This document shows, in pieces, positions 1-64,000 of a DNA stretch of 64,000 nt. Origin of the DNA: Terriglobia bacterium. GTDB lineage: Bacteria; Acidobacteriota; Terriglobia; JAJPHL01; JAPKYU01. The number at the start of each line of letters is the position of its first letter. The first letter of the stretch is position 1. The notes beneath the pieces were generated by a model, which worked only from the letters and a program-made list of their open reading frames with translations, had not been told where the DNA came from and did not search any database. The position numbers and the translations under genes are program-made. The stretch is from assembly GCA_965223005.1 (NCBI GenBank), contig CBDCVK010000003.1:72465-136464 (forward strand), given 5' to 3'.

Positions 1-228
1 CAGGTCCCGCGACACCACGACTTCAAACAGGCCGCACAGCACGGCCCGCTCAGTGCCGGAGCGGATGATTTCCGGCGATGCTCTGCCGCCCAGCAACAGG
101 CCCAGGGCGTCCACCACGATCGACTTGCCGCTGCCGGTCTCGCCGGTCAGCAGGTTCAGTCCGGGGCCGAATTCCAGCGAAAGGCGGTCAATCAGCGCGT
201 AGTTCTCAATGTGGAGTTGCTGGAGCAT
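1..228 (-). CDS. recN: DNA repair protein RecN (5' part; runs off the window edge; absent from the ORF track)
   Basis: Manual translation from ATG at 228: MLQQLHIENYALIDRLSLEFGPGLNLLTGETGSGKSIVVDALGLLLGGRAS..., the RecN N-terminus with Walker A motif TGETGSGKS. Confidence 0.93.
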   Translation of the reverse strand, partial: MLQQLHIENYALIDRLSLEFGPGLNLLTGETGSGKSIVVDALGLLLGGRASPEIIRSGTERAVLCGLFEVVVSRDL

Positions 229-246
229 GGCAGCCGCCAGATGCCG

Positions 247-288
247 GGTTTCAGGTGCCAGGTTCAGGTGTCACAGGTTCAGGTGTCA
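247..288. repeat. Short tandem CAGGTG(C/T)/CAGGTT-type repeat cluster
   Basis: ggtttcaggtgccaggttcaggtgtcacaggttcaggtgtca; the 19-mer at 247-265 recurs exactly as a reverse complement at 34005-34023. Confidence 0.7.
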
Positions 289-575
289 AATGATAGCAGA
301 GTCCGAGACTGCTAGTTCTGACTGCCAAATCCAGGACTGCTTCCCCTTCGACCTTTGTTGACCAAGCCGGCGTTGAGCCAGGAATTCTACTTATGTGATA
401 CCGGCCTGATACCAGCCCTGACACCAGCTTTGAATGCGGCCGCTGGTTTTGTGCTAAGTTAAATGAGGGGAAGGCTGCAGCGGAAGGGATCTGCGACGGA
501 TTTAAGCGGCGGCCGGGAGCAGGCCAGCATCGCCGCGGCTTTAGAGTAAGCTGGGGAGTAAACGGGGGAGTAGAG

Positions 576-1280
576 TTGACTGTCGTTCCGCTTCTGGCTC
601 TAATCGGCGGCACCGAAGTGGTCGGTTTGATCGGACAGACCGGCTGGGTCGTCAAGGGTGTTCTGCTGCTGCTGCTGACGTTTTCTGTCTTTTCCTGGAC
701 GGTGACTTTCGCCAAGTGGCGCCGCTTCCGGCGGGCACGCGCGCAGAGCGAGCGGTTCCTGCGCGCCTTTCGGCGGAGCCAGACCTTCTCGGAGCTGCAT
801 GCCATCAGCGACCAGTTCCAGCCCAGCCCGCTGGTGGAGATGTTTGAATATGGCTACGGAACCATCCGCCAGCAGGCGACCCCGGCCAATCCGCATTCGG
901 GCAGGCTGCCGCCGGGCGGCGTCGCGCGAGTCCAGCGGGCGTTGCAGATTGCCGCCAGCGACCAGTTGACCGGCATGGAGCGCATGCTGAGCTGGTTGGC
1001 AAGCACGGGTGTGGTCGCGCCGTTCATCGGCCTGTTCGGGACGGTCTGGGGCGTCATGGACTCCTTTCACGGACTGGGAACAGCCGACTCGGCCTCCCTG
1101 CGCGCCGTGGCTCCAGGAATCTCCGAGGCCCTGGTCGCTACAGCCGCCGGGCTGTTCGTGGCCATCCCCGCGGTGGTGGCCTACAACCACTTCCTTCACG
1201 TGCTGCGCGATTTCGGGTCGGGCATGGACAGCTTTGCCCTGGAATTCCTGAATGTGGTGGAACGCGACCAGGCCGGCTAG
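576..1280 (+). CDS. tolQ: TolQ (MotA/TolQ/ExbB proton channel)
   Basis: Motifs APFIGLFGTVWGVM and VAPGISEALVATAAGLFVAIPAV; first gene of the tol-pal cluster. Confidence 0.92.
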   Translation: MTVVPLLALIGGTEVVGLIGQTGWVVKGVLLLLLTFSVFSWTVTFAKWRRFRRARAQSERFLRAFRRSQTFSELHAISDQFQPSPLVEMFEYGYGTIRQQATPANPHSGRLPPGGVARVQRALQIAASDQLTGMERMLSWLASTGVVAPFIGLFGTVWGVMDSFHGLGTADSASLRAVAPGISEALVATAAGLFVAIPAVVAYNHFLHVLRDFGSGMDSFALEFLNVVERDQAG

Positions 1281-1301
1281 CAGGCGAGGCAAGGGTACAC
1301 G

Positions 1302-1732
<431 letters not shown>

Positions 1733-1736
<4 letters not shown>

Positions 1737-2581
1737 GAGTACAAGTCCGAGTCGCTGGTAAGCATGTGCCCGCCACGAGCGAGCCGGAAGGGTTGAAGGC
1801 GCCGCTGACCGCCTCCGTCGTCTTTCACAGCATGATTTTCGGCGTAGCGCTGTTCGGTGGCGCTCTGGTCCCGCCGCACCACGGGCAGCAGTGGGGCGAA
1901 GTAGGTTTTGGCGGGGGGAGGTCGGTCCCAGTGAACTTGGCGCCGAGCGTTCCGCTGCCGCGCCGCGCCGCGCCACGAAACCCGGTGGCCGCCGATACCC
2001 GGGAGCTTCACCCGGCCCAGCCCAAGCAGCCGAAAAAAGCGCCACCAGCGTCCCCGGCGCGGGAGTTCCAGTTGACTGAGGAAGACTGGAAGAAGAAACT
2101 AGCGGAGCTGGAGCGCCGTCAGGCGAGCAAGGAGCTGGCGCAATTGCGGGGTGAGCTTCCGGAAGGGGCGATTCCCGGCGCTACCAGCGGTCGCGCTTCG
2201 TCGCCCATCTACGGGATGGCAACCGGGCAGGGCGCCGGGGGTATCGGCTTCAGCGGGCAGTTCGGCCTCCTTTACGGCTGGTACGTGCGTGCGGTGCGGA
2301 GCTGCATCGCGCGCCATTGGGACCGCAGCAGGGTTGATTCCGCCATCCGCTCGGCGCCGCGGGTGTATGTCGAATTTGATATCTTGCGGGACGGGACCAT
2401 GAGGAGCGAACGCATCAGCACATCCAGCAGCATTCCGTCGATTGACCGCGAAGCGCTCCGGGCAGTGCAGGCCTGCAGCGGCCGGCGCGACGTGGGCGCC
2501 GACGCTCATTTACCAGCACTGCCGCGGGATTACCAGGGCTCCAGCGTGCACGTGGAAGTGTGGTTCGAATTTCAAAGATGA
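1733..2581 (+). CDS. tolA: TolA/TonB-like energy transducer
   Basis: N-terminal TM helix with S-x3-H (SVVFH), Pro/Lys linker and TonB_C-like C-terminus; lies between tolR and tolB. Confidence 0.75.
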
Positions 2582-2668
2582 GACAAGCACCGAGTGAGTT
2601 GCCACATTCGCAGCAAGCAACACCAGATGCGCAGTAACCAACAAAAGACGCGCAGTAAGCAACGGCTC

Positions 2669-4060
2669 ATGGGGAAGTCATGGGCCATTGTCTTTACGGT
2701 TGCGGCCGTGGTTCTGTCGCTGGTGTGGCTGCAGGCCGAGGCCACGCCGCGTGCCGCGCTTGGCGCACCTCAAGCGGCTTCCCAGCGCCGGGACGTCATC
2801 CGCTTCGGCATTGACCTGACGCTGGAGACGCTGAAGCTGGCGGTGGCTGACTTTCGGGCTCACGGCACCGAGGCTGCGCCGCTGATGCGCGTCTTTAATA
2901 AGGTGCTTTGGAATGATCTGGACCACGCCGGAATTTTCGATCTGGTCAGCAAGAGCTTCTACCCGCCGGCAATTCCCGGGCGACGCGAAGACCTGAAAGC
3001 CGCCGGCGCTCTGTCGGCTTGGGCCAATCCGCCGGTCAACGCCGAGATGCTGGCGTTCGGCAACGGGGCCGTTGTCGACGGGCGCCTGAGGATCGAAGGC
3101 TTTCTGTACGATCTGCGGAATCCGCTCCGCCCGGAAGTCCTGGCCCGGCGCTACACCGACGAGGCCACCGAGGAGGCTGCCCGGGTGATTGCGCATCGGT
3201 TTGCCAACGCCATCGTGGAGCGGCTCGGCGGCGGACTGCCGGGCATCGCCGACTCCAAGATCTATTTCTGCCGTAGGACTCGTCGGGACGTTAAGGAAAT
3301 CTGGGTCATGGACTACGATGGCGCCAACCAGCGTCCGGTCACCGCCTACCGCTCCCTGGCGCTGACTCCCAACGTCTCGGCCGATGGCAGCCGGTTGGCC
3401 TTTACGAGCTATTCGGAAGTCTACCCCCGAATCTTCGTGTTGTCGCTGGAGAGCCGGCGACGCCTGAGCTTTCATAACACCCGCAGCGGGCTGAACACTA
3501 CCCCTGCCTGGTCCCCCGACGGCCGTCAGATGGCCCTGTCGTCCTCGCTGAGCGGAAACCCGGAGATCTATGTGGCCAATGCCGACGGTACGAACCCCCG
3601 TCGCCTCACGTACTCGCGGGGAGTGGATATTTCCCCGGCGTGGAACCCGAAGACAGCAACGCAGATCGCCTTCGTCAGCGGCCGGGGCGGGGTGCCGCAG
3701 ATCTACCTGATGGACGCCGACGGGTCCAACGTACGGCGTCTGACCGCCGGCGAAGGCGACGCGGTGACGCCGGCCTGGGCGCCCAACGGCCAGACGCTCG
3801 TCTTTTCCTGGACCCGTGGCTATGCCCCCGGAAATTACAATATTTTCCTGATGGATGTAGCCAGTGGCGAAGTGGTACAGTTGACCCACGGCGCCGGGCG
3901 TAACGAGCACCCATGGTTCTCTCCCGACGGCCGGCACATTGTTTTTGAGTCGAGCCGCAACGGGGGCAAGCAGATTTTTACCATGTTGGCGGACGGCACC
4001 AGGATCCGGGCTTTGACGCGGGATGGCAACAACACGGCCCCTGTTTGGAGCGTACGCTAG
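2669..4060 (+). CDS. tolB: TolB beta-propeller protein (start uncertain, 2594 or 2669)
   Basis: Signal peptide, TolB_N region (IAHRFANAIV) and PD40 repeats (PAWSPDG, PWFSPDG). Confidence 0.93.
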   Translation: MGKSWAIVFTVAAVVLSLVWLQAEATPRAALGAPQAASQRRDVIRFGIDLTLETLKLAVADFRAHGTEAAPLMRVFNKVLWNDLDHAGIFDLVSKSFYPPAIPGRREDLKAAGALSAWANPPVNAEMLAFGNGAVVDGRLRIEGFLYDLRNPLRPEVLARRYTDEATEEAARVIAHRFANAIVERLGGGLPGIADSKIYFCRRTRRDVKEIWVMDYDGANQRPVTAYRSLALTPNVSADGSRLAFTSYSEVYPRIFVLSLESRRRLSFHNTRSGLNTTPAWSPDGRQMALSSSLSGNPEIYVANADGTNPRRLTYSRGVDISPAWNPKTATQIAFVSGRGGVPQIYLMDADGSNVRRLTAGEGDAVTPAWAPNGQTLVFSWTRGYAPGNYNIFLMDVASGEVVQLTHGAGRNEHPWFSPDGRHIVFESSRNGGKQIFTMLADGTRIRALTRDGNNTAPVWSVR

Positions 4061-4352
4061 GGCCGTGCTGGCAGAATGGCTTCATAAGGGCTCTTGGGGA
4101 ATCCTTTCCGTGGCGGGCGGGGGCTTGCTTCGGCACCACCGGAGTTGCTGACCCCGTTGCGCGCGACAAGCTGCTAGGAGAGAATCCGGCCGGACAGGTT
4201 TGCGGCCAACAGTTCGCCTAGCAAACAAGTTCCAAAGGCATCAGGCTGGAAGCCGATCTCAGAAGGGGCTGCGACTAGGTAGGGTTCCAGGGATTCAAGA
4301 TTCACGAGATGGCTTCCAGTCCGCCGGTTCAAATCGCATGGAGGAAAAAAGA

Positions 4353-5093
4353 ATGAGACGCAAATACTCCCCGGCTCTGGGCATGATTTTGCTGCTGGTT
4401 CTGTTCATGGGTGCCTGCAAGAAGAAAGAGGCGCCGCCCCCGCCACCCCCGCCGCCGCCGCCTCCCCCGGCTCCGACAGTGAGCCTGACGGCGACGCCCA
4501 CCAGCATCGAACGCGGGCAATCCAGCACGCTGGAGTGGAGTTCCACCGAAGCCAAAACGCTGACGTTAGAACCGGCCCTAGGCATGGTGCCTCCCAAAGG
4601 CACGATGACCGTCTCGCCGCTGGAGTCGCTGACCTATACCCTGAGCGTCGAGGGGCCCGGCGGAAAGGCCCAGGCCAGCGTGCGGGTCACGGTGACCGCC
4701 AAGCCGCCGCCACCCAAACCCCCGCCACCGGTCGAGGAGGATATCGCCGCCTCGTTCGCGGCCCGGGTGCGTGACGTCTACTTCGATTATGACATGTACG
4801 ACGTGCGCTCTGATGCAGTGCCGGTGCTGCAAGCCAATGCCGATTGGTTGCGCGCACACCCGAAGGCGAACATCGTGGTTGAGGGCCATTGCGATGAGCG
4901 TGGCTCAGCCGAGTACAACCTAGGCCTGGGCGATCGGCGCGCAAATAGCACCCGGGACTACCTGCTCTCGCTGGGCATCAGCGGGAACCGCATCCGCACT
5001 ATCAGCTACGGCAAGGAGCGGCCGCAATGCACCGAGGCGAATGAGGGCTGCTGGCAGCGCAATCGCCGCTCGCACTTTGTCCTGGCCCGCTGA
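4353..5093 (+). CDS. pal: Peptidoglycan-associated lipoprotein Pal with poly-Pro linker and extra beta domain
   Basis: GGAGG SD before ATG at 4353; lipobox MGAC; OmpA-like motifs YFDYD, EGHCDERGSAEYNLGLGDRRA and SYGKERP. Confidence 0.94.
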   Translation: MRRKYSPALGMILLLVLFMGACKKKEAPPPPPPPPPPPPAPTVSLTATPTSIERGQSSTLEWSSTEAKTLTLEPALGMVPPKGTMTVSPLESLTYTLSVEGPGGKAQASVRVTVTAKPPPPKPPPPVEEDIAASFAARVRDVYFDYDMYDVRSDAVPVLQANADWLRAHPKANIVVEGHCDERGSAEYNLGLGDRRANSTRDYLLSLGISGNRIRTISYGKERPQCTEANEGCWQRNRRSHFVLAR

Positions 5094-5190
5094 GGCCGAG
5101 GGCAGGGCGCAAGCAGAACGCAAACGGCTGGCAGGCGCCAGTCAGATGAAACCTGGCGCCTGCCAGCCGCAGTCTTAAGGAGAGGGAACC

Positions 5191-5994
5191 ATGAGAGTGT
5201 TACGAGCCATCTTGATGGCGGTGCTCGTGGTGGCACTCCTGCCCACCCCGGCCTACCCTGTCGCCAAGGAGATTATCCGGATCGAGGCGGCAGTGGCCCG
5301 GCTGGAGTCGGACATGCGCGACATGCGCAGCACGCTGGACGAGCGCATGGGGATGATGCGCCAGCTCATGGAGCAGACCACCGACGCGATCAACAAGCTC
5401 AACGTGGTGACCGAGCAGGTGCAACGTTCGGTCCAGGGCAGCGTGGCCGCCCAGGGCACCAAAGTGGATTCGGTCGCCGGCAACGTGCAGGGGTTGCAGG
5501 ACTCCCTGGAGGATGTGAAGGCGCGGCTGTCCAAGCTGTCTGACCAGGTGGCGCAGGTGCGAGAGTCGGTAGAGGCGCTGCAAACGCCGTCGCCGCCGGG
5601 CCCGGGGGCGGGCGCACCTCCACAGTCGCCCGAGGAGCTCTACCAAAATGGGCTGCGGGACCTGCAAGGCGGGAAACTGGAACTGGCGTTGCAGCAGTTC
5701 CAGGACTACCTTCGCTACTACCCGGAGACGGAGCTGGCCGGCAATGCCCAGTTCTATGTCGGCGAAGTGCTCTATCGTCAGGGCAAGCTACGCGAGGCGA
5801 TCGAAGCGTACGACTTGGTGCTGGAACGCTACCCGAACGGCAACAAGACCGCCGGCGCCCATCTCAAGAAAGGCTTCGCCCTCCTGGAACTGAAGCAGCG
5901 CACATCCGGGGTCCGCGAGCTGCGCGAGTTGATCCGCCGTTTCCCGCGCAGCGAAGAGGCCAAGCTGGCCCGCCAGCGCCTCCGCCGTCGCTGA
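5191..5994 (+). CDS. cpoB: CpoB/YbgF (coiled coil plus TPR)
   Basis: Signal peptide, coiled coil and TPR segment (YPETELAGNAQFYVGE); immediately downstream of pal. Confidence 0.88.
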   Translation: MRVLRAILMAVLVVALLPTPAYPVAKEIIRIEAAVARLESDMRDMRSTLDERMGMMRQLMEQTTDAINKLNVVTEQVQRSVQGSVAAQGTKVDSVAGNVQGLQDSLEDVKARLSKLSDQVAQVRESVEALQTPSPPGPGAGAPPQSPEELYQNGLRDLQGGKLELALQQFQDYLRYYPETELAGNAQFYVGEVLYRQGKLREAIEAYDLVLERYPNGNKTAGAHLKKGFALLELKQRTSGVRELRELIRRFPRSEEAKLARQRLRRR

Positions 5995-6185
5995 GAGCCA
6001 CCTCCACGCGGGATCCCACTTGCTCCTGAGCCTCATTCCAGGCCTCCGGCACGGGTGGCGCGTTTGCCTTACCCGAGAGCTTCCGCTATACTCGCGTTCC
6101 AAACGGTGACGCCTGATTTGGGCGGGCCAGGCTCCGCGACACCGCCCCAACAGCGGCGCTACGACACAAGGAGAGGGCTGGCCCT

Positions 6186-6641
6186 ATGGCACGAAGCGTA
6201 AACAAAGTCATTCTGCTAGGGAATCTAGGAAAAGACGCGGAGTTGAACTACCTGCCGTCCGGCCAGGCGGTCTCCAAGTTCCCGCTCGCGACCAATCGCC
6301 GCTTCAAAGACAAAGCCGGCGAGTGGCAGGACCAGACGGAGTGGCACAACATCGTGGTCTGGGCCAAGATGGCGGAAAACCTGACCCAGTATCTGCTCAA
6401 GGGTCGCCAAGTGTACGTGGAGGGGCGCATCCACTCCCGCACCTGGGAAGGGCGGGATGGCAGCAAGCATCACGGCACCGATATTGTCGCCAATGATGTC
6501 GTCCTCATCAGCGGGCGGGGCGGTGAAGAAAGCTCAGGGCGCGCACAGGCCAGCCAGTCGCGTCCCGCCGCCGCGCCTGCGGCCTCCTCTTCCGACGAGG
6601 GAATCTCACCCGAGATCACCGACGACGACATCCCGTTCTAA
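6186..6641 (+). CDS. ssb: Single-stranded DNA-binding protein
   Basis: Starts SVNKVILLGNLGKD and ends with the DDDIPF tail. Confidence 0.97.
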   Translation: MARSVNKVILLGNLGKDAELNYLPSGQAVSKFPLATNRRFKDKAGEWQDQTEWHNIVVWAKMAENLTQYLLKGRQVYVEGRIHSRTWEGRDGSKHHGTDIVANDVVLISGRGGEESSGRAQASQSRPAAAPAASSSDEGISPEITDDDIPF

Positions 6642-7145
6642 AATATGCAGACCTGAGCTGAGATCAACCTAAGGCGGGAAGGTCCTGCTTGTTTCTTGCC
6701 CTCCGCGCAATAGGTAACGCCAGCATCCTGCCGACCGCCTCAGCCCAACCGCCGGGACAGCTTGCCCTGATTCCCACCGGGTGGGCGCTCTCGCGCTAGT
6801 CCGAAGGTACCCCTCAAAATGAACCTGTTCGCCTATTGGCTGCCTGGTGCCGCTGCGCTTAACTAGGCTACGTTATGAACGGGACAAAAACTCAGGCTAT
6901 GGCAGCGCTGTTTTGCGCAGTGGTTGCGGCACAGAGGAGCCGCAGGAGCCTGCCGGAGTTTTTGCGGATTCTGCCGGTGAGTCCCAAGAGCAAGTTCATG
7001 GTGCTGGAATGTTATCGAGGCGTACTTGAAAACGATTAACTGAAGCCATGAGCGGCGCGAAACGAAGCAAAATCCTGGTCATTGCCGATAAAGACGAAAA
7101 TGATCCGCATGACCCTTGAAAGCTAATGAGTTGGAGAGGATAAAT

Positions 7146-7505
7146 ATGCCGGCGGAAATCCAGGATGTAAAACGCCTCCGCTACTTCCCGCGCTTCAGGG
7201 CACCAGATAGGAGTCACGCCGGCTTCATTACCGGCAATCGTCGCGTCGCTGGAGAACTCAAGAAGATTAGCCTAAGAGGCCTGTCCCTTCGGACCAAGGA
7301 ATCGGTTCCGGTGGGGAGTGTCGGCAAGGTCGGCGTGCAGTTTCAAGACTGGTTTTTCCGCGCCACCGCGATTGTCCGTTCCGCCGAACCGGGCCGGTGG
7401 TTGGGCTTCGAATTCATCAAAATGTGCTCGCTGGATCGACAGGCCCTCCGCCTTTCTTGCGGTGCCCAACGTCGGATGGCAGTTGAGAACAAGAGCACCA
7501 GTTGA
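7146..7505 (+). CDS. PilZ-domain protein (degenerate)
   Basis: SD-like GGAGAGGA before ATG at 7146; RxxxR (RYFPR), ISLRGLSL and AIVR...LGFEF, as in PilZ barrels. Confidence 0.7.
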   Translation: MPAEIQDVKRLRYFPRFRAPDRSHAGFITGNRRVAGELKKISLRGLSLRTKESVPVGSVGKVGVQFQDWFFRATAIVRSAEPGRWLGFEFIKMCSLDRQALRLSCGAQRRMAVENKSTS

Positions 7506-7612
7506 CTCGCTACCCCACTCCCCCTAGCTCCCGCGCCTCCCAGCAGTTATTGTCGTCCTAGACCTGTGCGGCCAGCATTGGATTGAAGTGCCCTCGAAGA
7601 ATTACGTCCGGT

Positions 7613-9937
7613 TCAGAATTCCGTGCGCAACCGGAGGGCGAAGCTGCGGGGCGGGGCCAACGCCGTGCCAGAGAACAATCCGACGAAATTGATCACGTTC
7701 AAGCGGTTGGTGAGGTTCAAGACGTCGAGTTGGAGCCGCACCGAGAGGTCATCGCGACTCCAAAGCTTCACCCCCAGCGAAGTATCCAGGGAAAACGAGG
7801 GGCGAACGCGGCCGCGTGTGAGGTTGACCCGGCTCAGAATTCGCTGCCCAAGGCGCTCCTCCAGTTCCTCTTCCTCCAGCGGTTCCTCTTGCTCGATGGG
7901 CAACCCGCTGCCGTACCGGGCGCCGAGCGCCACCCAGACCCTGGGGCTAATCTGATAGTGCACGCGCGCTTGGGCTGTATGGCGCTGGTCTTGCGAAATA
8001 GGAAAGCGGTCGGTGGCGCGCAACAGCTCGTCGGCGCCCTCTTCCAAGAACAGCCCGCCGGTGATGGGAAGAAACCCGGTTCCGACAAGGTGCGCGTAGC
8101 TCAGAAAGCCAGAAACGGGCCCCCAGCGCGGCACTTCCAGTTTGCCCTCAAAGCCGTAGACTTCGGCGCGGGAAAACGCGATGGGGAAACTCACCCCGGT
8201 ATTCAAGAAGACGTCGTCGTCGGCAAAATTTCGAATCTCTCTTCGGAAATAATTCCCGTCCAGCCGCAACTTGCCGAAGACGCTCTTGGCAAAGCCGGCT
8301 TGGTAGAAGTTCCCGCGGGAGGGAGACACGAGCAGCGCCGTCGTCTCTTCAGTGAGCCGCTGCGCGGACGCGGAACTGGCCAGCAGCAGATTCTCGGTGG
8401 CGGGAATCTGAAACGCGCGGTCGTAGGAGGCGCGGAAGACCAGCCCGGTGCCCGGCCAGTGCCAGGCCACTCCCAGGCGAGGACTGAAGGCACTGTCCCG
8501 GACTAGCAACCGATAGCGGTCCCACCGCAGTCCTGCGCTGAAGGTCCAGGGCCCGGCGCGAACCAGGTCCTGCACGAACAGGGACTGCTCGCGGCCTGCT
8601 CGACGGTCCGCAAACCGGAAGCTGGGCGGGATTCCGGCATCGAAGACTTGCTGGTCCACGATTTCGTACCCAAACCGCTCGCGCACAGAAGTCCAAATCG
8701 CCTCCGCGCCGGTTTTCAGCTCGTGGGCGCCAAGATGCGCCGACAGGCTGGCGCTGCCATAACCTTCCCGCAAGCTTCGTTGCTGGTCGGCCAGGATGGG
8801 GGTGGAGAGCGGATTCGACCAAAAGTCTGCAGAAAGGTCCCTCGCCATTCCCCGGAAGGCGGCCAGCAGGCGGGGTGAGAGGGTGTGCTGGTAGGATAGA
8901 TGTCCCAGGGTTTCGGCGTTACGCTGATCCTGCCGCTGGCCGGCCTGCTGCTGAAATTGTTCGTTCGGGACCAGGAACCCCGTGCGTTTTCTGTACAGCG
9001 AGAGGCGCAGTCGGCTCGTCTGGCTCCAGTCACGTTCGAGGCGGCCACTGATCCCGGAATTGGATGCTTTGTTGGTGAAATTTTCCTCCACCGGCGGATC
9101 CAGGTACCGCTCCGTGTGTCCCCCCTGAACGGCTAAGGCGGCGGCCGTCCGCCCGCGCACGTACTGTCCGGAAACATAGCTGCTTTGGGTCGAGAAGCTG
9201 CCGACCTCGAGCACTGCGGTCCCATGAAAGCCCGAGGTCGTGTCACGGGCGGTGACCACCTCGATGACCCCACCCAGTTTCCGCCCATATTCAGCCGGGT
9301 AGTTGGCGGTCAACACATTCAGTGACCGGAGTTCTTCAACTTCAAGCGCCGGGGCGAAGGCGGGAGAGCGATTGTCGGTGATGGGGAACCCGTCAATGAC
9401 ATACTGCGTGTTGTACTCGGAGCCCCGCGGGTGCAGCACGCCGTTGGCCTCCAGCAACCATCCCGGCTGCGTTTGCACCAGCTCCGGCACGGCGCGGGCG
9501 GGCTGTGAGGCCTGCCGGTCCCGCAACGTTTCTGGGCCGAGGCGGAAGACTGGGCCCGTCCGATGCGGGTCCAGAAGCGTGGCCGAATCGGTGACCAGCA
9601 CGGTGGCTTCCAGCGGGGCGATCCCGAGCGTCACCTGGTACTCGCGGGGGAGTTCCGAGCGGATTTCCAGCAGCGCGGAGAACGGTGCAAACCCCGAGCG
9701 CTCGACGCGCAGCAGATACACCCCAAATGGCAAGTCCCTGGCCCAATACTGTCCCTCCGGGTCGGTGTGGAAAGCTTGCTGAACTTGGTTGGCTTGGCTG
9801 ACCAGCTCTCCACTGGCTGCCACCCCCAGGCCGGTGGTGTCCCGCACGGTCAGGCGCAACTCCCCCGTGCCCCGCTGGGCGAGCAGTGGCATCGCCCACA
9901 GAACTACCCAAAGCAAGCGTTTGCACTTCAACTTCAA
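7613..9937 (-). CDS. TonB-dependent outer membrane receptor with N-terminal carboxypeptidase-regulatory-like domain
   Basis: Signal peptide, plug motifs (YVIDGFPI, YPAEYGRKLGGVI), NLTN motif and terminal Phe (RTEF). Confidence 0.9.
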   Translation of the reverse strand: MKLKCKRLLWVVLWAMPLLAQRGTGELRLTVRDTTGLGVAASGELVSQANQVQQAFHTDPEGQYWARDLPFGVYLLRVERSGFAPFSALLEIRSELPREYQVTLGIAPLEATVLVTDSATLLDPHRTGPVFRLGPETLRDRQASQPARAVPELVQTQPGWLLEANGVLHPRGSEYNTQYVIDGFPITDNRSPAFAPALEVEELRSLNVLTANYPAEYGRKLGGVIEVVTARDTTSGFHGTAVLEVGSFSTQSSYVSGQYVRGRTAAALAVQGGHTERYLDPPVEENFTNKASNSGISGRLERDWSQTSRLRLSLYRKRTGFLVPNEQFQQQAGQRQDQRNAETLGHLSYQHTLSPRLLAAFRGMARDLSADFWSNPLSTPILADQQRSLREGYGSASLSAHLGAHELKTGAEAIWTSVRERFGYEIVDQQVFDAGIPPSFRFADRRAGREQSLFVQDLVRAGPWTFSAGLRWDRYRLLVRDSAFSPRLGVAWHWPGTGLVFRASYDRAFQIPATENLLLASSASAQRLTEETTALLVSPSRGNFYQAGFAKSVFGKLRLDGNYFRREIRNFADDDVFLNTGVSFPIAFSRAEVYGFEGKLEVPRWGPVSGFLSYAHLVGTGFLPITGGLFLEEGADELLRATDRFPISQDQRHTAQARVHYQISPRVWVALGARYGSGLPIEQEEPLEEEELEERLGQRILSRVNLTRGRVRPSFSLDTSLGVKLWSRDDLSVRLQLDVLNLTNRLNVINFVGLFSGTALAPPRSFALRLRTEF

Positions 9938-9959
9938 AGCTCAGGCGGGAGAAGAACTC

Positions 9960-10754
9960 TTAACCGAGGACCACGCCCACATCGGCGCCCTTATCGATTC
10001 CCAGGATTTTGGCGGCGGCACCCCGACTGGTGGCCAACTCCAGGTAGCCGGTGCTGCCCACGATGGCAAACAGGTCGCCCGGGGCGCTCTGGGCGTAGGC
10101 GAGGTTGAGTTTCGTAATCTCACTCTTGCCCGCCACAAACTTGAACGGCGGAGGGCTTTGCTGGAACAGCATGGGCAGGTCTTCGGGCGTGAAGTTAGTG
10201 ATGACGTTGCCGAACTTGTCCACCTTCAGCACCACTCCTTTAATCAGCCGCTCGTTCAGCGCCTTCGGCTTAGGAGGCTGGAAGCGGACATAGTCGCTCA
10301 CGTAGTCTCCGAACTTGCTCGTTTCGACCCCACGGCTTAACCAGGCGGCAATTGGGGCGAAGATGTCGCGGCCATGGAAGGTCTGGCTGACCGGGTTCAG
10401 GAAGTAGTGCTCAGAAGTGACGTGGCGCACGGTGTGCTCTTCGCCCGCCAACACCAGCGACAGCACCCCGTTATCCGGGCACAGGAAATAGTGCCTCTCG
10501 GTGGCGACCAGGATGGGGCGGCGGTGCGTGCCCACGCCGGGATCCACCACCACCACATGAATGGTCCAGGCGGGAAAGTGGCGGTAGGCCTGGGCGATCG
10601 TAAAGGCTCCGTCCAGGACGTCGAAGGAGCGGACTTCGTGACAGATATCGATGATTTGGGCCTCTGGAGTGATTCCTAGGATGACCCCCTTCATCGTTCC
10701 CACGAAATGGTCCGAGAGACCAAAGTCGCTGGTGAGCGTAATCAGCCGTGACAT
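9960..10754 (-). CDS. SAM hydrolase / SAM-dependent halogenase family (DUF62)
   Basis: Motifs ITLTSDFGLSDHFVGTMKGVI, VVVDPGVGT, TFHGRDIFAP and VDKFGNVITN. Confidence 0.92.
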   Translation of the reverse strand: MSRLITLTSDFGLSDHFVGTMKGVILGITPEAQIIDICHEVRSFDVLDGAFTIAQAYRHFPAWTIHVVVVDPGVGTHRRPILVATERHYFLCPDNGVLSLVLAGEEHTVRHVTSEHYFLNPVSQTFHGRDIFAPIAAWLSRGVETSKFGDYVSDYVRFQPPKPKALNERLIKGVVLKVDKFGNVITNFTPEDLPMLFQQSPPPFKFVAGKSEITKLNLAYAQSAPGDLFAIVGSTGYLELATSRGAAAKILGIDKGADVGVVLG

Positions 10755-10956
10755 ACTTAGGGCAATATCGGCGAAATGGGGAGGGCGTGTCAAGCACGCT
10801 GGCAGCCGGCGGCTGATCCTGCCGGAGCGAACGCGCCTAATTCAGCGGCCAGTATATGGGCGACCCCGCTGCAACGAGGGGTTCGCCCGCATTCCGGACC
10901 CGCATTCCGGAAAGGCTGAATCCTAGACCCTGCCAGTGTGCCGCATAGTTTGCGTT

Positions 10957-12735
10957 CTACTCTTCACCGGGTGGGGACTGGCAGAGCGAGGAAGCCTGGC
11001 CCAATTGGGCGGGCGGAAACAGCAGCACCACCCGCCGGTTGAGTTCACTGGGGCCGGGCACATCCTCAACGGGTTCCCGCTCCCCCTTGCCCTGGACCGT
11101 GTCGCCCAGATCAGCAAGGAGTTGTTGCCGCCCGGATGGGTCCCTTTGTGAGGACGCGTAGCTCATCCCGGAGAGTTTCTTCACCGTCGCAAGGCGCTGC
11201 TCGAGGTCCTCGCGGGCGAGGTCTTCAGTTTCGTTGCTGAGCTCCTCCTCGAGGAAATAGTGCTGGACGGCAAGGGCGCGCTGCTCAGAGAGCCACTGGT
11301 TATAGTCGTCTTTCCCAACGCGGTCCGTGTGGCCTTCGTAGCGGACTTCAGCATTGGGAAAGAGCAGCATGCGCAGCACAGTCAGCTTGGAGAGATTCTC
11401 CCGCGCGGTAGGACGCAGTTTAGAACTGCCGAAGTCGAAAAGAATGTCGGAAGCCAGTGTGAGCACCATGCTACCGCCCTGTTCAGTCAACTGGCCGAGG
11501 GAGGCGAGCTGACGACGGAGTTCGGCACAGATCGCCTCCCGGTCCTCACGGAGACGCGCATTCTGTGCGCGGGCCTCATCGAGGGCTTCCTGCAGGGCAC
11601 GGAGTCTGTCTTCGGCCTCGGCGCGACGTCGCCGCTCAGCGGCAAGCTCTGCTTCCAGTTCCTTCATCCTGTCGCGCAGGGCGGCCAGCTCTTTCCTACA
11701 TTCTTCGGCCTCGGCGCGGAGACTAGCTAGCTCCTTCCGGCATTCATCGACCTCGGCGCGGAGCTTGTCCAGTTCGCGGGCAAGTTTCCGGACGTAGATG
11801 CCGCCGACAGCGCCTAGGGCAAGGGCACGCGCATTTTCTGCAATTTGGGCTGCAGTGCGGGCAAATTGAACCGCCTCACGGCTGCTCCCGTCGGCGCCGA
11901 ATGCTTCTTCGGCCTGAGCCAAGTATGCGCGCGCCCGCGCGAAGGTCTCGCGTGTGCGGGCTTCGTCGGGGAGCGGTTTCTCCCCCTTCGGGGTCGGGGT
12001 TGCCAGGATTCCAGATTTGGAAGCCAGCTCAACGGCTTTGCGCGCCTGCAGGAGCTCGTTGGGGACAGAAGAGTCAGGGGAGGCAGGCGAGGTATCGTAG
12101 CGACTGTAGTAAGTGTAGTAGAGGAGCTTGCCGGGAACAGGCAGGGCTTTGTTGCTTGTTTGGCTGTCATCCTGGTTGACGCTGTAGAGGACGACGACAG
12201 GGCTGGGATCGTTGACCGCAAAGTCGGGCTCGGCGGTGAGCATCAGCCAGAAGGTTTGGTAGGGAGTGGTGACGTTGATGCTCACGGGCCTGCCGCTCTC
12301 AAACGTGATCTCACCCAGATTCATTGCTTCGCCATCCACCGAGACGGCCCAAAGGACATAGGTCAGGAAGTCTTTGCCAAAGTATCGGGCGGGTCGAAGT
12401 CTCTTGATGTCGCCACGGTTAATATCGATCTCGATGAAACCCCGGCGACTTCCGATTTTCATGCGCGCCGAAGCAGCAGGTTCGACCTTGGTGCCCTTCA
12501 TCTCGACCACGGTAGATCCCGTGAGATGCCGGAAGCTGAGGATCTGTCCGCCCGGTTCCGTAACCTCGACGGCCTCAATGCTTGCGGGTAAGGTGACAGT
12601 CGCAGGCGTTGGCTGCTGGGAGTGCAGCGAGCTAACGACCAACAACGCGGCAATGAAGGCCAAGGCAAGGCACAAAGGTTGGCTGCTGTGCACAGGATTC
12701 ACCCCTTCCGCAATTCGCCCCATATATTCTCTCAT
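10957..12735 (-). CDS. OmpA-family peptidoglycan-binding protein with central coiled coil
   Basis: Signal peptide, coiled coil, then DILFDFGS, EGHTDRVG..YNQWLSEQRA and NRRV motifs. Confidence 0.85.
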   Translation of the reverse strand: MREYMGRIAEGVNPVHSSQPLCLALAFIAALLVVSSLHSQQPTPATVTLPASIEAVEVTEPGGQILSFRHLTGSTVVEMKGTKVEPAASARMKIGSRRGFIEIDINRGDIKRLRPARYFGKDFLTYVLWAVSVDGEAMNLGEITFESGRPVSINVTTPYQTFWLMLTAEPDFAVNDPSPVVVLYSVNQDDSQTSNKALPVPGKLLYYTYYSRYDTSPASPDSSVPNELLQARKAVELASKSGILATPTPKGEKPLPDEARTRETFARARAYLAQAEEAFGADGSSREAVQFARTAAQIAENARALALGAVGGIYVRKLARELDKLRAEVDECRKELASLRAEAEECRKELAALRDRMKELEAELAAERRRRAEAEDRLRALQEALDEARAQNARLREDREAICAELRRQLASLGQLTEQGGSMVLTLASDILFDFGSSKLRPTARENLSKLTVLRMLLFPNAEVRYEGHTDRVGKDDYNQWLSEQRALAVQHYFLEEELSNETEDLAREDLEQRLATVKKLSGMSYASSQRDPSGRQQLLADLGDTVQGKGEREPVEDVPGPSELNRRVVLLFPPAQLGQASSLCQSPPGEE

Positions 12736-12915
12736 CGTTATAAACGAGTCAATCCAACTCTCCAGTGCGGGAGGTGCCGGTGTCTTTCCCTCTCAACCTG
12801 CGAGTCAAGCCCACAGCACCCGGCCGAGCTGTTTGCGCCTTGGGTACTAGCGAGATACTGGGTAATGCTAGAATAGGAATTTGATGCAGCGTTGCTGGAG
12901 TATGTGACGGAGTGA

Positions 12916-14103
<1,188 letters not shown>

Positions 14104-14106
<3 letters not shown>

Positions 14107-14160
14107 GAATTAAGAATGAAGAAATGAGAAGTAGGGGGGAAGAATTCTTCACTCATAACT
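14104..14160. repeat. Degenerate AT-rich heptamer-like repeats (GAAT-type) with a partial inverted copy
   Basis: tgagaattaagaatgaagaaatgagaagt followed by attcttcactca, between iscS and mnmA. Confidence 0.45.
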
Positions 14161-14173
14161 GTTCGGTGCTTTT

Positions 14174-15286
14174 ATGAAGCCAACCGTAGTCGTGGCCATG
14201 AGCGGCGGCGTAGACAGCTCCACCGTCGCCGCGCTGCTTTGTGGCCAGCAGGACAACGTGATCGGGCTGACGATGCAGCTCTGGAACCAGCGGCGCCTGG
14301 CCGGCTTTCCCGGGATGCCGGAGAGCAGCCACGGGCGCTGCTGTTCGCTGGAGGATGTCTACGACGCCCGCCGTGTCGCTCAGCACTTGGGGTTGCCCTA
14401 CTACGTCGTGAACCACGAGGCCCGCTTCGAGCAGGACGTGGTGCGGCCCTTCATCGAGGACTACCTGGCGGGGCGTACACCCATCCCCTGCGCGTTGTGT
14501 AACAATTCGCTGAAGTTCGACGAGTTGCTGCGGACGGCGCGGCAGATCGGCGCCGAGATGGTGGCTACCGGGCACTACGCGCGGCTGGAGCGCGACCCGG
14601 CTTCAGCCCGCTACCGGCTGCGCCGCGCGGTGGACCCCTCCAAGGACCAATCCTATTTCCTTTTCGGCCTGACGCAGGAGCAGTTGAGCCGGACGCTATT
14701 TCCGCTGGGAGAGCTGACCAAGCACCAGGTGCGCGAGTGCGCGCGCGGCGCGGGCCTGCCCGTGGCCGACAAGCCCGATTCGCACGAGCTGTGCTTCGTG
14801 CCCGGCAACGACTACACACGCTTTATCGAGGCCTACTTCGCCGAGCGCGGGCAGCCCGTGCCCGCCGCGCCGGGCCCGGTGGTGGACAGCCAGGGACGCC
14901 GGCTGGGCCAGCACAACGGCATCCAGCGATTCACCGTAGGGCAGCGCAAGGGATTAGGAGTGGCCGCAGGACGCCCGCTCTACGTTCTACACATTGAGCC
15001 GGCCACTGCCGAGGTCACTGTGGGCGAGGACGCTGAGCTGTTTGGCACCACGGCACTGGTCTCCCGCCTCAACTGGGTTTCGCTGGCTTCGCCCGATGGG
15101 CCCGTCCGGGCTGAGGTGAAGATTCGCTACCGCCATCAGCCCGCGCCTGCCACCGTCACGCCGCTAGATGACGACCACGCGCGGGTGGACTTCGACGTAC
15201 CCCAGCGCGCCGTCACCCCCGGGCAAGCGGCGGTTTTCTACCAAGACGACCTGCTGCTGGGCGGCGGCTGGATCGACGGCAAATAG
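14174..15286 (+). CDS. mnmA: tRNA 2-thiouridylase MnmA
   Basis: Motifs AMSGGVDS, TPIPCALCN, ATGHYAR, KDQSYFL and TPGQAAVFY. Confidence 0.96.
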   Translation: MKPTVVVAMSGGVDSSTVAALLCGQQDNVIGLTMQLWNQRRLAGFPGMPESSHGRCCSLEDVYDARRVAQHLGLPYYVVNHEARFEQDVVRPFIEDYLAGRTPIPCALCNNSLKFDELLRTARQIGAEMVATGHYARLERDPASARYRLRRAVDPSKDQSYFLFGLTQEQLSRTLFPLGELTKHQVRECARGAGLPVADKPDSHELCFVPGNDYTRFIEAYFAERGQPVPAAPGPVVDSQGRRLGQHNGIQRFTVGQRKGLGVAAGRPLYVLHIEPATAEVTVGEDAELFGTTALVSRLNWVSLASPDGPVRAEVKIRYRHQPAPATVTPLDDDHARVDFDVPQRAVTPGQAAVFYQDDLLLGGGWIDGK

Positions 15287-15345
15287 CCAGGGCAGAAACT
15301 TTCGGTTCCAGTCGTTATTTCTGAAGCGGGAACCCGGAGTAGTTA

Positions 15346-16089
15346 TCAGTTTCCGTCTGAGAATATTTTTCCGGCTCCCGCGAGTGAGGCGGTCCTGCCT
15401 TTGAACGAATCGATCAGGGGAAGGAAAAGCTCTCCTACGGCCCGCGCGAACTGGTCGCGACAGAAAAGGACGATGACCAGGACCTGGTTGCCGGAATACA
15501 CGCCCCCGGTCCCGAACACGCTTTTCACCTGATAGGCGGAAACAAAGTCTTGTGAGGCGATGATATTCCTGCCTTGCTGATCTTTCGCCTGGGCGGCGTT
15601 GTCCACAAAAAACAAGCCCGCCGAACGGCCCACGGTTTTCTGAAGGATTTCCGAGTCGCGCGTGTCGACCCACTCCAGGGGAACGCCGAGTTCCTTCAGC
15701 AGGCGAGAGATCATCGGAATGGCGTCCACGAAGGCTGAGGAAATCAACGGGATCCCCATATGGCCTTTGGAATTGCGACGGTCATTCCAGTCCGCCTCCT
15801 GGCCGTGCGTCCCCAACAGCGACAGCACCAGGGTATTGCCTTTTAACTGGCCTCCCGCCCCGGCCGACTCGGCCAGCTTTCGCACAAATTCTTGATTCGT
15901 CTTCGGCAGGGAGTCGAATGGAACAGTGAGAAAGGCACGGGCCAGAACAGCCGATTCACTGAACTTCGCGTGCAGCCCGCGGGCCAACTACTGGGCAGCT
16001 TCCTCCAGCGATGCCGCCTGCCGCGCCTTTGCCTCAACCTGACCCCAAAGTTCTGCAAGGACTGCCGATGTCGCGTGCTCGATCTTCAT
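15346..16089 (-). pseudogene. Conserved hypothetical protein (GAF-like sensor family) interrupted by an in-frame TAG at 15988-15990
   Basis: GGAGG SD before ATG at 16089; MKIEHA...SLEEAAQ*LARGLH... continues in the same frame for 213 aa, with WNDRRNSKGH..IPL, PMISRLLKELG and FV..Y.VKSVFG.GG motifs. Confidence 0.65.
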
Positions 16090-16474
16090 GACTCTTCCTC
16101 CGCGCCCTGATTGCATCGATCCTAAGAATGCAACGACAGCGTGCAAGATAGCAGCCCAGGCGCGCAGTGTCCATTTCAATCAACAGCGAGCAGTGGGGAG
16201 AAGCTGGCGCTGCGTCGGGGAGCCCACAGTGCCTTGAACAACGAGTAGCTTTCTCTAAGCAAAGGCAATTCCAATCCACCAGGCAGCCACCGCGGACCAG
16301 CCGGGAGGGCACGCCTCTGCCGGTGACCACAAATTTGTTCGACCTGCGAGCTACGCCCCAGCCGACACCGTGGTATATTAACCGGGCGAAAATTAGGCAG
16401 GAAGGCCCCCTGCCAGGGGGTTTGATTGAGCATTGCAAGGAACCTGCCACTGAACTTAAGGAAGGAGATTGTAG

Positions 16475-17782
16475 ATGCTAGAGCAGCAGCCGGAGACAGC
16501 CAGTTCCCCTCCGCCGTTCCGTTTGGACGTGCAGGTGCATGACCTGTTGATGAAGCCGAAGCCCAAGTCCCTGGTGCCGCCTCCACTTGCGGCAGAGCCC
16601 CAAGTGTTGCCGGTGCCCGCATTTCCGGAGCACCCGGAACTGTTCCGCGAGGATGACTCCGACATTATCGAGATGGAGCGCAAGGCTCTCAATGGCCGCC
16701 GGCCCTGGAGCGGGCCTCTCGTTGCTCGGGCGCTGCGGGGCTGGGCGGTTCCCTACTTCAAGTCGCGCATCTTGCCAGGGGACTTCCACCCGATCATCGC
16801 CTACCTGTTCACTGAATGGAAGTGCAACCTGGACTGCCATTACTGCTGGTCCTTCGACAACAACGTGAAAGGCATGACCGAAGACACAGCCAAGCGCTCC
16901 ATTGACTGGTTGCACTCCACCACCTGCCGGGTGCTGGCGCTGATGGGCGGCGAGCCGCTTCTGCGTCCCCAGTTCGTACACAAGGTAGTGTCCTACGCCG
17001 CTAAGAAAGGCTTCTGGGTGTACCTGCCCACAAACGCCCGTCTGCTGCGACCCGAAGTGCTCGACTGGCTGGGCGATGCGGGACTTGCCACGATCAACTT
17101 TGCGGTGGACGTCGTGGACGAAAAACCCGGGCTGCCCAAGGCGCTGACGCCGGTGCGCAAGTATTTTGATTACCTGCTCAAAAAACAATACCGGTACGGC
17201 ATCACGACCGCCTTCAACATCAACATCTGCCGCAACAATCACGAGGACGTCAAGCAGCTCACGGAAATCGCGCATGACAACGCGATCATCACCGATTACC
17301 ACATCAACGAGTCGCCGATGGTCGAGCAGGACCACTTTAAGCACATGGACGAGAACAGCACCTTTATCACTCCGGAAGATTTCCCGAAAGTGGACGCGCT
17401 GGTGGATTGGCTCATCGAGAAGAACCAGCAAGGCTACAAGATGGTGAACTCTACCCAGCGCTTGCAGGGCATGAAGGAGTTCATGCGCGGCAAGGTGAAG
17501 CCGTGGAACTGCCGTGCTGGTCAGAACTCGATGATCATCCGGGTGGACGGCACGCTGGCCCCCTGCTTCCCCATGTATTCGGCCACCTACGACTGGGGAA
17601 CCATTGAGAATCACAAGTTCCAGGTCTCCCAGCTCGACCACATGAAACAGTCCTGCCAGACGCATTGCTTTTCGACCCTGAACCACAATCTGGGGTTCTG
17701 CTATAACGACGCCCGCGTCCTCCGCTGGATCATGCGGCAGGCGCGGCACGGCTTCCAGGGGGTCACGGGCAGCTTCGACTAA
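16475..17782 (+). CDS. Radical SAM enzyme with C-terminal SPASM/twitch-like Cys motifs
   Basis: CNLDCHYC (CxxxCxxC), MGGEPLL, CRAG...VDGTLAPC and CQTHC; AAGGAG SD. Confidence 0.9.
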   Translation: MLEQQPETASSPPPFRLDVQVHDLLMKPKPKSLVPPPLAAEPQVLPVPAFPEHPELFREDDSDIIEMERKALNGRRPWSGPLVARALRGWAVPYFKSRILPGDFHPIIAYLFTEWKCNLDCHYCWSFDNNVKGMTEDTAKRSIDWLHSTTCRVLALMGGEPLLRPQFVHKVVSYAAKKGFWVYLPTNARLLRPEVLDWLGDAGLATINFAVDVVDEKPGLPKALTPVRKYFDYLLKKQYRYGITTAFNINICRNNHEDVKQLTEIAHDNAIITDYHINESPMVEQDHFKHMDENSTFITPEDFPKVDALVDWLIEKNQQGYKMVNSTQRLQGMKEFMRGKVKPWNCRAGQNSMIIRVDGTLAPCFPMYSATYDWGTIENHKFQVSQLDHMKQSCQTHCFSTLNHNLGFCYNDARVLRWIMRQARHGFQGVTGSFD

Positions 17783-17804
17783 GGTTCAACCGGCCAATCT
17801 GCAG

Positions 17805-17837
17805 CAAAAATGCCGGAGCTCTGCTCCGGCATTTTTG
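17805..17837. terminator. Bidirectional intrinsic terminator
   Basis: Perfect inverted repeat caaaaatgccggagc-tct-gctccggcatttttg between the convergent radical SAM and phoD genes. Confidence 0.85.
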
Positions 17838-17980
17838 TGCTCTCACACAAACCGGGCAGCGCGACTTGTGTGCGAGCGTCGGATAGGTGTCCGCGAAGGA
17901 TGGACGATGCGGTGCGGCGCTGGAAAGGGAGCGACGTTCCATTCCCGGAAAAGGCAGCAGCCCAGCCCGCGAACAGCATC

Positions 17981-19837
17981 CTACTGGCTGGCCGTTATCG
18001 CTTCCGCGTAGCGGAGTTCTCCCGTGAGGCCATCGTAATATTGGAAAACTACCTGAGGAACGGGGAAAGCCAACCAGCGATCTTCACCCGGTCGGAGAGG
18101 ATTGTTAAAGACGTTATTGATCTGCACCACGCAGTACAGAGGGTACTGGAGGTTCTGGCGGGGGATATCGTCCAGGAAGTAGCTGGACCAGCGGATTTGG
18201 CTTCGGCGTCCGCGGGAGTCGAACCATCCGGTGGGCGGACGCCCGCTTTCATCGCTGGCGCGGTGATTCCCTGAGTTGTGCGGTCCGGAGGCAAACTCCC
18301 ACACGCGGTCGGTGATCTTGATCGCAAAGCTGTTGTGGAGGTCCCCGGTGAGAACAAACACGGGCTTACCCAATGAATCCCAGAAACGGATAAGTTCCTC
18401 ACGTTCCTCAAGGAAGACTGTCCACGCATCGTCCTTGTTCGAGGGGCGGACTCCTCCACCGCCCACGTGCGGAATCATAAAGTTCACTGAGGAGACCACG
18501 AAGAAAAAGTCGGCATCACTGCGCGACATCCCCTCCCTCAGCCAGGCCTTTTGACGCCGGCCGAGCATCGAGAGGCCCGGTTTGTCGGGGTGGCGGACAT
18601 CATGCATTTGGCGGTGGGTCCGGGTGTCGAGCACGAAGAAATCGGAGTTACTGATGCGCAGATGGTAGTAGGAGCGACGACCGATGGAATAAGAGGGACG
18701 GCCGTCGTGCTTGGGGACAGGTCGGATGCGGAGACGATGCTTGTCGAGCACTTCGACGATGTCGTAGACGCCGGCATTGGGATCACCGCCGATCGCGTCG
18801 AGCCGGTTGTCGTTCACCCCTGCCGTCGGCCCACCCCAGTGGACGTGGAGATTGGCTGACTGGGCCAGGTCTAAACCAGTGAAGTCGGCGCGGGGATCGG
18901 TGAGAACTTCGCTCCCCGCCTTCAGCTCAGCCTGCCCAAAATAGATTCCCTGGGTGTGTGGCACCGGGTTGCTCCAGCCCAGGTAGTCGTACCACGCTTG
19001 TACGCCTATATCCCGGAAGATGGCGCGGCGGTCTCGTAAACCCGCTGAGCCTGCTCCCCAAACGTCGTTCAGAATTTCGTGATCGTCGAAAGTGAAGAAG
19101 GAGGGGATCTGCCGGTGCCATGCGGCAAGGTTTTTGCCTCGTTCCAAGTAGATCTTGTAGTTTTCCCATACGCCGACGATGGTGGGAGCGTAGCGAACGA
19201 CCGGAGGCATCTCCTCGCGCGTGCGCTGAACCTGCCGGAGCCATTGCTGGGAGGAATACTCGCGGCGATCCTCATAGAGCCAGTCACCGTTCTGAATTGC
19301 GAAGTGGATTTTGTCCCTAAGCTGGTCGAGCATGGTCTTGAAGGCTGGGCCATCGGGACCGGCGCCTCCGCCGCGATCCTGGTTGTTGCCGCAAGCAAAC
19401 TCAAAGCGAAAGTTGAACAGACCGCGTGGATTGAGCTCGGGATGGCGAAAATCATCGGGGTCAGGAAGGGTTCGGAACGAGCCGCGATGGTCAGTATCAG
19501 GGACGCCCGCCGCTACCTGGTAATAGTACTTGGTGTTGGACTGGAGACCCTGAATTAGCAACCAACCGGTGTTGTCGCGTTCGAGCCGGGTGGTGGCCGA
19601 CGGGGACAAGTTGTCAAGTTTTTCAGGCTTGAGTCCGTAACGGACCTGAAAGGTCCCCGGCTGCGAGGTTCGTACCCAAATGCCGATCTGGTGAGCGCCG
19701 GGTCGGCCGAGGATCGGCCCGTGAGTAATCCGCACTGCTTGCTCGGTCTTGGATTTTTCCGGCGCAAACACCGGAAGGGCCAGCATCAAAGCCAATCCCA
19801 ATCCCAAAACCGAAGAGATTCGTATCCCCTGCATCAT
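17981..19837 (-). CDS. PhoD-like alkaline phosphatase/phosphodiesterase
   Basis: FN3-like N-terminal domain and motifs NGDWLYED, FDDHEILND, LDTR, LGRRQKAWL and LTGDLH. Confidence 0.85.
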   Translation of the reverse strand: MMQGIRISSVLGLGLALMLALPVFAPEKSKTEQAVRITHGPILGRPGAHQIGIWVRTSQPGTFQVRYGLKPEKLDNLSPSATTRLERDNTGWLLIQGLQSNTKYYYQVAAGVPDTDHRGSFRTLPDPDDFRHPELNPRGLFNFRFEFACGNNQDRGGGAGPDGPAFKTMLDQLRDKIHFAIQNGDWLYEDRREYSSQQWLRQVQRTREEMPPVVRYAPTIVGVWENYKIYLERGKNLAAWHRQIPSFFTFDDHEILNDVWGAGSAGLRDRRAIFRDIGVQAWYDYLGWSNPVPHTQGIYFGQAELKAGSEVLTDPRADFTGLDLAQSANLHVHWGGPTAGVNDNRLDAIGGDPNAGVYDIVEVLDKHRLRIRPVPKHDGRPSYSIGRRSYYHLRISNSDFFVLDTRTHRQMHDVRHPDKPGLSMLGRRQKAWLREGMSRSDADFFFVVSSVNFMIPHVGGGGVRPSNKDDAWTVFLEEREELIRFWDSLGKPVFVLTGDLHNSFAIKITDRVWEFASGPHNSGNHRASDESGRPPTGWFDSRGRRSQIRWSSYFLDDIPRQNLQYPLYCVVQINNVFNNPLRPGEDRWLAFPVPQVVFQYYDGLTGELRYAEAITASQ

Positions 19838-19905
19838 TGATTCCTAAGAAGACGCTCAGTTGAGCTATTCCTCCAGCGGACCCGTGAGGCCTCAAGCCTC
19901 TTCGC

Positions 19906-21075
19906 TCAGCAGCAGCCTTCCGGACCGCAACAGGCGTCATCGGTGGGAGCGACCGTCTTGCGGTAGCGTTTGCCTTTGGTCTCCCGCGGATCGCGCACCG
20001 CGGCCCCGTTACAGGCGAATACCCGCGCCTTCCGCAACGGGACGTTCCGCAAAGGCGGTACGGGAAGGATGTCACTTGCGTAGGGCGAGCGGGTGGGCAG
20101 GTGGTAGGTTTTGTCACAGACGGCCATGCGCTGGCCCCGGCGCAGGACGTGGCCGTCGTCATCGCGAACCTCCTTCCACGGTCCCTTGTAGACGACCGCC
20201 TGGTAACGCTCCAGGCAAGGCCCTTCCTTGCCCTTGGAGGCTGTCACGGTGGCGGAGCGGAACTGGATGCCCCGCACCGTCTGCCAGGGCTTTTCGTCGT
20301 ACTTGGCCAACTGGATGCCGTGGAAGCCGGCGCGCTCGAAGGCCTGCAGAAACCGGTCTTCGCGGAGCGCGCCCGCCAGACAGCCGCTCCAAAGCTTGGC
20401 GTCGCGCTTCATCTCGCCCGGCACATCTTCATCTGAGACGATATCGCTGACGGCCACCCGGCCGCCGCGCTTGACTACCCGGTACATCTCGCGGAACAGC
20501 TTTTCCTTTTCGGCGTCTGGCACCAGGTTGAGCACGCAACTGGAGATGACGATGTCTACCGATTCATCGGGGAGGAGCGGCGCCGAAGAGCGCAGGCGCG
20601 CCGCGAAGGCGTCGAAGTCCGCCAATTGCTCAGTGGTGCGCACCGGATGAGCTTTCAGGTAGGCGTCCACCTCGTCCAGCGAGAGTCGCGGGTCCTGGAT
20701 GCGGGCGCGGTGAAACTCTACGTTGTCGTACCCCAACCGTCGCGCAATCGTCGGCTGGTGTTTCCGCGCCAGCGCCAACATTTCGGCGTTGAAGTCCACC
20801 CCGATCACTCTGCCGGTGGGGCCGACCAGTTGTGCCGCGATGTAACAAATCTTGCCGGCGCCGGAGCCCAGGTCGAGTACCGTGTCGCCAGGCCGTACAA
20901 ACAAGGAGGGGTCGCCGCAGCCGTAATCTCTCTCCAAGATCTCGGTCGGGATAAACTCCAGGTAGCGCGGGTCGTAGCTGACCGGACAACAAAGCGCCGG
21001 CTCTTTGGCGCGGGCAGCCTGGCTGTAGCGCTGCCGCACCGCCTTTTCCGTATCCAGTGAAGTTGCGCGTGGCAT
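19906..21075 (-). CDS. ArsM-like SAM-dependent methyltransferase (extended form)
   Basis: LCCP, DYGCGDP, VLDLGSGAG, SSCVLNLV, LWSGCLAGA and C-terminal CCGPEGCC. Confidence 0.8.
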   Translation of the reverse strand: MPRATSLDTEKAVRQRYSQAARAKEPALCCPVSYDPRYLEFIPTEILERDYGCGDPSLFVRPGDTVLDLGSGAGKICYIAAQLVGPTGRVIGVDFNAEMLALARKHQPTIARRLGYDNVEFHRARIQDPRLSLDEVDAYLKAHPVRTTEQLADFDAFAARLRSSAPLLPDESVDIVISSCVLNLVPDAEKEKLFREMYRVVKRGGRVAVSDIVSDEDVPGEMKRDAKLWSGCLAGALREDRFLQAFERAGFHGIQLAKYDEKPWQTVRGIQFRSATVTASKGKEGPCLERYQAVVYKGPWKEVRDDDGHVLRRGQRMAVCDKTYHLPTRSPYASDILPVPPLRNVPLRKARVFACNGAAVRDPRETKGKRYRKTVAPTDDACCGPEGCC

Positions 21076-21249
21076 ACTTCGGTCTCCTTCTCAAGCCGGA
21101 ATTCCCGCGGCCAGCGAGCGTGGTAGATACTGAGCGCTCCAACGGCCGCCGGTGCCTCCTCCGAGGACGTACATTATACTTGCATGCCAGGCGCGGCGGG
21201 AACATGGAGTAGAGTGCCTTCGGCTGGAGAAGACGGACAGTGATGAATC

Positions 21250-21936
21250 GTGGTTTTCGGTACCCGTAGCCCAGGAAATCGAACGTTGCGGGCGTTCCCC
21301 AACAACACGGTCCTACTGGTGGCGTTCACAGTAGCGGGCTGGTGGGCGGAAGCTGAGATGCTGTCTGGAAGATCTCCCAACCCACACGGGGTTTCCCAAG
21401 CCAGCCATTGTGCCTGCGATCCGGCGCGACCGGAGACGCTGGAGGCTCGCGAGTGTAGCCTCTGCCGGGAGGCAGAAAAACAGCCGCCCGGTGTGATGCT
21501 CTTTTTCCTGAAAGACAACCACCCCCGCAAGCCCAACCGCTGGCTGGCCCTGCCCCGGCTGCACAGCCGGGGGATGCACGATATCGCGCACCTCAATGCG
21601 CGGCAGAGGGCCGAGTTCTGGAAAGCGACGATTCGCAAGGCACGTGCGCTGTGGGGTGACCAATGGGGCCTGGCGATCAACGGAGACAAAGTGCGCACCC
21701 AGTGCCACGCTCATGTGCACATCGGAAAGTTGTTGGAGCACGCCGCACAACATGAGGCGGCGTTGACCCCCACGGGGGCTGTCGCGCCCGGCAACCCTGC
21801 CCGGAGCGCAAACGGACCGGGCGAAATCCCGGTGCCGCAGGCAGGACAGGCTCTTTGGATTCATCCTAAGGGCAAGAAGTTGCATGTGCATGTCGAAGAC
21901 CGAAACCAGGCCACAGAATTCGTCCTAAGACGATGA
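21250..21936 (+). CDS. HIT-like hydrolase resembling CDP-diacylglycerol pyrophosphatase (Cdh); start uncertain
   Basis: GLAING..RTQCHAHVHI resembles the Cdh LAINS..GRTQNHFHIHI motif; N-terminal CAC and CSLC. Confidence 0.55.
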   Translation: MVFGTRSPGNRTLRAFPNNTVLLVAFTVAGWWAEAEMLSGRSPNPHGVSQASHCACDPARPETLEARECSLCREAEKQPPGVMLFFLKDNHPRKPNRWLALPRLHSRGMHDIAHLNARQRAEFWKATIRKARALWGDQWGLAINGDKVRTQCHAHVHIGKLLEHAAQHEAALTPTGAVAPGNPARSANGPGEIPVPQAGQALWIHPKGKKLHVHVEDRNQATEFVLRR

Positions 21937-22109
21937 GGCCACGGAAAACCCCGAGCTATAGCTGGTGTGCTGGGTGCGGCTCGGAGGTCGCCACGGCTAT
22001 CGGGTGTATACTGTGCCCGGCGCGATTCCCATTTGCCCTCGAGCAGGAATTTGCGCCGACATGAGAACGTGGCGCGGCTGGGCGGCCGCTTCTCCCTAGT
22101 TTCAAGACC

Positions 22110-22904
22110 ATGAGGCAGTACCTGGAATTGCTCCGGCACATCCTGGACGAGGGGGAGGAGAAGCCAGATCGGACCGGGACGGGTACGCTGAGCATTTTCG
22201 GCTGCCAGATGCGCTTCGACCTGGCCCAGGGCTACCCGTTGCTCACTACCAAGAAGCTGCACCTGCGCTCGATCATCCACGAGCTGCTTTGGTTCCTCTC
22301 GGGCAGCACCAACGTTCGGGATTTGCAGAAACAGGGAGTCACCATCTGGGATGAGTGGGCTGACCCGACCGGCGAGCTGGGACCCATCTACGGCTACCAG
22401 TGGCGCTCCTGGCCCGCGACGGGGGGCGGACACATTGACCAGATCACCCGGGTCATGGAGCAGATTCGCGCCAATCCCGACTCCCGGCGCCACCTCGTCA
22501 GCGCCTGGAACGTGGCCGACGTCGACAAGATGGCGCTACCACCTTGCCACGTGCTCTTCCAGTTTTACGTGGCCAAGCGACGCCTTTCCTGCCAGCTCTA
22601 CCAGCGTAGCGCCGACGTCTTCCTGGGGGTCCCGTTCAACATTGCCTCCTACGCGCTGCTGACGCAGATGGTCGCCCAGGTTTGTGAATTGGAGGCAGGC
22701 GAGTTTATCCACACCTGCGGCGACGCTCACCTCTACAAGAACCACCTCGAACAGGCCCGGTTGCAACTGACGCGTGAACCGAGGCCGCTGCCGCAGATGA
22801 AGCTAAATCCGAGGGTCAAGTCCATCTTCGACTTCCAGTATGAAGATTTCTCGCTGAGCAATTACTCCCCGCACCCCGGCATTCCCGCGCCAATCGCGGT
22901 ATGA
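22110..22904 (+). CDS. thyA: Thymidylate synthase
   Basis: Motifs DRTGTGT, MALPPCH and [18 protein letters not shown]. Confidence 0.98.
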
Positions 22905-23404
22905 GGCTTTCCATCATCGCCGCGATGTCACAGAACCGAGTCATCGGGCGCGATACCCGGCTTCCTTGGCACCTCCCCGCCGATTGGGCGCACTTCAAAA
23001 AGTTGACCATGGGACATTGCTTACTGATGGGACGGAAAACCCTTGAGTCGATTGGCCGCCCGCTGCCGGGCCGCACAACCGTGGTCGTGACGCGGCAACG
23101 CGACTATGCCCCGGCCGGCGCCCCGCCTGGCGTGCGCGTGGCTCATTCCCTGGAGGAAGCGTTGGCGATGACCACCGGGGACGAGGTGTTTATCGCCGGC
23201 GGCGCGGAAATCTATCGCCAGACCCTTCCACGTGTAGACCGGCTCTACCTGACCCTCGTCCAAGCAACCTTGGAGGGCGACACCTACTTTCCAGAATTTG
23301 ACGAGGCCGACTGGCAGCTTGTCTCCCAGGAACACTTTTCAGCCGCCGCCAAGAATCCCTATCCGTACAGTTTTCTGGTCTACGCGCGAAAAAAATCGGA
23401 GTGA
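22901..23404 (+). CDS. folA: Dihydrofolate reductase
   Basis: Motifs [23 protein letters not shown] and GDTYFP; overlaps the thyA stop. Confidence 0.96.
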
Positions 23405-23485
23405 AGGCGGTCGGTTGGAAGAAACAATTTTGCTCGCCTGAAGCCCGGCAGTCGATCAGGCCAGTCTATGGCGGTTTCCCGCCTT

Positions 23486-24736
23486 TTATCGCGGCATCCG
23501 CTCCCTCATGATTCCGCCGGTGCAGGAGGTTTCCTGCGCGGGTAGGGCCGCTTGCCCCCGCAAATAGGTCATCAATACTATCCCCGCACAGGTGACTTTT
23601 CGGTGGCCGTCAACCAATCCGAATTGTTTGACTCTGCCTTCTGTGTTGTCGTAGAGTTGCCAGTACACTGCGTAGCGGACTTGCTCGCTGTCGAGTAACC
23701 TCAAGACCGCGGCCAAGCCCGCTGTTACAGCCTTCGCCAACTTCCATTCGCGAGCAAATCGAAACTCCCCCAGCAACACGTGATATTGGCCAAAGAATGC
23801 ACGGCCCGCCGCCGTCACACTCCGCCGCGTGCGCATCCTGATGTCGGCAAGTGCCTCCGTCAAAGCCGCATGCACGTCCTTGCTCGCCATTGTCTCCCAA
23901 GCAGAAAAGGAAACGAAATCGTAGTTGACCTGAGGCAGGACCTCCTCCAAGGCGTTAAGGCCAAGGTTCTGTTTTACAAACTCTCCCGTAGCGGTTCGCC
24001 CGAGCTTCAACTTCCACAAAGAAATCTCCACTCCGGAGAAAACTTTCAGGCGAGCGGAAGGGAATTTTTCTCGCACGTCGGTCACTGCCTGGAAACGCGT
24101 TTGGAGATCGCGCTCTACATTTCCCACTGCGAGCTCGGGCTTGCCGGTGGCGTTGAGCACCTCGCGCAGTTTTTCGTCAGCCTCGTTGTTGCTGATCAGA
24201 ATGACCTTGTCACGGTCGCCGAAATTCCGATAGAGCCATTCCACCATTTCGCGCAGTTGCCTGTGCTCTTCTTCCCACTCCCGTTCGGCCACTTTCCTGC
24301 GCAGGTCAATTTCGTCAGGTCCCTGACCGTAATCAAACACAGGATAGGCGGTCAGCCAAACAGTCTTGAATTGGGAGTGTTCTAGAATCTTTCTATAGCG
24401 CGGCAGGGCTAGAATCTTCACCAAAGTGACAGGTTTCTTGACTTCTTCAAATCTCCGCCGCGCTCGGGCCGGGTGGATGTAGTCGTACCGCCCGGCGACG
24501 ACAATCCGCACTGTCCTGAAATCAAACCGCTCTATATCAACGACAGCAGGAGCCAAATTGTCCGTTCCGGCTCCGGAGGAGTGACGGGCGGTTGCACTCC
24601 CGCCCGGTACTTGACCTTCCCAGCTATAGACGCCGAGTCGATCAGACGGGAGCGACGGCCATTCGCTTTGCGCCCCCGCGAGCGCAACAGCAAAAAACAG
24701 CAGCACCGCCGGCAACAGTCTTCTCTGCGCTCTCAC
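23486..24736 (-). CDS. Secreted hypothetical protein, possible clan GH-A glycoside hydrolase
   Basis: Signal peptide, SNNEAD (candidate acid/base), LLGEF (candidate nucleophile) and YWQLYDN...FGL. Confidence 0.5.
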   Translation of the reverse strand: MRAQRRLLPAVLLFFAVALAGAQSEWPSLPSDRLGVYSWEGQVPGGSATARHSSGAGTDNLAPAVVDIERFDFRTVRIVVAGRYDYIHPARARRRFEEVKKPVTLVKILALPRYRKILEHSQFKTVWLTAYPVFDYGQGPDEIDLRRKVAEREWEEEHRQLREMVEWLYRNFGDRDKVILISNNEADEKLREVLNATGKPELAVGNVERDLQTRFQAVTDVREKFPSARLKVFSGVEISLWKLKLGRTATGEFVKQNLGLNALEEVLPQVNYDFVSFSAWETMASKDVHAALTEALADIRMRTRRSVTAAGRAFFGQYHVLLGEFRFAREWKLAKAVTAGLAAVLRLLDSEQVRYAVYWQLYDNTEGRVKQFGLVDGHRKVTCAGIVLMTYLRGQAALPAQETSCTGGIMRERMPR

Positions 24737-24796
24737 CGTTCTCTTCTCTCTCTCCCGTTGCGGTGGGACAAACGACGGCGCTGCCGGATATTAGCT

Positions 24797-25039
<243 letters not shown>

Positions 25040-25153
25040 GAGAACCTCAGTCGAACATTTTTTCGCTAAACACCTATTATAACCGAAAATCTGTAGCGCT
25101 GCAAAGCGCAGCCAGAGACTGGTAGTGGGCTACTTTGAATCCGCAGGAGATGT

Positions 25154-25210
25154 CGTAGCGGCGGCCTTTAGGCCGCGATGGGTCTTGGCATACTGAAGCC
25201 TGCCGCTACG
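25154..25210. repeat. GTAG-family REP-like inverted repeat
   Basis: cgtagcggcggcctttaggccgc...ctgaagcctgccgctacg; GTAG/CTAC ends with an internal palindrome. Confidence 0.65.
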
Positions 25211-25211
25211 C

Positions 25212-26153
25212 CTATGGCAGTGCAGGCCGCGCGCGCCGATGGACGAGCTGTCGCGCCACGTCCTCGACCACTTTACGCCCGCTGCGCCACGCGTCCTGGT
25301 ACGCCTTCTGTTTTTCGGTGCGGGTAAAACGCTGGCCGAGACGATGGAAATGCTCCAGGCCGCGTCCCACCACATAGGTGGCCGAGTAGGCTACCAGCCC
25401 TTTGGCGACCAGGCCTCCGCCGGCCGGCACCTTGCCGGCCAGTTCCCGCGCCAGAGCGCGCCAGCCGAAGGCTGTGCCAGCAATGGAGGCCAGTTGCGCC
25501 TTCTGCTGGCGCCAGCCTACCGGAGCATCGCTGGCCGCTGCCACTAGAAAGGCCATGCGGAACTGGTTCGCAGTGAGAAACGCCGTGTCCGAGGCGAATT
25601 CGCCGAAAATCCAGGGCAACTGGAGCGGGCTGGGTAGCAGGTTCGGCAGCGCGCTGAGAATGGCGAAGCCGGCATTCTCGCGGGCGACGGCTCGGATGAT
25701 CCGGTCCACCACCGGCTGGCGCAACGGCCAATAGCAGCGAGCCAGGGCCAACGACCAGTCCGGGCGCCTTTCCTGGACGTCTTCCAGGAGTAGCTCTGCC
25801 CAGCGGTCGTCGGCCACATCCTCGAGCAGCAAGTAGTCGCGGATGAACGGACGCACTTCGGCGGCGCTGGTGGCCGGCACCAGGCACAGGTCGAAGCGCG
25901 GCATCAGCTGCGTGTACGTCGGGGGGATGGGCACGGGGATGGGAAACAGGCGCTTCAGCCCCTGATCGCGCTTGCGCTCGCCCAGCTCAGGCGGGACCAG
26001 CTTCTCGGTCCAGTACTGCAGTTCCGCTTCAGCGCCCACCAGGGCCAGCGAGAACGGCCGGTCCGCATCCTGTTGGATGGACTCGGGGCTCAGCTGGCGG
26101 AGCGCGACGGCAAGTTGCCGCCAGAAACGCACGCTGGTCGCCGCCCTGCGCAC
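25212..26153 (-). CDS. Hypothetical protein (DUF697/EcsC-like C-terminal half)
   Basis: 313-aa ORF with ASDTAFLTANQFRMAF and WRALARELAGKVP segments. Confidence 0.6.
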   Translation of the reverse strand: MRRAATSVRFWRQLAVALRQLSPESIQQDADRPFSLALVGAEAELQYWTEKLVPPELGERKRDQGLKRLFPIPVPIPPTYTQLMPRFDLCLVPATSAAEVRPFIRDYLLLEDVADDRWAELLLEDVQERRPDWSLALARCYWPLRQPVVDRIIRAVARENAGFAILSALPNLLPSPLQLPWIFGEFASDTAFLTANQFRMAFLVAAASDAPVGWRQQKAQLASIAGTAFGWRALARELAGKVPAGGGLVAKGLVAYSATYVVGRGLEHFHRLGQRFTRTEKQKAYQDAWRSGRKVVEDVARQLVHRRARPALP

Positions 26154-26270
26154 AGCTTTATCTTAGCACGACGATAATCGGGATCTTAGCACGCCGGCAA
26201 TCCGGCACGCCGCACGCCTTCCTACCGGGCCGCGCCGCGCCCGGTCTGCGGCCTGCGGTAGAATGAAGTA

Positions 26271-27707
26271 GTGCGCATCGCGCTGGCGGCCCTGCTGTTG
26301 CTCGTTCTGCTGCAAGCCCCTTCGGCTCCGGACCCGGTGGAGGAATCCCTGCGCCGGCTCACTGCCGTTTACAGCGTCGTCGAGGAACAGTACGCCGACC
26401 CGATCGATCCCGAAACTCAGATCTACCGGGGCGCGATTCCTGGAATGCTTCGGCGGCTGGACCCCTACTCGGTGTTTTTCGATGCCGATCAGTTTCGCCT
26501 CCTCCAACAGCACCAGCAAGCCAAGAGCGAAGGCTTTGGCACGATCGTCACGGTGATGCCCGGGCGGGTAGTGGTGCTGGAGGCATTTGTCGGCTCTCCG
26601 GCGGCCCGCGCCGGCCTCCAGGCAGGGGATGAAATTCTGGAAGTTAATAACCACCGCATCGAGCGCCTCAACATGGCGCAGATCGTGCGAGTGCTCAACG
26701 CTGCGCGCTCGCAACAGCGTACTCACATGCTGGTGCTGCGCCCCAACAGCAGCAAGGTCGAGAGCATCACCGTGAGCCCCGCCGAGCTTTCCGAATCCAC
26801 CGTAGACCGTGCTTTCTGGCTGCGCGAGGGGATCGGCTACCTGCACGTCACCGCCTTCGAAAGCACCACGGTGGCCGAGCTGAGGCAGGCGTTGCAGCGA
26901 TGGGGCCCGGCGCTGGATGGGCTGGTGCTCGACCTTCGCAAGAACGGCGGTGGCCTGCTGCAGGCGGCGGTGGAGACGGCCGGGCTGTTTCTGCCGGAGG
27001 GTGAGCTGGTGCTAACCGCTCGCGGTCGCACAGGCGAGGCCCATCGCTTCACCGTGGAGAAGGCTGAGCCGCTGGCACAAGAACTGCCGCTGGTCGTGCT
27101 GGTCAGCGGCCGCACTGCCAGCGCTGCCGAGATTCTGGCTGGGGCGCTGCAGGACCATGGCCGCGCACGGCTCGTGGGGCAAACCACTTTCGGCAAAGGA
27201 ACGGTGCAGACAGTCTATCCGCTGAGTGGAGATACAGGCCTAGCGTTGGCCACCGCGTTGTACCTCACGCCTTCCGGCCGCTCCCTGGAACGGACCCGGA
27301 GCGATACCGGCGGCATCACCCCAGATGTGGTTGTCGCGCCTTCCGGCTACACGAACTATCAGGCATTTCTGGAAAGCCGGTTGGTGTTCTTGGAGTTTGC
27401 GCGGTACCTGCGCGCCGACGGGCGCCCTATCCCGCCCGAGTTCGAAGTCTCACCAAAGCTGCTTGACGAGTTTCGTGGTTTCCTTCGCCAGCGAGACATT
27501 CCTATCACCGAGAAGCTCTGGTCTGAAAACCGGAGGTTCGTCCGGACCCGGCTGAAGACGGAAATTTTTAACCTAACTTTCGGCGTGGCGCGGGGCGACG
27601 AGATCGCCGCCTCGGACGACCCACAGATACAGCGGGCAGTAGAGTTGCTCTTGGAGGCGGCGCAAGCTAGGTCCAGCGGAACCGGCGCAAGGCCAGCAGG
27701 AAGCTGA
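26271..27707 (+). CDS. S41 family C-terminal processing protease (PDZ)
   Basis: Motifs LDPYS, PAARAGLQAGD, LDLRKNGGG, TASAAEI and TFGKGTVQ. Confidence 0.92.
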   Translation: MRIALAALLLLVLLQAPSAPDPVEESLRRLTAVYSVVEEQYADPIDPETQIYRGAIPGMLRRLDPYSVFFDADQFRLLQQHQQAKSEGFGTIVTVMPGRVVVLEAFVGSPAARAGLQAGDEILEVNNHRIERLNMAQIVRVLNAARSQQRTHMLVLRPNSSKVESITVSPAELSESTVDRAFWLREGIGYLHVTAFESTTVAELRQALQRWGPALDGLVLDLRKNGGGLLQAAVETAGLFLPEGELVLTARGRTGEAHRFTVEKAEPLAQELPLVVLVSGRTASAAEILAGALQDHGRARLVGQTTFGKGTVQTVYPLSGDTGLALATALYLTPSGRSLERTRSDTGGITPDVVVAPSGYTNYQAFLESRLVFLEFARYLRADGRPIPPEFEVSPKLLDEFRGFLRQRDIPITEKLWSENRRFVRTRLKTEIFNLTFGVARGDEIAASDDPQIQRAVELLLEAAQARSSGTGARPAGS

Positions 27708-28701
27708 GGCTGCCCCAGGCAGCCAGGATAAGCAACCGCGTGGACTGGGCCGTCAAGCTGGCACCTTCCAAAATCACCGACCGCAAGGCATCGTTGAGGG
27801 CCGTGAGCGGCAGCAGGCGGATTAGCGGCTGCACGACGTCCGGGAATCGGTCTGCGGAAAAGAAAACCCCGGACAAGACGAACATGGGCAGCATCACCAG
27901 GTTCATTAGGCCGGAAACGGTTTCGATCTTCTGGGCTCGGCTGGCCACCAGCAGTCCCATTCCGGCGAAGCAGAGGGAGCCGGCCGCGCCCAGCACCAGC
28001 ACGCTGGAAATGCTCCCCTGGACCACCATGTCGAAGACGACCCAGCCCAGGCCCAGCAGCAGCGCCGCCTCAATTAACATTAGCAGCAGCCGGCTGGAAA
28101 TCATCGCGAGTAGGAAGTCTGGGCGGCGCATCGGGGTAGCGATCAGGCGCTTCAGCAGCCTCTTGGCCCGCATGTCCACCAGGGCGAAACCCACTCCCCA
28201 CATCCCCCCGCCCAGCAGGTTCATCCCCAGCAAGCCGGGAATCAGGAAATCAATGTAGCGCGCTCCGGGCTCGCTGACCGGCTCCTGGCGAGTGAGCAAC
28301 GGGTCGGTGCGACCGGCAGCCTGCTGCAATGCCGCATCCACCAGAGAGCGGGCCAACAAGCTGCCAGGCCGGCTGGGGTCGTAGCGGTAGCGGAAACTCT
28401 CGCCGGGGAAGACCACCAGCGAGACCTTGCCCAGTCGGAACTGCCGGCCCGCCTCCTGAGTGCTGGTGACCTTGGCCCGGAGCGAGGGCGCCGCGTTGAG
28501 CGTGCGCACCAGCCGCTGCGCCTCCTCATGTTCGACCACGGCCACAAGAATCGTTTCCTGTGGGCCGTCCCGGAAGGCGAGGCCCAGAGCCAGCGCCAGC
28601 AGGACGGGAAAGAAGAACACCCAGAAGACAACTTCCGGCTCCCGCTTCAATTCCCGCAGCCGAGCCAGTAGCAGCTGCCCGTAGGCTTGCCAGTGAATCA
28701 T
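27667..28701 (-). CDS. ABC-2 type transporter permease
   Basis: YIDFLIPGLLGM, LKRLIATP and LSGVFF motifs; downstream of the ABC ATPase. Confidence 0.9.
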   Translation of the reverse strand: MIHWQAYGQLLLARLRELKREPEVVFWVFFFPVLLALALGLAFRDGPQETILVAVVEHEEAQRLVRTLNAAPSLRAKVTSTQEAGRQFRLGKVSLVVFPGESFRYRYDPSRPGSLLARSLVDAALQQAAGRTDPLLTRQEPVSEPGARYIDFLIPGLLGMNLLGGGMWGVGFALVDMRAKRLLKRLIATPMRRPDFLLAMISSRLLLMLIEAALLLGLGWVVFDMVVQGSISSVLVLGAAGSLCFAGMGLLVASRAQKIETVSGLMNLVMLPMFVLSGVFFSADRFPDVVQPLIRLLPLTALNDALRSVILEGASLTAQSTRLLILAAWGSLSFLLALRRFRWT

Positions 28702-28735
28702 CCCGCGCTCCGGGCTGCATCCCTAATCATCACGC

Positions 28736-29674
28736 CTACTCATCACGAAGGTGCCGGCCGGTCAGCTTTACGAATACATCCTCCAGGCTGGCGTGGCGCG
28801 TGGTCAGCCGCGCCAGCTCCAGTCCCTGATTCTCCAGCCAGTTGCACAGCCCGGGCAAAGCCAGGTGCGGCGCGGCAACGGTCAGCAGGTAGTTGCCGCT
28901 TTCCTCGCGGACGGCGCGCACCGCGGGGAGCGTAGCCAGCCCGTCCTGCGCCAAACCGGCTGGGGCAGCCGCCTCGGCCAGTGCGAATTCCACTACGTGG
29001 TCGGCGCCCAGCGAAGCGACCAATTCGGCAGGCGTGCCCAGGGCGATGATGCGGCCGTAGTCAATGATCGCCACCCGGTCGCACAACCGCTCGGCCTCGT
29101 CCATGTAGTGAGTGGTCAGCAGGACGGTGCCGCCGCTCTGCTGGAAGTTGCGGACGATCTCCCAGAGCTGGCGGCGCGACTGCGGATCCAGTCCGGTGGT
29201 CGGCTCATCGAGAAACAAAACGCTCGGATTGCCCACCAGGGCGCAGGCGACCGCCAGTCGCTGCTTCTGCCCGCCCGACAGCTTGCCTACCCGGCTGTCG
29301 GTCTTTTCGCTAAGCGATACTTGCTGCATCACCTGAAATGGGTCGGCCGGCTGCCGGTAGAAGCTGGCAAACAACGCCAGCGTCTCTTTGACGGTAAGCT
29401 TTTCCGAGAGCCGGGTGTCCTGCAGCGAGATCCCGAGCAATTCGCGTAGCTGCTGGTCCTCGACACCCCATCTCTTGCCCAGGATTTCCACCTCGCCGGA
29501 GGTGGGCTTCAGCAGGCCTTCGAGAATCTCGATGGTGGTGGTCTTTCCGGCGCCGTTGGGCCCCAACAGTCCGAAACACTCGCCCTGCTCGACGGCCAAG
29601 TCCAGGCCGCGCACTGCCTCCACCTTGCCGTCGTAGCTTTTGAAGAGGGAGGTGCAGCGGATGGCAACTGGCAT
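28736..29674 (-). CDS. ABC transporter ATP-binding protein
   Basis: GPNGAGKTT, LSGGQ, LDEPT and TTH motifs; start placed at ATG 29674. Confidence 0.93.
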   Translation of the reverse strand: MPVAIRCTSLFKSYDGKVEAVRGLDLAVEQGECFGLLGPNGAGKTTTIEILEGLLKPTSGEVEILGKRWGVEDQQLRELLGISLQDTRLSEKLTVKETLALFASFYRQPADPFQVMQQVSLSEKTDSRVGKLSGGQKQRLAVACALVGNPSVLFLDEPTTGLDPQSRRQLWEIVRNFQQSGGTVLLTTHYMDEAERLCDRVAIIDYGRIIALGTPAELVASLGADHVVEFALAEAAAPAGLAQDGLATLPAVRAVREESGNYLLTVAAPHLALPGLCNWLENQGLELARLTTRHASLEDVFVKLTGRHLRDE

Positions 29675-29814
29675 GAACGAAACAATACTATCACGCGGCA
29701 CCATCACACGGCCGCGGCCAACCGGACCGTCGGCGCACGCCTTTGGGTAGTGTTTGCCCGCTGACGCTGACGAAATGGTTGGCCGGTCTTGGCAGTCCCC
29801 GATAGAATCGACCA

Positions 29815-30273
29815 ATGCCAGCAGTTCCGCCGATCTTTGCGACCCTCGCCATGAAACGACCCTGGGCAATGAGCTGCGGACGTCTTTGGGGAACGTTCGC
29901 CCACCTGACGCTGATCCTTTTTTCTTCTACCCCACTGGCCGGCAAAGCCGCGCAGTACGCCTACAGCTTTTATCTGGCTCTGTTCGGAACGTTGGGGATG
30001 GACTGGGGCGTGAGGTCCCTGGCCCAGAAGGGCCTGCATTTCGTGCTCTTCTTCTCGCTGGGCAGCTGGCTCTCCCACAGCTTGAAATGCCCGCCGCTGC
30101 AGAAATTCCTGGCAACCGCCGGAATCTGCCTGCTGGCGGGACTTGGCTCGGAAGCCTTTCAGCTACTGTTTCCAGGACGCCAAGCGACGCTCGCCGATGT
30201 GCTGCTGAACGCCACCAGCGGCACGCTGGCGGCGGGGTTGGCGTGGCGCTGGAGCCCCTCACCTGAGATGTAG
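29815..30273 (+). CDS. VanZ-family membrane protein (start uncertain)
   Basis: KGLHFVLF and SEAFQLLFPGRQATLADVLLN motifs. Confidence 0.8.
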   Translation: MPAVPPIFATLAMKRPWAMSCGRLWGTFAHLTLILFSSTPLAGKAAQYAYSFYLALFGTLGMDWGVRSLAQKGLHFVLFFSLGSWLSHSLKCPPLQKFLATAGICLLAGLGSEAFQLLFPGRQATLADVLLNATSGTLAAGLAWRWSPSPEM

Positions 30274-30314
30274 GTTAGGAACTCGCGCGGGTGAGCAAGC
30301 GGGCAACGGCAACC

Positions 30315-31217
30315 TTACCAGCGTCGAGGCCAGAGCCGAGGCCAGCTCCGAGGCGGCATCCAGCGATCCATTGCGAAATTCCAGCCGCGGCGCAGGGCAA
30401 CTCGAGCGCCGGCCAGGACCAACCAGCCGCGCGGAAAAACCACTTTGCCGAAGAACCGCACCAGGGTGTCGTGGGAGAGGATGCAAATACGGTGCAGGTG
30501 GAAGCGGTCCGAGCCCCCATCATTCAGGCCGGGCTGAACGCCAAGGCCAAGCTGGTAGCCGGCCTCGCGCGCCGCCAAACCGACACGCTCTTGGTAGTCC
30601 CCGTACGGGTAGGCCACGTACCGAACGGGAAGACCCAGTTCTTGCTCTAGTTCCTTCTTGCTGAGGACGAGTTCCTCGGACAGGGTCTCAGGGTCAAGCT
30701 GGGTTAAGGACGCATGCGATCGGCTGTGAGACCCCAAGCTGATAACCGGCGCCAGGTTACGCAAGCCTTGCGGACCCAACAGCTTCAGGGGCTTGCCGGC
30801 GGGCAGGTCCCAGCGGTTCAAGTCACCCAGCAAGGAGCTGACAACAAACATAGTGGCGGGAATCTCCCTTTGGCGAAGCAACTGCTTGAGTGGCTCAGTC
30901 ATCTCCTCGTAGCCATCATCGAAGGTCACGGCCACCGCCTTGCGCGGCACCGGCTTGCCTTGCTGCAAGTAGTTCAGCCAATCGTCCAGAGAGATGAAGG
31001 AGAAGCCCAGCCAGCGAAGCAACTTCAACTGCCGGTCAAGCCTGGTCAGCGAAATCGAAGCGGTCGCAACCCCAGAGGAATCCTCCCGCACTGCATGGTA
31101 GGCTAGGATGCGGACTTTGGCGTGTCCATTAGCCCGGGACGCGATTTGCATTGGGCTAAGGTTCATCGCTTGGGCAACTTTGGGAGCAGCCGACAATCTA
31201 GGCGCCCTGTGTTTCAC
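30315..31217 (-). CDS. Polysaccharide deacetylase (CE4)
   Basis: ILAYH, VTFDDGY, GSHSRSH and AYPYG motifs. Confidence 0.9.
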   Translation of the reverse strand: MKHRAPRLSAAPKVAQAMNLSPMQIASRANGHAKVRILAYHAVREDSSGVATASISLTRLDRQLKLLRWLGFSFISLDDWLNYLQQGKPVPRKAVAVTFDDGYEEMTEPLKQLLRQREIPATMFVVSSLLGDLNRWDLPAGKPLKLLGPQGLRNLAPVISLGSHSRSHASLTQLDPETLSEELVLSKKELEQELGLPVRYVAYPYGDYQERVGLAAREAGYQLGLGVQPGLNDGGSDRFHLHRICILSHDTLVRFFGKVVFPRGWLVLAGARVALRRGWNFAMDRWMPPRSWPRLWPRRW

Positions 31218-31466
31218 ATCAGAACCTTCGACGGGTGGCCCTCTGTTCCCTTTTCGGCATCATTCCCACTTCGATGCGAAACGACTGCCCCACTTCCGAT
31301 GGAGTATATCAAATCCGGGCCAGATCAGGTCAACCGAAAGCCGCAAGGGGAATACAGCTCAGGCGGTTCGAGTCCCAGATGCGAATTATTCCTGAAAGGG
31401 GACAAGCGCTACGCCCCTCTGGAGCTTTGGTGGGCCTAAGGTTAAGATCAGGAAAAGCGACGACTG

Positions 31467-32507
31467 ATGACCGAGCTGCGGAAAGAAAAGACTGTCGGCG
31501 TGGTGCTGTTTCAACTTGGAGGGCCAGATTCGCCCGAAGCGGTTGAGCCGTTTCTATACAACCTGTTCTGTGATCCCGACATCATCCAACTGCCGCTGGG
31601 ACGCGCCCGCGCGCCGTTGGCCCGCCTGCTGGCTTCCAAGCGCGCTAGCAAGGTTCAACACCACTACGCGGCCATTGGCGGTCGCTCGCCCATCCGTGAA
31701 TTAACGGAGCAGCAGATGCGCGCCCTGCAAGCTGAATTATTGAAGTCGATGCGGGCACGCGTCGTCCTCGCCATGCGCTACTGGCGCCCGTTGACTGAGG
31801 AAGCGGTGGCGAAACTGGAGTCGGCCGGGCCGGACGAGGTGCCGAACGAGCCGGTGGACGAGCTGGTGTTGCTGCCGCTTTATCCGCAATACTCGAAGAC
31901 AACCACCGGCAGCAGCCTCAACGAGTGGAAGCGCAAATACACGGCTCGGCCGGGCGTGCCGGTCCACACCATTCCCCACTTCTACGACCACCCAGGCTAC
32001 ATTCGGGCGCTGGTGGAGAAAATGCACCAGGGTCTGGCGCGCTTCTCACCCTCGACCAACCTGCACTTGGTGTTCAGCGCGCACGGCGTGCCTGTCAGCG
32101 TCGTGGAAGCCGGCGACCCCTACACAAGACAGACGGAGGAGACGGTGCGACTGGTCATGGAAGCAGGCGGCTGGCAGCATCCGCACCTGCTCTGCTATCA
32201 GAGTAAGGTGGGATCGGGCCGTTGGGTGCAGCCCTCGTTGCTGGCCACCCTGCGCGGGTTAGGCCGGCGCGGCGTTGCCAATGTGCTGGTGGTTCCCATT
32301 TCCTTCGTCACCGACCATGTCGAGACTCTGAACGAGATCAACATTGAAGCACGCGAGGAGGCCAGCCGGGCCGGCATCACCGGTTTCCAGGTGATGCCGG
32401 CGCTCAACGATTCACCCACCTTCATTGCCTGCCTGGCCGATCTGGTGCGAAGGCAAGTGTCAGGGCCAAAGGCGGCCGAGATGCCACCCCCAAAGGGACC
32501 GTGGTGA
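31467..32507 (+). CDS. hemH: Ferrochelatase
   Basis: QLGGP, PLYPQYS, FSAHGVP, YQSKVG and DHVETL motifs. Confidence 0.95.
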   Translation: MTELRKEKTVGVVLFQLGGPDSPEAVEPFLYNLFCDPDIIQLPLGRARAPLARLLASKRASKVQHHYAAIGGRSPIRELTEQQMRALQAELLKSMRARVVLAMRYWRPLTEEAVAKLESAGPDEVPNEPVDELVLLPLYPQYSKTTTGSSLNEWKRKYTARPGVPVHTIPHFYDHPGYIRALVEKMHQGLARFSPSTNLHLVFSAHGVPVSVVEAGDPYTRQTEETVRLVMEAGGWQHPHLLCYQSKVGSGRWVQPSLLATLRGLGRRGVANVLVVPISFVTDHVETLNEINIEAREEASRAGITGFQVMPALNDSPTFIACLADLVRRQVSGPKAAEMPPPKGPW

Positions 32508-32657
32508 TCTGAGCTTGAATCGAAAGAGGGGCGGGCGTATGGTCTTGGGCGAAGGGGAAGCTCAAATCGGAAGTTCCGGCTAGCAACGGCTGGTAAGAAA
32601 AGGACCGAGGTCAGGTCGCCTGGGGCTGATCCTCAAGCTCAACAGGAGGTTTTCACA

Positions 32658-33869
32658 ATGAGTCAATCATTGAGACGCAGAGATTTTCTTAGCTTGGTTG
32701 GGGTGGGAACGGCGGGGCTGTTTGTTTCCCCTTTGGCTTTTGGCTCAAAAACAGATCCGCTTTTCCAGTCGAAGGACGTCTTCACCGCTGGCCTGGACGG
32801 GATTCGCGAGTATAGGATCCCCGCCCTGGTTACCACCAGCAAGGGTACGTTGCTGGCGCTTTGTGACGCCCGGGTGGAGAAGCCCGGTGATGCTCCCAAC
32901 AACATCGACCTGGCTTTGAAGCGCAGTGTCGATAACGGCGAAACCTGGGAGCGAATGAAGATTCTCATTGATTTCCCCGGCTATCAAGCGGCCTGCGATC
33001 CCTGCATGCTGGTCGACCGGCAGACGGGTCACATCTGGATCATCTACGACCACATCTGGCCCACCTTAGAGTCACTGGAAAAGGCTAACAGAACTCTTCC
33101 CGAGGGCCTCCAGCCTGACGGACGAGGCCGGATCATCATGCTTCATGCCATCGTCAGTGACGACGACGGACAAACCTGGTCCCAGCCGAGGGATATCACC
33201 AGCATGCTCACGCAGCCGGGCTGGACCGGGGTGATGGCTGCACCGGGCATGGGTATCCAGATGCGAAATGGCCGTCTGATCGTTCCATGCTACTTCAGCC
33301 GAGGAAAGCCAGCGACGAATGAAAGAGATCACTCCACGGTAGCCTACAGCGACGACCATGGTAAGACGTGGCAACTGGGGGCCGGAGCCGGCCCTGCGAC
33401 GAATGAATGCCAGGTGGTGGAATTAGCGGACGGCAGCTTGATGCTGAACATGCGCAGCTACCACGGAAAAGGATGCCGCGCCGTTGCCACATCCAAGGAC
33501 GGGGGCAAAACCTGGTCTGAGCTGAGTCACGAGTATGCATTGATCGAACCACGTTGTCAGGGAAGCTTCATTCGCTTTACGGATCGGAGGGGTGTCTACG
33601 CCAAGAATCGGCTTTTATTCTCTAATCCGGCCCACAAAAAAGACCGCGTCAACATGACGGTTCGGCTCAGCTATGACGAGGGCAGGACTTGGCTACTCTC
33701 GAAAGTCATCTATCCTGGACCTTCCGCCTATTCGTGTCTGACAGCTCTTCCAGATGGGACAATTGGCCTGCTTTACGAAAACGGCAAGAACGAGCCGTAC
33801 GACCGGATTACTTTTGCGCGATTCAACTTAGAGTGGCTTACCGATGGGAAGGACCAGTTGGCGGTCTGA
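32658..33869 (+). CDS. Exo-alpha-sialidase (GH33) with Tat signal
   Basis: LRRRDFL Tat motif, YRIP and five Asp boxes (e.g. SDDDGQTW, SKDGGKTW); AGGAGG SD. Confidence 0.9.
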   Translation: MSQSLRRRDFLSLVGVGTAGLFVSPLAFGSKTDPLFQSKDVFTAGLDGIREYRIPALVTTSKGTLLALCDARVEKPGDAPNNIDLALKRSVDNGETWERMKILIDFPGYQAACDPCMLVDRQTGHIWIIYDHIWPTLESLEKANRTLPEGLQPDGRGRIIMLHAIVSDDDGQTWSQPRDITSMLTQPGWTGVMAAPGMGIQMRNGRLIVPCYFSRGKPATNERDHSTVAYSDDHGKTWQLGAGAGPATNECQVVELADGSLMLNMRSYHGKGCRAVATSKDGGKTWSELSHEYALIEPRCQGSFIRFTDRRGVYAKNRLLFSNPAHKKDRVNMTVRLSYDEGRTWLLSKVIYPGPSAYSCLTALPDGTIGLLYENGKNEPYDRITFARFNLEWLTDGKDQLAV

Positions 33870-33973
33870 GACTGATCCCCACGGAGCAGCGGATCAGTTT
33901 GAGTCGGCTATAGAAGGGCAACGCCTCCGTTAGGCGCGCCGCAGACGGGATACGGCTGCAACTCACTAGCCGA

Positions 33974-34023
33974 GTTTCAGGTGTCAGCTTCAGACTACAG
34001 CTTGGAACCTGGCACCTGAAACC
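33974..34023. terminator. Hairpin built from CAGGTG repeats between the convergent sialidase and ccmD genes
   Basis: gtttcaggtgtcag (33974-33987) pairs with ctggcacctgaaac (34009-34022), with one G-U pair. Confidence 0.55.
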
Positions 34024-34167
34024 TCAAACCTGTTGATTGCGGGATTCCAGCAGGCGGCGGAGGGCATCCAGGTCGCGGCGGAGCTGGCGCTGGCGCATGG
34101 CGATGCTGAACAGGTAGCCCAGGTGCACCAGCCAGGCAGCGAGGAATCCATAGAAGAGCCAGTTCAT
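34024..34167 (-). CDS. ccmD: CcmD-family small membrane protein (47 aa)
   Basis: MNWLFYGFLAAWLVHLGYLFSIAMRQRQLRR...; ATGA overlap with the ccmC stop. Confidence 0.75.
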   Translation of the reverse strand: MNWLFYGFLAAWLVHLGYLFSIAMRQRQLRRDLDALRRLLESRNQQV

Positions 34168-34850
34168 GAGAGGACCTCCCGGCGCAACGCCTCCACTTCC
34201 TGGCGCGCTTGTTCCAGTTGCAGGCGCTGGTACATAAGGAAAGCAAACAGCAGCAGCAGCGCCCCGAGTGCTTGCAACAGCCCCAGCCACATCTGCGGAT
34301 CGAGGCCCGAGTCGGAGCCGCCGGCGATCACCGGCTGCGGGTGTTGGGTCCGCCACCAGCGGTTGGCCATGTACACCAGGGGCACGTCCAGGAAACCGAG
34401 GATGCTGAGCACGGCAGAGATGGTGGCCCGCCGCGTCGGCTCATCCAGGAAACCGCGCAGTACCAGGTAGGAGACATAGATCAGCCACAGCACGAAGGTG
34501 GAAGTCAGCCGGGCGTCCCACGTCCACCAGATGCCCCACACCGGCTTCGCCCAGATGGGTCCAGTCACCAGCACCACCGAGCAAAAGACCACGCCAATTT
34601 CTGCCGCCGAAACCGCCCAGCGGTCCCACCTAAAGTTCCGGCTGACCAGGTAGGCGACGCTGGCCCCGGCTGAAACAGCGAAGGCGAGAAAAGCCACCAC
34701 CGCCGACGGCAAATGAAAGTAGAAGATGCGCTGCACCGCGCCCATGGTGACTTCCATGGGCACTTCCAGGAAGATGGCGTGCAGCGCTTTGGCCATCACC
34801 CCCAGCGTGACGGCGAACAGGACCAAAGCGGTGATTGGACGTTGGTTCAC
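34164..34850 (-). CDS. ccmC: Heme chaperone/exporter CcmC
   Basis: IFYFHLP, WAKPVWGIWWTWDARLT (WWD domain) and WWRTQHP motifs. Confidence 0.94.
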   Translation of the reverse strand: MNQRPITALVLFAVTLGVMAKALHAIFLEVPMEVTMGAVQRIFYFHLPSAVVAFLAFAVSAGASVAYLVSRNFRWDRWAVSAAEIGVVFCSVVLVTGPIWAKPVWGIWWTWDARLTSTFVLWLIYVSYLVLRGFLDEPTRRATISAVLSILGFLDVPLVYMANRWWRTQHPQPVIAGGSDSGLDPQMWLGLLQALGALLLLFAFLMYQRLQLEQARQEVEALRREVLS

Positions 34851-34913
34851 AGCTTCTCCCCAAGGTATAGCCAAAGGTATAGCGGGCCAACCACCGGTCT
34901 GTTGCCCGCTCCC

Positions 34914-35594
34914 TTACGGTTCCGCCAGCACATATTCCACCAGCAGCAGCGAGGCCACCGTAAAGATAATATCGAAGCCCAACATGAGCTTCATCCATAG
35001 CTGGTAAGCGCGCCAGGGCTGCGCCGCCAGCACCGCAGTGGTGGCCTGGACTATGGCGAGCAGCAGGGGCGTGAGAAGGGGAAACAGCAGCACGGGCAGC
35101 ATCATCTCGCGGGTGCGGATGGTGATGGTCATCCCCGCTAGCAGGGTGCCCAGCACGGCGAATCCCCAGGTGCCCAGTAGCAGGATCGCCGCCAGCGGCG
35201 CCGCATGCTCGAGCACGCTCACGTTGTAGAATACCGCGAACAGCGGCAGCATCAGCAGCTCCATCAGAAACAGGAAGCCAACGTTGCCCAGCACCTTACC
35301 TAGGTAAAGCGCCGCCGGAGAAACCGGCGCCGCCAGCAGCCCGAGCAGCGCGTCGTTGGGCAGCTCGCGGGCAAAGCTGCGGTTCAAGGCCAGAATCCCG
35401 GCGAAGGTGATGGCCACCCAGAGCAGGCCGCCGGAAATCTGCCGGGTCTCCTCCGCGGTGGGCTCGAACGAGAAGCTGAAGGTCACCAGCACGATGAGCG
35501 CAAACAGCAGGCTGGTGTTCAGCACCTCCTTGGTGCGGCGCTCGGCGCGTGCGTCTTTGCCCAGCACGGCCAGAGATGCTTTCCAGAACCCCAC
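34914..35594 (-). CDS. ccmB: CcmB permease
   Basis: GGLLWVAITFAG, RSFARE and REMMLPVLLFP motifs. Confidence 0.93.
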   Translation of the reverse strand: MGFWKASLAVLGKDARAERRTKEVLNTSLLFALIVLVTFSFSFEPTAEETRQISGGLLWVAITFAGILALNRSFARELPNDALLGLLAAPVSPAALYLGKVLGNVGFLFLMELLMLPLFAVFYNVSVLEHAAPLAAILLLGTWGFAVLGTLLAGMTITIRTREMMLPVLLFPLLTPLLLAIVQATTAVLAAQPWRAYQLWMKLMLGFDIIFTVASLLLVEYVLAEP

Positions 35595-35595
35595 C

Positions 35596-36327
35596 TCAGG
35601 TCCTCCCCGTTTCCGAGCCTGTTTCCGAGCCCGTTTCCGAGATTGACGCGCGGCGCACCGAATGCGGAGTGCTCTCGCCGAAGCGGGTCATCCGTCCGCG
35701 TTCCAATACCAGCACGGTGGTGGCCAGCTCCAGCGCCTGCCGCTGGTCGTGGGAGCTGAAGACGACGGTGCGGCCGGCGGTGCGCCAGCCCGCCAGCAGA
35801 TCACGCAGCGCCTGCGCCGCCGACTCGTCCAGCCCGGTGAAGGGCTCGTCCAGCAGTGCCAGGTCCGGTTCGTGCAGAAAGGCGCGGCCCAGAGCCAGCC
35901 GCTGCCGCATGCCGCGGGAAAAATGACGGACCAGTTGGTCGCCAACCTCAGTCAGTCCGGCCGCCCTCAGTTGGCCCTCGACGCGCGCGGCGCGGTCGCT
36001 GAGTCCGTAGAGGCGCGCGAAGAACTCCAGGTTCTCGCGTGCCGTTAATTCCTCGTAAAGGAACGTCTGGTGGCTGAGCAGGCCGATGGACGCTTTGGCG
36101 GCCAGCCGCGCGGTTCCGGCCATCTCCACCCCGCCAATGCGCACGCTGCCGCTGGTGGGTTGCGTCAGCAACGCCAGCAGGTGAAGCAGCGTGGTCTTAC
36201 CGGCTCCATTGGGACCGAGCAGGGCCAGCACTTCCCCGGGCCGCAGCCCGAACTCCACCTTCCGCAGCGCCGGCTGCTCCCCGTAGGATTTGTTTAGCTG
36301 GATAGCCTCGAGAGCGAAGAGAGACAC
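35596..36327 (-). CDS. ccmA: CcmA ABC ATPase
   Basis: GPNGAGKTT, FSRGMRQR and LDEPFTGLD motifs; upstream of ccmB. Confidence 0.9.
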   Translation of the reverse strand: MSLFALEAIQLNKSYGEQPALRKVEFGLRPGEVLALLGPNGAGKTTLLHLLALLTQPTSGSVRIGGVEMAGTARLAAKASIGLLSHQTFLYEELTARENLEFFARLYGLSDRAARVEGQLRAAGLTEVGDQLVRHFSRGMRQRLALGRAFLHEPDLALLDEPFTGLDESAAQALRDLLAGWRTAGRTVVFSSHDQRQALELATTVLVLERGRMTRFGESTPHSVRRASISETGSETGSETGRT

Positions 36328-36345
36328 GATAATCGGCGCCCGTGG

Positions 36346-37821
36346 TCAAGCCCGGCGCTTGCGGGAGGGGGCTCCGCCGCGGGCAACCTGTCTGGGCAGG
36401 GTACCAGGCTTTTGCTGAAGCCATAGGCGCAGGAAACCCATCCCCAGCGCAGCCAACACCATCGCCAGCAGATACTCGCGCCACTCCCCGACCGGGCCCA
36501 GCCGGGAAACGACGTCGGAATCGTTCTCGGCCGCGCCGCCCCCCTCACCCGTCGCACCCAATGCTGGCCGCCCTTCGCCCGCCAGCCGCACCGTCCAGCG
36601 ATCGTTGCGCGCCAGGTCGTGGATTCGAAAACCAGTCTCCGGCTCGGTACTCAAGAAGCGCACCCCTTCGCCTTCCAGAGTGACACCTTCGGGAACCGCC
36701 AGCAGCGTGCGCTCTACCTCCTCGACCGCCTGCGACTCAAACTCCAGCGAGCCAGGATAATCCAGGTGATAGTTGACCCCGATTCGGTTCTCGCCAGGCT
36801 TAAGCGGATGGCTAACGGCCAGCACGCCGGACTGAGCGACGTACGGCCGCGGCTCCAACGGAATCGACATACCAGCCGCGCCTCGGAGGCTGACCTGCAC
36901 GTTACGGCTGCCCCCCTCCGGGACAAAGAACCGGAACGTGTTGCCCGCCGGGGCATAGGTGGCCGGCGGGTCCGATCCGTTCCACAGGCGGTAGGATTCG
37001 ATCACCAATAGCTTGCCCCTCGTAGGGTGCAAAATCACCGCGCGCTCAGCCACGCGAATGGCGGAAGCCGGAGCGCCGGCTTCATAAATCGCCAGCTCTA
37101 CGGGTGCAGTGCCCACAGTGGGCTCGGTGTAGCGCACGCCGCCATGCTCCACCTGCACCAGCAACATCGCTGGCGGCGCAGGCACCTCGACAGGTTGAAA
37201 GCGGAAGCGCCCCCCACGGTCGCTGATCACCTGCTCCAGCGACTCTTTGCTCTCGCCGGCGCGGATCAGCGCCACTAGCGCGCCGGTGGCCGGATTACCC
37301 GTGGTGCCATTGCGCACGACTCCCTCAACTGCCACCTGCTCGGCAACTGCGGGCAGTGCGGCGATACTCACCCCAGCGAGCAGCAGCAAAACCACCACCA
37401 TCTGCAGGCGGGTGCCGCATTCCGAGCAGTGCTTGTGCTTCGCCGGGTTCGGATGTCCGCAGGAAGGGCAAAGAGGGGCCTCACCTCCGCTTGCCGTCTC
37501 CACTGCCGGCTCGGCCGTGTCGGCTGCCTTGCGCTTGCCTGCCGGCTCCCGACGGGTTTCTAACTCCTCAATCTGCTTCATCACCAGTGCCAGCTCGTAT
37601 TGCAGAGAGGTTTTTAACTGCTGGTAATCTTCGTCGGAGAACTTGCCGGTGCGGTATTCAAAGTGCAGGTCCTTCAGGTTGTCATAAAGGACCTTCTTCT
37701 TCTCCTGCAGATGATCCAGCCGAGTAGGCGGCTGGGGGACGTGGATTTCCTGCCGGGGAACCCACAGCGTGTACAGGAGCACGAACCCGGCCAGTGCAGC
37801 ACAGACCAGGACCACGCTCAT
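36346..37821 (-). CDS. Ccm-associated membrane protein (CcmI-like N-terminus, zinc ribbon, second hydrophobic segment, beta-rich domain, C-terminal TM)
   Basis: LKDLHFEYRTGKFSDEDY, CPSC...CSECG and internal hydrophobic stretch VVVLLLLAGVSIAALPAVA; embedded in the ccm operon. Confidence 0.7.
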   Translation of the reverse strand: MSVVLVCAALAGFVLLYTLWVPRQEIHVPQPPTRLDHLQEKKKVLYDNLKDLHFEYRTGKFSDEDYQQLKTSLQYELALVMKQIEELETRREPAGKRKAADTAEPAVETASGGEAPLCPSCGHPNPAKHKHCSECGTRLQMVVVLLLLAGVSIAALPAVAEQVAVEGVVRNGTTGNPATGALVALIRAGESKESLEQVISDRGGRFRFQPVEVPAPPAMLLVQVEHGGVRYTEPTVGTAPVELAIYEAGAPASAIRVAERAVILHPTRGKLLVIESYRLWNGSDPPATYAPAGNTFRFFVPEGGSRNVQVSLRGAAGMSIPLEPRPYVAQSGVLAVSHPLKPGENRIGVNYHLDYPGSLEFESQAVEEVERTLLAVPEGVTLEGEGVRFLSTEPETGFRIHDLARNDRWTVRLAGEGRPALGATGEGGGAAENDSDVVSRLGPVGEWREYLLAMVLAALGMGFLRLWLQQKPGTLPRQVARGGAPSRKRRA

Positions 37822-38354
37822 GCCTCGCGCTCCAGCTCTTCGTCAATCGAGGCAGTGTAGCGTTGGAGAGGACCGCTGGGGAGGGTATCGCTGGCGCGGG
37901 TACCGCTGCTGGGCGCGGCGGTTGAGGCCGGTGGGCCGGCACGTTCGGCCGCCGGCTGCGGCCGCCAGCGCTTCACGACCCGGAAAATCACTGCCAGGCC
38001 CAACAACAGCGCGGCCACAGGCATGATCCAGGCCACCAGGCCGATGCCCCGGGCAGGCGGCGTCGCCAGGACGCCGGCGCCCATCTGCTGGACGAACTCC
38101 TCGACGATCCCTTCTTCGCTCTTCCCCGCGGCGATCGAGGCGCGGACCTGATCCCGCATGGGGTAGGCGGTGCCACAGGGATGCATATTGCATCCCTGCA
38201 GGTGCTGCCCGCACCCGCACTGGCACAGCAGCCGGTCCGAGAGGCGGTTGAACGCCTCTTCCGAAGGGCTGGCGCGGCGCGGACTGAGGGCACCCGCGAT
38301 GACCAAGCCTACTGCGACCAGGCTCACCGCGGCGATCTTATGCCAGGACTTCAT
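37818..38354 (-). CDS. ccmH: CcmH/NrfF-like protein
   Basis: LLCQCGCGQ.LQGC...C, GKSEEGIVEEFV..G..VLATPP and AWIMP motifs. Confidence 0.85.
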   Translation of the reverse strand: MKSWHKIAAVSLVAVGLVIAGALSPRRASPSEEAFNRLSDRLLCQCGCGQHLQGCNMHPCGTAYPMRDQVRASIAAGKSEEGIVEEFVQQMGAGVLATPPARGIGLVAWIMPVAALLLGLAVIFRVVKRWRPQPAAERAGPPASTAAPSSGTRASDTLPSGPLQRYTASIDEELEREA

Positions 38355-40416
38355 CCTTTTGTTTGGTCCTTTGAGACGCGATCTTGAGGGCCACGCGCGC
38401 CGGCGGCGGCGGACGATTGGGAACCAAGGCAATGCCGGTTCCCAGCGCCATCACCAACCCTCCCAGCCAGATCCAATTCACCAGCGGGTTCAGGAACACC
38501 TGGAGGAAGGCACCGCCGTCGGTGCCGGCCTCGGCCAGCACCACGTACAGGTCCTCGCTCATGCGGGAGCGGATGGCCACTTCACTGGTCGGCTGTTGGC
38601 TGGTCTTAAACATGCGCTTTTCCGGCATCATCGTGTCGATGGGCTGGCCGTTCTTTTTGGCGTGGACGTAGGCGCGCTGGAAAGCGTAGTTATCGGTCTC
38701 ACCCATCTCCACGCTGTGCAGCGTGAGGGTGAAATTTCGAACTAGCAGCGGCTCGCCGGGCTTCAACTGGCCCTGCTTCTCGACGTTAAAGGCAGCGCCC
38801 GTGAAGCCAATGAAGACGAACACGATTCCCAGGTGGACGATGTAGCCGCCGTAGCGGCGCGTGTTCCGCAGGGTGAGCTGCGCGGCCGCCCGGGGCAGCG
38901 AAACGGCTGTCTTGCGCCGGATAGCCCACGCGCCCCGGTAGAATTCCGAGATCACCGTGGCGGCCACAAAGCCACACAGGGTGAACGAGACCAGCGGGTA
39001 GAAACCGCGGGCGCCGAGCCAAAAGGTCAAAGCCCCGAACGCCACACCAAACAACGCCGGTGGAAACAGGCTCTTCTCCAGGCTCTTGAGGGAACTGCGC
39101 CGCCAGGCGATCAGCGGTCCCACGCCGGTCAGGAACAGGAGAAACAGTCCTATGGGGATGTTCACCGTGTTGAAAAACGGTGGGCCCACGGTGATCTTGG
39201 TACCCTGAATGGCCTCGGTGATCACTGGGAACAGCGTGCCCCACAGCACGGCAAAGCAGGCGGCGAGCAAAATCAGGTTATTGAACAGGAAGCTGGACTC
39301 GCGAGAGACCACCGATTCCAGATGATTCTCGCTCGTCAAGTAGTCATGCGGCAGGAAATGTGGCCATGGGCGTGGCCATGGGCGGAGTCGTAGGCCCCGC
39401 CGGATTAGGATCAGCACGATCGAGAAGAGGATGCCTACCCCCAGGAAGCCAACAAAGTAGTCGCCGATGGGCGACAGGGCAAAAGTGTGGACCGAGCTGA
39501 CAATGCCGCTGCGCGTCAAGAAGGTTCCGAAGATGCACAGGAAGAAAGTGGTGAACACCAGCACCATGTTCCACACCTTCATCATGCCCTTCTTCTCCTG
39601 CATCATCACCGAATGCAGGAAGGCGGTGCCAGTCAGCCAGGGCAGCAGCGAGGCGTTCTCCACCGGGTCCCACCCCCAGTACCCGCCCCAGCCCAGCACG
39701 GCGTAGGCCCAGCGGGCGCCCAGCAGGACGCCAACCGTCTGGAACAGCCAGGCGATCATGGTCCAGTTGCGGGTGGCCCGGATCCAACCCTCGCCGGGAG
39801 CGCGGGTGATCAGGGCGGCCATGGCGAAGGCGAAGGGCACCGAGAAGCCGATGTAGCCCAGGTAAAGCATCGGCGGGTGGATGGCCATCATCCAGTACTG
39901 CAGCAGTGGGTTCATCCCGTTGCCGTCGGGGGGAACGAACCGAGCGAAGCCCTCGGAAGTCTCGAACCCCAACAGGGTGAACGGGTGGACGACAAACAGG
40001 TTCAGCACCAGGAAAAAGCCTTGTACCACCATCAAGGTGGCAATGACGTAGGGTTGCAGCTCGGGCAGATGCCGCCGGTTCAGCCGGACTGCAATCACGC
40101 TGTAGCAGGCCAGCAGCCAGCTCCAGAACAGCAGCGAGCCTTCCTGGCCCGACCATAGCGCGCTGAGCTTGTAGATGGCCGGCATGGTGATGTTGCTGTG
40201 TGCGGCCACGTTCGCGACGTGGAAACTGTCCTGCTGAAACAACACCACCAGCGCGCCGATGGCCACCGTCAAGGACACCCACAGGGCGGTGACGGAGCGC
40301 CCCGCGCTGGCCACCAGCGTCGGCCGATGGGACCAGTGCCCGGCCAGCGCCGCCACCAGGGCGTACAGGCACAACCCGAACGCCAGAACTAGGGCGAATG
40401 CCCCTATGTGCTCCAT
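38338..40416 (-). CDS. ccmF: Cytochrome c heme lyase CcmF
   Basis: WSGQEGSLLFW, IHPPMLY, WGGYWGWDPVENASLLPWL and SVHTF motifs. Confidence 0.96.
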   Translation of the reverse strand: MEHIGAFALVLAFGLCLYALVAALAGHWSHRPTLVASAGRSVTALWVSLTVAIGALVVLFQQDSFHVANVAAHSNITMPAIYKLSALWSGQEGSLLFWSWLLACYSVIAVRLNRRHLPELQPYVIATLMVVQGFFLVLNLFVVHPFTLLGFETSEGFARFVPPDGNGMNPLLQYWMMAIHPPMLYLGYIGFSVPFAFAMAALITRAPGEGWIRATRNWTMIAWLFQTVGVLLGARWAYAVLGWGGYWGWDPVENASLLPWLTGTAFLHSVMMQEKKGMMKVWNMVLVFTTFFLCIFGTFLTRSGIVSSVHTFALSPIGDYFVGFLGVGILFSIVLILIRRGLRLRPWPRPWPHFLPHDYLTSENHLESVVSRESSFLFNNLILLAACFAVLWGTLFPVITEAIQGTKITVGPPFFNTVNIPIGLFLLFLTGVGPLIAWRRSSLKSLEKSLFPPALFGVAFGALTFWLGARGFYPLVSFTLCGFVAATVISEFYRGAWAIRRKTAVSLPRAAAQLTLRNTRRYGGYIVHLGIVFVFIGFTGAAFNVEKQGQLKPGEPLLVRNFTLTLHSVEMGETDNYAFQRAYVHAKKNGQPIDTMMPEKRMFKTSQQPTSEVAIRSRMSEDLYVVLAEAGTDGGAFLQVFLNPLVNWIWLGGLVMALGTGIALVPNRPPPPARVALKIASQRTKQKDEVLA

Positions 40417-40419
40417 GGA

Positions 40420-40914
40420 TTAGTACGTCCTCGAACCTTGCTGGGCTGGGGCCTCCGGCACAACGCCGGTCTCACCCGGTTCTTGCGCCTCATGCGTTGC
40501 ACTCGGCTTCTGGGCTTCATACTTGGAGGCGCACTTGGCCTGAATCCGCTTGGCTACGAAAACCCCGTCGGGCCCGTAGGAGCCGTCGGCCAGCGCCTGC
40601 GCGCGGTCGCGGAAGGTGTCCGGCAGTGGCTCGGTCCCTACATACAGTACTGGAAGCGTTTCGCTCTCTTGCTCCAGGGTGAACGAGACGCGGTCGTGGT
40701 CCCGGTGAATGGAACCGACCGTGACATCGCCGCCTACCCGCAGCCGCTTGCCGTAGGCCTCATCGCCCATGGCCTGCAGCTCCGGGACGGTGACATAGTA
40801 GGTCTTGCTTTCCTGGATGCCGCTGACTACCAGCCAGGTAATCGTGGCCAGAATCAACAGGATTCCTGCGCCAATTTTCCAACGCTCTTTGCGCATTCGA
40901 CCCGACACAGGCAC
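40420..40914 (-). CDS. ccmE: Heme chaperone CcmE, CxxxY variant
   Basis: RLRVGG, LPDTF and AKCASKY motifs. Confidence 0.92.
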   Translation of the reverse strand: MPVSGRMRKERWKIGAGILLILATITWLVVSGIQESKTYYVTVPELQAMGDEAYGKRLRVGGDVTVGSIHRDHDRVSFTLEQESETLPVLYVGTEPLPDTFRDRAQALADGSYGPDGVFVAKRIQAKCASKYEAQKPSATHEAQEPGETGVVPEAPAQQGSRTY

Positions 40915-41181
40915 ACCCTCCTTCTGCGGGACCGTCGCGGACCCCGATGTCTATTATATCGCCGTTTGCAAGCGGTTCCCGCCCCAAACGGTGGCATACC
41001 GTCCCATCCCAGCAGGCCGCTGAAAATCCTTTTCCGTACGTTTCCGGTGGGTCGCATGGCCAGAAACGGCCGCGCTCCCCCAGCGACCGACGCCCAACGA
41101 CCCATCCCCCACGACCGGCGGGCGGGCGGCACGTGCCGCGCTGTAGTTCCCTGCGGGTTGTTGAGGCGTCGCAGAAAAGGC

Positions 41182-41221
41182 TTGACAGAGGGGTCCAATA
41201 TATTCAAAGATATGAATATAT
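41182..41221 (+). promoter_or_regulatory. arsR promoter with ArsR/SmtB-type palindromic operator
   Basis: TTGACA at 41182-41187; inverted repeat ATATATTCA-aagata-TGAATATAT at 41198-41221, overlapping the start codon. Confidence 0.8.
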
Positions 41222-41672
41222 GAATGTGAATTTGGCCCATCCTCAGGAACTCTTCGCCGCACTCGGCGATCCGCTCCGCCTGCGCCTGGCCTGTTGCCTG
41301 ACCGCGGTGGAAGGGGGGCTGTGCGTCTGCGAGCTGGTGGACGCGCTCCAGGTTTCGCAACCCAACGTCAGTCGCCACCTGAAGCTGATGAAAGCCGCCG
41401 ACTTGGTCGAAGAGCGACGCGAGGGGCGCTGGGTGTACGTGCGACTGAAGGATGCCAAGCATCCCCTCTTTGAGCAGATCCGTTGTTGCCTGGAGACGGT
41501 GTGCTGCTGCTATGACGTCCAGACCGATCTGAAGCGGCTGGCGGCGCGGCTGAAGCTGCGTCAGAGTGGCAAATGCGTGGTGGGAGTTCAACCTAGAAAA
41601 CGGCGTGCGAACACGCCGGGAAAGGAGGCCGACCATGTGCCAGTGTCCATGCTCCGTACCGTGTCCGTGTGA
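41220..41672 (+). CDS. ArsR/SmtB family metalloregulator, Cys-rich (10 Cys)
   Basis: FAALGDPLRL, LCVCEL (alpha3 site), SQPNVSRHLKLM and REGRWVY motifs, plus extra CC and CCC. Confidence 0.93.
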   Translation: MNVNLAHPQELFAALGDPLRLRLACCLTAVEGGLCVCELVDALQVSQPNVSRHLKLMKAADLVEERREGRWVYVRLKDAKHPLFEQIRCCLETVCCCYDVQTDLKRLAARLKLRQSGKCVVGVQPRKRRANTPGKEADHVPVSMLRTVSV

Positions 41673-41685
41673 CGATTGCTGCTAG
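41635..41685 (+). CDS. Putative 16-aa Cys-rich metallothionein-like micropeptide MCQCPCSVPCPCDDCC
   Basis: AAGGAGG 6 nt upstream of ATG at 41635; 7 of 16 residues are Cys; TAG at 41683-41685; overlaps the arsR 3' end in another frame. Confidence 0.65.
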   Translation: MCQCPCSVPCPCDDCC

Positions 41686-41864
41686 CGAGTCGTGATCTCG
41701 TTCGGGCAAAACCGGCGCTGTCAGTGGAGCGGCCGATCCACTACAGCCCGGTACAACAAGTTTGCGAGTAGAGGCCAGCATTGCGCACCCGCCCTCCGAG
41801 GGCAGGACCGCCCAAGGCTGCAGCTTCTGCCACGCGCCCAAGGCCAGGAAAGGAGCGCACAAGG

Positions 41865-42338
41865 ATGTGGAAAGGCACAGTCGTTTCTCTGCACATCACC
41901 CCTGGGGCCAGTGCGCCTATGAGATCGGTTCCCCAGGCGCGTGCCGTGCCCGGTCGTGGGCTGGAGGGCGATCGCTATTTTCACCAAGTGGGGACCTACT
42001 CCGACAAGCCTCGTCCAGATAGCGAGGTGACGCTAATCGAGATCGAAGCCATGGAGGCTTTGAAACACGAATCAGGAGTGGAGCTGGATGCGGGCCAGGC
42101 CCGCCGCAACATCGTCACCCGCCACGTCCCTCTGAATCACCTGGCGGGCCAGGAGTTTCAGGTCGGCGAAGTAACGCTGCGCGGCATTCGGCTGTGCGAA
42201 CCCTGTTCCCATGTAGAAAAGCTCACCCGGCCCGGGGTCCTGCGGGGCCTGATCCACCGGGGCGGCTTGCGGGCGCAGATTCTCACCCAGGGTGAAATTC
42301 GGGTCGGCGACGCTGTGCAGGAGCGGTCCGCCGTGTAG
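41865..42338 (+). CDS. MOSC domain protein (YiiM-like)
   Basis: GLEGDRY, RRNIVT, CEPC and RGGLRA motifs; AAGGAG SD. Confidence 0.88.
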   Translation: MWKGTVVSLHITPGASAPMRSVPQARAVPGRGLEGDRYFHQVGTYSDKPRPDSEVTLIEIEAMEALKHESGVELDAGQARRNIVTRHVPLNHLAGQEFQVGEVTLRGIRLCEPCSHVEKLTRPGVLRGLIHRGGLRAQILTQGEIRVGDAVQERSAV

Positions 42339-42371
42339 AGCGGCTCCGGCCGCTCGGACCGGTTTTGCACA

Positions 42372-42401
42372 TTGACAATCGCACCATCCACCGCATAGAT
42401 T
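42372..42401 (+). promoter_or_regulatory. Sigma70-like promoter of frdA
   Basis: TTGACA-N18-TAGATT, ending 18 nt before the frdA ATG. Confidence 0.6.
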
Positions 42402-42419
42402 CTCGAACGTTCAACCGGT

Positions 42420-44159
42420 ATGGAAAGTTCATCTCACGACGTTCTGATTGTTGGGGGTGGAGGCGCGGGCCTGCGCGCGGCCATTGCCGTGGCGGAAGTC
42501 AATCCCCGACTCAGCATCGCGGTCGTCTCCAAGGTTTACCCCATGCGGAGCCACACCGTCTCCGCCGAGGGGGGCGCCGCAGCCGTCGTCAAGCCCAACG
42601 ACAGCCTGGACGAGCACGCCTACGACACCATCTCCGGGGGCGACTGGCTGTGCGACCAGGATGCCGTGGAGGCCTTCATCAAGGAAGCTCCCGAAGAGCT
42701 GCTTCGGATGGAGCACTGGGGCTGTCCCTGGAGCCGGGACCCGGACGGGCATATTGCCGTGCGGGCGTTTGGCGGAATGAAAAAGATGCGCACCTGGTTT
42801 GCCGCCGACAAGACCGGCTTCCACATGTTGCACACTCTGTTTCAGACCTGCCTGAAATACAGCACCCTGATCCGCTACGACGAGTGGTTTGCCACCAAGC
42901 TGCTGGTCGACGACGGCCGAGTGCAGGGGGTGGTCGCACTGGAGCTGATGACGGGACAGGTGCAGGCCATCACCGCCAAGGCCGTGATCCTGTGCACGGG
43001 AGGTTGTGGCCGGGTCTATCCGTTCACCACCAATGGCAGCATTAAGAACGGCGACGGCATGGCGCTAGCCTACCGGGCAGGCGCTCCGCTGAAGGACATG
43101 GAATTCGTTCAGTACCATCCGACCGGCTTGCCCTTCACGGGCATCCTGATTACCGAAGCCTCCCGCGCCGAGGGCGGCTACATGCTGAACAAGGATGGTT
43201 ATCGCTACCTGCAGGACTACAACCTGGGAACGCCGCAGCCCAAGCCGGTGCTGCGCTCCATGGAACTGGGACCCCGCGACCGGCTGTCGCAGGCCTTCGT
43301 CAAAGAGCACCAGAAAGGCCGCACCATTGACACTCCCTACGGCCCGGTGGTCCACCTGGACCTGCGGCATCTTGGGGAAAAGCTCATCAACGCCAAGCTG
43401 CCGTTTGTGCGCGAGCTGTGCCAGAAATATCAGAACATTGACCCGGTCCGGGAGCTGATCCCGGTGCGCCCCGTGGTGCACTACATGATGGGCGGGGTGC
43501 ACACCGACATGAACGGCGCGACGCCGCTGGCGGGACTGTATGCCGCTGGCGAGGTCGCCTGTGTCAGCATCAACGGGGCCAACCGCCTGGGTTCCAATTC
43601 CCTGCCGGAACTGCTGGTCTTCGGGGCACGAGCAGGACAGGCGGCGGCTGTGTTCGCCTCCGAGCAGAGCGGGCCCGGCGCGCACGTTCTGGCACAGGCG
43701 GCTGAGGAGCAGCGCCGACTGGAAGAGCAGTTTCTGCGCAAGACGGGAGGCCGGGAGCGCATCGCCACCATCCGGGAGGAGATGCAACAGACCACGGAGA
43801 GCAGCGCTGGCATCTATCGGACGGGGACGGAGCTGAGCGCGGCAGCGCAAACTCTGCGGACGTTGCAGGAGCGGTTTCTGGATATCCGCCTCGACGACCG
43901 CAGTCGCACGTTCAACACCGAACTGACGACTGCGCTCGAGCTTGGCTTCATGCTGGACGTCGCCGAAGCGATCGTCGAGAGCGCCCTGGACCGGAAGGAA
44001 TCCCGCGGAGCGCATCAGCGAACCGACTTCCCGGCCCGGGATAACGAGAAGTACCTGGTGCACTCGCTGGTGTTTCGCAATGCGGACGGTTCAGCGCGCG
44101 TGGAGCATCTGCCGGTCACCATCACCCGCTGGGCGCCCGGCGAGCGCGTCTACGGATAG
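42420..44159 (+). CDS. frdA: Fumarate reductase/succinate dehydrogenase flavoprotein
   Basis: [31 protein letters not shown] and [10 protein letters not shown] motifs; E. coli FrdA-like. Confidence 0.93.
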
Positions 44160-44258
44160 ACGAGGTCTCGATTGACCCAATGGGGGGAGGCCGGTCGGGG
44201 CGGACAATGGGAATGACCGGAGTCACCTTGACATCTGAGGTTTGACATCTGCGGCACC

Positions 44259-46007
44259 ATGACACGGAGGAGACTCAGGCGGCTTTTGGTCTGCGGATTG
44301 ACGGTCGCTCTCGGCCTGCTTAGCCTGCTTCATCTGGGCTGCGACGCCAGGAAACCCGCGGAGCGCAGCCGTGCCTCACCGGTGGCGCCGGAAATCAGAC
44401 CTGCCCTGGGAACGATCACCAGCGGCGATCTGCTCCGGCACATCCGTGTGATGGCTTCGGACGAATACGAAGGGCGCGCGCCTGGCAGCAAAGGGGAAGA
44501 GCTGACGGTGAACTATCTCTCCCACCAGTTCCGCCAGCTCGGCCTCCAACCGGGCAACCCCGATGGCACCTTCGAGCAGCGGGTGCCGCTGGCCGGCCTC
44601 ACTTGCAGATCCACGGCATCGTTGACCGTCGGCGGTAGGAAGCTGAATCTGCGCTTTCCGGATGATTATGTCGCGGTCACCCGCCGGTTCGTGCCGCAGG
44701 TGAAGGTTGAGGACTCCGAGATCGTCTTTGTCGGCTATGGAGTGGTGGCGCCGGAGTATGATTGGGACGACTACAAAGGCGTGGACGTCAAGGGTAAAAC
44801 ACTTCTGATACTGATCAACGATCCCGCGGTTCCGGACCCGCGCGACCCTGGCCGGCTCGACGACAACATCTTCAAAGGCCGGGCGATGACCTACTATGGG
44901 CGCTGGACCTATAAGTACGAGATTGCCTCTAAGAAAGGCGCGGCCGCCGCCATCATCATCCACGAGACCGGTCCGGCCGGCTATCCCTACGAGGTGGTCT
45001 CCAGCAGCTGGGGGGGCGAAAACTTCGATATCAAAACTCCGGGCAAGAACTTGGACTGGGTCGCCGTAGAGGCCTGGATCCACCTGCGCCAGGCCAAGCG
45101 ACTGCTTGCCGCCAGCGGTCAGGACTTTGATGCACTAAAGAAGGCCGCGGTGCGCCGGGACTTTCAGCCAGTGCCGCTCAAGGCCCGCGCCAGCTTTCAC
45201 GTCCGGAACCGGCTTCGCGAGATTGAGTCTCGAAACGTCATCGCCAAGCTGGAAGGATCCGACCCGCAACTCAAGGACGAGTACGTGATCTACACCGCGC
45301 ACTGGGACCATCTGGGGCGGGATGAGAAACGGCAAGGCGACCAGATTTTCAACGGCGCGCTGGATAACGCCTCCGGTACTGCAGGGCTGCTCGAGATCGC
45401 TGAGGCGTTCACGAAGCTGGAGACACCGCCGAAGCGCTCCATCTTGTTTCTTGCGGTGACTGCGGAAGAGCAGGGCCTGTTGGGCACCAAGTTCTACGCG
45501 CATAACCCGCTCTACCCGCTCCATCGGACACTTGCCAACATCAATATGGACGGCGTGAACCAGTGGGGACGAACCCGGGACATCGTCAGCATCGGCTATG
45601 GCAACACCACACTGGACGACCTGCTGCGAGATGCCGCCGCGACGCAGGGGCGCTCGGTCAAGCCAGACGCGGAGCCGGAGAAGGGGTACTTCTATCGCTC
45701 GGATCACTTCGAGTTCGCCAAGCAGGGCGTGCCGGCCCTGAGTCCGGACTCTGGCACCGAATTCATCGGCAAGCCGGAGGGGTACGGAGCACAAAAACGG
45801 AAGGAATACACCAAGCGCGACTATCACAAGGTTTCTGATGAAGTGAAGCCGGATTGGGACCTGTCAGGCGCCGTCGAAGACCTCCAACTCTTTTTCCAAG
45901 TCGGCTACAGCCTGGCACAGGAAAACAAGTACCCGGAATGGAAGCCAGGAACGGAGTTCAAAGCCCGGCGCGAGCAGATGCTCCGGCAGGCCCCAGATGA
46001 AAATTAA
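44259..46007 (+). CDS. M28 family metallopeptidase with PA domain, probable lipoprotein
   Basis: HLGC lipobox-like motif; [28 protein letters not shown] and YHK motifs. Confidence 0.9.
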
Positions 46008-46010
46008 CGG

Positions 46011-46060
46011 TAAAAACGAACGCTAAGAACGAACGCTAAAACCAACGCTAAAACCAACGC
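46011..46060. repeat. Four tandem copies of a 12-13 bp unit
   Basis: taaaaacgaacgc / taagaacgaacgc / taaaaccaacgc / taaaaccaacgc. Confidence 0.85.
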
Positions 46061-46077
46061 CAGGAAGGCGAATAACC

Positions 46078-46872
46078 ATGGCGGAGATGATTAACCTGGA
46101 GGTGACCCGGTATTCTCCCGAACGGGATCGGGAACCTTCTTTTCAAAGCTACACAGTGCCCCTGAACGAGGATTGGGTGGTCCTAGATGCCCTGAACTAC
46201 ATCAAGGACCGTCTGGACGGCTCACTCACCTTCCGCTGGTCCTGCCACATGGGGATTTGCGGCAGTTGCGGGATGATGGTGAACGGAGAGCCGAAGCTGT
46301 CTTGCGCTACCTTCCTGACGCAGTACACGCCCGGGCCGATACGGGTGGAGCCGCTTCGCTATTTTCCGGTTGCGCGGGATTTGGTCAGTGAAATGTCGGA
46401 GTTCATGACCAAGCTGAAGAAGGTCAAACCATGGATCGTCCGCGAACAGGAGAAGCCCCTTTCGGAAGGAGAATACCTGCAGACCCCGGCCGAGCTGGAA
46501 ACCTACAAGCAGTTCAGCATGTGCATCAATTGCATGCTCTGCTACGCCGCCTGCCCGGTCTACGGGCTGGACCCCATCTTTGTTGGGCCGGCGGCTCTTG
46601 CTCTGGCGCAGCGCTATAACCTGGACAACCGGGACCAGGGCACAGCCGAGCGCCTCCAGATTCTTTCCGACCATGATGGCATCTGGGCCTGCACGTTTGT
46701 TGGCGAGTGCACCAAGGTGTGTCCGAAGAATGTGGACCCGGCCGGAGCGATTCAGCAATACAAATTGGCGGTAGCCAAGGACTGGTTTGCGTCCTTTCTG
46801 ATGCCTCGGGGCGCGAAAACCGGGGCCGCGGGAGCAGGGGACACAGGAACCAGGGACACACGAGAACGATGA
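46078..46872 (+). CDS. frdB: Fumarate reductase iron-sulfur subunit
   Basis: [21 protein letters not shown] and [12 protein letters not shown] motifs. Confidence 0.93.
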
Positions 46873-47330
46873 GCGAAGCCCACCAACCCGTAGCCTCAGG
46901 CAAGCAACACGGTGAAGCTCCTGGTGTTCCGTACTCGGAATACCAGCCCCGCTGGTATCGAAAGCGCCTCTCCACGTTTTGGTGGCTAGGGCAATGGTCT
47001 TTCTTAACATTCATGCTCCGCGAAATCAGCAGCGTCTTTGTTGCGTTTTTCGTCGTCATGACCCTGCTACAAATCCGTGCCTTGAGCCAGGGGCGGGAAG
47101 CTTACGCAAACTTCCAGGTCTGCTTGCAGTCGCCCGTGCTGCTGGCACTACATGTGCTCAGCTTCTTCTTCGTGCTGTTTCACACCATTACCTGGTTCAA
47201 CCTGACGCCCCGGGCGATGGTGGTGCGCGTTCGCGGCAAGCGGATTCCCGATTTCCTGGTAACCGCACCGAACTACGTGGCCTGGCTGCTCGTCTCAGGC
47301 ATTCTGGCCTGGTTGCTTCTGCGAGGGTAA
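46869..47330 (+). CDS. frdC: Fumarate reductase membrane anchor C
   Basis: WW...FMLREISS and [10 protein letters not shown] motifs (E. coli FrdC-like); ATGA overlap with frdB. Confidence 0.85.
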
Positions 47331-47684
47331 ATGCCGAAAAGACCGCTGGAACCGTTTCTCTGGACCCTGTTCAGCGCTGGTGGCGTGGTAGCTGCATTTT
47401 TGATTCCGGTCCACCTGCTCCTCTCTGGCATTGCGTTTCCGCTGGGTTGGCTGGAGACACCGAGCTACGAAAGAGCGCTGGCTTTGGCCGGACATCCCTT
47501 GGGGCGAATCTATTTATTCGTTCTCTGCTCGTTGCCGCTTTTCCACTGGGCACATCGGTTCCGCTACACCCTCTACGACGGATTGCAGATCAAACACCTG
47601 AGCGGAATGATCAACCCCCTCTCCTATGGCGCCGCAATTATTGGAACAGTTCTTGCGGGCTATTTCCTGTGGAGTATTCCTTAG
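47331..47684 (+). CDS. frdD: Fumarate reductase membrane anchor D
   Basis: EPFLWTLFSAGG and LPLFHWAHR motifs (E. coli FrdD-like). Confidence 0.88.
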   Translation: MPKRPLEPFLWTLFSAGGVVAAFLIPVHLLLSGIAFPLGWLETPSYERALALAGHPLGRIYLFVLCSLPLFHWAHRFRYTLYDGLQIKHLSGMINPLSYGAAIIGTVLAGYFLWSIP

Positions 47685-47755
47685 CCTGTGGGAGTGTTCC
47701 TTAGAAGAAAAGAAAAAACAGACGCAAGAAGTCATAGCGTCTGGCGGTCACCTAG

Positions 47756-48166
47756 TCAGGATCTGTTACCCCTATCCAACGCCGTTTGCGGACGCTTCAG
47801 CAGGTGCAGCAATTCGTCGAGTTCCTGCCGGATTTGCCGCAGCTTTTGTTGATCCGGTTTTGGTCGCGCTAGGTCAGGGCCCGGAAAGGCAATCTTCTGC
47901 TGCTTGGTTTCCGTACGCAGCTTTTTGCGGGCGCCCTCGATGGTAAAGCCTTCCTGGTAGAGGAGCTTTTTGATTTCCAATACCAGTTCCACGTCCTTGC
48001 GCCGGTACATGCGATGTCCGGTGGAACTCTTCACCGGCTTCAGCATCGGGAACTCCTTTTCCCAAAACCGAAGGACGTAGGCGTGCGTGCGGGTCAGCTT
48101 GCAAACTTCTCCAATGCGGAAGTAAAGCTTGTCGGGAATTGCGACCGCGTGCCGTCGCTCCGCCAT
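47756..48166 (-). CDS. MerR-family transcriptional regulator
   Basis: [22 protein letters not shown] and [11 protein letters not shown] motifs. Confidence 0.9.
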
Positions 48167-48293
48167 GGGCTGCCGCTATGTTACGTGCCCCACCGGCGGC
48201 GCGTCAATGCGGCGTTCCGCGCCTGGCGCTTGATGTGGGGGGCGTTGGACATCCCGCTTTAAGAGCAGAATCCTGATAGCTGCACGGGGGGCG

Positions 48294-48542
48294 CTACCCT
48301 TCCGCCCGGAAGCGGTCGCGGCATTCGGCAGAGCAGAAGTAGTATTGCTGACCGCGGGCTGGCGCTTTCAGCGCCAACTCCTCGGCTACGTAGATGCCAC
48401 ACTGCGGGTCCTTGTGGACCTGCCCGGTGATCGGCGGGGGCGAACTGGAGGAGGAAGAGGACAGGCGCAGGAAGCCCACCAACTTCCTGTAGAGATAGAA
48501 GAGGAAGAGCAGTACAAGGCCAAAGAAGACAACCCGAAGCAT
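48294..48542 (-). CDS. Small membrane protein with YHS/TRASH domain
   Basis: N-terminal TM helix, KDPQCGIYV and YYFCSAECRDRF. Confidence 0.8.
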   Translation of the reverse strand: MLRVVFFGLVLLFLFYLYRKLVGFLRLSSSSSSSPPPITGQVHKDPQCGIYVAEELALKAPARGQQYYFCSAECRDRFRAEG

Positions 48543-48629
48543 AAAACCAACATGCCAAGCGCCAGACCTTCCCTTTCGGTCCCGGTCGGGCGTCCGGCTG
48601 CCCCTCGAAACGGGGAATCCCGAACCGGC

Positions 48630-49757
48630 CTACCGCCGCCGGCGTCTCTTTTTCTTCTCCTTCTTGAACGAGGTCTCAACCTTGACGTCAAACGATTCAA
48701 TCAGAGACTTGGCGCCTGCGGCGTACGCTCCGTTCGGCTCTAATTCGATATACTTCTGCAGGGCTTCCACCGTGCCGGGGACCGGGGTGATCTTGCCGCT
48801 TTTCTCATCCAGCGTGGCTTCAGCGCTCAACGACACGCCAAGCTGATACCAGGCCATCGAGTATTCGGGGTCGAGCTCGGTGGCCTTGCGGAAGGCCAAG
48901 GTAGCCCCCTTGATCTGGGCATTGTTGGCCAGCACGGCGCCCAGGTTGAAGAAGTAACGGCCGCCATTAGAGGGGTCAAGCTCAGCGGATTTGCTCAGTT
49001 CCGCCTCGGCCCGCTCCAAGTCACCCGAAAAAGCCAGGGCCAATCCAAAGTTGTTGTGATAGCCAGCCTCCTCCGGCTTCAAAGCAACAGCCTTCCCGTA
49101 AGCCTCGACGGACTTTTGAAAAAGGTCCCGGGATTCCGTGCCGCGCCTGGCTTTGCCCGCTTCCAAGTAGGCTTCCCCCAGATGCGCAAGCACGGGGGGT
49201 TGCCGGGGGCCCAACTGTGCCGCTTCTTCCAACTGGGCGATGGCCAAGTCGTAATTTCGGACCTGCAGTGCTGCCACTCCATCGCCGAAGGCCTTATTGA
49301 GCTGCCCCATCTTGCCTCGCTCAACAGTATCCTTGTCGAGTTGCTTCTCGAGATCCTTACGCTGTTTCGCGGTGAGGGGCGTACTTCCGCCCGCCCGGCC
49401 GCCTGCCCGCTTGCGGGACGCCTGCAAATCGAAATTAACCTCCGTCGAGGAGCCCGGCCCTCCCAGCTTTATGCCTGGCCGCGTGCTCCGTTTCCGCCCA
49501 TTGACGAAGAGGGTCACGTTATGGCGGTTAAAGGATACGAGCGCGGCATGGGCAAAACGGCCATTCTTGTTGGTCTTAACCTTGGCAGTCCCTTTCCTGT
49601 CGATGTTCTCGATGACGATCTGGGCGCCGGCGATGGGCTGGCCATCACTCCCCTTCACTACGCCGGTCATCGCGGCGAACTGGGCGTGTGCGGGAACACA
49701 AAAACTGACCGCCCAGGCCAGCACAGCCAATAAAATCAGAAGATCACGCTTCTGCAT
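48630..49757 (-). CDS. Secreted TPR protein with carboxypeptidase-regulatory-like N-domain
   Basis: Signal peptide, GVVKGSDGQPIAGA and several TPR helices. Confidence 0.8.
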   Translation of the reverse strand: MQKRDLLILLAVLAWAVSFCVPAHAQFAAMTGVVKGSDGQPIAGAQIVIENIDRKGTAKVKTNKNGRFAHAALVSFNRHNVTLFVNGRKRSTRPGIKLGGPGSSTEVNFDLQASRKRAGGRAGGSTPLTAKQRKDLEKQLDKDTVERGKMGQLNKAFGDGVAALQVRNYDLAIAQLEEAAQLGPRQPPVLAHLGEAYLEAGKARRGTESRDLFQKSVEAYGKAVALKPEEAGYHNNFGLALAFSGDLERAEAELSKSAELDPSNGGRYFFNLGAVLANNAQIKGATLAFRKATELDPEYSMAWYQLGVSLSAEATLDEKSGKITPVPGTVEALQKYIELEPNGAYAAGAKSLIESFDVKVETSFKKEKKKRRRRR

Positions 49758-49830
49758 AATTCCTCCGTTGCTGCTCCTTCGTTGCTGCTCCCTGCGGCTA
49801 GCGAACCGCCGCGGTACTGCGGCACAGGCT

Positions 49831-50556
49831 TTAGTGAGACACGTGCGGGGTGGTTGAGTAAGAAGGCTTCCGCTCGTACGGGATCGGGTCTTCCACTCCG
49901 GCCTGTTCGAAAGCTCTCAGGCGCAACGCGCAGCTATCGCACACACCGCAAGCTCTGTCGCTACCTTGGTAACAAGACCAGCTTAGATGAAGAGGCGCAC
50001 CTGTTTCAATCCCCTTCTTCACAATCTCGTGTTTGTGCAGGCGGACGAGTGGAGCGACGATTTCCAGCCGTGTTTCCGGCCGCGTGCCAAGCTCCGCCAC
50101 CTGCTGAAAGGCGCGGTAATACTCCGGGCGGCAGTCGGGATACCCAGAACTGTCGGCGGCGACTGCCCCGACATAGATGCGCGTTGCCTCGAGAACTTCG
50201 GCCCAGGAGACTGCCACCGCCAGGAAATGCGCGTTGCGGAAGGGAACATAGCTGGTGGGAATTTCAGCCGAGTCGAGATTGGCCGGGCTGACCGGGATGC
50301 CAGTCTCGGTCAGGCTGGAGCCGCCGATCCGCGCCAAGTAGCGCTGCTCGATGACTAGGCGGGGGACCTCCTCATGCTCCAATGAAGAATAAAAATCTGC
50401 CATCTGTTCAAACGTGAGACGTTCGCGGGCCTCAGTCCGTTGCCCGTAACTGCTGTGCAGCAGCGCCAGGCGGTAGCCCTCGGCCCGTGCGACGGCGGCC
50501 GTCACGCAGCTATCCATCCCGCCGCTGAGTAAGACGACCGCTTTCGGTCTGGCCAT
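49831..50556 (-). CDS. queC: 7-cyano-7-deazaguanine synthase
   Basis: SGGMDS, YGQR, YVPFRN, GYPDCR and SCY...CGVCDSC motifs. Confidence 0.96.
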   Translation of the reverse strand: MARPKAVVLLSGGMDSCVTAAVARAEGYRLALLHSSYGQRTEARERLTFEQMADFYSSLEHEEVPRLVIEQRYLARIGGSSLTETGIPVSPANLDSAEIPTSYVPFRNAHFLAVAVSWAEVLEATRIYVGAVAADSSGYPDCRPEYYRAFQQVAELGTRPETRLEIVAPLVRLHKHEIVKKGIETGAPLHLSWSCYQGSDRACGVCDSCALRLRAFEQAGVEDPIPYERKPSYSTTPHVSH

Positions 50557-50674
50557 GGTTTAAGCTCCTCCGCGAGACTTCCCCGCATCCGCTTTCCTGG
50601 CCATTGCTGGCCCGGCCGGCACTGCTATCCAGCGCGATGCTATGCCGCATGGTTCATTCAGCACGTCGCGCTCG

Positions 50675-51316
50675 TTAAACTCCCCGCATCGCCGGGTCCC
50701 AGATAAACTTGTGCAACTGGAGTCCGAGGCGAACGTCCAGGCCGTCGGCCAGGATCCATTCGGCGAGCTGGCGTGGCTCCAGTTGCCCGAAGACCGGCGA
50801 GAAGATCACGGCCCGCACCTTGCCGGGCAACGCGTGACGCTGGAGGAACTGGCAGGCGAACTCGTAATCAGGGCGGTCCGCCAGCACGAATTTCACTTCG
50901 TCACTTGGTGACAGTACTTGCAGATTCTCGAAGCAGAATTTTTCCGCCTCGCCCGAGCCGGGGCACTTGACGTCCATCACCTTGACGACCTCGGGCGGGA
51001 CCCGGCCCAGGAAGCGTTCCCCGCTGGTTTCCAGCAGCACCCGGTAGCCCTGCTCCAGCAGGCGCGCCATCAGGCGCAGCACTTCTCCCTCCTGAAGCAT
51101 GGGCTCGCCGCCGGTGATTTCCACCAGTCGCGCCGGATAGGTGCTCACCCGACGGAGCACCTCGTCCAGCTCCATGGGCTGGCCGTCGTAAAAAGCGTAC
51201 TCGGTGTCGCACCAGGAGCAGCGCAGGTTGCACGCGGTGAGCCGCACGAACACGCATGGCTTGCCGGCAAAGGTGGATTCTCCCTGGATGGAGAAGAAAA
51301 TCTCGGCAACCTGCAT
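50675..51316 (-). CDS. queE: 7-carboxy-7-deazaguanine synthase (radical SAM)
   Basis: EIFFSIQGE, CNLRCSWCDT, TGGEP and QLHK motifs; start at ATG 51316. Confidence 0.94.
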   Translation of the reverse strand: MQVAEIFFSIQGESTFAGKPCVFVRLTACNLRCSWCDTEYAFYDGQPMELDEVLRRVSTYPARLVEITGGEPMLQEGEVLRLMARLLEQGYRVLLETSGERFLGRVPPEVVKVMDVKCPGSGEAEKFCFENLQVLSPSDEVKFVLADRPDYEFACQFLQRHALPGKVRAVIFSPVFGQLEPRQLAEWILADGLDVRLGLQLHKFIWDPAMRGV

Positions 51317-51545
51317 CCCAAGCTGATTATAGCCCAGCGCCGCAGTTGCGGATAATGGGTCAGTTTCCGATAAACCGACTATTCGGGAGTTGGCAGCCGG
51401 ACCGGAAAGAACAGGAACGTTAGGCAACGTTTATCCGGTATTTCCGGCAACAGGTGGTATTCGTTAGCACCCAAGGAGGGGAAACAGTTCGGCGAAGCCC
51501 TGTGTCCTCGACTCACGTGACTGGCTTTGGCGTCCGGGATAGACT

Positions 51546-53099
51546 TCAACCTGCTTGCGTATTGGCACTCGAGGTCCAGACAGTCAGGTTCCGCAAACTC
51601 TTCCCGCCCTGTGGGCGTAAGAGGAAGCTTAGGGAGTATGCCAAGGCAAAGAGGAAAAGGTTCGACAAAACAATAATCCAAAACTTATTGGGCAAGACCT
51701 GCTTCAGTCCTGGGAGCAGGCTGGCACCAACTTCCGAGTCCGCAAACAGCCAAAGGCAGACTGCGGAGACGGTACAAAGGGTGGCGATGAGCGCTGCACG
51801 GCTATCGACGCGCACCGTGAGAAAGCCCAAAAGGAAGATGCTTAAAAGCCCTCCGCTCACGATCGAAAACACCAGGGTCTGAAGGTCCATGAGCGTTTGT
51901 GTTCTGGTGAAGTGAATGAACAAGGCCACCGAAATCATGATAACCGCAAAACCGACCGAAACCCACCGACCGAATTTGAGGTAGTGCTGCTCATCCTTGA
52001 TCGACTTTTTGAATCGACGGTAGAAATCATTGGTCATTGTTGCCGCTGATGCGTTGATACCGGAGTCTAAGGTGGACATGGCAGCTGCCAGGAGTCCAGA
52101 CAACACAAAGCCTGCAGCTCCAGCCGGTATTTGAGTTAGGACGAAGAATGGGAAAGCCTGTTCCGAGACAAGATTATCCAATGCGGGGGTAGGGAAGTGC
52201 TTGTAGTAAACGTAAAGAACCGTTCCGATAAAGGCAAAATAAAGCCAGACCGGGATGATCATCACGGTCGAGAGAATCAGACCATGCTTGGCGTCTCGGT
52301 CTGTCTTCATGGCAATGTAGCGTTGGACGGCGTTCTGGTCGGTGCAGAGAAACTGGAAGAAGACGAATTGGTACACCAGGATGAGCACCCAAACCGTTTG
52401 ATCATTCCAAACCATCGCCGTGCTGCCGACGGCGAATTTCCCGTCCGCAACGGCTTCGGAGAGTACTTGGCTTAATCCCCCTGGCACGAGTCGGATGGCT
52501 ACTGGGATACAGATCAAGCCACCCAGAATTAGGGCCGAACTTTGCAGCAGGTCTGTATAGATCACAGCCTCCAGTCCACCGGCGATGGTGTAGGAGGCGA
52601 CCAAAATGCCTAGGACTATAATGACCCAGTGCAGAGGAACCCCAGTCATGGGGCCAAAGGGAAGACTGACGGCATACAAAATGACTCCGGTGCGAAACAT
52701 TTGAAAGACCAGGAAGCCACCGGCCGCATAGAGCCTGGCCCAGGTGCCAAAACGCCGTTCAAGGTATTCATAGGCAGAGCGTACATGGCCCCGGCGAAAA
52801 TAAGGCACGAACAGGAAATAGGCAATGATGGCCGGGACGAAGTAGAAGAAGTGAGCGGGCATGTAGCGCCAGTCTTTTTCAAAGGTGAAGCCTGGAATCG
52901 CCAAAAAGGTCATCGAGCTGATAATGGTGGCCATCAGTGAGAATCCGACAATCCAACCGGGCATGCTGCGATTTGCGAAGAAGTAGGCATCGGCTGAATT
53001 CGTCCGTCGGGCCGAATAGACGCCGATGGCGACCATCACGCTTAGATTTATCGCGATGGCCAGAAGATCTGGCCATCTCAGCAAGTGTTCCGAGACCAT
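51546..53099 (-). CDS. Sodium:solute symporter (SiaT-like subgroup)
   Basis: SAYEYLERRF, GGLEAVIYTD, DQNAVQRY and AAAMSTLDS motifs. Confidence 0.9.
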   Translation of the reverse strand: MVSEHLLRWPDLLAIAINLSVMVAIGVYSARRTNSADAYFFANRSMPGWIVGFSLMATIISSMTFLAIPGFTFEKDWRYMPAHFFYFVPAIIAYFLFVPYFRRGHVRSAYEYLERRFGTWARLYAAGGFLVFQMFRTGVILYAVSLPFGPMTGVPLHWVIIVLGILVASYTIAGGLEAVIYTDLLQSSALILGGLICIPVAIRLVPGGLSQVLSEAVADGKFAVGSTAMVWNDQTVWVLILVYQFVFFQFLCTDQNAVQRYIAMKTDRDAKHGLILSTVMIIPVWLYFAFIGTVLYVYYKHFPTPALDNLVSEQAFPFFVLTQIPAGAAGFVLSGLLAAAMSTLDSGINASAATMTNDFYRRFKKSIKDEQHYLKFGRWVSVGFAVIMISVALFIHFTRTQTLMDLQTLVFSIVSGGLLSIFLLGFLTVRVDSRAALIATLCTVSAVCLWLFADSEVGASLLPGLKQVLPNKFWIIVLSNLFLFALAYSLSFLLRPQGGKSLRNLTVWTSSANTQAG

Positions 53100-53461
53100 G
53101 TCATCAAACCCAATGGCGAGCTCTTTGTTGAGCCCTCGAGAGTAGCACCGACTCTCTGGTTCTGAGTCCCTCAAGGAGATCTCAGCCTGCCAAAGGGCCT
53201 CTGGCCGGCCTGGTCAAGTCTCGACCAGGGGCAAGCTGCGGGGACTGGAGTGGCATTATAGGTTCCATCTGGCAATGAACCAGAAACATTATGATCAGTG
53301 GTTGCTCAGGGTAGAGAGCAAGAGCGTTTGTCCGTCCAGCGGTCGAGGCCCAACTCCCGAAAAACGCCCTTACTGTAGATTGACCACCCACGCAGTTGCG
53401 TTGGGTCTTGAAACCTTTCGACTTCAGCCCTAACATTTAACAGTTATTCGATCGTGTCGCG

Positions 53462-55276
53462 ATGAGAACAACTGCCACAGGAGCGGCGACAGCGCCCGCA
53501 GTAGCGGATGAGACACTGGACCAGGTACTTCGCGCCCGGGCCCAGGCGACACCTGACCGCGCTCACATCCATCTGCGGCAGGACGACGGCCGGCTGCGCA
53601 CGATCGGCTACGGCGAACTGCTGAGCGCCGCCTCGGATGTAGCCGGCGGACTGCTTGCCCAGGGACTGGAGCAGGCCCAGACCGTGGCCCTGATGCTGCC
53701 AACCAGCCCAGACTTCTTCTTCGCGTTTCTGGGAGTGACTTTGGCCGGAGGCATTCCGGTGCCGATCTACCCGCCGGTGCGGGCCGATCGGATCGAGGAG
53801 TACGTGCAGCGGCAAACGAAACTGTTGCGGAACGCGGAAGCCCGGGTGCTGATCACCGTCCGGGAAGCGCACAACCTGGCGCGTTTGCTCCAGCCAAGCA
53901 TTCCCAGCCTGCGCAGCGTTACCACGGTGGAGGCGCTGGCCGCGGCAACAGCCAAGCCGTCCCGGAACGCCTTGCAGCCCGCCGACATCGCTCTCATCCA
54001 GTACACCTCCGGCAGCACCGGAGAGCCAAAAGGTGTGGTGCTGACCCACGCCAACGTCATCAGCAATGTGCGGGCCATCGGCCAGGGCGTCGAGGTGCGT
54101 CCGGACGACGTCGGCGTCTGCTGGCTTCCGCTGTATCACGACATGGGGCTGATCGGCTGCTGGCTCTTTTGCCTTTATTACGGCCTGCCCGTCGCCGTCA
54201 CCTCGCCGATCGCTTTCTTGCGCCGGCCGCAACGCTGGCTGCAGATGATCCATGAGCACCGCGGCACGCTGTCGCCAGCGCCCAACTTCGCTTTTGAGAT
54301 GTGCGTGCGCAGGGTGGACGACCGGGCGCTGGACGGACTCGACCTCAGCTCGTGGCGCGTGGCCCTGAACGGCGCCGAGCCCATCAGCCCCGAGACCCTG
54401 GCGCGGTTCACGACCCGCTTTGCCCCGTACGGGTTCCGGCCGGAAACCATGATGCCGGTGTACGGGCTGGCTGAATGCGCCGTGGCTCTCAGTTTTTCGC
54501 CGCTGGGACGTCCGCCGCGTGTGGACGCCATCCAGCGAGAGCCGTTCGTCCGGCAGCAACGGGCCGTGCCCAGCGATGCCCGCGATCCGGCGCCGCTGCG
54601 TTTTGTCTCCGTAGGCCGGCCCTTGCCCGGCCACGAAGCCCGCATCGTGGACGCCGCCGGCCAACCCGTGCCGGAGAGGGTGGAGGGGCGACTGCAATTC
54701 CAGGGACCCTCGGCGATGCGCGGCTACTACCGCAACCCGGAAGCAACCCAGGCCATCCTGTGCGATGGCCTGGGTGATGGCTGGCTCGATTCAGGAGACC
54801 TGGCCTACCTAGCCGATGGCGAACTGCACATCACCGGGCGCATCAAGGACGTCATCATTAAGGCCGGCCACAACATCTACCCCCAGGAGCTGGAAGAAGT
54901 GGCCAGCGAAGTCAGGGGCGTGCGAAAAGGGTGTGTTGCTGCCTTTGCCGTCACCGACCCCGAACACGGCACCGAGCGGATTGTGCTGGTGGCCGAGACT
55001 CGCGAGACTCGTCCGGGTCCGCGGACCGAGGTGCGCGCCGAAATCATGCGCCAACTGGCCCGCTTGGGCCATCCGCCCGACAAACTGGTGTTGGTCCCGC
55101 CCCAGACCATTCCCAAGACCCCCAGCGGCAAGCTGCGCCGCGATGCCTGTCGCCGTCTTTATCTGGCTGGTGAACTCACTCGCGCCCGTCGGCCCGCTTG
55201 GTGGCAACTGTTGCGCCTGACCCTCAAGGCGTTCGTTGCCCGGCTGCGCAATTGGCGGAACAGTAGGAAAGCTTGA
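53462..55276 (+). CDS. Fatty acyl-AMP ligase (FAAL-like)
   Basis: QYTSGSTGEPKG, WLPLYHDMGLIG, YGLAE and PKTPSGK motifs. Confidence 0.9.
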   Translation: MRTTATGAATAPAVADETLDQVLRARAQATPDRAHIHLRQDDGRLRTIGYGELLSAASDVAGGLLAQGLEQAQTVALMLPTSPDFFFAFLGVTLAGGIPVPIYPPVRADRIEEYVQRQTKLLRNAEARVLITVREAHNLARLLQPSIPSLRSVTTVEALAAATAKPSRNALQPADIALIQYTSGSTGEPKGVVLTHANVISNVRAIGQGVEVRPDDVGVCWLPLYHDMGLIGCWLFCLYYGLPVAVTSPIAFLRRPQRWLQMIHEHRGTLSPAPNFAFEMCVRRVDDRALDGLDLSSWRVALNGAEPISPETLARFTTRFAPYGFRPETMMPVYGLAECAVALSFSPLGRPPRVDAIQREPFVRQQRAVPSDARDPAPLRFVSVGRPLPGHEARIVDAAGQPVPERVEGRLQFQGPSAMRGYYRNPEATQAILCDGLGDGWLDSGDLAYLADGELHITGRIKDVIIKAGHNIYPQELEEVASEVRGVRKGCVAAFAVTDPEHGTERIVLVAETRETRPGPRTEVRAEIMRQLARLGHPPDKLVLVPPQTIPKTPSGKLRRDACRRLYLAGELTRARRPAWWQLLRLTLKAFVARLRNWRNSRKA

Positions 55277-55295
55277 TCAGAGCTAGCCAGGCCGC

Positions 55296-56114
55296 TCAGG
55301 GGATGCTCTTGGCACAGCGAAAGCCGATTTCCGTATCGGTGTAATCGGGGCTGTGCCAGTAGCGGTAGGTGGCGCTCACGTAGCCGGCAGGACTGCGGAA
55401 CGAGCCGCCGCGCAGAACTTTATAGGGAGTCTTCTCGGGAGAGGTCGCCGGGCCGTGCGGGTTTTCCGCCGGGCCTTTCGCGTAGTAGTTGTACAGGTAC
55501 CAGTCCTCGACCCATTCCCAGACGTTACCGGCCATGTCATGGCAGCCGTGGGAGGAAGCGCCGAGCGGATAGCCGCTCACCGGAGTGGTGTGGCCCACGG
55601 TGTTGGCGTAGTTGAGGCGTTCAGGATCGGGCTCGGTGTCACCCCAGGGCCACCACTTCTTCAGTCTGTTGGGCTCGTCCCAGCTGGCTGCCTTTTCCCA
55701 CTCTGCTTCGGAAGCTAGGCGCAACCCTGCCCATTGACAGTAGGCCTGCGCGGCGTCCCAACTGACGCCGGCAACCGGCTGCTCGTCCTGGTTGAATTGC
55801 GGATCGTTCCAAAGCAGCGGGGCCTTGTATCCGGTCTGCTCGAGAAACTTGCGGTACTGCCGGTTGGTCACCGGGTACTTGGCAACGTAGAAGGCGTCCA
55901 GGTGAATCTCTCGCTGCGGGCGCTCGTCGGGGTCGCCCTGGCTCTCAAGGCTGCCCTGGAGGAAGCTGCCTGCCGGCACCAGGAGCAACTCCGAGCCGTC
56001 CATCTCATTGAGCAGCGTTACGGGTAAGGGACCCTCCGGTACTGCCCGAGGCGCCTGCTTCTCGGGTTCCCTCTCGCGTGACCACCGACCCGGCCGAGTT
56101 CCGCTCACTACCAA
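55296..56114 (-). CDS. Formylglycine-generating enzyme (SUMF1/FGE-sulfatase) domain protein
   Basis: YPVTN, RLASEAEWEKAA, DMAGNVWEW, RGGS and GFRC motifs. Confidence 0.88.
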   Translation of the reverse strand: MVVSGTRPGRWSREREPEKQAPRAVPEGPLPVTLLNEMDGSELLLVPAGSFLQGSLESQGDPDERPQREIHLDAFYVAKYPVTNRQYRKFLEQTGYKAPLLWNDPQFNQDEQPVAGVSWDAAQAYCQWAGLRLASEAEWEKAASWDEPNRLKKWWPWGDTEPDPERLNYANTVGHTTPVSGYPLGASSHGCHDMAGNVWEWVEDWYLYNYYAKGPAENPHGPATSPEKTPYKVLRGGSFRSPAGYVSATYRYWHSPDYTDTEIGFRCAKSIP

Positions 56115-56256
56115 CCTCCTTCGTGCCGTACAATTTGTAGGCCCCTATCTTACCAGGACTGGGGGTGGTAATGGAGACGGGGCGGAAACGGCGGCTGAAG
56201 TGGTGGCTAGGCGGATACGTTTCTGGCGGGTATCGGGTATGGACTGGTCCAGCAAA

Positions 56257-57286
56257 ATGAGAGCAAGAACCACCTGGCTGCTACCGGGAATCTTGTGTCT
56301 GGCCTCCTTTGCCGTGGCCCAAGACACGGCTTGGGAGAAGTACATGAAGGCCGGAACGGAAGCCTCCCGGAGCGGCCGGCACCCCGAGGCTGAGAAGTTA
56401 TTGCTGTTTGCCCTCAAGGAAGCGGAAAAGTTTGGAAAGCTGGACGGGCGGCTGGTCTACAGCCTCAACGACCTAGCAGAACTCTACCGTGCCCAGGGCA
56501 AGTACGCTGAGGCTGAGCCGCTCTACCGGCGGGCCCTGGCGATTTTGGAGAAGGGAACTCTACCGCGCCCAGGGCAAGTACGCTGAGGCCGATCCGCTCT
56601 ACCTGCGGGCCCTGGCAATTAACGAAAAGGTCCTCGGGCCAGAACACCCAGACGTTGCAAGGGACCTCAACAACCTGGCGTTGCTCTACCAAAGGCAAGG
56701 CAACTACGCCGAGGCCGAGCCCCTCTACCGCCGCTCGCTGGCGATTCGGGAGAAGACCCTGGGGCCGGAGCATCCGGATGTTGCCCACAGCCTGCACACC
56801 CTGGCGTTGCTCTGCAAAACGCAAGGGAACTACGCCGAGGCCGAGCCCCTCTACCGGCGGGCCCTGGCGATTCGGGAGAAGACCCTGGGGCCGGAGCATC
56901 CTCGAGTGGCCGTCAGCCTCATCAACCTGGCGGTGCTCTACCAAGCTCAGGGCAAGTACGCTGAGGCCGTGCCGCTCCTCCGGCGGTCGCTGGCGATCCG
57001 GGAGAAGACCCTGGGGCCGGAACACCCCCACGTGGCCGTCAGCCTCAACAACCTGGCGGCGCTCTACAAAACGCAAGGCAACTACGCCGAGGCCGAGCCC
57101 CTCTATCGGCGGGCCTTGGCGATCTACGAGAAGGCTCTGGGACCGGAGCATCCCAACGTGGCCACAGCCCTGGACAATTACGCCAATCTGCTGCGGAAGA
57201 CGAAGCGCAATGCCGAGGCTGCCAAACTGGCAGCCCGCGCTCAGGCCATCCGCGCCAAACACCCCGCGGAGAACCCGTTGAAGTGA
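56257..57286 (+). pseudogene. Secreted 42-aa-repeat TPR protein, frameshifted near 56554
   Basis: Signal peptide plus TPR in one frame; kinesin-light-chain-like LGPEHP repeats continue in another frame; the first repeat unit is 76 bp instead of 126 bp. Confidence 0.75.
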
Positions 57287-57481
57287 CCTACCGCCTTGCC
57301 ATCCGCAATGCCGGATAGGTCCACACTAGCGAGTTAGTTTATCAACCCGGTTTCAGTTGGCCCGGTTTCAGTTGGGCTAGTCGGCTTACCGGAAAGCCAC
57401 CCACTACCCCCTGAGCAGTGAGTTATGAGATCTCGGCCCCTGGGGGTAGAATGCTCGAATCTTCGGAAAAGGAGGTACCGT

Positions 57482-57790
57482 ATGCGGTTCTTGGTAAGGG
57501 CAACCATTCCTGTGGAGACCGGCAACGCGTTGGTGCGCGATCCCAACTTCGGCAGGGTGATGCAGGACATCCTGTCCGACCTGAAGCCTGAGGCCGTCTA
57601 CTACAGCGTGGAGCACGGCCAGAGGACGATCTACTTTGTATTGAACGTTGAGGAGACCCACCAAATATCTGCGATAGCCGAGCCGCTCTGGCTCTCTTTG
57701 AAGGCGAATATCGAGGCCATGCCGGCCATGAATCAGGACGAGTTCACAAGAGCTCTTCCGGGTATTTCGCGAGCCGTGGAGAGATACTAG
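57482..57790 (+). CDS. Small conserved hypothetical protein (DUF3303-like)
   Basis: AGGAGG SD; LKPEAVYY...GQRT and AIAEPLW...PAMN motifs. Confidence 0.7.
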   Translation: MRFLVRATIPVETGNALVRDPNFGRVMQDILSDLKPEAVYYSVEHGQRTIYFVLNVEETHQISAIAEPLWLSLKANIEAMPAMNQDEFTRALPGISRAVERY

Positions 57791-58042
57791 CTGGGCAAGA
57801 ACATTGCAGCGAATCGCAAGAACCAAGCGCCAATTTCTCCGCTCCACTCATGAGAGTTCTTCTCACCAGCGGCACAGGAAACATTGGCTCGCGCTTGGTC
57901 ATACCGCTCACTCAGCGCGGCAACCACGTGAGCTACAATGTCCCCGGCCGGTCAGAGCGGCGGCTCGCGGCATAGGGCAGTCTGAGGTCATGCATCGACC
58001 GGTCGAAGAACAAGAAAAGAGGCCGGGAAAGGAGAAGAGATC

Positions 58043-58549
58043 ATGCAGAAGCGCACTATTTTAGTCTTTTCGGGCCTGTTGATCGCGGTCCTCCCCTGCT
58101 TGGCAGGCTGGGAGGAGGGTGTCGCCGCGTTTACTTCGAAGAACTACCAGGCCGCCGTCGTTGAGTTCCGGAAGGTCATCCGGCAGAAGCCGAAGAACCC
58201 CCGCGGACACTATATGCTGGGGCTCTCGCTTGAGAAACTCAAGCGCAAAGAGGAGGCGCTTCACCATCTGCGCAAAGCCTACGACCTCAACCCGAACGAC
58301 CTGAGCATCAAGCTCGCCCTCGGGCGATCCTATGCAGACAACCGGCAATTCTCGAAAGCTGAGCGAACCCTCCGGGCGGCACTCAAGAGCCATACCAAGC
58401 GCAACGACCTGAAGAAGATCTGGAGGCAGCTCGGTTATACATACGAGAAGCAGAAGAAGTTCTCGAAATCGATCGAAGCCTACCAGCATGCCGGGGATGA
58501 GGGAAGCGTGGCGCGACTCAAGAGGACAAGCGCAAGGAAAAGGAGATGA
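58043..58549 (+). CDS. Secreted TPR protein
   Basis: AGGAG SD, signal peptide and TPR helices (HYMLG, LALGRSY, WRQLGYTY). Confidence 0.75.
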   Translation: MQKRTILVFSGLLIAVLPCLAGWEEGVAAFTSKNYQAAVVEFRKVIRQKPKNPRGHYMLGLSLEKLKRKEEALHHLRKAYDLNPNDLSIKLALGRSYADNRQFSKAERTLRAALKSHTKRNDLKKIWRQLGYTYEKQKKFSKSIEAYQHAGDEGSVARLKRTSARKRR

Positions 58550-58900
58550 GGGACGACCGAGCCACACTTTCCCCATCTATAGCTCAAGCAGGTCCGGAGC
58601 CACTGGTCATCCTGGACGCGGTGCTGCTTCCCTTCAGCTCGAGAGGGAAAGACGTAGAAGTTGGTGAAGCTCGCTGAGCCTGGTTCAAAGACGCAGCCCG
58701 CGGGCTTTACATTTTATGCCTCCACTGCTGCCCTGGAAGTCCAGTGTCCAGGCAGCTTCGCACGGCGCTGCCCAACAGCTCTCCGAAGCAATGGCCGATG
58801 CAGTGGCCGATGCAGTAGGGAGTTTGGAACCTGCATTCCGAACTCTGAATCCCTGTCCCTTGCGACAGAACATCCCACGCTATAATACAGAAACAAAGTT

Positions 58901-60745
58901 ATGCGGATTTTTCTGCGGCTGGTCAGCCGGCCTAAGCTGGGGGGGGCGCGACGCGATGCTCTGGTCTTGTATCCGGCCCCTCGGCTGCTGGTGGAGCGGT
59001 CGTCGCGGCTGGCCGAGTTACTGGGCAACCTGGCGGCAGCGCTGGCTCCGAGCCGGGTCACGCCGGCCATGCTTGAGGGGTTCAAGGTGCCACTGCGGCG
59101 CGGCTCGATGCGGCCGCGCTCGCTGGCTTCCTCATGGTTGTTCCATCTGGCGGCGCTGGTAGTGTTGGGAAATCTGTTGCCGCTGCTGGGGCAGCCCAGT
59201 GCGGAGGAATTGGCGGCTCTGCGGAAGCAAAAGATCACTTGGTATTATTACGACCACGAGCTGCCCGCCATCTCCCCGGAAGCGCCGGACGGCAGGGAAA
59301 AACCCTCCGAGCGCGGCGGGCAACCCCCCGCTGCCTCGCCGCTGGGCGTCACGGCCCGGACATCCCGGCAAGTCATCACTTCCAATCCCCCACGGCCTGA
59401 CAACGCGCGGCAAACGATCGTGCAGCCGGAGTCGCCCAACATTCGCATTTCCGAGGACGTGCCTCTGCCTAATGTCGTGATGTGGGCGAGCCAGCCACAA
59501 AAGCCCACGTTGCAATACTTACTGGCACCCAAGGTGCGCGCCCAGCAGGCACCGCGCCTGTTGCTGCCGACCGATATCGCGCCTCTGAGGCCGCCTGTGG
59601 ACCTGGCCAGGCGCGATTTGTCCAAGTTGAAACTGCCACAACTGGGTGTGGCCGCGATCAAACCCCCGGTTCCGGAAATGCCCAACCCGGTTCCGGAAGT
59701 GCCCAACATGGAGCGCCCGACTTCGGACCTGAAGATCGCCGCCAGTGAAGCCCTGGTGCAGAAGCCACAGCTGGCGGTGCCACCTGCAACGACCGCCCCG
59801 GTCACGCAGGCGAAGCCGGAAAGCGCCGCCAGTGAGCGCTCGGCGCCGCCCTCGCCTCCCCAGCTGGCCTCTGCTGGCAACAGCGGAGCACTGGAGCGGC
59901 TGATTGCTCTGGGCATTGACCCAGCGCCGCCTAGCGGTGAGATTTCCGTACCGCCGGGGAACCGGGCTGGCAGCTTCAGCATCGGTCCCTCGGGGAAGGT
60001 GCCGGGCACTCCCGCGGGCTCACCGGCCGGTCTGGAGGGCGGCGGGGCGGGCGGTCCAGCGCCCGCAGGCGAGGGCACTGGCCAGGGTCCGGCACGTCAG
60101 TTGGCCGACATTCGCGTACCTGGCATCTCCATCAGCGGGGGCATCCAGCCCCCATCCGCCAGTTTAGGGCCGATCGTGAGCGGTCCCCCACCATCTCCGC
60201 CACCCCCGCCCGCCCCGCCAACACCCGCACCAGCGAGACCCGCCAACCCCAATGTCATCGCTGCCTTGGTGGCCCGGGCCACGCGTCCTACGGTGGGTCT
60301 GCCGGAGTGGGGGACTGGGGATCGCCGCGCCGCGCAAGGTTTTCTCTACAGCAAGAGGGTTTACACGGTTTACATCAACATGCCCAACTTGAGCAGCCAG
60401 AGCGGAAGCTGGATCATGCGTTTCTCGGAACTCGGCGCTCCAGTGCCAAGGGTCAATGAACCGGAGCTGACTGCTCCAGTGGCCTTGCGCAAGGTAGACC
60501 CCGGCTACGACCCGGGTGCCGTCCGCGAGGGGGTGGAAGGCACCGTGGTGTTGTACGCCGTCATCCACCAGGACGGGAAGGTGGATTCGGTACGCGTGGT
60601 GCGGAGCTTGCATCCGCGCCTGGACGAAAACGCAGTCCAGGCGCTGCTTCGCTGGCAGTTCCGACCTGCCACGCGCGATGGGCATCCAGTGAAGCTGGAA
60701 GCCCTGGTCCAGATTCCTTTCACTTTGGGCCCTAAACCTTTCTGA
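58901..60745 (+). CDS. TonB family protein (long Pro-rich linker plus TonB_C)
   Basis: SWLFH TM segment and C-terminal VEGTVVLYAVI...LDENAVQALLRWQFRPA. Confidence 0.85.
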   Translation: MRIFLRLVSRPKLGGARRDALVLYPAPRLLVERSSRLAELLGNLAAALAPSRVTPAMLEGFKVPLRRGSMRPRSLASSWLFHLAALVVLGNLLPLLGQPSAEELAALRKQKITWYYYDHELPAISPEAPDGREKPSERGGQPPAASPLGVTARTSRQVITSNPPRPDNARQTIVQPESPNIRISEDVPLPNVVMWASQPQKPTLQYLLAPKVRAQQAPRLLLPTDIAPLRPPVDLARRDLSKLKLPQLGVAAIKPPVPEMPNPVPEVPNMERPTSDLKIAASEALVQKPQLAVPPATTAPVTQAKPESAASERSAPPSPPQLASAGNSGALERLIALGIDPAPPSGEISVPPGNRAGSFSIGPSGKVPGTPAGSPAGLEGGGAGGPAPAGEGTGQGPARQLADIRVPGISISGGIQPPSASLGPIVSGPPPSPPPPPAPPTPAPARPANPNVIAALVARATRPTVGLPEWGTGDRRAAQGFLYSKRVYTVYINMPNLSSQSGSWIMRFSELGAPVPRVNEPELTAPVALRKVDPGYDPGAVREGVEGTVVLYAVIHQDGKVDSVRVVRSLHPRLDENAVQALLRWQFRPATRDGHPVKLEALVQIPFTLGPKPF

Positions 60746-60871
60746 CTGATTTCTGGTCTGAACTGATTTCTGGCGCCCTCTTTTGTTTCCCGCCTCTTTT
60801 ATGCTTCTCGCCTCTTTTTTGTTCCCGAAAAGTGGCCGGCATCTTGTCTGTTTAACGGAAGCAGTGCCATA

Positions 60872-62527
60872 ATGCTTCCCCATGTTGGGATCAAGATGAT
60901 GGATCAGGATGATGGGATCAAGCGCATGGCCGAACAAGAGCACCAGCAACGAATCCCAATCCTGGTATTGAGGGACGACCCCCAGCGAGGGTTCCAAGAG
61001 GACACCGTAACCACGACGGTGGCCCGGACCTGGGTAAAGGTGCGCCTGCGGCATAACCTGGACCCCGGTGCCGACGTGGTGATCTTCAACAAGCAGAACG
61101 GGTATCAGGCCGAGTTTCTGATGGACAGCAGGCCGGTGCCCAATGAAGCGAAGCTGCTTCTCCGCGATCATTCGGTGGACATCTGGCAGCTCGATTTTGG
61201 CCGCCCACCAGAGCTCGCGCCTGACCTGCGCCGGCGCATGCACCTGGTCTGCATTGCCTGTCAGACGCGCGAGACGGTGCCGCTGGAAGAATACGAGATC
61301 GAAAAACTGGAACGGACCGAGCGCCTGACGCGGAACTGCCCGAATTGCGCTGCCGAGACCGATTGGGAAAAGGAGTCGGTGGCGCAGGCGCGCGCCGAAG
61401 CCGCAGGTCGCGAGAAAACAGAACAGGAGCGCCGCTCCCGCGAGGAACGGGGGGGACAGCTGAGCGAACAGGCGCAGGCGGCCCAGCGAACTGAGGAGGA
61501 AGCGCAAGCCGCGGCCGAACAGGCACGCCAGGCGGCGGAGGAAGCCGCCGCGAGCGAAGCAGCCGAAGCCACCCGCCATGTTGAAGCTCAGGCCGCGCAA
61601 CACAACGCCATCGAGGCGACAAACCGCGCAGAAGCGGAGTTAACAGAGCTCACCGGCGCCCGCACGGCAGTCGAGCGGAAAGCCCAAGAAGCCGCAACTC
61701 AAATCCCGGAAGCGGAATCGAAGGCCGAGGCAGCGGCCAAGGCACTCATCAAAGCCACCAAGGAAGCCAGTGAGGCCGAAGCCAAGTCAGAAAAACTGCG
61801 GCGAGAAGCTGAGGAGGCGGCACAGCGGGCCGAACAGGTTCGGCAGCGAGCCCAAGAGCTGGCCGAAAAGCGCGAACAGGCCCGAAACATGGCCGAAGCT
61901 GCCCGGCAGTCAATCGATCAGGCCCGGAGCAATCAGGAAGCCGCCGAACGCGAGATCACGCAGAACCTGCGCAAGCTGGAGGCCGCTGCCCAGGCAAAAG
62001 CAGCTGCTCTGAAAAGTTTCAAAGAGAGCGGGGAGGCGGCGGCGAAGCGAGCTGCGGAACTCTCCAAAGCGGCTCAGGTAGCCGGGGCGGCGCGCGAGCA
62101 AGCCGAAGAGACCACGACCAGGCTGGAAGCCGCCGCTGCCGCACGCCTGCTGGTGGGCACCGAATTGGAGGCGCTGCTGGGGCCTTCTCCGGAGGTCGCT
62201 GCCCAGCCGGCGGCAGAGGCAGAAGCCGCCCCATCGGCTGAGCCTGAGATTCCTCGGAGCGAACGCCGCACCGCTCGTCGCATCTTCGTCCGCACCCAGG
62301 CCCGCATCCGCCGTCCCAGTTCCTCTGAGGTCGTCGCGCCGGTCGACGTCTCCCGCGGCGGAATCTGCTTCGAAAGCCGCGCTTCTTATGAGCTGGACGA
62401 GGTGGTTTGGGTAGCCATGCACTTCCGCGAAGACGCAGAGCATCTGGAGACGCCCAGCCGCATCGTCCGCGTCAGCCCCGGCGCCAAAGGCGACCGTTAT
62501 TCCTACGGAGTCAAGTTCGAGGGTTAG
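60872..62527 (+). CDS. PilZ-domain protein with Zn-finger and long Ala/Glu coiled coil (start uncertain, possibly 60926)
   Basis: CIAC...CPNC, a long coiled coil, then C-terminal ERRTARR and DVSRGG. Confidence 0.8.
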   Translation: MLPHVGIKMMDQDDGIKRMAEQEHQQRIPILVLRDDPQRGFQEDTVTTTVARTWVKVRLRHNLDPGADVVIFNKQNGYQAEFLMDSRPVPNEAKLLLRDHSVDIWQLDFGRPPELAPDLRRRMHLVCIACQTRETVPLEEYEIEKLERTERLTRNCPNCAAETDWEKESVAQARAEAAGREKTEQERRSREERGGQLSEQAQAAQRTEEEAQAAAEQARQAAEEAAASEAAEATRHVEAQAAQHNAIEATNRAEAELTELTGARTAVERKAQEAATQIPEAESKAEAAAKALIKATKEASEAEAKSEKLRREAEEAAQRAEQVRQRAQELAEKREQARNMAEAARQSIDQARSNQEAAEREITQNLRKLEAAAQAKAAALKSFKESGEAAAKRAAELSKAAQVAGAAREQAEETTTRLEAAAAARLLVGTELEALLGPSPEVAAQPAAEAEAAPSAEPEIPRSERRTARRIFVRTQARIRRPSSSEVVAPVDVSRGGICFESRASYELDEVVWVAMHFREDAEHLETPSRIVRVSPGAKGDRYSYGVKFEG

Positions 62528-62661
62528 CTGCCTTCGGACCTTCCTAGCCGAACACGTGGAAGGCCTCCAGCAGGCGGAAATGGCCCTGGCTGTACAAAGA
62601 GGGAAGAACGACGTGAACTGGAATGTAGCGTCCAGGTCGATCAAATCGATAAGAACCCACC

Positions 62662-63276
62662 TTATCCTGCAGTGTCCGGCGCGCTGGGTTTAAAGATGGC
62701 CATCTCTACTAAATTGCAGAGGATGTGGCCAATGGCAATGTGCGCTTCCTGAACGTGCTGCGTACTAGCACTGGGCACAATGACGGCAACATCAACCAGG
62801 TCACGAAGCCGGCCGCCGTTGCCGCCCAACAGGCCGATCGTCTTGATTCCACGCTCACGGCAAAGCCGAACCGCGCGCACGACATTCTCGGAGTTGCCGC
62901 TGGTGCTGATCCCGATAAGTATGTCCCCCTCGCGGCCCAATGCCTGGACCTGTCGCTCAAAGACGTACCCAAAGCCGAAATCGTTCGCATTAGCGGTCAG
63001 AAAGGAAGTGTCAGTAGTCAATGCCATTGCTGCCAAAGCAGGCCGGTCGAATTCGGCGCTGAGGCGATTGGTGAGCTCAGCCGAGATATGCTGAGAGTCG
63101 GCTGCGCTGCCACCGTTGCCGCAGGTCATCACCTTGCCGCCCGTGCGGAGCGCTGCCGCCACCAGCTCCGCAGCCTGAAGTATCTCGTCCAGGCATGTTT
63201 CCGCTATCCGGCGTTTGGTTTCGGCGCTGGCGGTCAGGTGGTCCCGAGCGCGTTCGCGTGCCGTTGGCCCTTCCAT
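62662..63276 (-). CDS. gmhA: Phosphoheptose isomerase
   Basis: CGNGGSAADSQH, ANDFG, ISTSGNS and QEAH motifs; GAGGAG SD. Confidence 0.94.
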   Translation of the reverse strand: MEGPTARERARDHLTASAETKRRIAETCLDEILQAAELVAAALRTGGKVMTCGNGGSAADSQHISAELTNRLSAEFDRPALAAMALTTDTSFLTANANDFGFGYVFERQVQALGREGDILIGISTSGNSENVVRAVRLCRERGIKTIGLLGGNGGRLRDLVDVAVIVPSASTQHVQEAHIAIGHILCNLVEMAIFKPSAPDTAG

Positions 63277-63496
63277 CTGCGGCTCCTCTCCCGGCCTTGA
63301 TTTGAACTGCTGCCGCGCCGGCGGGAAGCCAGAAGCCGCCCGCTTGGCTCTGACTTGCACTCGGGTCTATGAGGTCAAGGCCGAACTGCTGCCGGGTGAA
63401 CAGGCCTGTCGGCGGCGTGCTGCTCCAGCGATTTCTTGACCACTTTGGTGGCCTCCCAAAGTCGGCCACCAAGTTGACTCGCCCGGCGCCTGACAG

Positions 63497-64000
63497 TTAT
63501 GCGCAACCGGCCGTCCCACGAGCGCTCGTTGACTGTTCATCTTGCTCACGGGCAGATTCCGACGTCAAATTGGCCTTTCGTTCTTGGAATTCGAAATCGA
63601 ATTCATTGAACAAGCGACGGATCTGCTTCGTGTCGTTCCGCTGGGCCGCCTCCCACAACCGGGCTAACATCGCTTCAAGCTCATGAGGCTTGGGCTGGGT
63701 CCTTGTGACAACTAGAAAGATCCGGGGATGCTTCGTGGGTTTCAAATAGGCACCCTCTCCGACCAACTGCTCACGCAACTTGTCGCCGGGTCGCAGGCCA
63801 ATCGTCTCGATGCGGATGTCACGACCGGGACGCAATCCAGACAACTCGATCAGATTGCGCGCGAGGTCAGCAATCCGAATGGGATCTCCCATGTCCAGCA
63901 CATAGATGCCTTGCTCACGTCCATCCAGTATACCAACCCGAATCACTAGGTTAACTGCTTCTGGTATGGTCATGAAATAACGGTAGACCTCTGGGTGTGT
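63497..64000 (-). CDS. Polysaccharide biosynthesis nucleotide-sugar dehydratase (CapD/PglF-like), C-terminal part
   Basis: THPEVYRYFMTIPEAV, LDMGDPIRIADLA and GLRPGDKL motifs; frame open to the window edge. Confidence 0.88.
   Translation of the reverse strand, partial: THPEVYRYFMTIPEAVNLVIRVGILDGREQGIYVLDMGDPIRIADLARNLIELSGLRPGRDIRIETIGLRPGDKLREQLVGEGAYLKPTKHPRIFLVVTRTQPKPHELEAMLARLWEAAQRNDTKQIRRLFNEFDFEFQERKANLTSESAREQDEQSTSARGTAGCA

Follow-up and report, generated by a model that had tools for sequence, protein, structure and literature searches.

Behind an arsR gene in a 64,000-nucleotide stretch of DNA from a Terriglobia bacterium (the window) lies an open reading frame for only 16 amino acids, seven of which are Cys. 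It is probably a genuine translated micro-gene and the sole conserved cargo of an autoregulated operon of about 0.6 kb that would sense and sequester its inducer, a reading to which we assign a probability of roughly 0.55. By comparison of loci, the conserved unit is made up of a promoter with an operator dyad, arsR, a covarying hairpin, a Shine-Dalgarno (SD) sequence with the micro-ORF, and a 3' palindromic hairpin. In the window these features and the next gene are located as follows:

41182-41187, plus strand: -35-like hexamer TTGACA of the presumed arsR promoter
41201-41218, plus strand: dyad TATTCA-N6-TGAATA, probable ArsR operator, abutting the arsR ATG
41220-41672, plus strand: arsR, encoding a 150-aa Cys-rich repressor of the ArsR/SmtB family (Pfam HTH_5, E 1.1e-11)
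41601-41618, plus strand: hairpin CGGCGTG-CGAA-CACGCCG with a 7-bp stem, directly 5' of the micro-ORF SD
41622-41628, plus strand: Shine-Dalgarno sequence AAGGAGG, 6 nt before the micro-ORF ATG
41635-41685, plus strand: micro-ORF (ATG at 41635, TAG at 41683-41685), MCQCPCSVPCPCDDCC, 16 aa, 7 Cys
41712-41751, plus strand: 3' inverted repeat or hairpin, core near-palindrome GTGGAGCGGCCGATCCAC at 41724-41741, outer stem CCGG..CCGG
41865-42338, plus strand: MOSC-domain gene (Pfam MOSC, E 1.4e-11), a genus-specific neighbour

The micro-ORF and its linkage to an ArsR subfamily

The coordinates and translation of the micro-ORF, as well as the AAGGAGG at 6-nt spacing and the 7-bp hairpin, were first put forward in a sequence-only reading of the window and proved exact. 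The micro-ORF shares its first 38 nt, in a different frame, with the end of the arsR frame. Its occurrence is hardly due to chance, since it is the sole GGAGG-led ORF of its kind in the genome: when ORFs of 8-30 aa are required to have four or more Cys and a Cys content of 25% or higher, the six frames of the 3,238,154-base genome to which the window belongs (G000) yield 41, and a GGAGG 4-14 nt upstream is found for one of them (1/41), i.e., the micro-ORF at 41635-41685.

The same reading had proposed to look behind orthologous arsR genes for SD-led Cys-rich ORFs with conserved Cys and synonymous variation, and all of these were found. Such an ORF follows the ArsR ortholog in 7/7 genomes at 54% identity or more, in 14/14 loci of a genome collection at 56% ArsR identity or more (four of the 14 are from genomes already in the set of seven), and in 40/48 metagenome loci at 56% or more (38 by script; L070 and L115 by eye), numbers that are all inflated by related contigs. 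Three of the eight metagenome loci without the ORF end at a contig edge, which leaves 40/45 positive among untruncated loci. Behind more distant ArsR genes it was found in 0/2, 0/18 and 0/32 loci, or 0/52 in total. Of the 401 genomes of the class, 24 contain the CCPxxPCCP pattern at the DNA level, and only the three ArsR-linked copies have an SD and an ATG. The module is distributed over Acidobacteriota, Gemmatimonadota and Eremiobacterota; a plasmid collection gave no tblastn match to ArsR at E <= 1e-15. The metagenome locus L103 ends in ..RLRAGSGCC*, resembling a deletion that joined arsR to the final codons of the ORF, and looks like a decayed copy of the module.

The 57 module loci encode 33 distinct peptides of 11-18 aa, rich in Cys, Pro, Gly and Asp. 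All 57 have a GGAGG or GAAGG core upstream of the start, and SD, ATG and stop are kept throughout; the distance from the end of the SD core to the start is 5 or 6 nt in 50 loci and 4-12 nt in the remaining seven, and the AGGAGG core columns are invariant among 42 distinct sequences. The 16-aa type is represented by 16 distinct DNA versions, among which diversity is 0.021, 0.015 and 0.156 at the first, second and third codon positions, lower than in the flanks (0.235 and 0.344), and pairwise codon differences amount to 297 synonymous and 87 non-synonymous. Both Cys codons are in use (58 TGC and 34 TGT in 17 loci), and indels are in frame, as two codons are missing in genome G003 and locus L047 is one codon longer than L038. 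This third-position variation and the in-frame indels argue that the micro-ORF is protein-coding, and as Pro, Gly and Asp are conserved along with Cys while synonymous sites drift, selection appears to act on the product. It is conceivable that no protein is made at all and that what is conserved is an RNA or DNA element, or is due to chance, as one conserved RNA or DNA structure lies on each side of the ORF. This is scarcely credible, however, in view of the variation concentrated at third positions, the restriction to in-frame indels, the SD, ATG and stop kept in every locus and the genome-wide control described above. The comparison of loci thus identifies the micro-ORF as a genuine, conserved, protein-coding gene tied to its ArsR. 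A programmed frameshift, or an ArsR-peptide fusion, was rejected as a general reading since the micro-ORF starts at an ATG with a separate SD and arsR has a stop of its own, in the hairpin loop, outside the window's genus.

The repressor, its probable operator and the transcript

The arsR product is a winged-helix protein of the ArsR/SmtB family (PF01022, 44.9 bits against a cut-off of 22; NCBIfam NF033788, 91.1 bits against 55). It carries a C-terminal extension of about 40 aa with a CC..CCC cluster, for which the PDB gave spurious matches only (designed repeat proteins and a viral glycoprotein). The end of the gene had already looked atypical in the sequence-only reading, and rightly so: residues 124-150 are a read-through tail specific to the genus, disordered in the AlphaFold2 model (pLDDT <50). 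Among 38 orthologs C25, C26, C95 and C97 are invariant, and 90% or more have C90, C96 and C119. The G000 protein has the CVC motif typical of the classical As(III) site (C35, C37), but this is replaced in several peptide-carrying orthologs (AVA, TVS or AVC, for example in L045 and L048). The loss of CVC from orthologs that keep the peptide speaks against the classical As(III) site as the conserved sensor.

The TATTCA-N6-TGAATA dyad, probably the ArsR operator, was found by script with no more than two substitutions in 29 of the 54 loci with enough upstream DNA, and TTGACA or a near variant precedes it at equal distance in most of 23 distinct upstream regions. The exact dyad core is unique in G000, with a single unrelated match at one mismatch, so that the regulon would consist of the module itself. 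No SD precedes arsR and its mRNA may therefore be leaderless. The combination of a strong micro-ORF SD and an SD-less arsR suggests an excess of the peptide over ArsR. This bears on the possibility that the peptide serves ArsR itself, as a metallochaperone, co-sensor or anti-repressor that delivers ligand to the Cys-rich extension or removes it from there, and is no bulk sink. Such a partnership would agree with the strict co-inheritance of the peptide with one ArsR subfamily across three phyla, with an extension of about 40 aa that has no solved homolog, and with a regulon confined to the module. On the other hand, pairs of regulator and cargo co-inherit too, and the excess suggested by the very strong SD would be large; we find a purely regulatory role quite improbable.

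The hairpin 5' of the micro-ORF is accepted as real because of covariation across loci and not because of its energy in G000, where it is unremarkable (z -1.45; 18/200 shuffles fold as well). Over 42 distinct sequences, paired cells make up 76.1% (shuffles, 64.3%) and the number of cells changed on both sides is 29 (shuffles, 10.8); neither value is reached by any of 500 shuffles. Most of the other loci have the arsR stop codon in its loop. The 3' hairpin starts about 12-30 nt after the micro-ORF stop, and its core 14-mer is found at no more than three mismatches in 46/57 loci, 19-110 nt after the stop. It has 86.3% of cells paired, a covariation score reached by 0/500 shuffles and a fold energy of -26.3 kcal/mol (z -3.45). 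The 3' element is probably an RNA hairpin that forms or stabilises the 3' end, or else a DNA site. An intrinsic terminator would be a GC-rich hairpin with a U tract behind it; the hairpin is there, but a scan of 41100-41900 gave no plus-strand intrinsic terminator, and only L104 among the sequences listed has a T run after the element. A REP-like repeat was considered and rejected, as the element is single-copy in G000 and the 16-mer occurs elsewhere in the class only within coding DNA and without the palindrome. Rfam gave no match at gathering score for 41100-41900, with only two unrelated families listed, away from the element, at E 0.37 and 1.9.

Metatranscriptome contigs from four runs of one study bridge arsR and the micro-ORF; these are assembled contigs from libraries in which DNA may be present, and their depth cannot rank genes. 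Out of 1501 bases compared they cover 41238-41887 only, and the contig-free parts (the ccmE side and the MOSC body) carry no implication of silence. One contig (X1) runs from arsR to 41887 while two others (X2 and X3) stop within the 3' hairpin, at 41731 and 41730.

Gene neighbourhood and alternative functions

The sequence-only reading had suggested a detoxification unit of arsR, peptide and MOSC gene. This does not extend beyond the window's genus, to which the three of 57 module loci with a MOSC gene (L002, L003 and L004; tblastn) all belong, and in many of the others the next gene is convergent. The rarity of MOSC and the frequent convergent next gene also speak against the micro-ORF being a leader peptide for MOSC, and that reading was rejected. 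A convergent next gene was found in at least nine of the 13 genome loci inspected, and the micro-ORF would often be the last gene of its unit; a same-strand gene lies downstream in the window's genus and in L039, L072 and L077. Arsenic-type genes are found in the flanks of 13/57 loci, in at least three different arrangements, namely an ArsM-like gene (NF008823, E 1.4e-76), an LMW-phosphatase-type ArsC, a MIP channel or a second ArsR. The short flanks of the remaining 44 loci hold no metal(loid) gene. No match to ACR3 or ArsB was found in G000, the genome being 96% complete. The 20 neighbours scanned held no maturase-like gene, and the peptide was not retained as a RiPP precursor.

The repressor could alternatively be a dithiol sensor of persulfides, polysulfides or oxidants, similar to BigR/SqrR, in a module for reactive sulfur or thiol stress where the peptide would serve as a sacrificial thiol or carry sulfane sulfur and would be no chelator. 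In favour of this, the two sensing Cys of BigR (3pqj, E 4.5e-12, query 1-96) align with the conserved C25 and C95/96, which suits a reactive-sulfur signal no less than a metal one, a sub-threshold NCBIfam match to BigR is obtained (51.7 bits), some orthologs do without the CVC As(III) motif, and in G000 a MOSC gene follows while an arsenite pump is absent from the matches. The score is, however, far from the equivalog cut-off of 155, and the ArsR family differs from BigR/SqrR in its C-terminal extension and in having at least five conserved Cys, i.e., not merely the sensor pair. Furthermore, sulfide:quinone oxidoreductase, persulfide dioxygenase and rhodanese were all absent among the 20 neighbours scanned, the informative neighbours are arsenic or metal genes, and MOSC is limited to one genus. 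A reactive-sulfur function is therefore considered unlikely.

Very short, unannotated, Cys-rich ORFs inside bacterial operons have a precedent in mycobacteria, where polycysteine sORFs are reportedly leaderless and first in the transcript and control cysteine-metabolism genes by stalling (Canestrari et al., bioRxiv 10.1101/834739). By analogy, ribosomes stalling at the Cys codons of the micro-ORF might remodel the downstream hairpin so that the ORF senses cysteine supply in cis, with the peptide itself irrelevant. A conserved hairpin about 12-30 nt after the stop, the same-strand gene that follows in the window's genus and in the three loci named above, and the continuation of RNA contig X1 to 41887 would all be compatible with this. 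Yet the micro-ORF differs from the mycobacterial sORFs in being SD-led, in lying behind (3' of) a repressor gene, often as the last ORF, and in the conservation of Pro, Gly and Asp besides Cys, with synonymous drift. It is neither first nor leaderless nor upstream of cysteine-metabolism genes: where downstream genes are present they are of other kinds, and as the next gene is often convergent there is frequently nothing to attenuate. Attenuation is thus highly improbable.

A candidate metal(loid) ligand

The reading preferred here, a peptide that sequesters the inducer of its own repressor, draws on the composition of the peptide. Each of the 33 variants has 4-7 Cys, corresponding to 24-50% of its residues, and the family as a whole consists of 37% Cys, 24% Pro, 14% Gly and 11% Asp with no His and with CC, CxC and CPC motifs. 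A metallothionein is expected to be small and very Cys-rich with CC, CxC or CxxC, and in this respect the composition is metallothionein-like. Aromatic residues, of which Trp and Tyr are unusual in metallothioneins, are absent from 27/33 variants, the other six having one Trp or Tyr. No metallothionein family matched the 39-aa extended frame that contains the peptide in Pfam (best match DUF7732, E 0.19) or NCBIfam (0 families), the 16-aa peptide being shorter than the query minimum.

SmtA of Synechococcus has about 56 aa, Cys and His ligands and a defined fold, whereas the peptides described here have 11-18 aa, no His and no Pfam or NCBIfam family match. Small fungal Cu-metallothioneins have about 25 aa with 7 Cys, and phytochelatins, which are built enzymatically and not on ribosomes, are of similar size. 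The peptides resemble both in thiol count and density and in CxC and CC motifs, although the fungal proteins are eukaryotic and longer. As in SmtB-SmtA, an ArsR/SmtB-family repressor adjoins, and presumably controls, a small Cys-rich product, and the ArsR profile matches SmtB structures (1r1t, E 3.4e-14). In the SmtA/SmtB operon logic, as outlined in PMC7387436, smtA is transcribed divergently from smtB, while the micro-ORF is downstream of arsR and co-transcribed with it. According to the introduction of the same paper only two bacterial metallothioneins had been functionally studied as of 2020 (PMC7387436). The commonest variants carry CCPGPCC, CCPGDCC or CCPWPCC, where Cys pairs flank a Pro-containing turn. 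This arrangement recalls the engineered tetracysteine tag Cys-Cys-Pro-Gly-Cys-Cys, which as outlined in, e.g., PMC3665623 binds biarsenical dyes; the natural spacer is, however, three residues and that of the tag two, and the tag is synthetic. In the literature searched no paper combined the tetracysteine motif with 'arsenite', the peptide motif strings had no match in literature text, and the reviews listed held no description of a comparable ORF.

In the mechanism that we infer (operator function, leaderless arsR mRNA, translation, ligand binding and identity of the inducer alike), the thiol-rich repressor would occupy the dyad abutting its own start codon until its sensor cysteines capture a thiophilic inducer and it leaves the DNA. 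The inducer would most likely be As(III)/Sb(III), or else one of the soft metals, for instance Cd, Cu(I), Hg or Zn. A bicistronic mRNA would then be made, shaped by the hairpin before the SD and the conserved hairpin after the ORF, from which the SD-less arsR would be translated weakly and the micro-ORF strongly, owing to its near-perfect SD (AAAGGAGG, 5-6 nt spacing). The 11-18-aa product, about 37% Cys together with Pro, Gly and Asp and devoid of His, would bind the inducer via thiolates and lower its free level, and ArsR would re-bind, so that the module would work as a feedback buffer. As(III) is the leading candidate for the peptide ligand because ars genes lie beside 13/57 loci. A free peptide of 11-18 residues may be short-lived. 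It is tempting to speculate further that no gene-encoded metal(loid) chelator known is smaller than this ribosomally made, tetracysteine-type peptide, which would be a natural counterpart of the tag, and that the bicistronic message yields it in excess to remove the As(III)/Sb(III) inducer, in a module that has spread in three phyla; this more specific proposal is tentative and we would not wager on it at even odds.

The module defines a new Cys-rich subfamily of ArsR and adds two conserved RNA or DNA elements. As genome annotation calls no genes so short, the micro-ORF family lies in intergenic space. If the reading proposed here is true, gene-encoded metal(loid) buffering would extend down to the size of phytochelatins, and the micro-ORF would be a clear case of a functional bacterial micro-gene backed by comparative evidence. 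It would also offer a very small, easily synthesised ligand for arsenic and soft-metal chemistry and for biosensors, and the module of about 0.6 kb would be a compact natural cassette of a regulator and its cargo.

The micro-ORF and its conservation behind arsR

The micro-ORF lies at the 3' end of arsR, and the start and stop codons, peptide, Shine-Dalgarno (SD) sequence and hairpin that the sequence-only reading had placed there matched exactly when the window was re-read.

Features of the arsR region, in window coordinates
41201-41218, upstream of arsR: dyad TATTCA-N6-TGAATA, unique in the genome (G000)
41220-41672, plus strand: arsR, 150 aa (Pfam HTH_5, E 1.1e-11)
41601-41618, plus strand: pre-SD hairpin CGGCGTG-CGAA-CACGCCG, 7-bp stem
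41622-41628, plus strand: SD sequence AAGGAGG, 6 nt before the micro-ORF ATG
41635-41685, plus strand: micro-ORF, ATG at 41635, 16 codons (MCQCPCSVPCPCDDCC), TAG at 41683-41685
41712-41751: 3' inverted repeat, core 41724-41741 (fold -26.3 kcal/mol, z -3.45)
41865-42338, plus strand: MOSC-domain gene, next downstream of the micro-ORF

The arsR product scores 91.1 bits against NCBIfam NF033788 (cut-off 55), and the last 38 nt of its gene are overlapped by the micro-ORF in a different frame. When all ORFs of 8-30 aa with at least four Cys and at least 25% Cys were collected from the six frames of G000 (3.24 Mb, 10 contigs, 96% complete, with the window at C3:72465-136464), 41 were found, and the micro-ORF alone carried GGAGG 4-14 nt upstream.

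The sequence-only reading proposed the peptide as a micro-metallothionein candidate and suggested looking for small SD-led Cys-rich ORFs behind orthologous arsR genes; such ORFs are present. ArsR was searched in 41 relatives and in 401 genomes each of the class and the phylum; nine genomes, G000 included, gave matches at E <= 1e-25. In all seven with at least 54% ArsR identity an SD-led, ATG-initiated Cys/Pro-rich ORF follows arsR on the same strand, and none was found behind arsR in G117 and G666 (46-48% identity).

Micro-ORF peptides of the seven genomes
G000 and G001: identical to each other
G003: MCPCSGPCPCDDCC
G006: MCPCCPGDCCD
G024: MGPCCPGPCCPDDDGGCG
G311: MKGCCPWPCCPPAA
G203: MKPCCPWPCCPGDA

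A scan of a genome collection with one genome per species returned 32 ArsR loci; a Cys-rich ORF directly follows arsR in 14/14 at >=56% identity (four of them from genomes of the class and phylum set) and in 0/18 of the more distant ones. By record titles the 14 are mostly Terriglobia or other Acidobacteriota, with one Gemmatimonadales and one Candidatus Xenobia. The metagenome scan kept 80 loci, and the micro-ORF was found in 40 of the 48 at >=56% ArsR identity and in 0/32 at <=50%. Thirty-eight were recognised by script and two by eye (L070, with an SD reading GAAGG, and L115, where arsR carries an internal deletion); three loci (L079, L110, L114) are truncated by the contig end, and five loci (L103, L106, L107, L109, L111) lack the typical ORF. 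L106, L107 and L109, with a diverged ArsR (56% identity), encode MACCPTEGPHCADAGWKLS about 30 nt after arsR, with three Cys and one His and without SD, perhaps a relative of the micro-ORF that is decaying or has taken on another role. The ArsR of L103 (724-870) ends ..RLRAGSGCC*, which looks like a deletion fusing arsR codon ~109 in frame to the last micro-ORF codons, and L111 has arsR and the 3' element without a peptide ORF.

The 57 compiled module loci encode 33 distinct peptides of 11-18 aa with 4-7 Cys, composed, after the initiator Met, of 37% C, 24% P, 14% G and 11% D; His is absent. Of the 57 start codons 56 are ATG, and in 50 loci the GGAGG core has its 3' end 5 or 6 nt from the start, counts that exceed the number of independent observations because many contigs are close relatives.

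Conserved Cys and synonymous variation were also expected, and third positions are indeed the most diverse. For the commonest 16-aa type, represented by 16 distinct DNA versions, diversity at codon positions 1/2/3 is 0.021/0.015/0.156, with 2, 2 and 8 variable sites of 16 each, and 0.235 and 0.344 in the 30-nt upstream and downstream flanks; pairwise codon differences are 297 synonymous and 87 non-synonymous. Length changes are in frame (G003 is two codons shorter than G000, L047 one longer than L038), and the codons for the CCP motif differ between lineages. Third-position variation with in-frame length changes is therefore not the pattern of an RNA or DNA element; judged by its substitutions the micro-ORF is protein-coding, and that it escapes translation altogether is hardly conceivable.

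A DNA pattern for CCPxxPCCP occurred in 24/401 class genomes, against four matches, by our count, for its reversed control. SD and ATG accompany only the three ArsR-linked copies, and the remaining copies lie in long frames without a start. In several class genomes, runs of ...CCPPPCCPPPCCPPP... recur in one frame without start codons (L157, L158, L163-L165 and others). In our reading these start-less runs probably come from the antisense strand of genes for Gly/Gln-rich repeat proteins, and motif-based searches for the peptide can be misled by them.

Transcripts and conserved structures

Four metatranscriptome runs of one study (X1-X4, labelled sponge metagenome) contain 26-40% of the words sampled from 40900-42400, and their contigs, >=99% identical, are confined to 41238-41887, plus 38 bases at the very edge.

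RNA contigs by run
X1: 41244-41887
X2: 41248-41731
X3: 41250-41499 and 41502-41730
X4: 41238-41464 and 41439-41661

Three contigs bridge the arsR-micro-ORF junction and two stop within the 3' palindrome. The contigs place the two genes in RNA libraries and connect them, but do not report on level, transcript ends or translation.

Most loci have TTGACA upstream of arsR, followed by the dyad, a predicted ArsR operator, which reaches the ATG. As the ATG abuts the dyad and there is no SD (41201-41222), a leaderless arsR mRNA is suggested; the RNA contigs start at 41238-41250, downstream of this region.

Between arsR and the micro-ORF lies a short GC hairpin whose 3' end is just ahead of GGAAAGGAGG. 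Its stems vary by locus (CGGCGTG/CACGCCG, CGGCGC/GCGCCG, GCGCGGA/TCCGCGC, CAGCAGT/ACTGCTG and others). Across 42 distinct sequences 76.1% of cells are paired vs 64.3% in shuffles, with both-side changes in 29 cells vs 10.8, and 0/500 shuffles reached either value. The hairpin loop contains the stop codon of arsR (..GFRR*) in most loci. This ancestral stop is lost in the genus of the window (41590-41672), so that ArsR extends ~24 residues across the SD into the micro-ORF start, and this genus-specific read-through explains the tail earlier described as atypical. The tail is modelled as disordered by AlphaFold2 (residues 124-150, pLDDT < 50), with a confident core (mean 77.8).

Downstream of the micro-ORF a near-palindrome, GTGGAGCGGCCGATCC(A/T)C, is found in 46/57 loci, 19-110 nt and mostly 32-34 nt past the stop, nested in a longer inverted repeat whose outer stem is CCGG..CCGG (further examples L041:3458-3531 and L080:1981-2054). 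In 31 distinct sequences 86.3% of cells are paired, both sides change in 7/13 pairs, and the covariation score was reached by 0/500 shuffles. Across three phyla the element is better conserved than the intergenic DNA around it. It occurs once in G000 and matches no Rfam family; a U tract follows it only in L104. Variants keep a palindromic central hexamer (CGGCCG, CGTACG, TGGCCA), so that binding of a dimeric protein to the DNA would fit as well. Wherever the 16-mer was found outside the module it lay inside coding DNA and the palindrome was absent. The element is inverted in L070. In genome G222 the 16-mer GGAGCGGCCGATCCAC occurs four times, within open frames or DNA of low complexity; the copies lie in pairs of similar sequence (L178 with L190, L188 with L189), have no palindrome and are unrelated to the module.

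Neighbouring genes

The module is autonomous. The downstream gene is convergent in at least 9 of 13 genome loci (among them genes for an M48 peptidase, CDF transporter, peptide deformylase, YdjM and amidohydrolase), and upstream genes differ as well. The proposed arsR-peptide-MOSC unit did not hold, as MOSC is downstream in only 3/57 loci, all of one genus, that of the window; on the same count, and with the next gene often convergent, a leader-peptide role for MOSC was ruled out. The peptide is therefore the only conserved cargo. In the window the flanking genes appear to be housekeeping, from our reading of the translations only: CcmF-like (692 aa) and CcmE-like (164 aa) proteins at 38338-40914 (minus strand) and a succinate dehydrogenase/fumarate reductase flavoprotein-like protein (579 aa) at 42420-44159 (plus strand).

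The informative neighbours are metal(loid) genes. In L039 and L077 a gene for an ArsM-like methyltransferase (NF008823, E 1.4e-76, 257.6 bits, just below the cut-off of 263) lies downstream and merR upstream; L072 ends in an N-terminal ArsM fragment (61% identical), L041 and relatives have a divergent ArsR2-ArsC(LMW phosphatase type)-MIP cluster, and L040 has ArsC upstream and CDF and RND genes downstream. ArsM-, ArsC- or MIP-like neighbours occur in 13/57 loci (tblastn, 1.5-3 kb flanks), the weakest being L081, since its match (35% identity) covers a generic methyltransferase region. No match to ACR3 (TIGR00832) or ArsB (PF02040) was found in G000, with control searches positive in 7 and 5 of 14 reference genomes, respectively; the organism may thus be without a canonical arsenite pump.

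The sensor and the proposed function

All 38 ArsR orthologs compared have C25, C26, C95 and C97, and each of C90, C96 and C119 is found in >=90%; conservation does not extend to the classical CVC pair (C35, C37), which is present in most members. The closest solved relatives (ArsR-family protein 8qkf, SmtB, Corynebacterium ArsR 6j0e and BigR) cover the winged-helix core only, and no solved homolog of the ~40-aa Cys-rich extension was found. Both BigR cysteines align on C25 and C95/96, and the site geometry therefore resembles that of persulfide sensors, with extra thiols added. With this alignment a module answering to reactive sulfur or thiol stress stays in play, as an unlikely alternative. 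That the peptide serves as a regulatory partner of ArsR is quite unlikely, and an attenuator responding to cysteine supply, like that described in mycobacteria, is very improbable.

We give a probability of roughly 0.55 to an autoregulated sense-and-sequester operon in which the peptide binds the inducer. A thiophilic inducer would free ArsR from the dyad, and the bicistronic mRNA would yield much peptide, from the near-perfect SD of the micro-ORF, and little ArsR, for want of an SD before arsR. The 4-7 peptide thiolates would then bind the inducer, and as free inducer drops repression would be restored. The engineered tetracysteine tag binds biarsenicals, and we note that the CCPGPCC-type motifs of the family resemble it. 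This resemblance, the neighbouring ars genes and CVC in most members put As(III)/Sb(III) first among the candidates for inducer and ligand; soft metals are also possible.

The logic is that of SmtB-SmtA, as described in PMC7387436. Here, by contrast, the micro-ORF is co-transcribed behind the repressor, and its peptide lacks His and has a third to a fifth of the length of SmtA or MymT. Searched as part of a 39-aa extended frame, the peptide matched no known family in Pfam or NCBIfam, four family motif strings were absent from the 8.4 million papers and preprints searched, a set without subscription literature and supplements, and other literature searches gave nothing pertinent on such an ORF. 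We class the peptide as ArsR-controlled, metallothionein-like cargo; a Cys-rich ArsR subfamily that is itself new and two conserved but unexplained structures accompany it.
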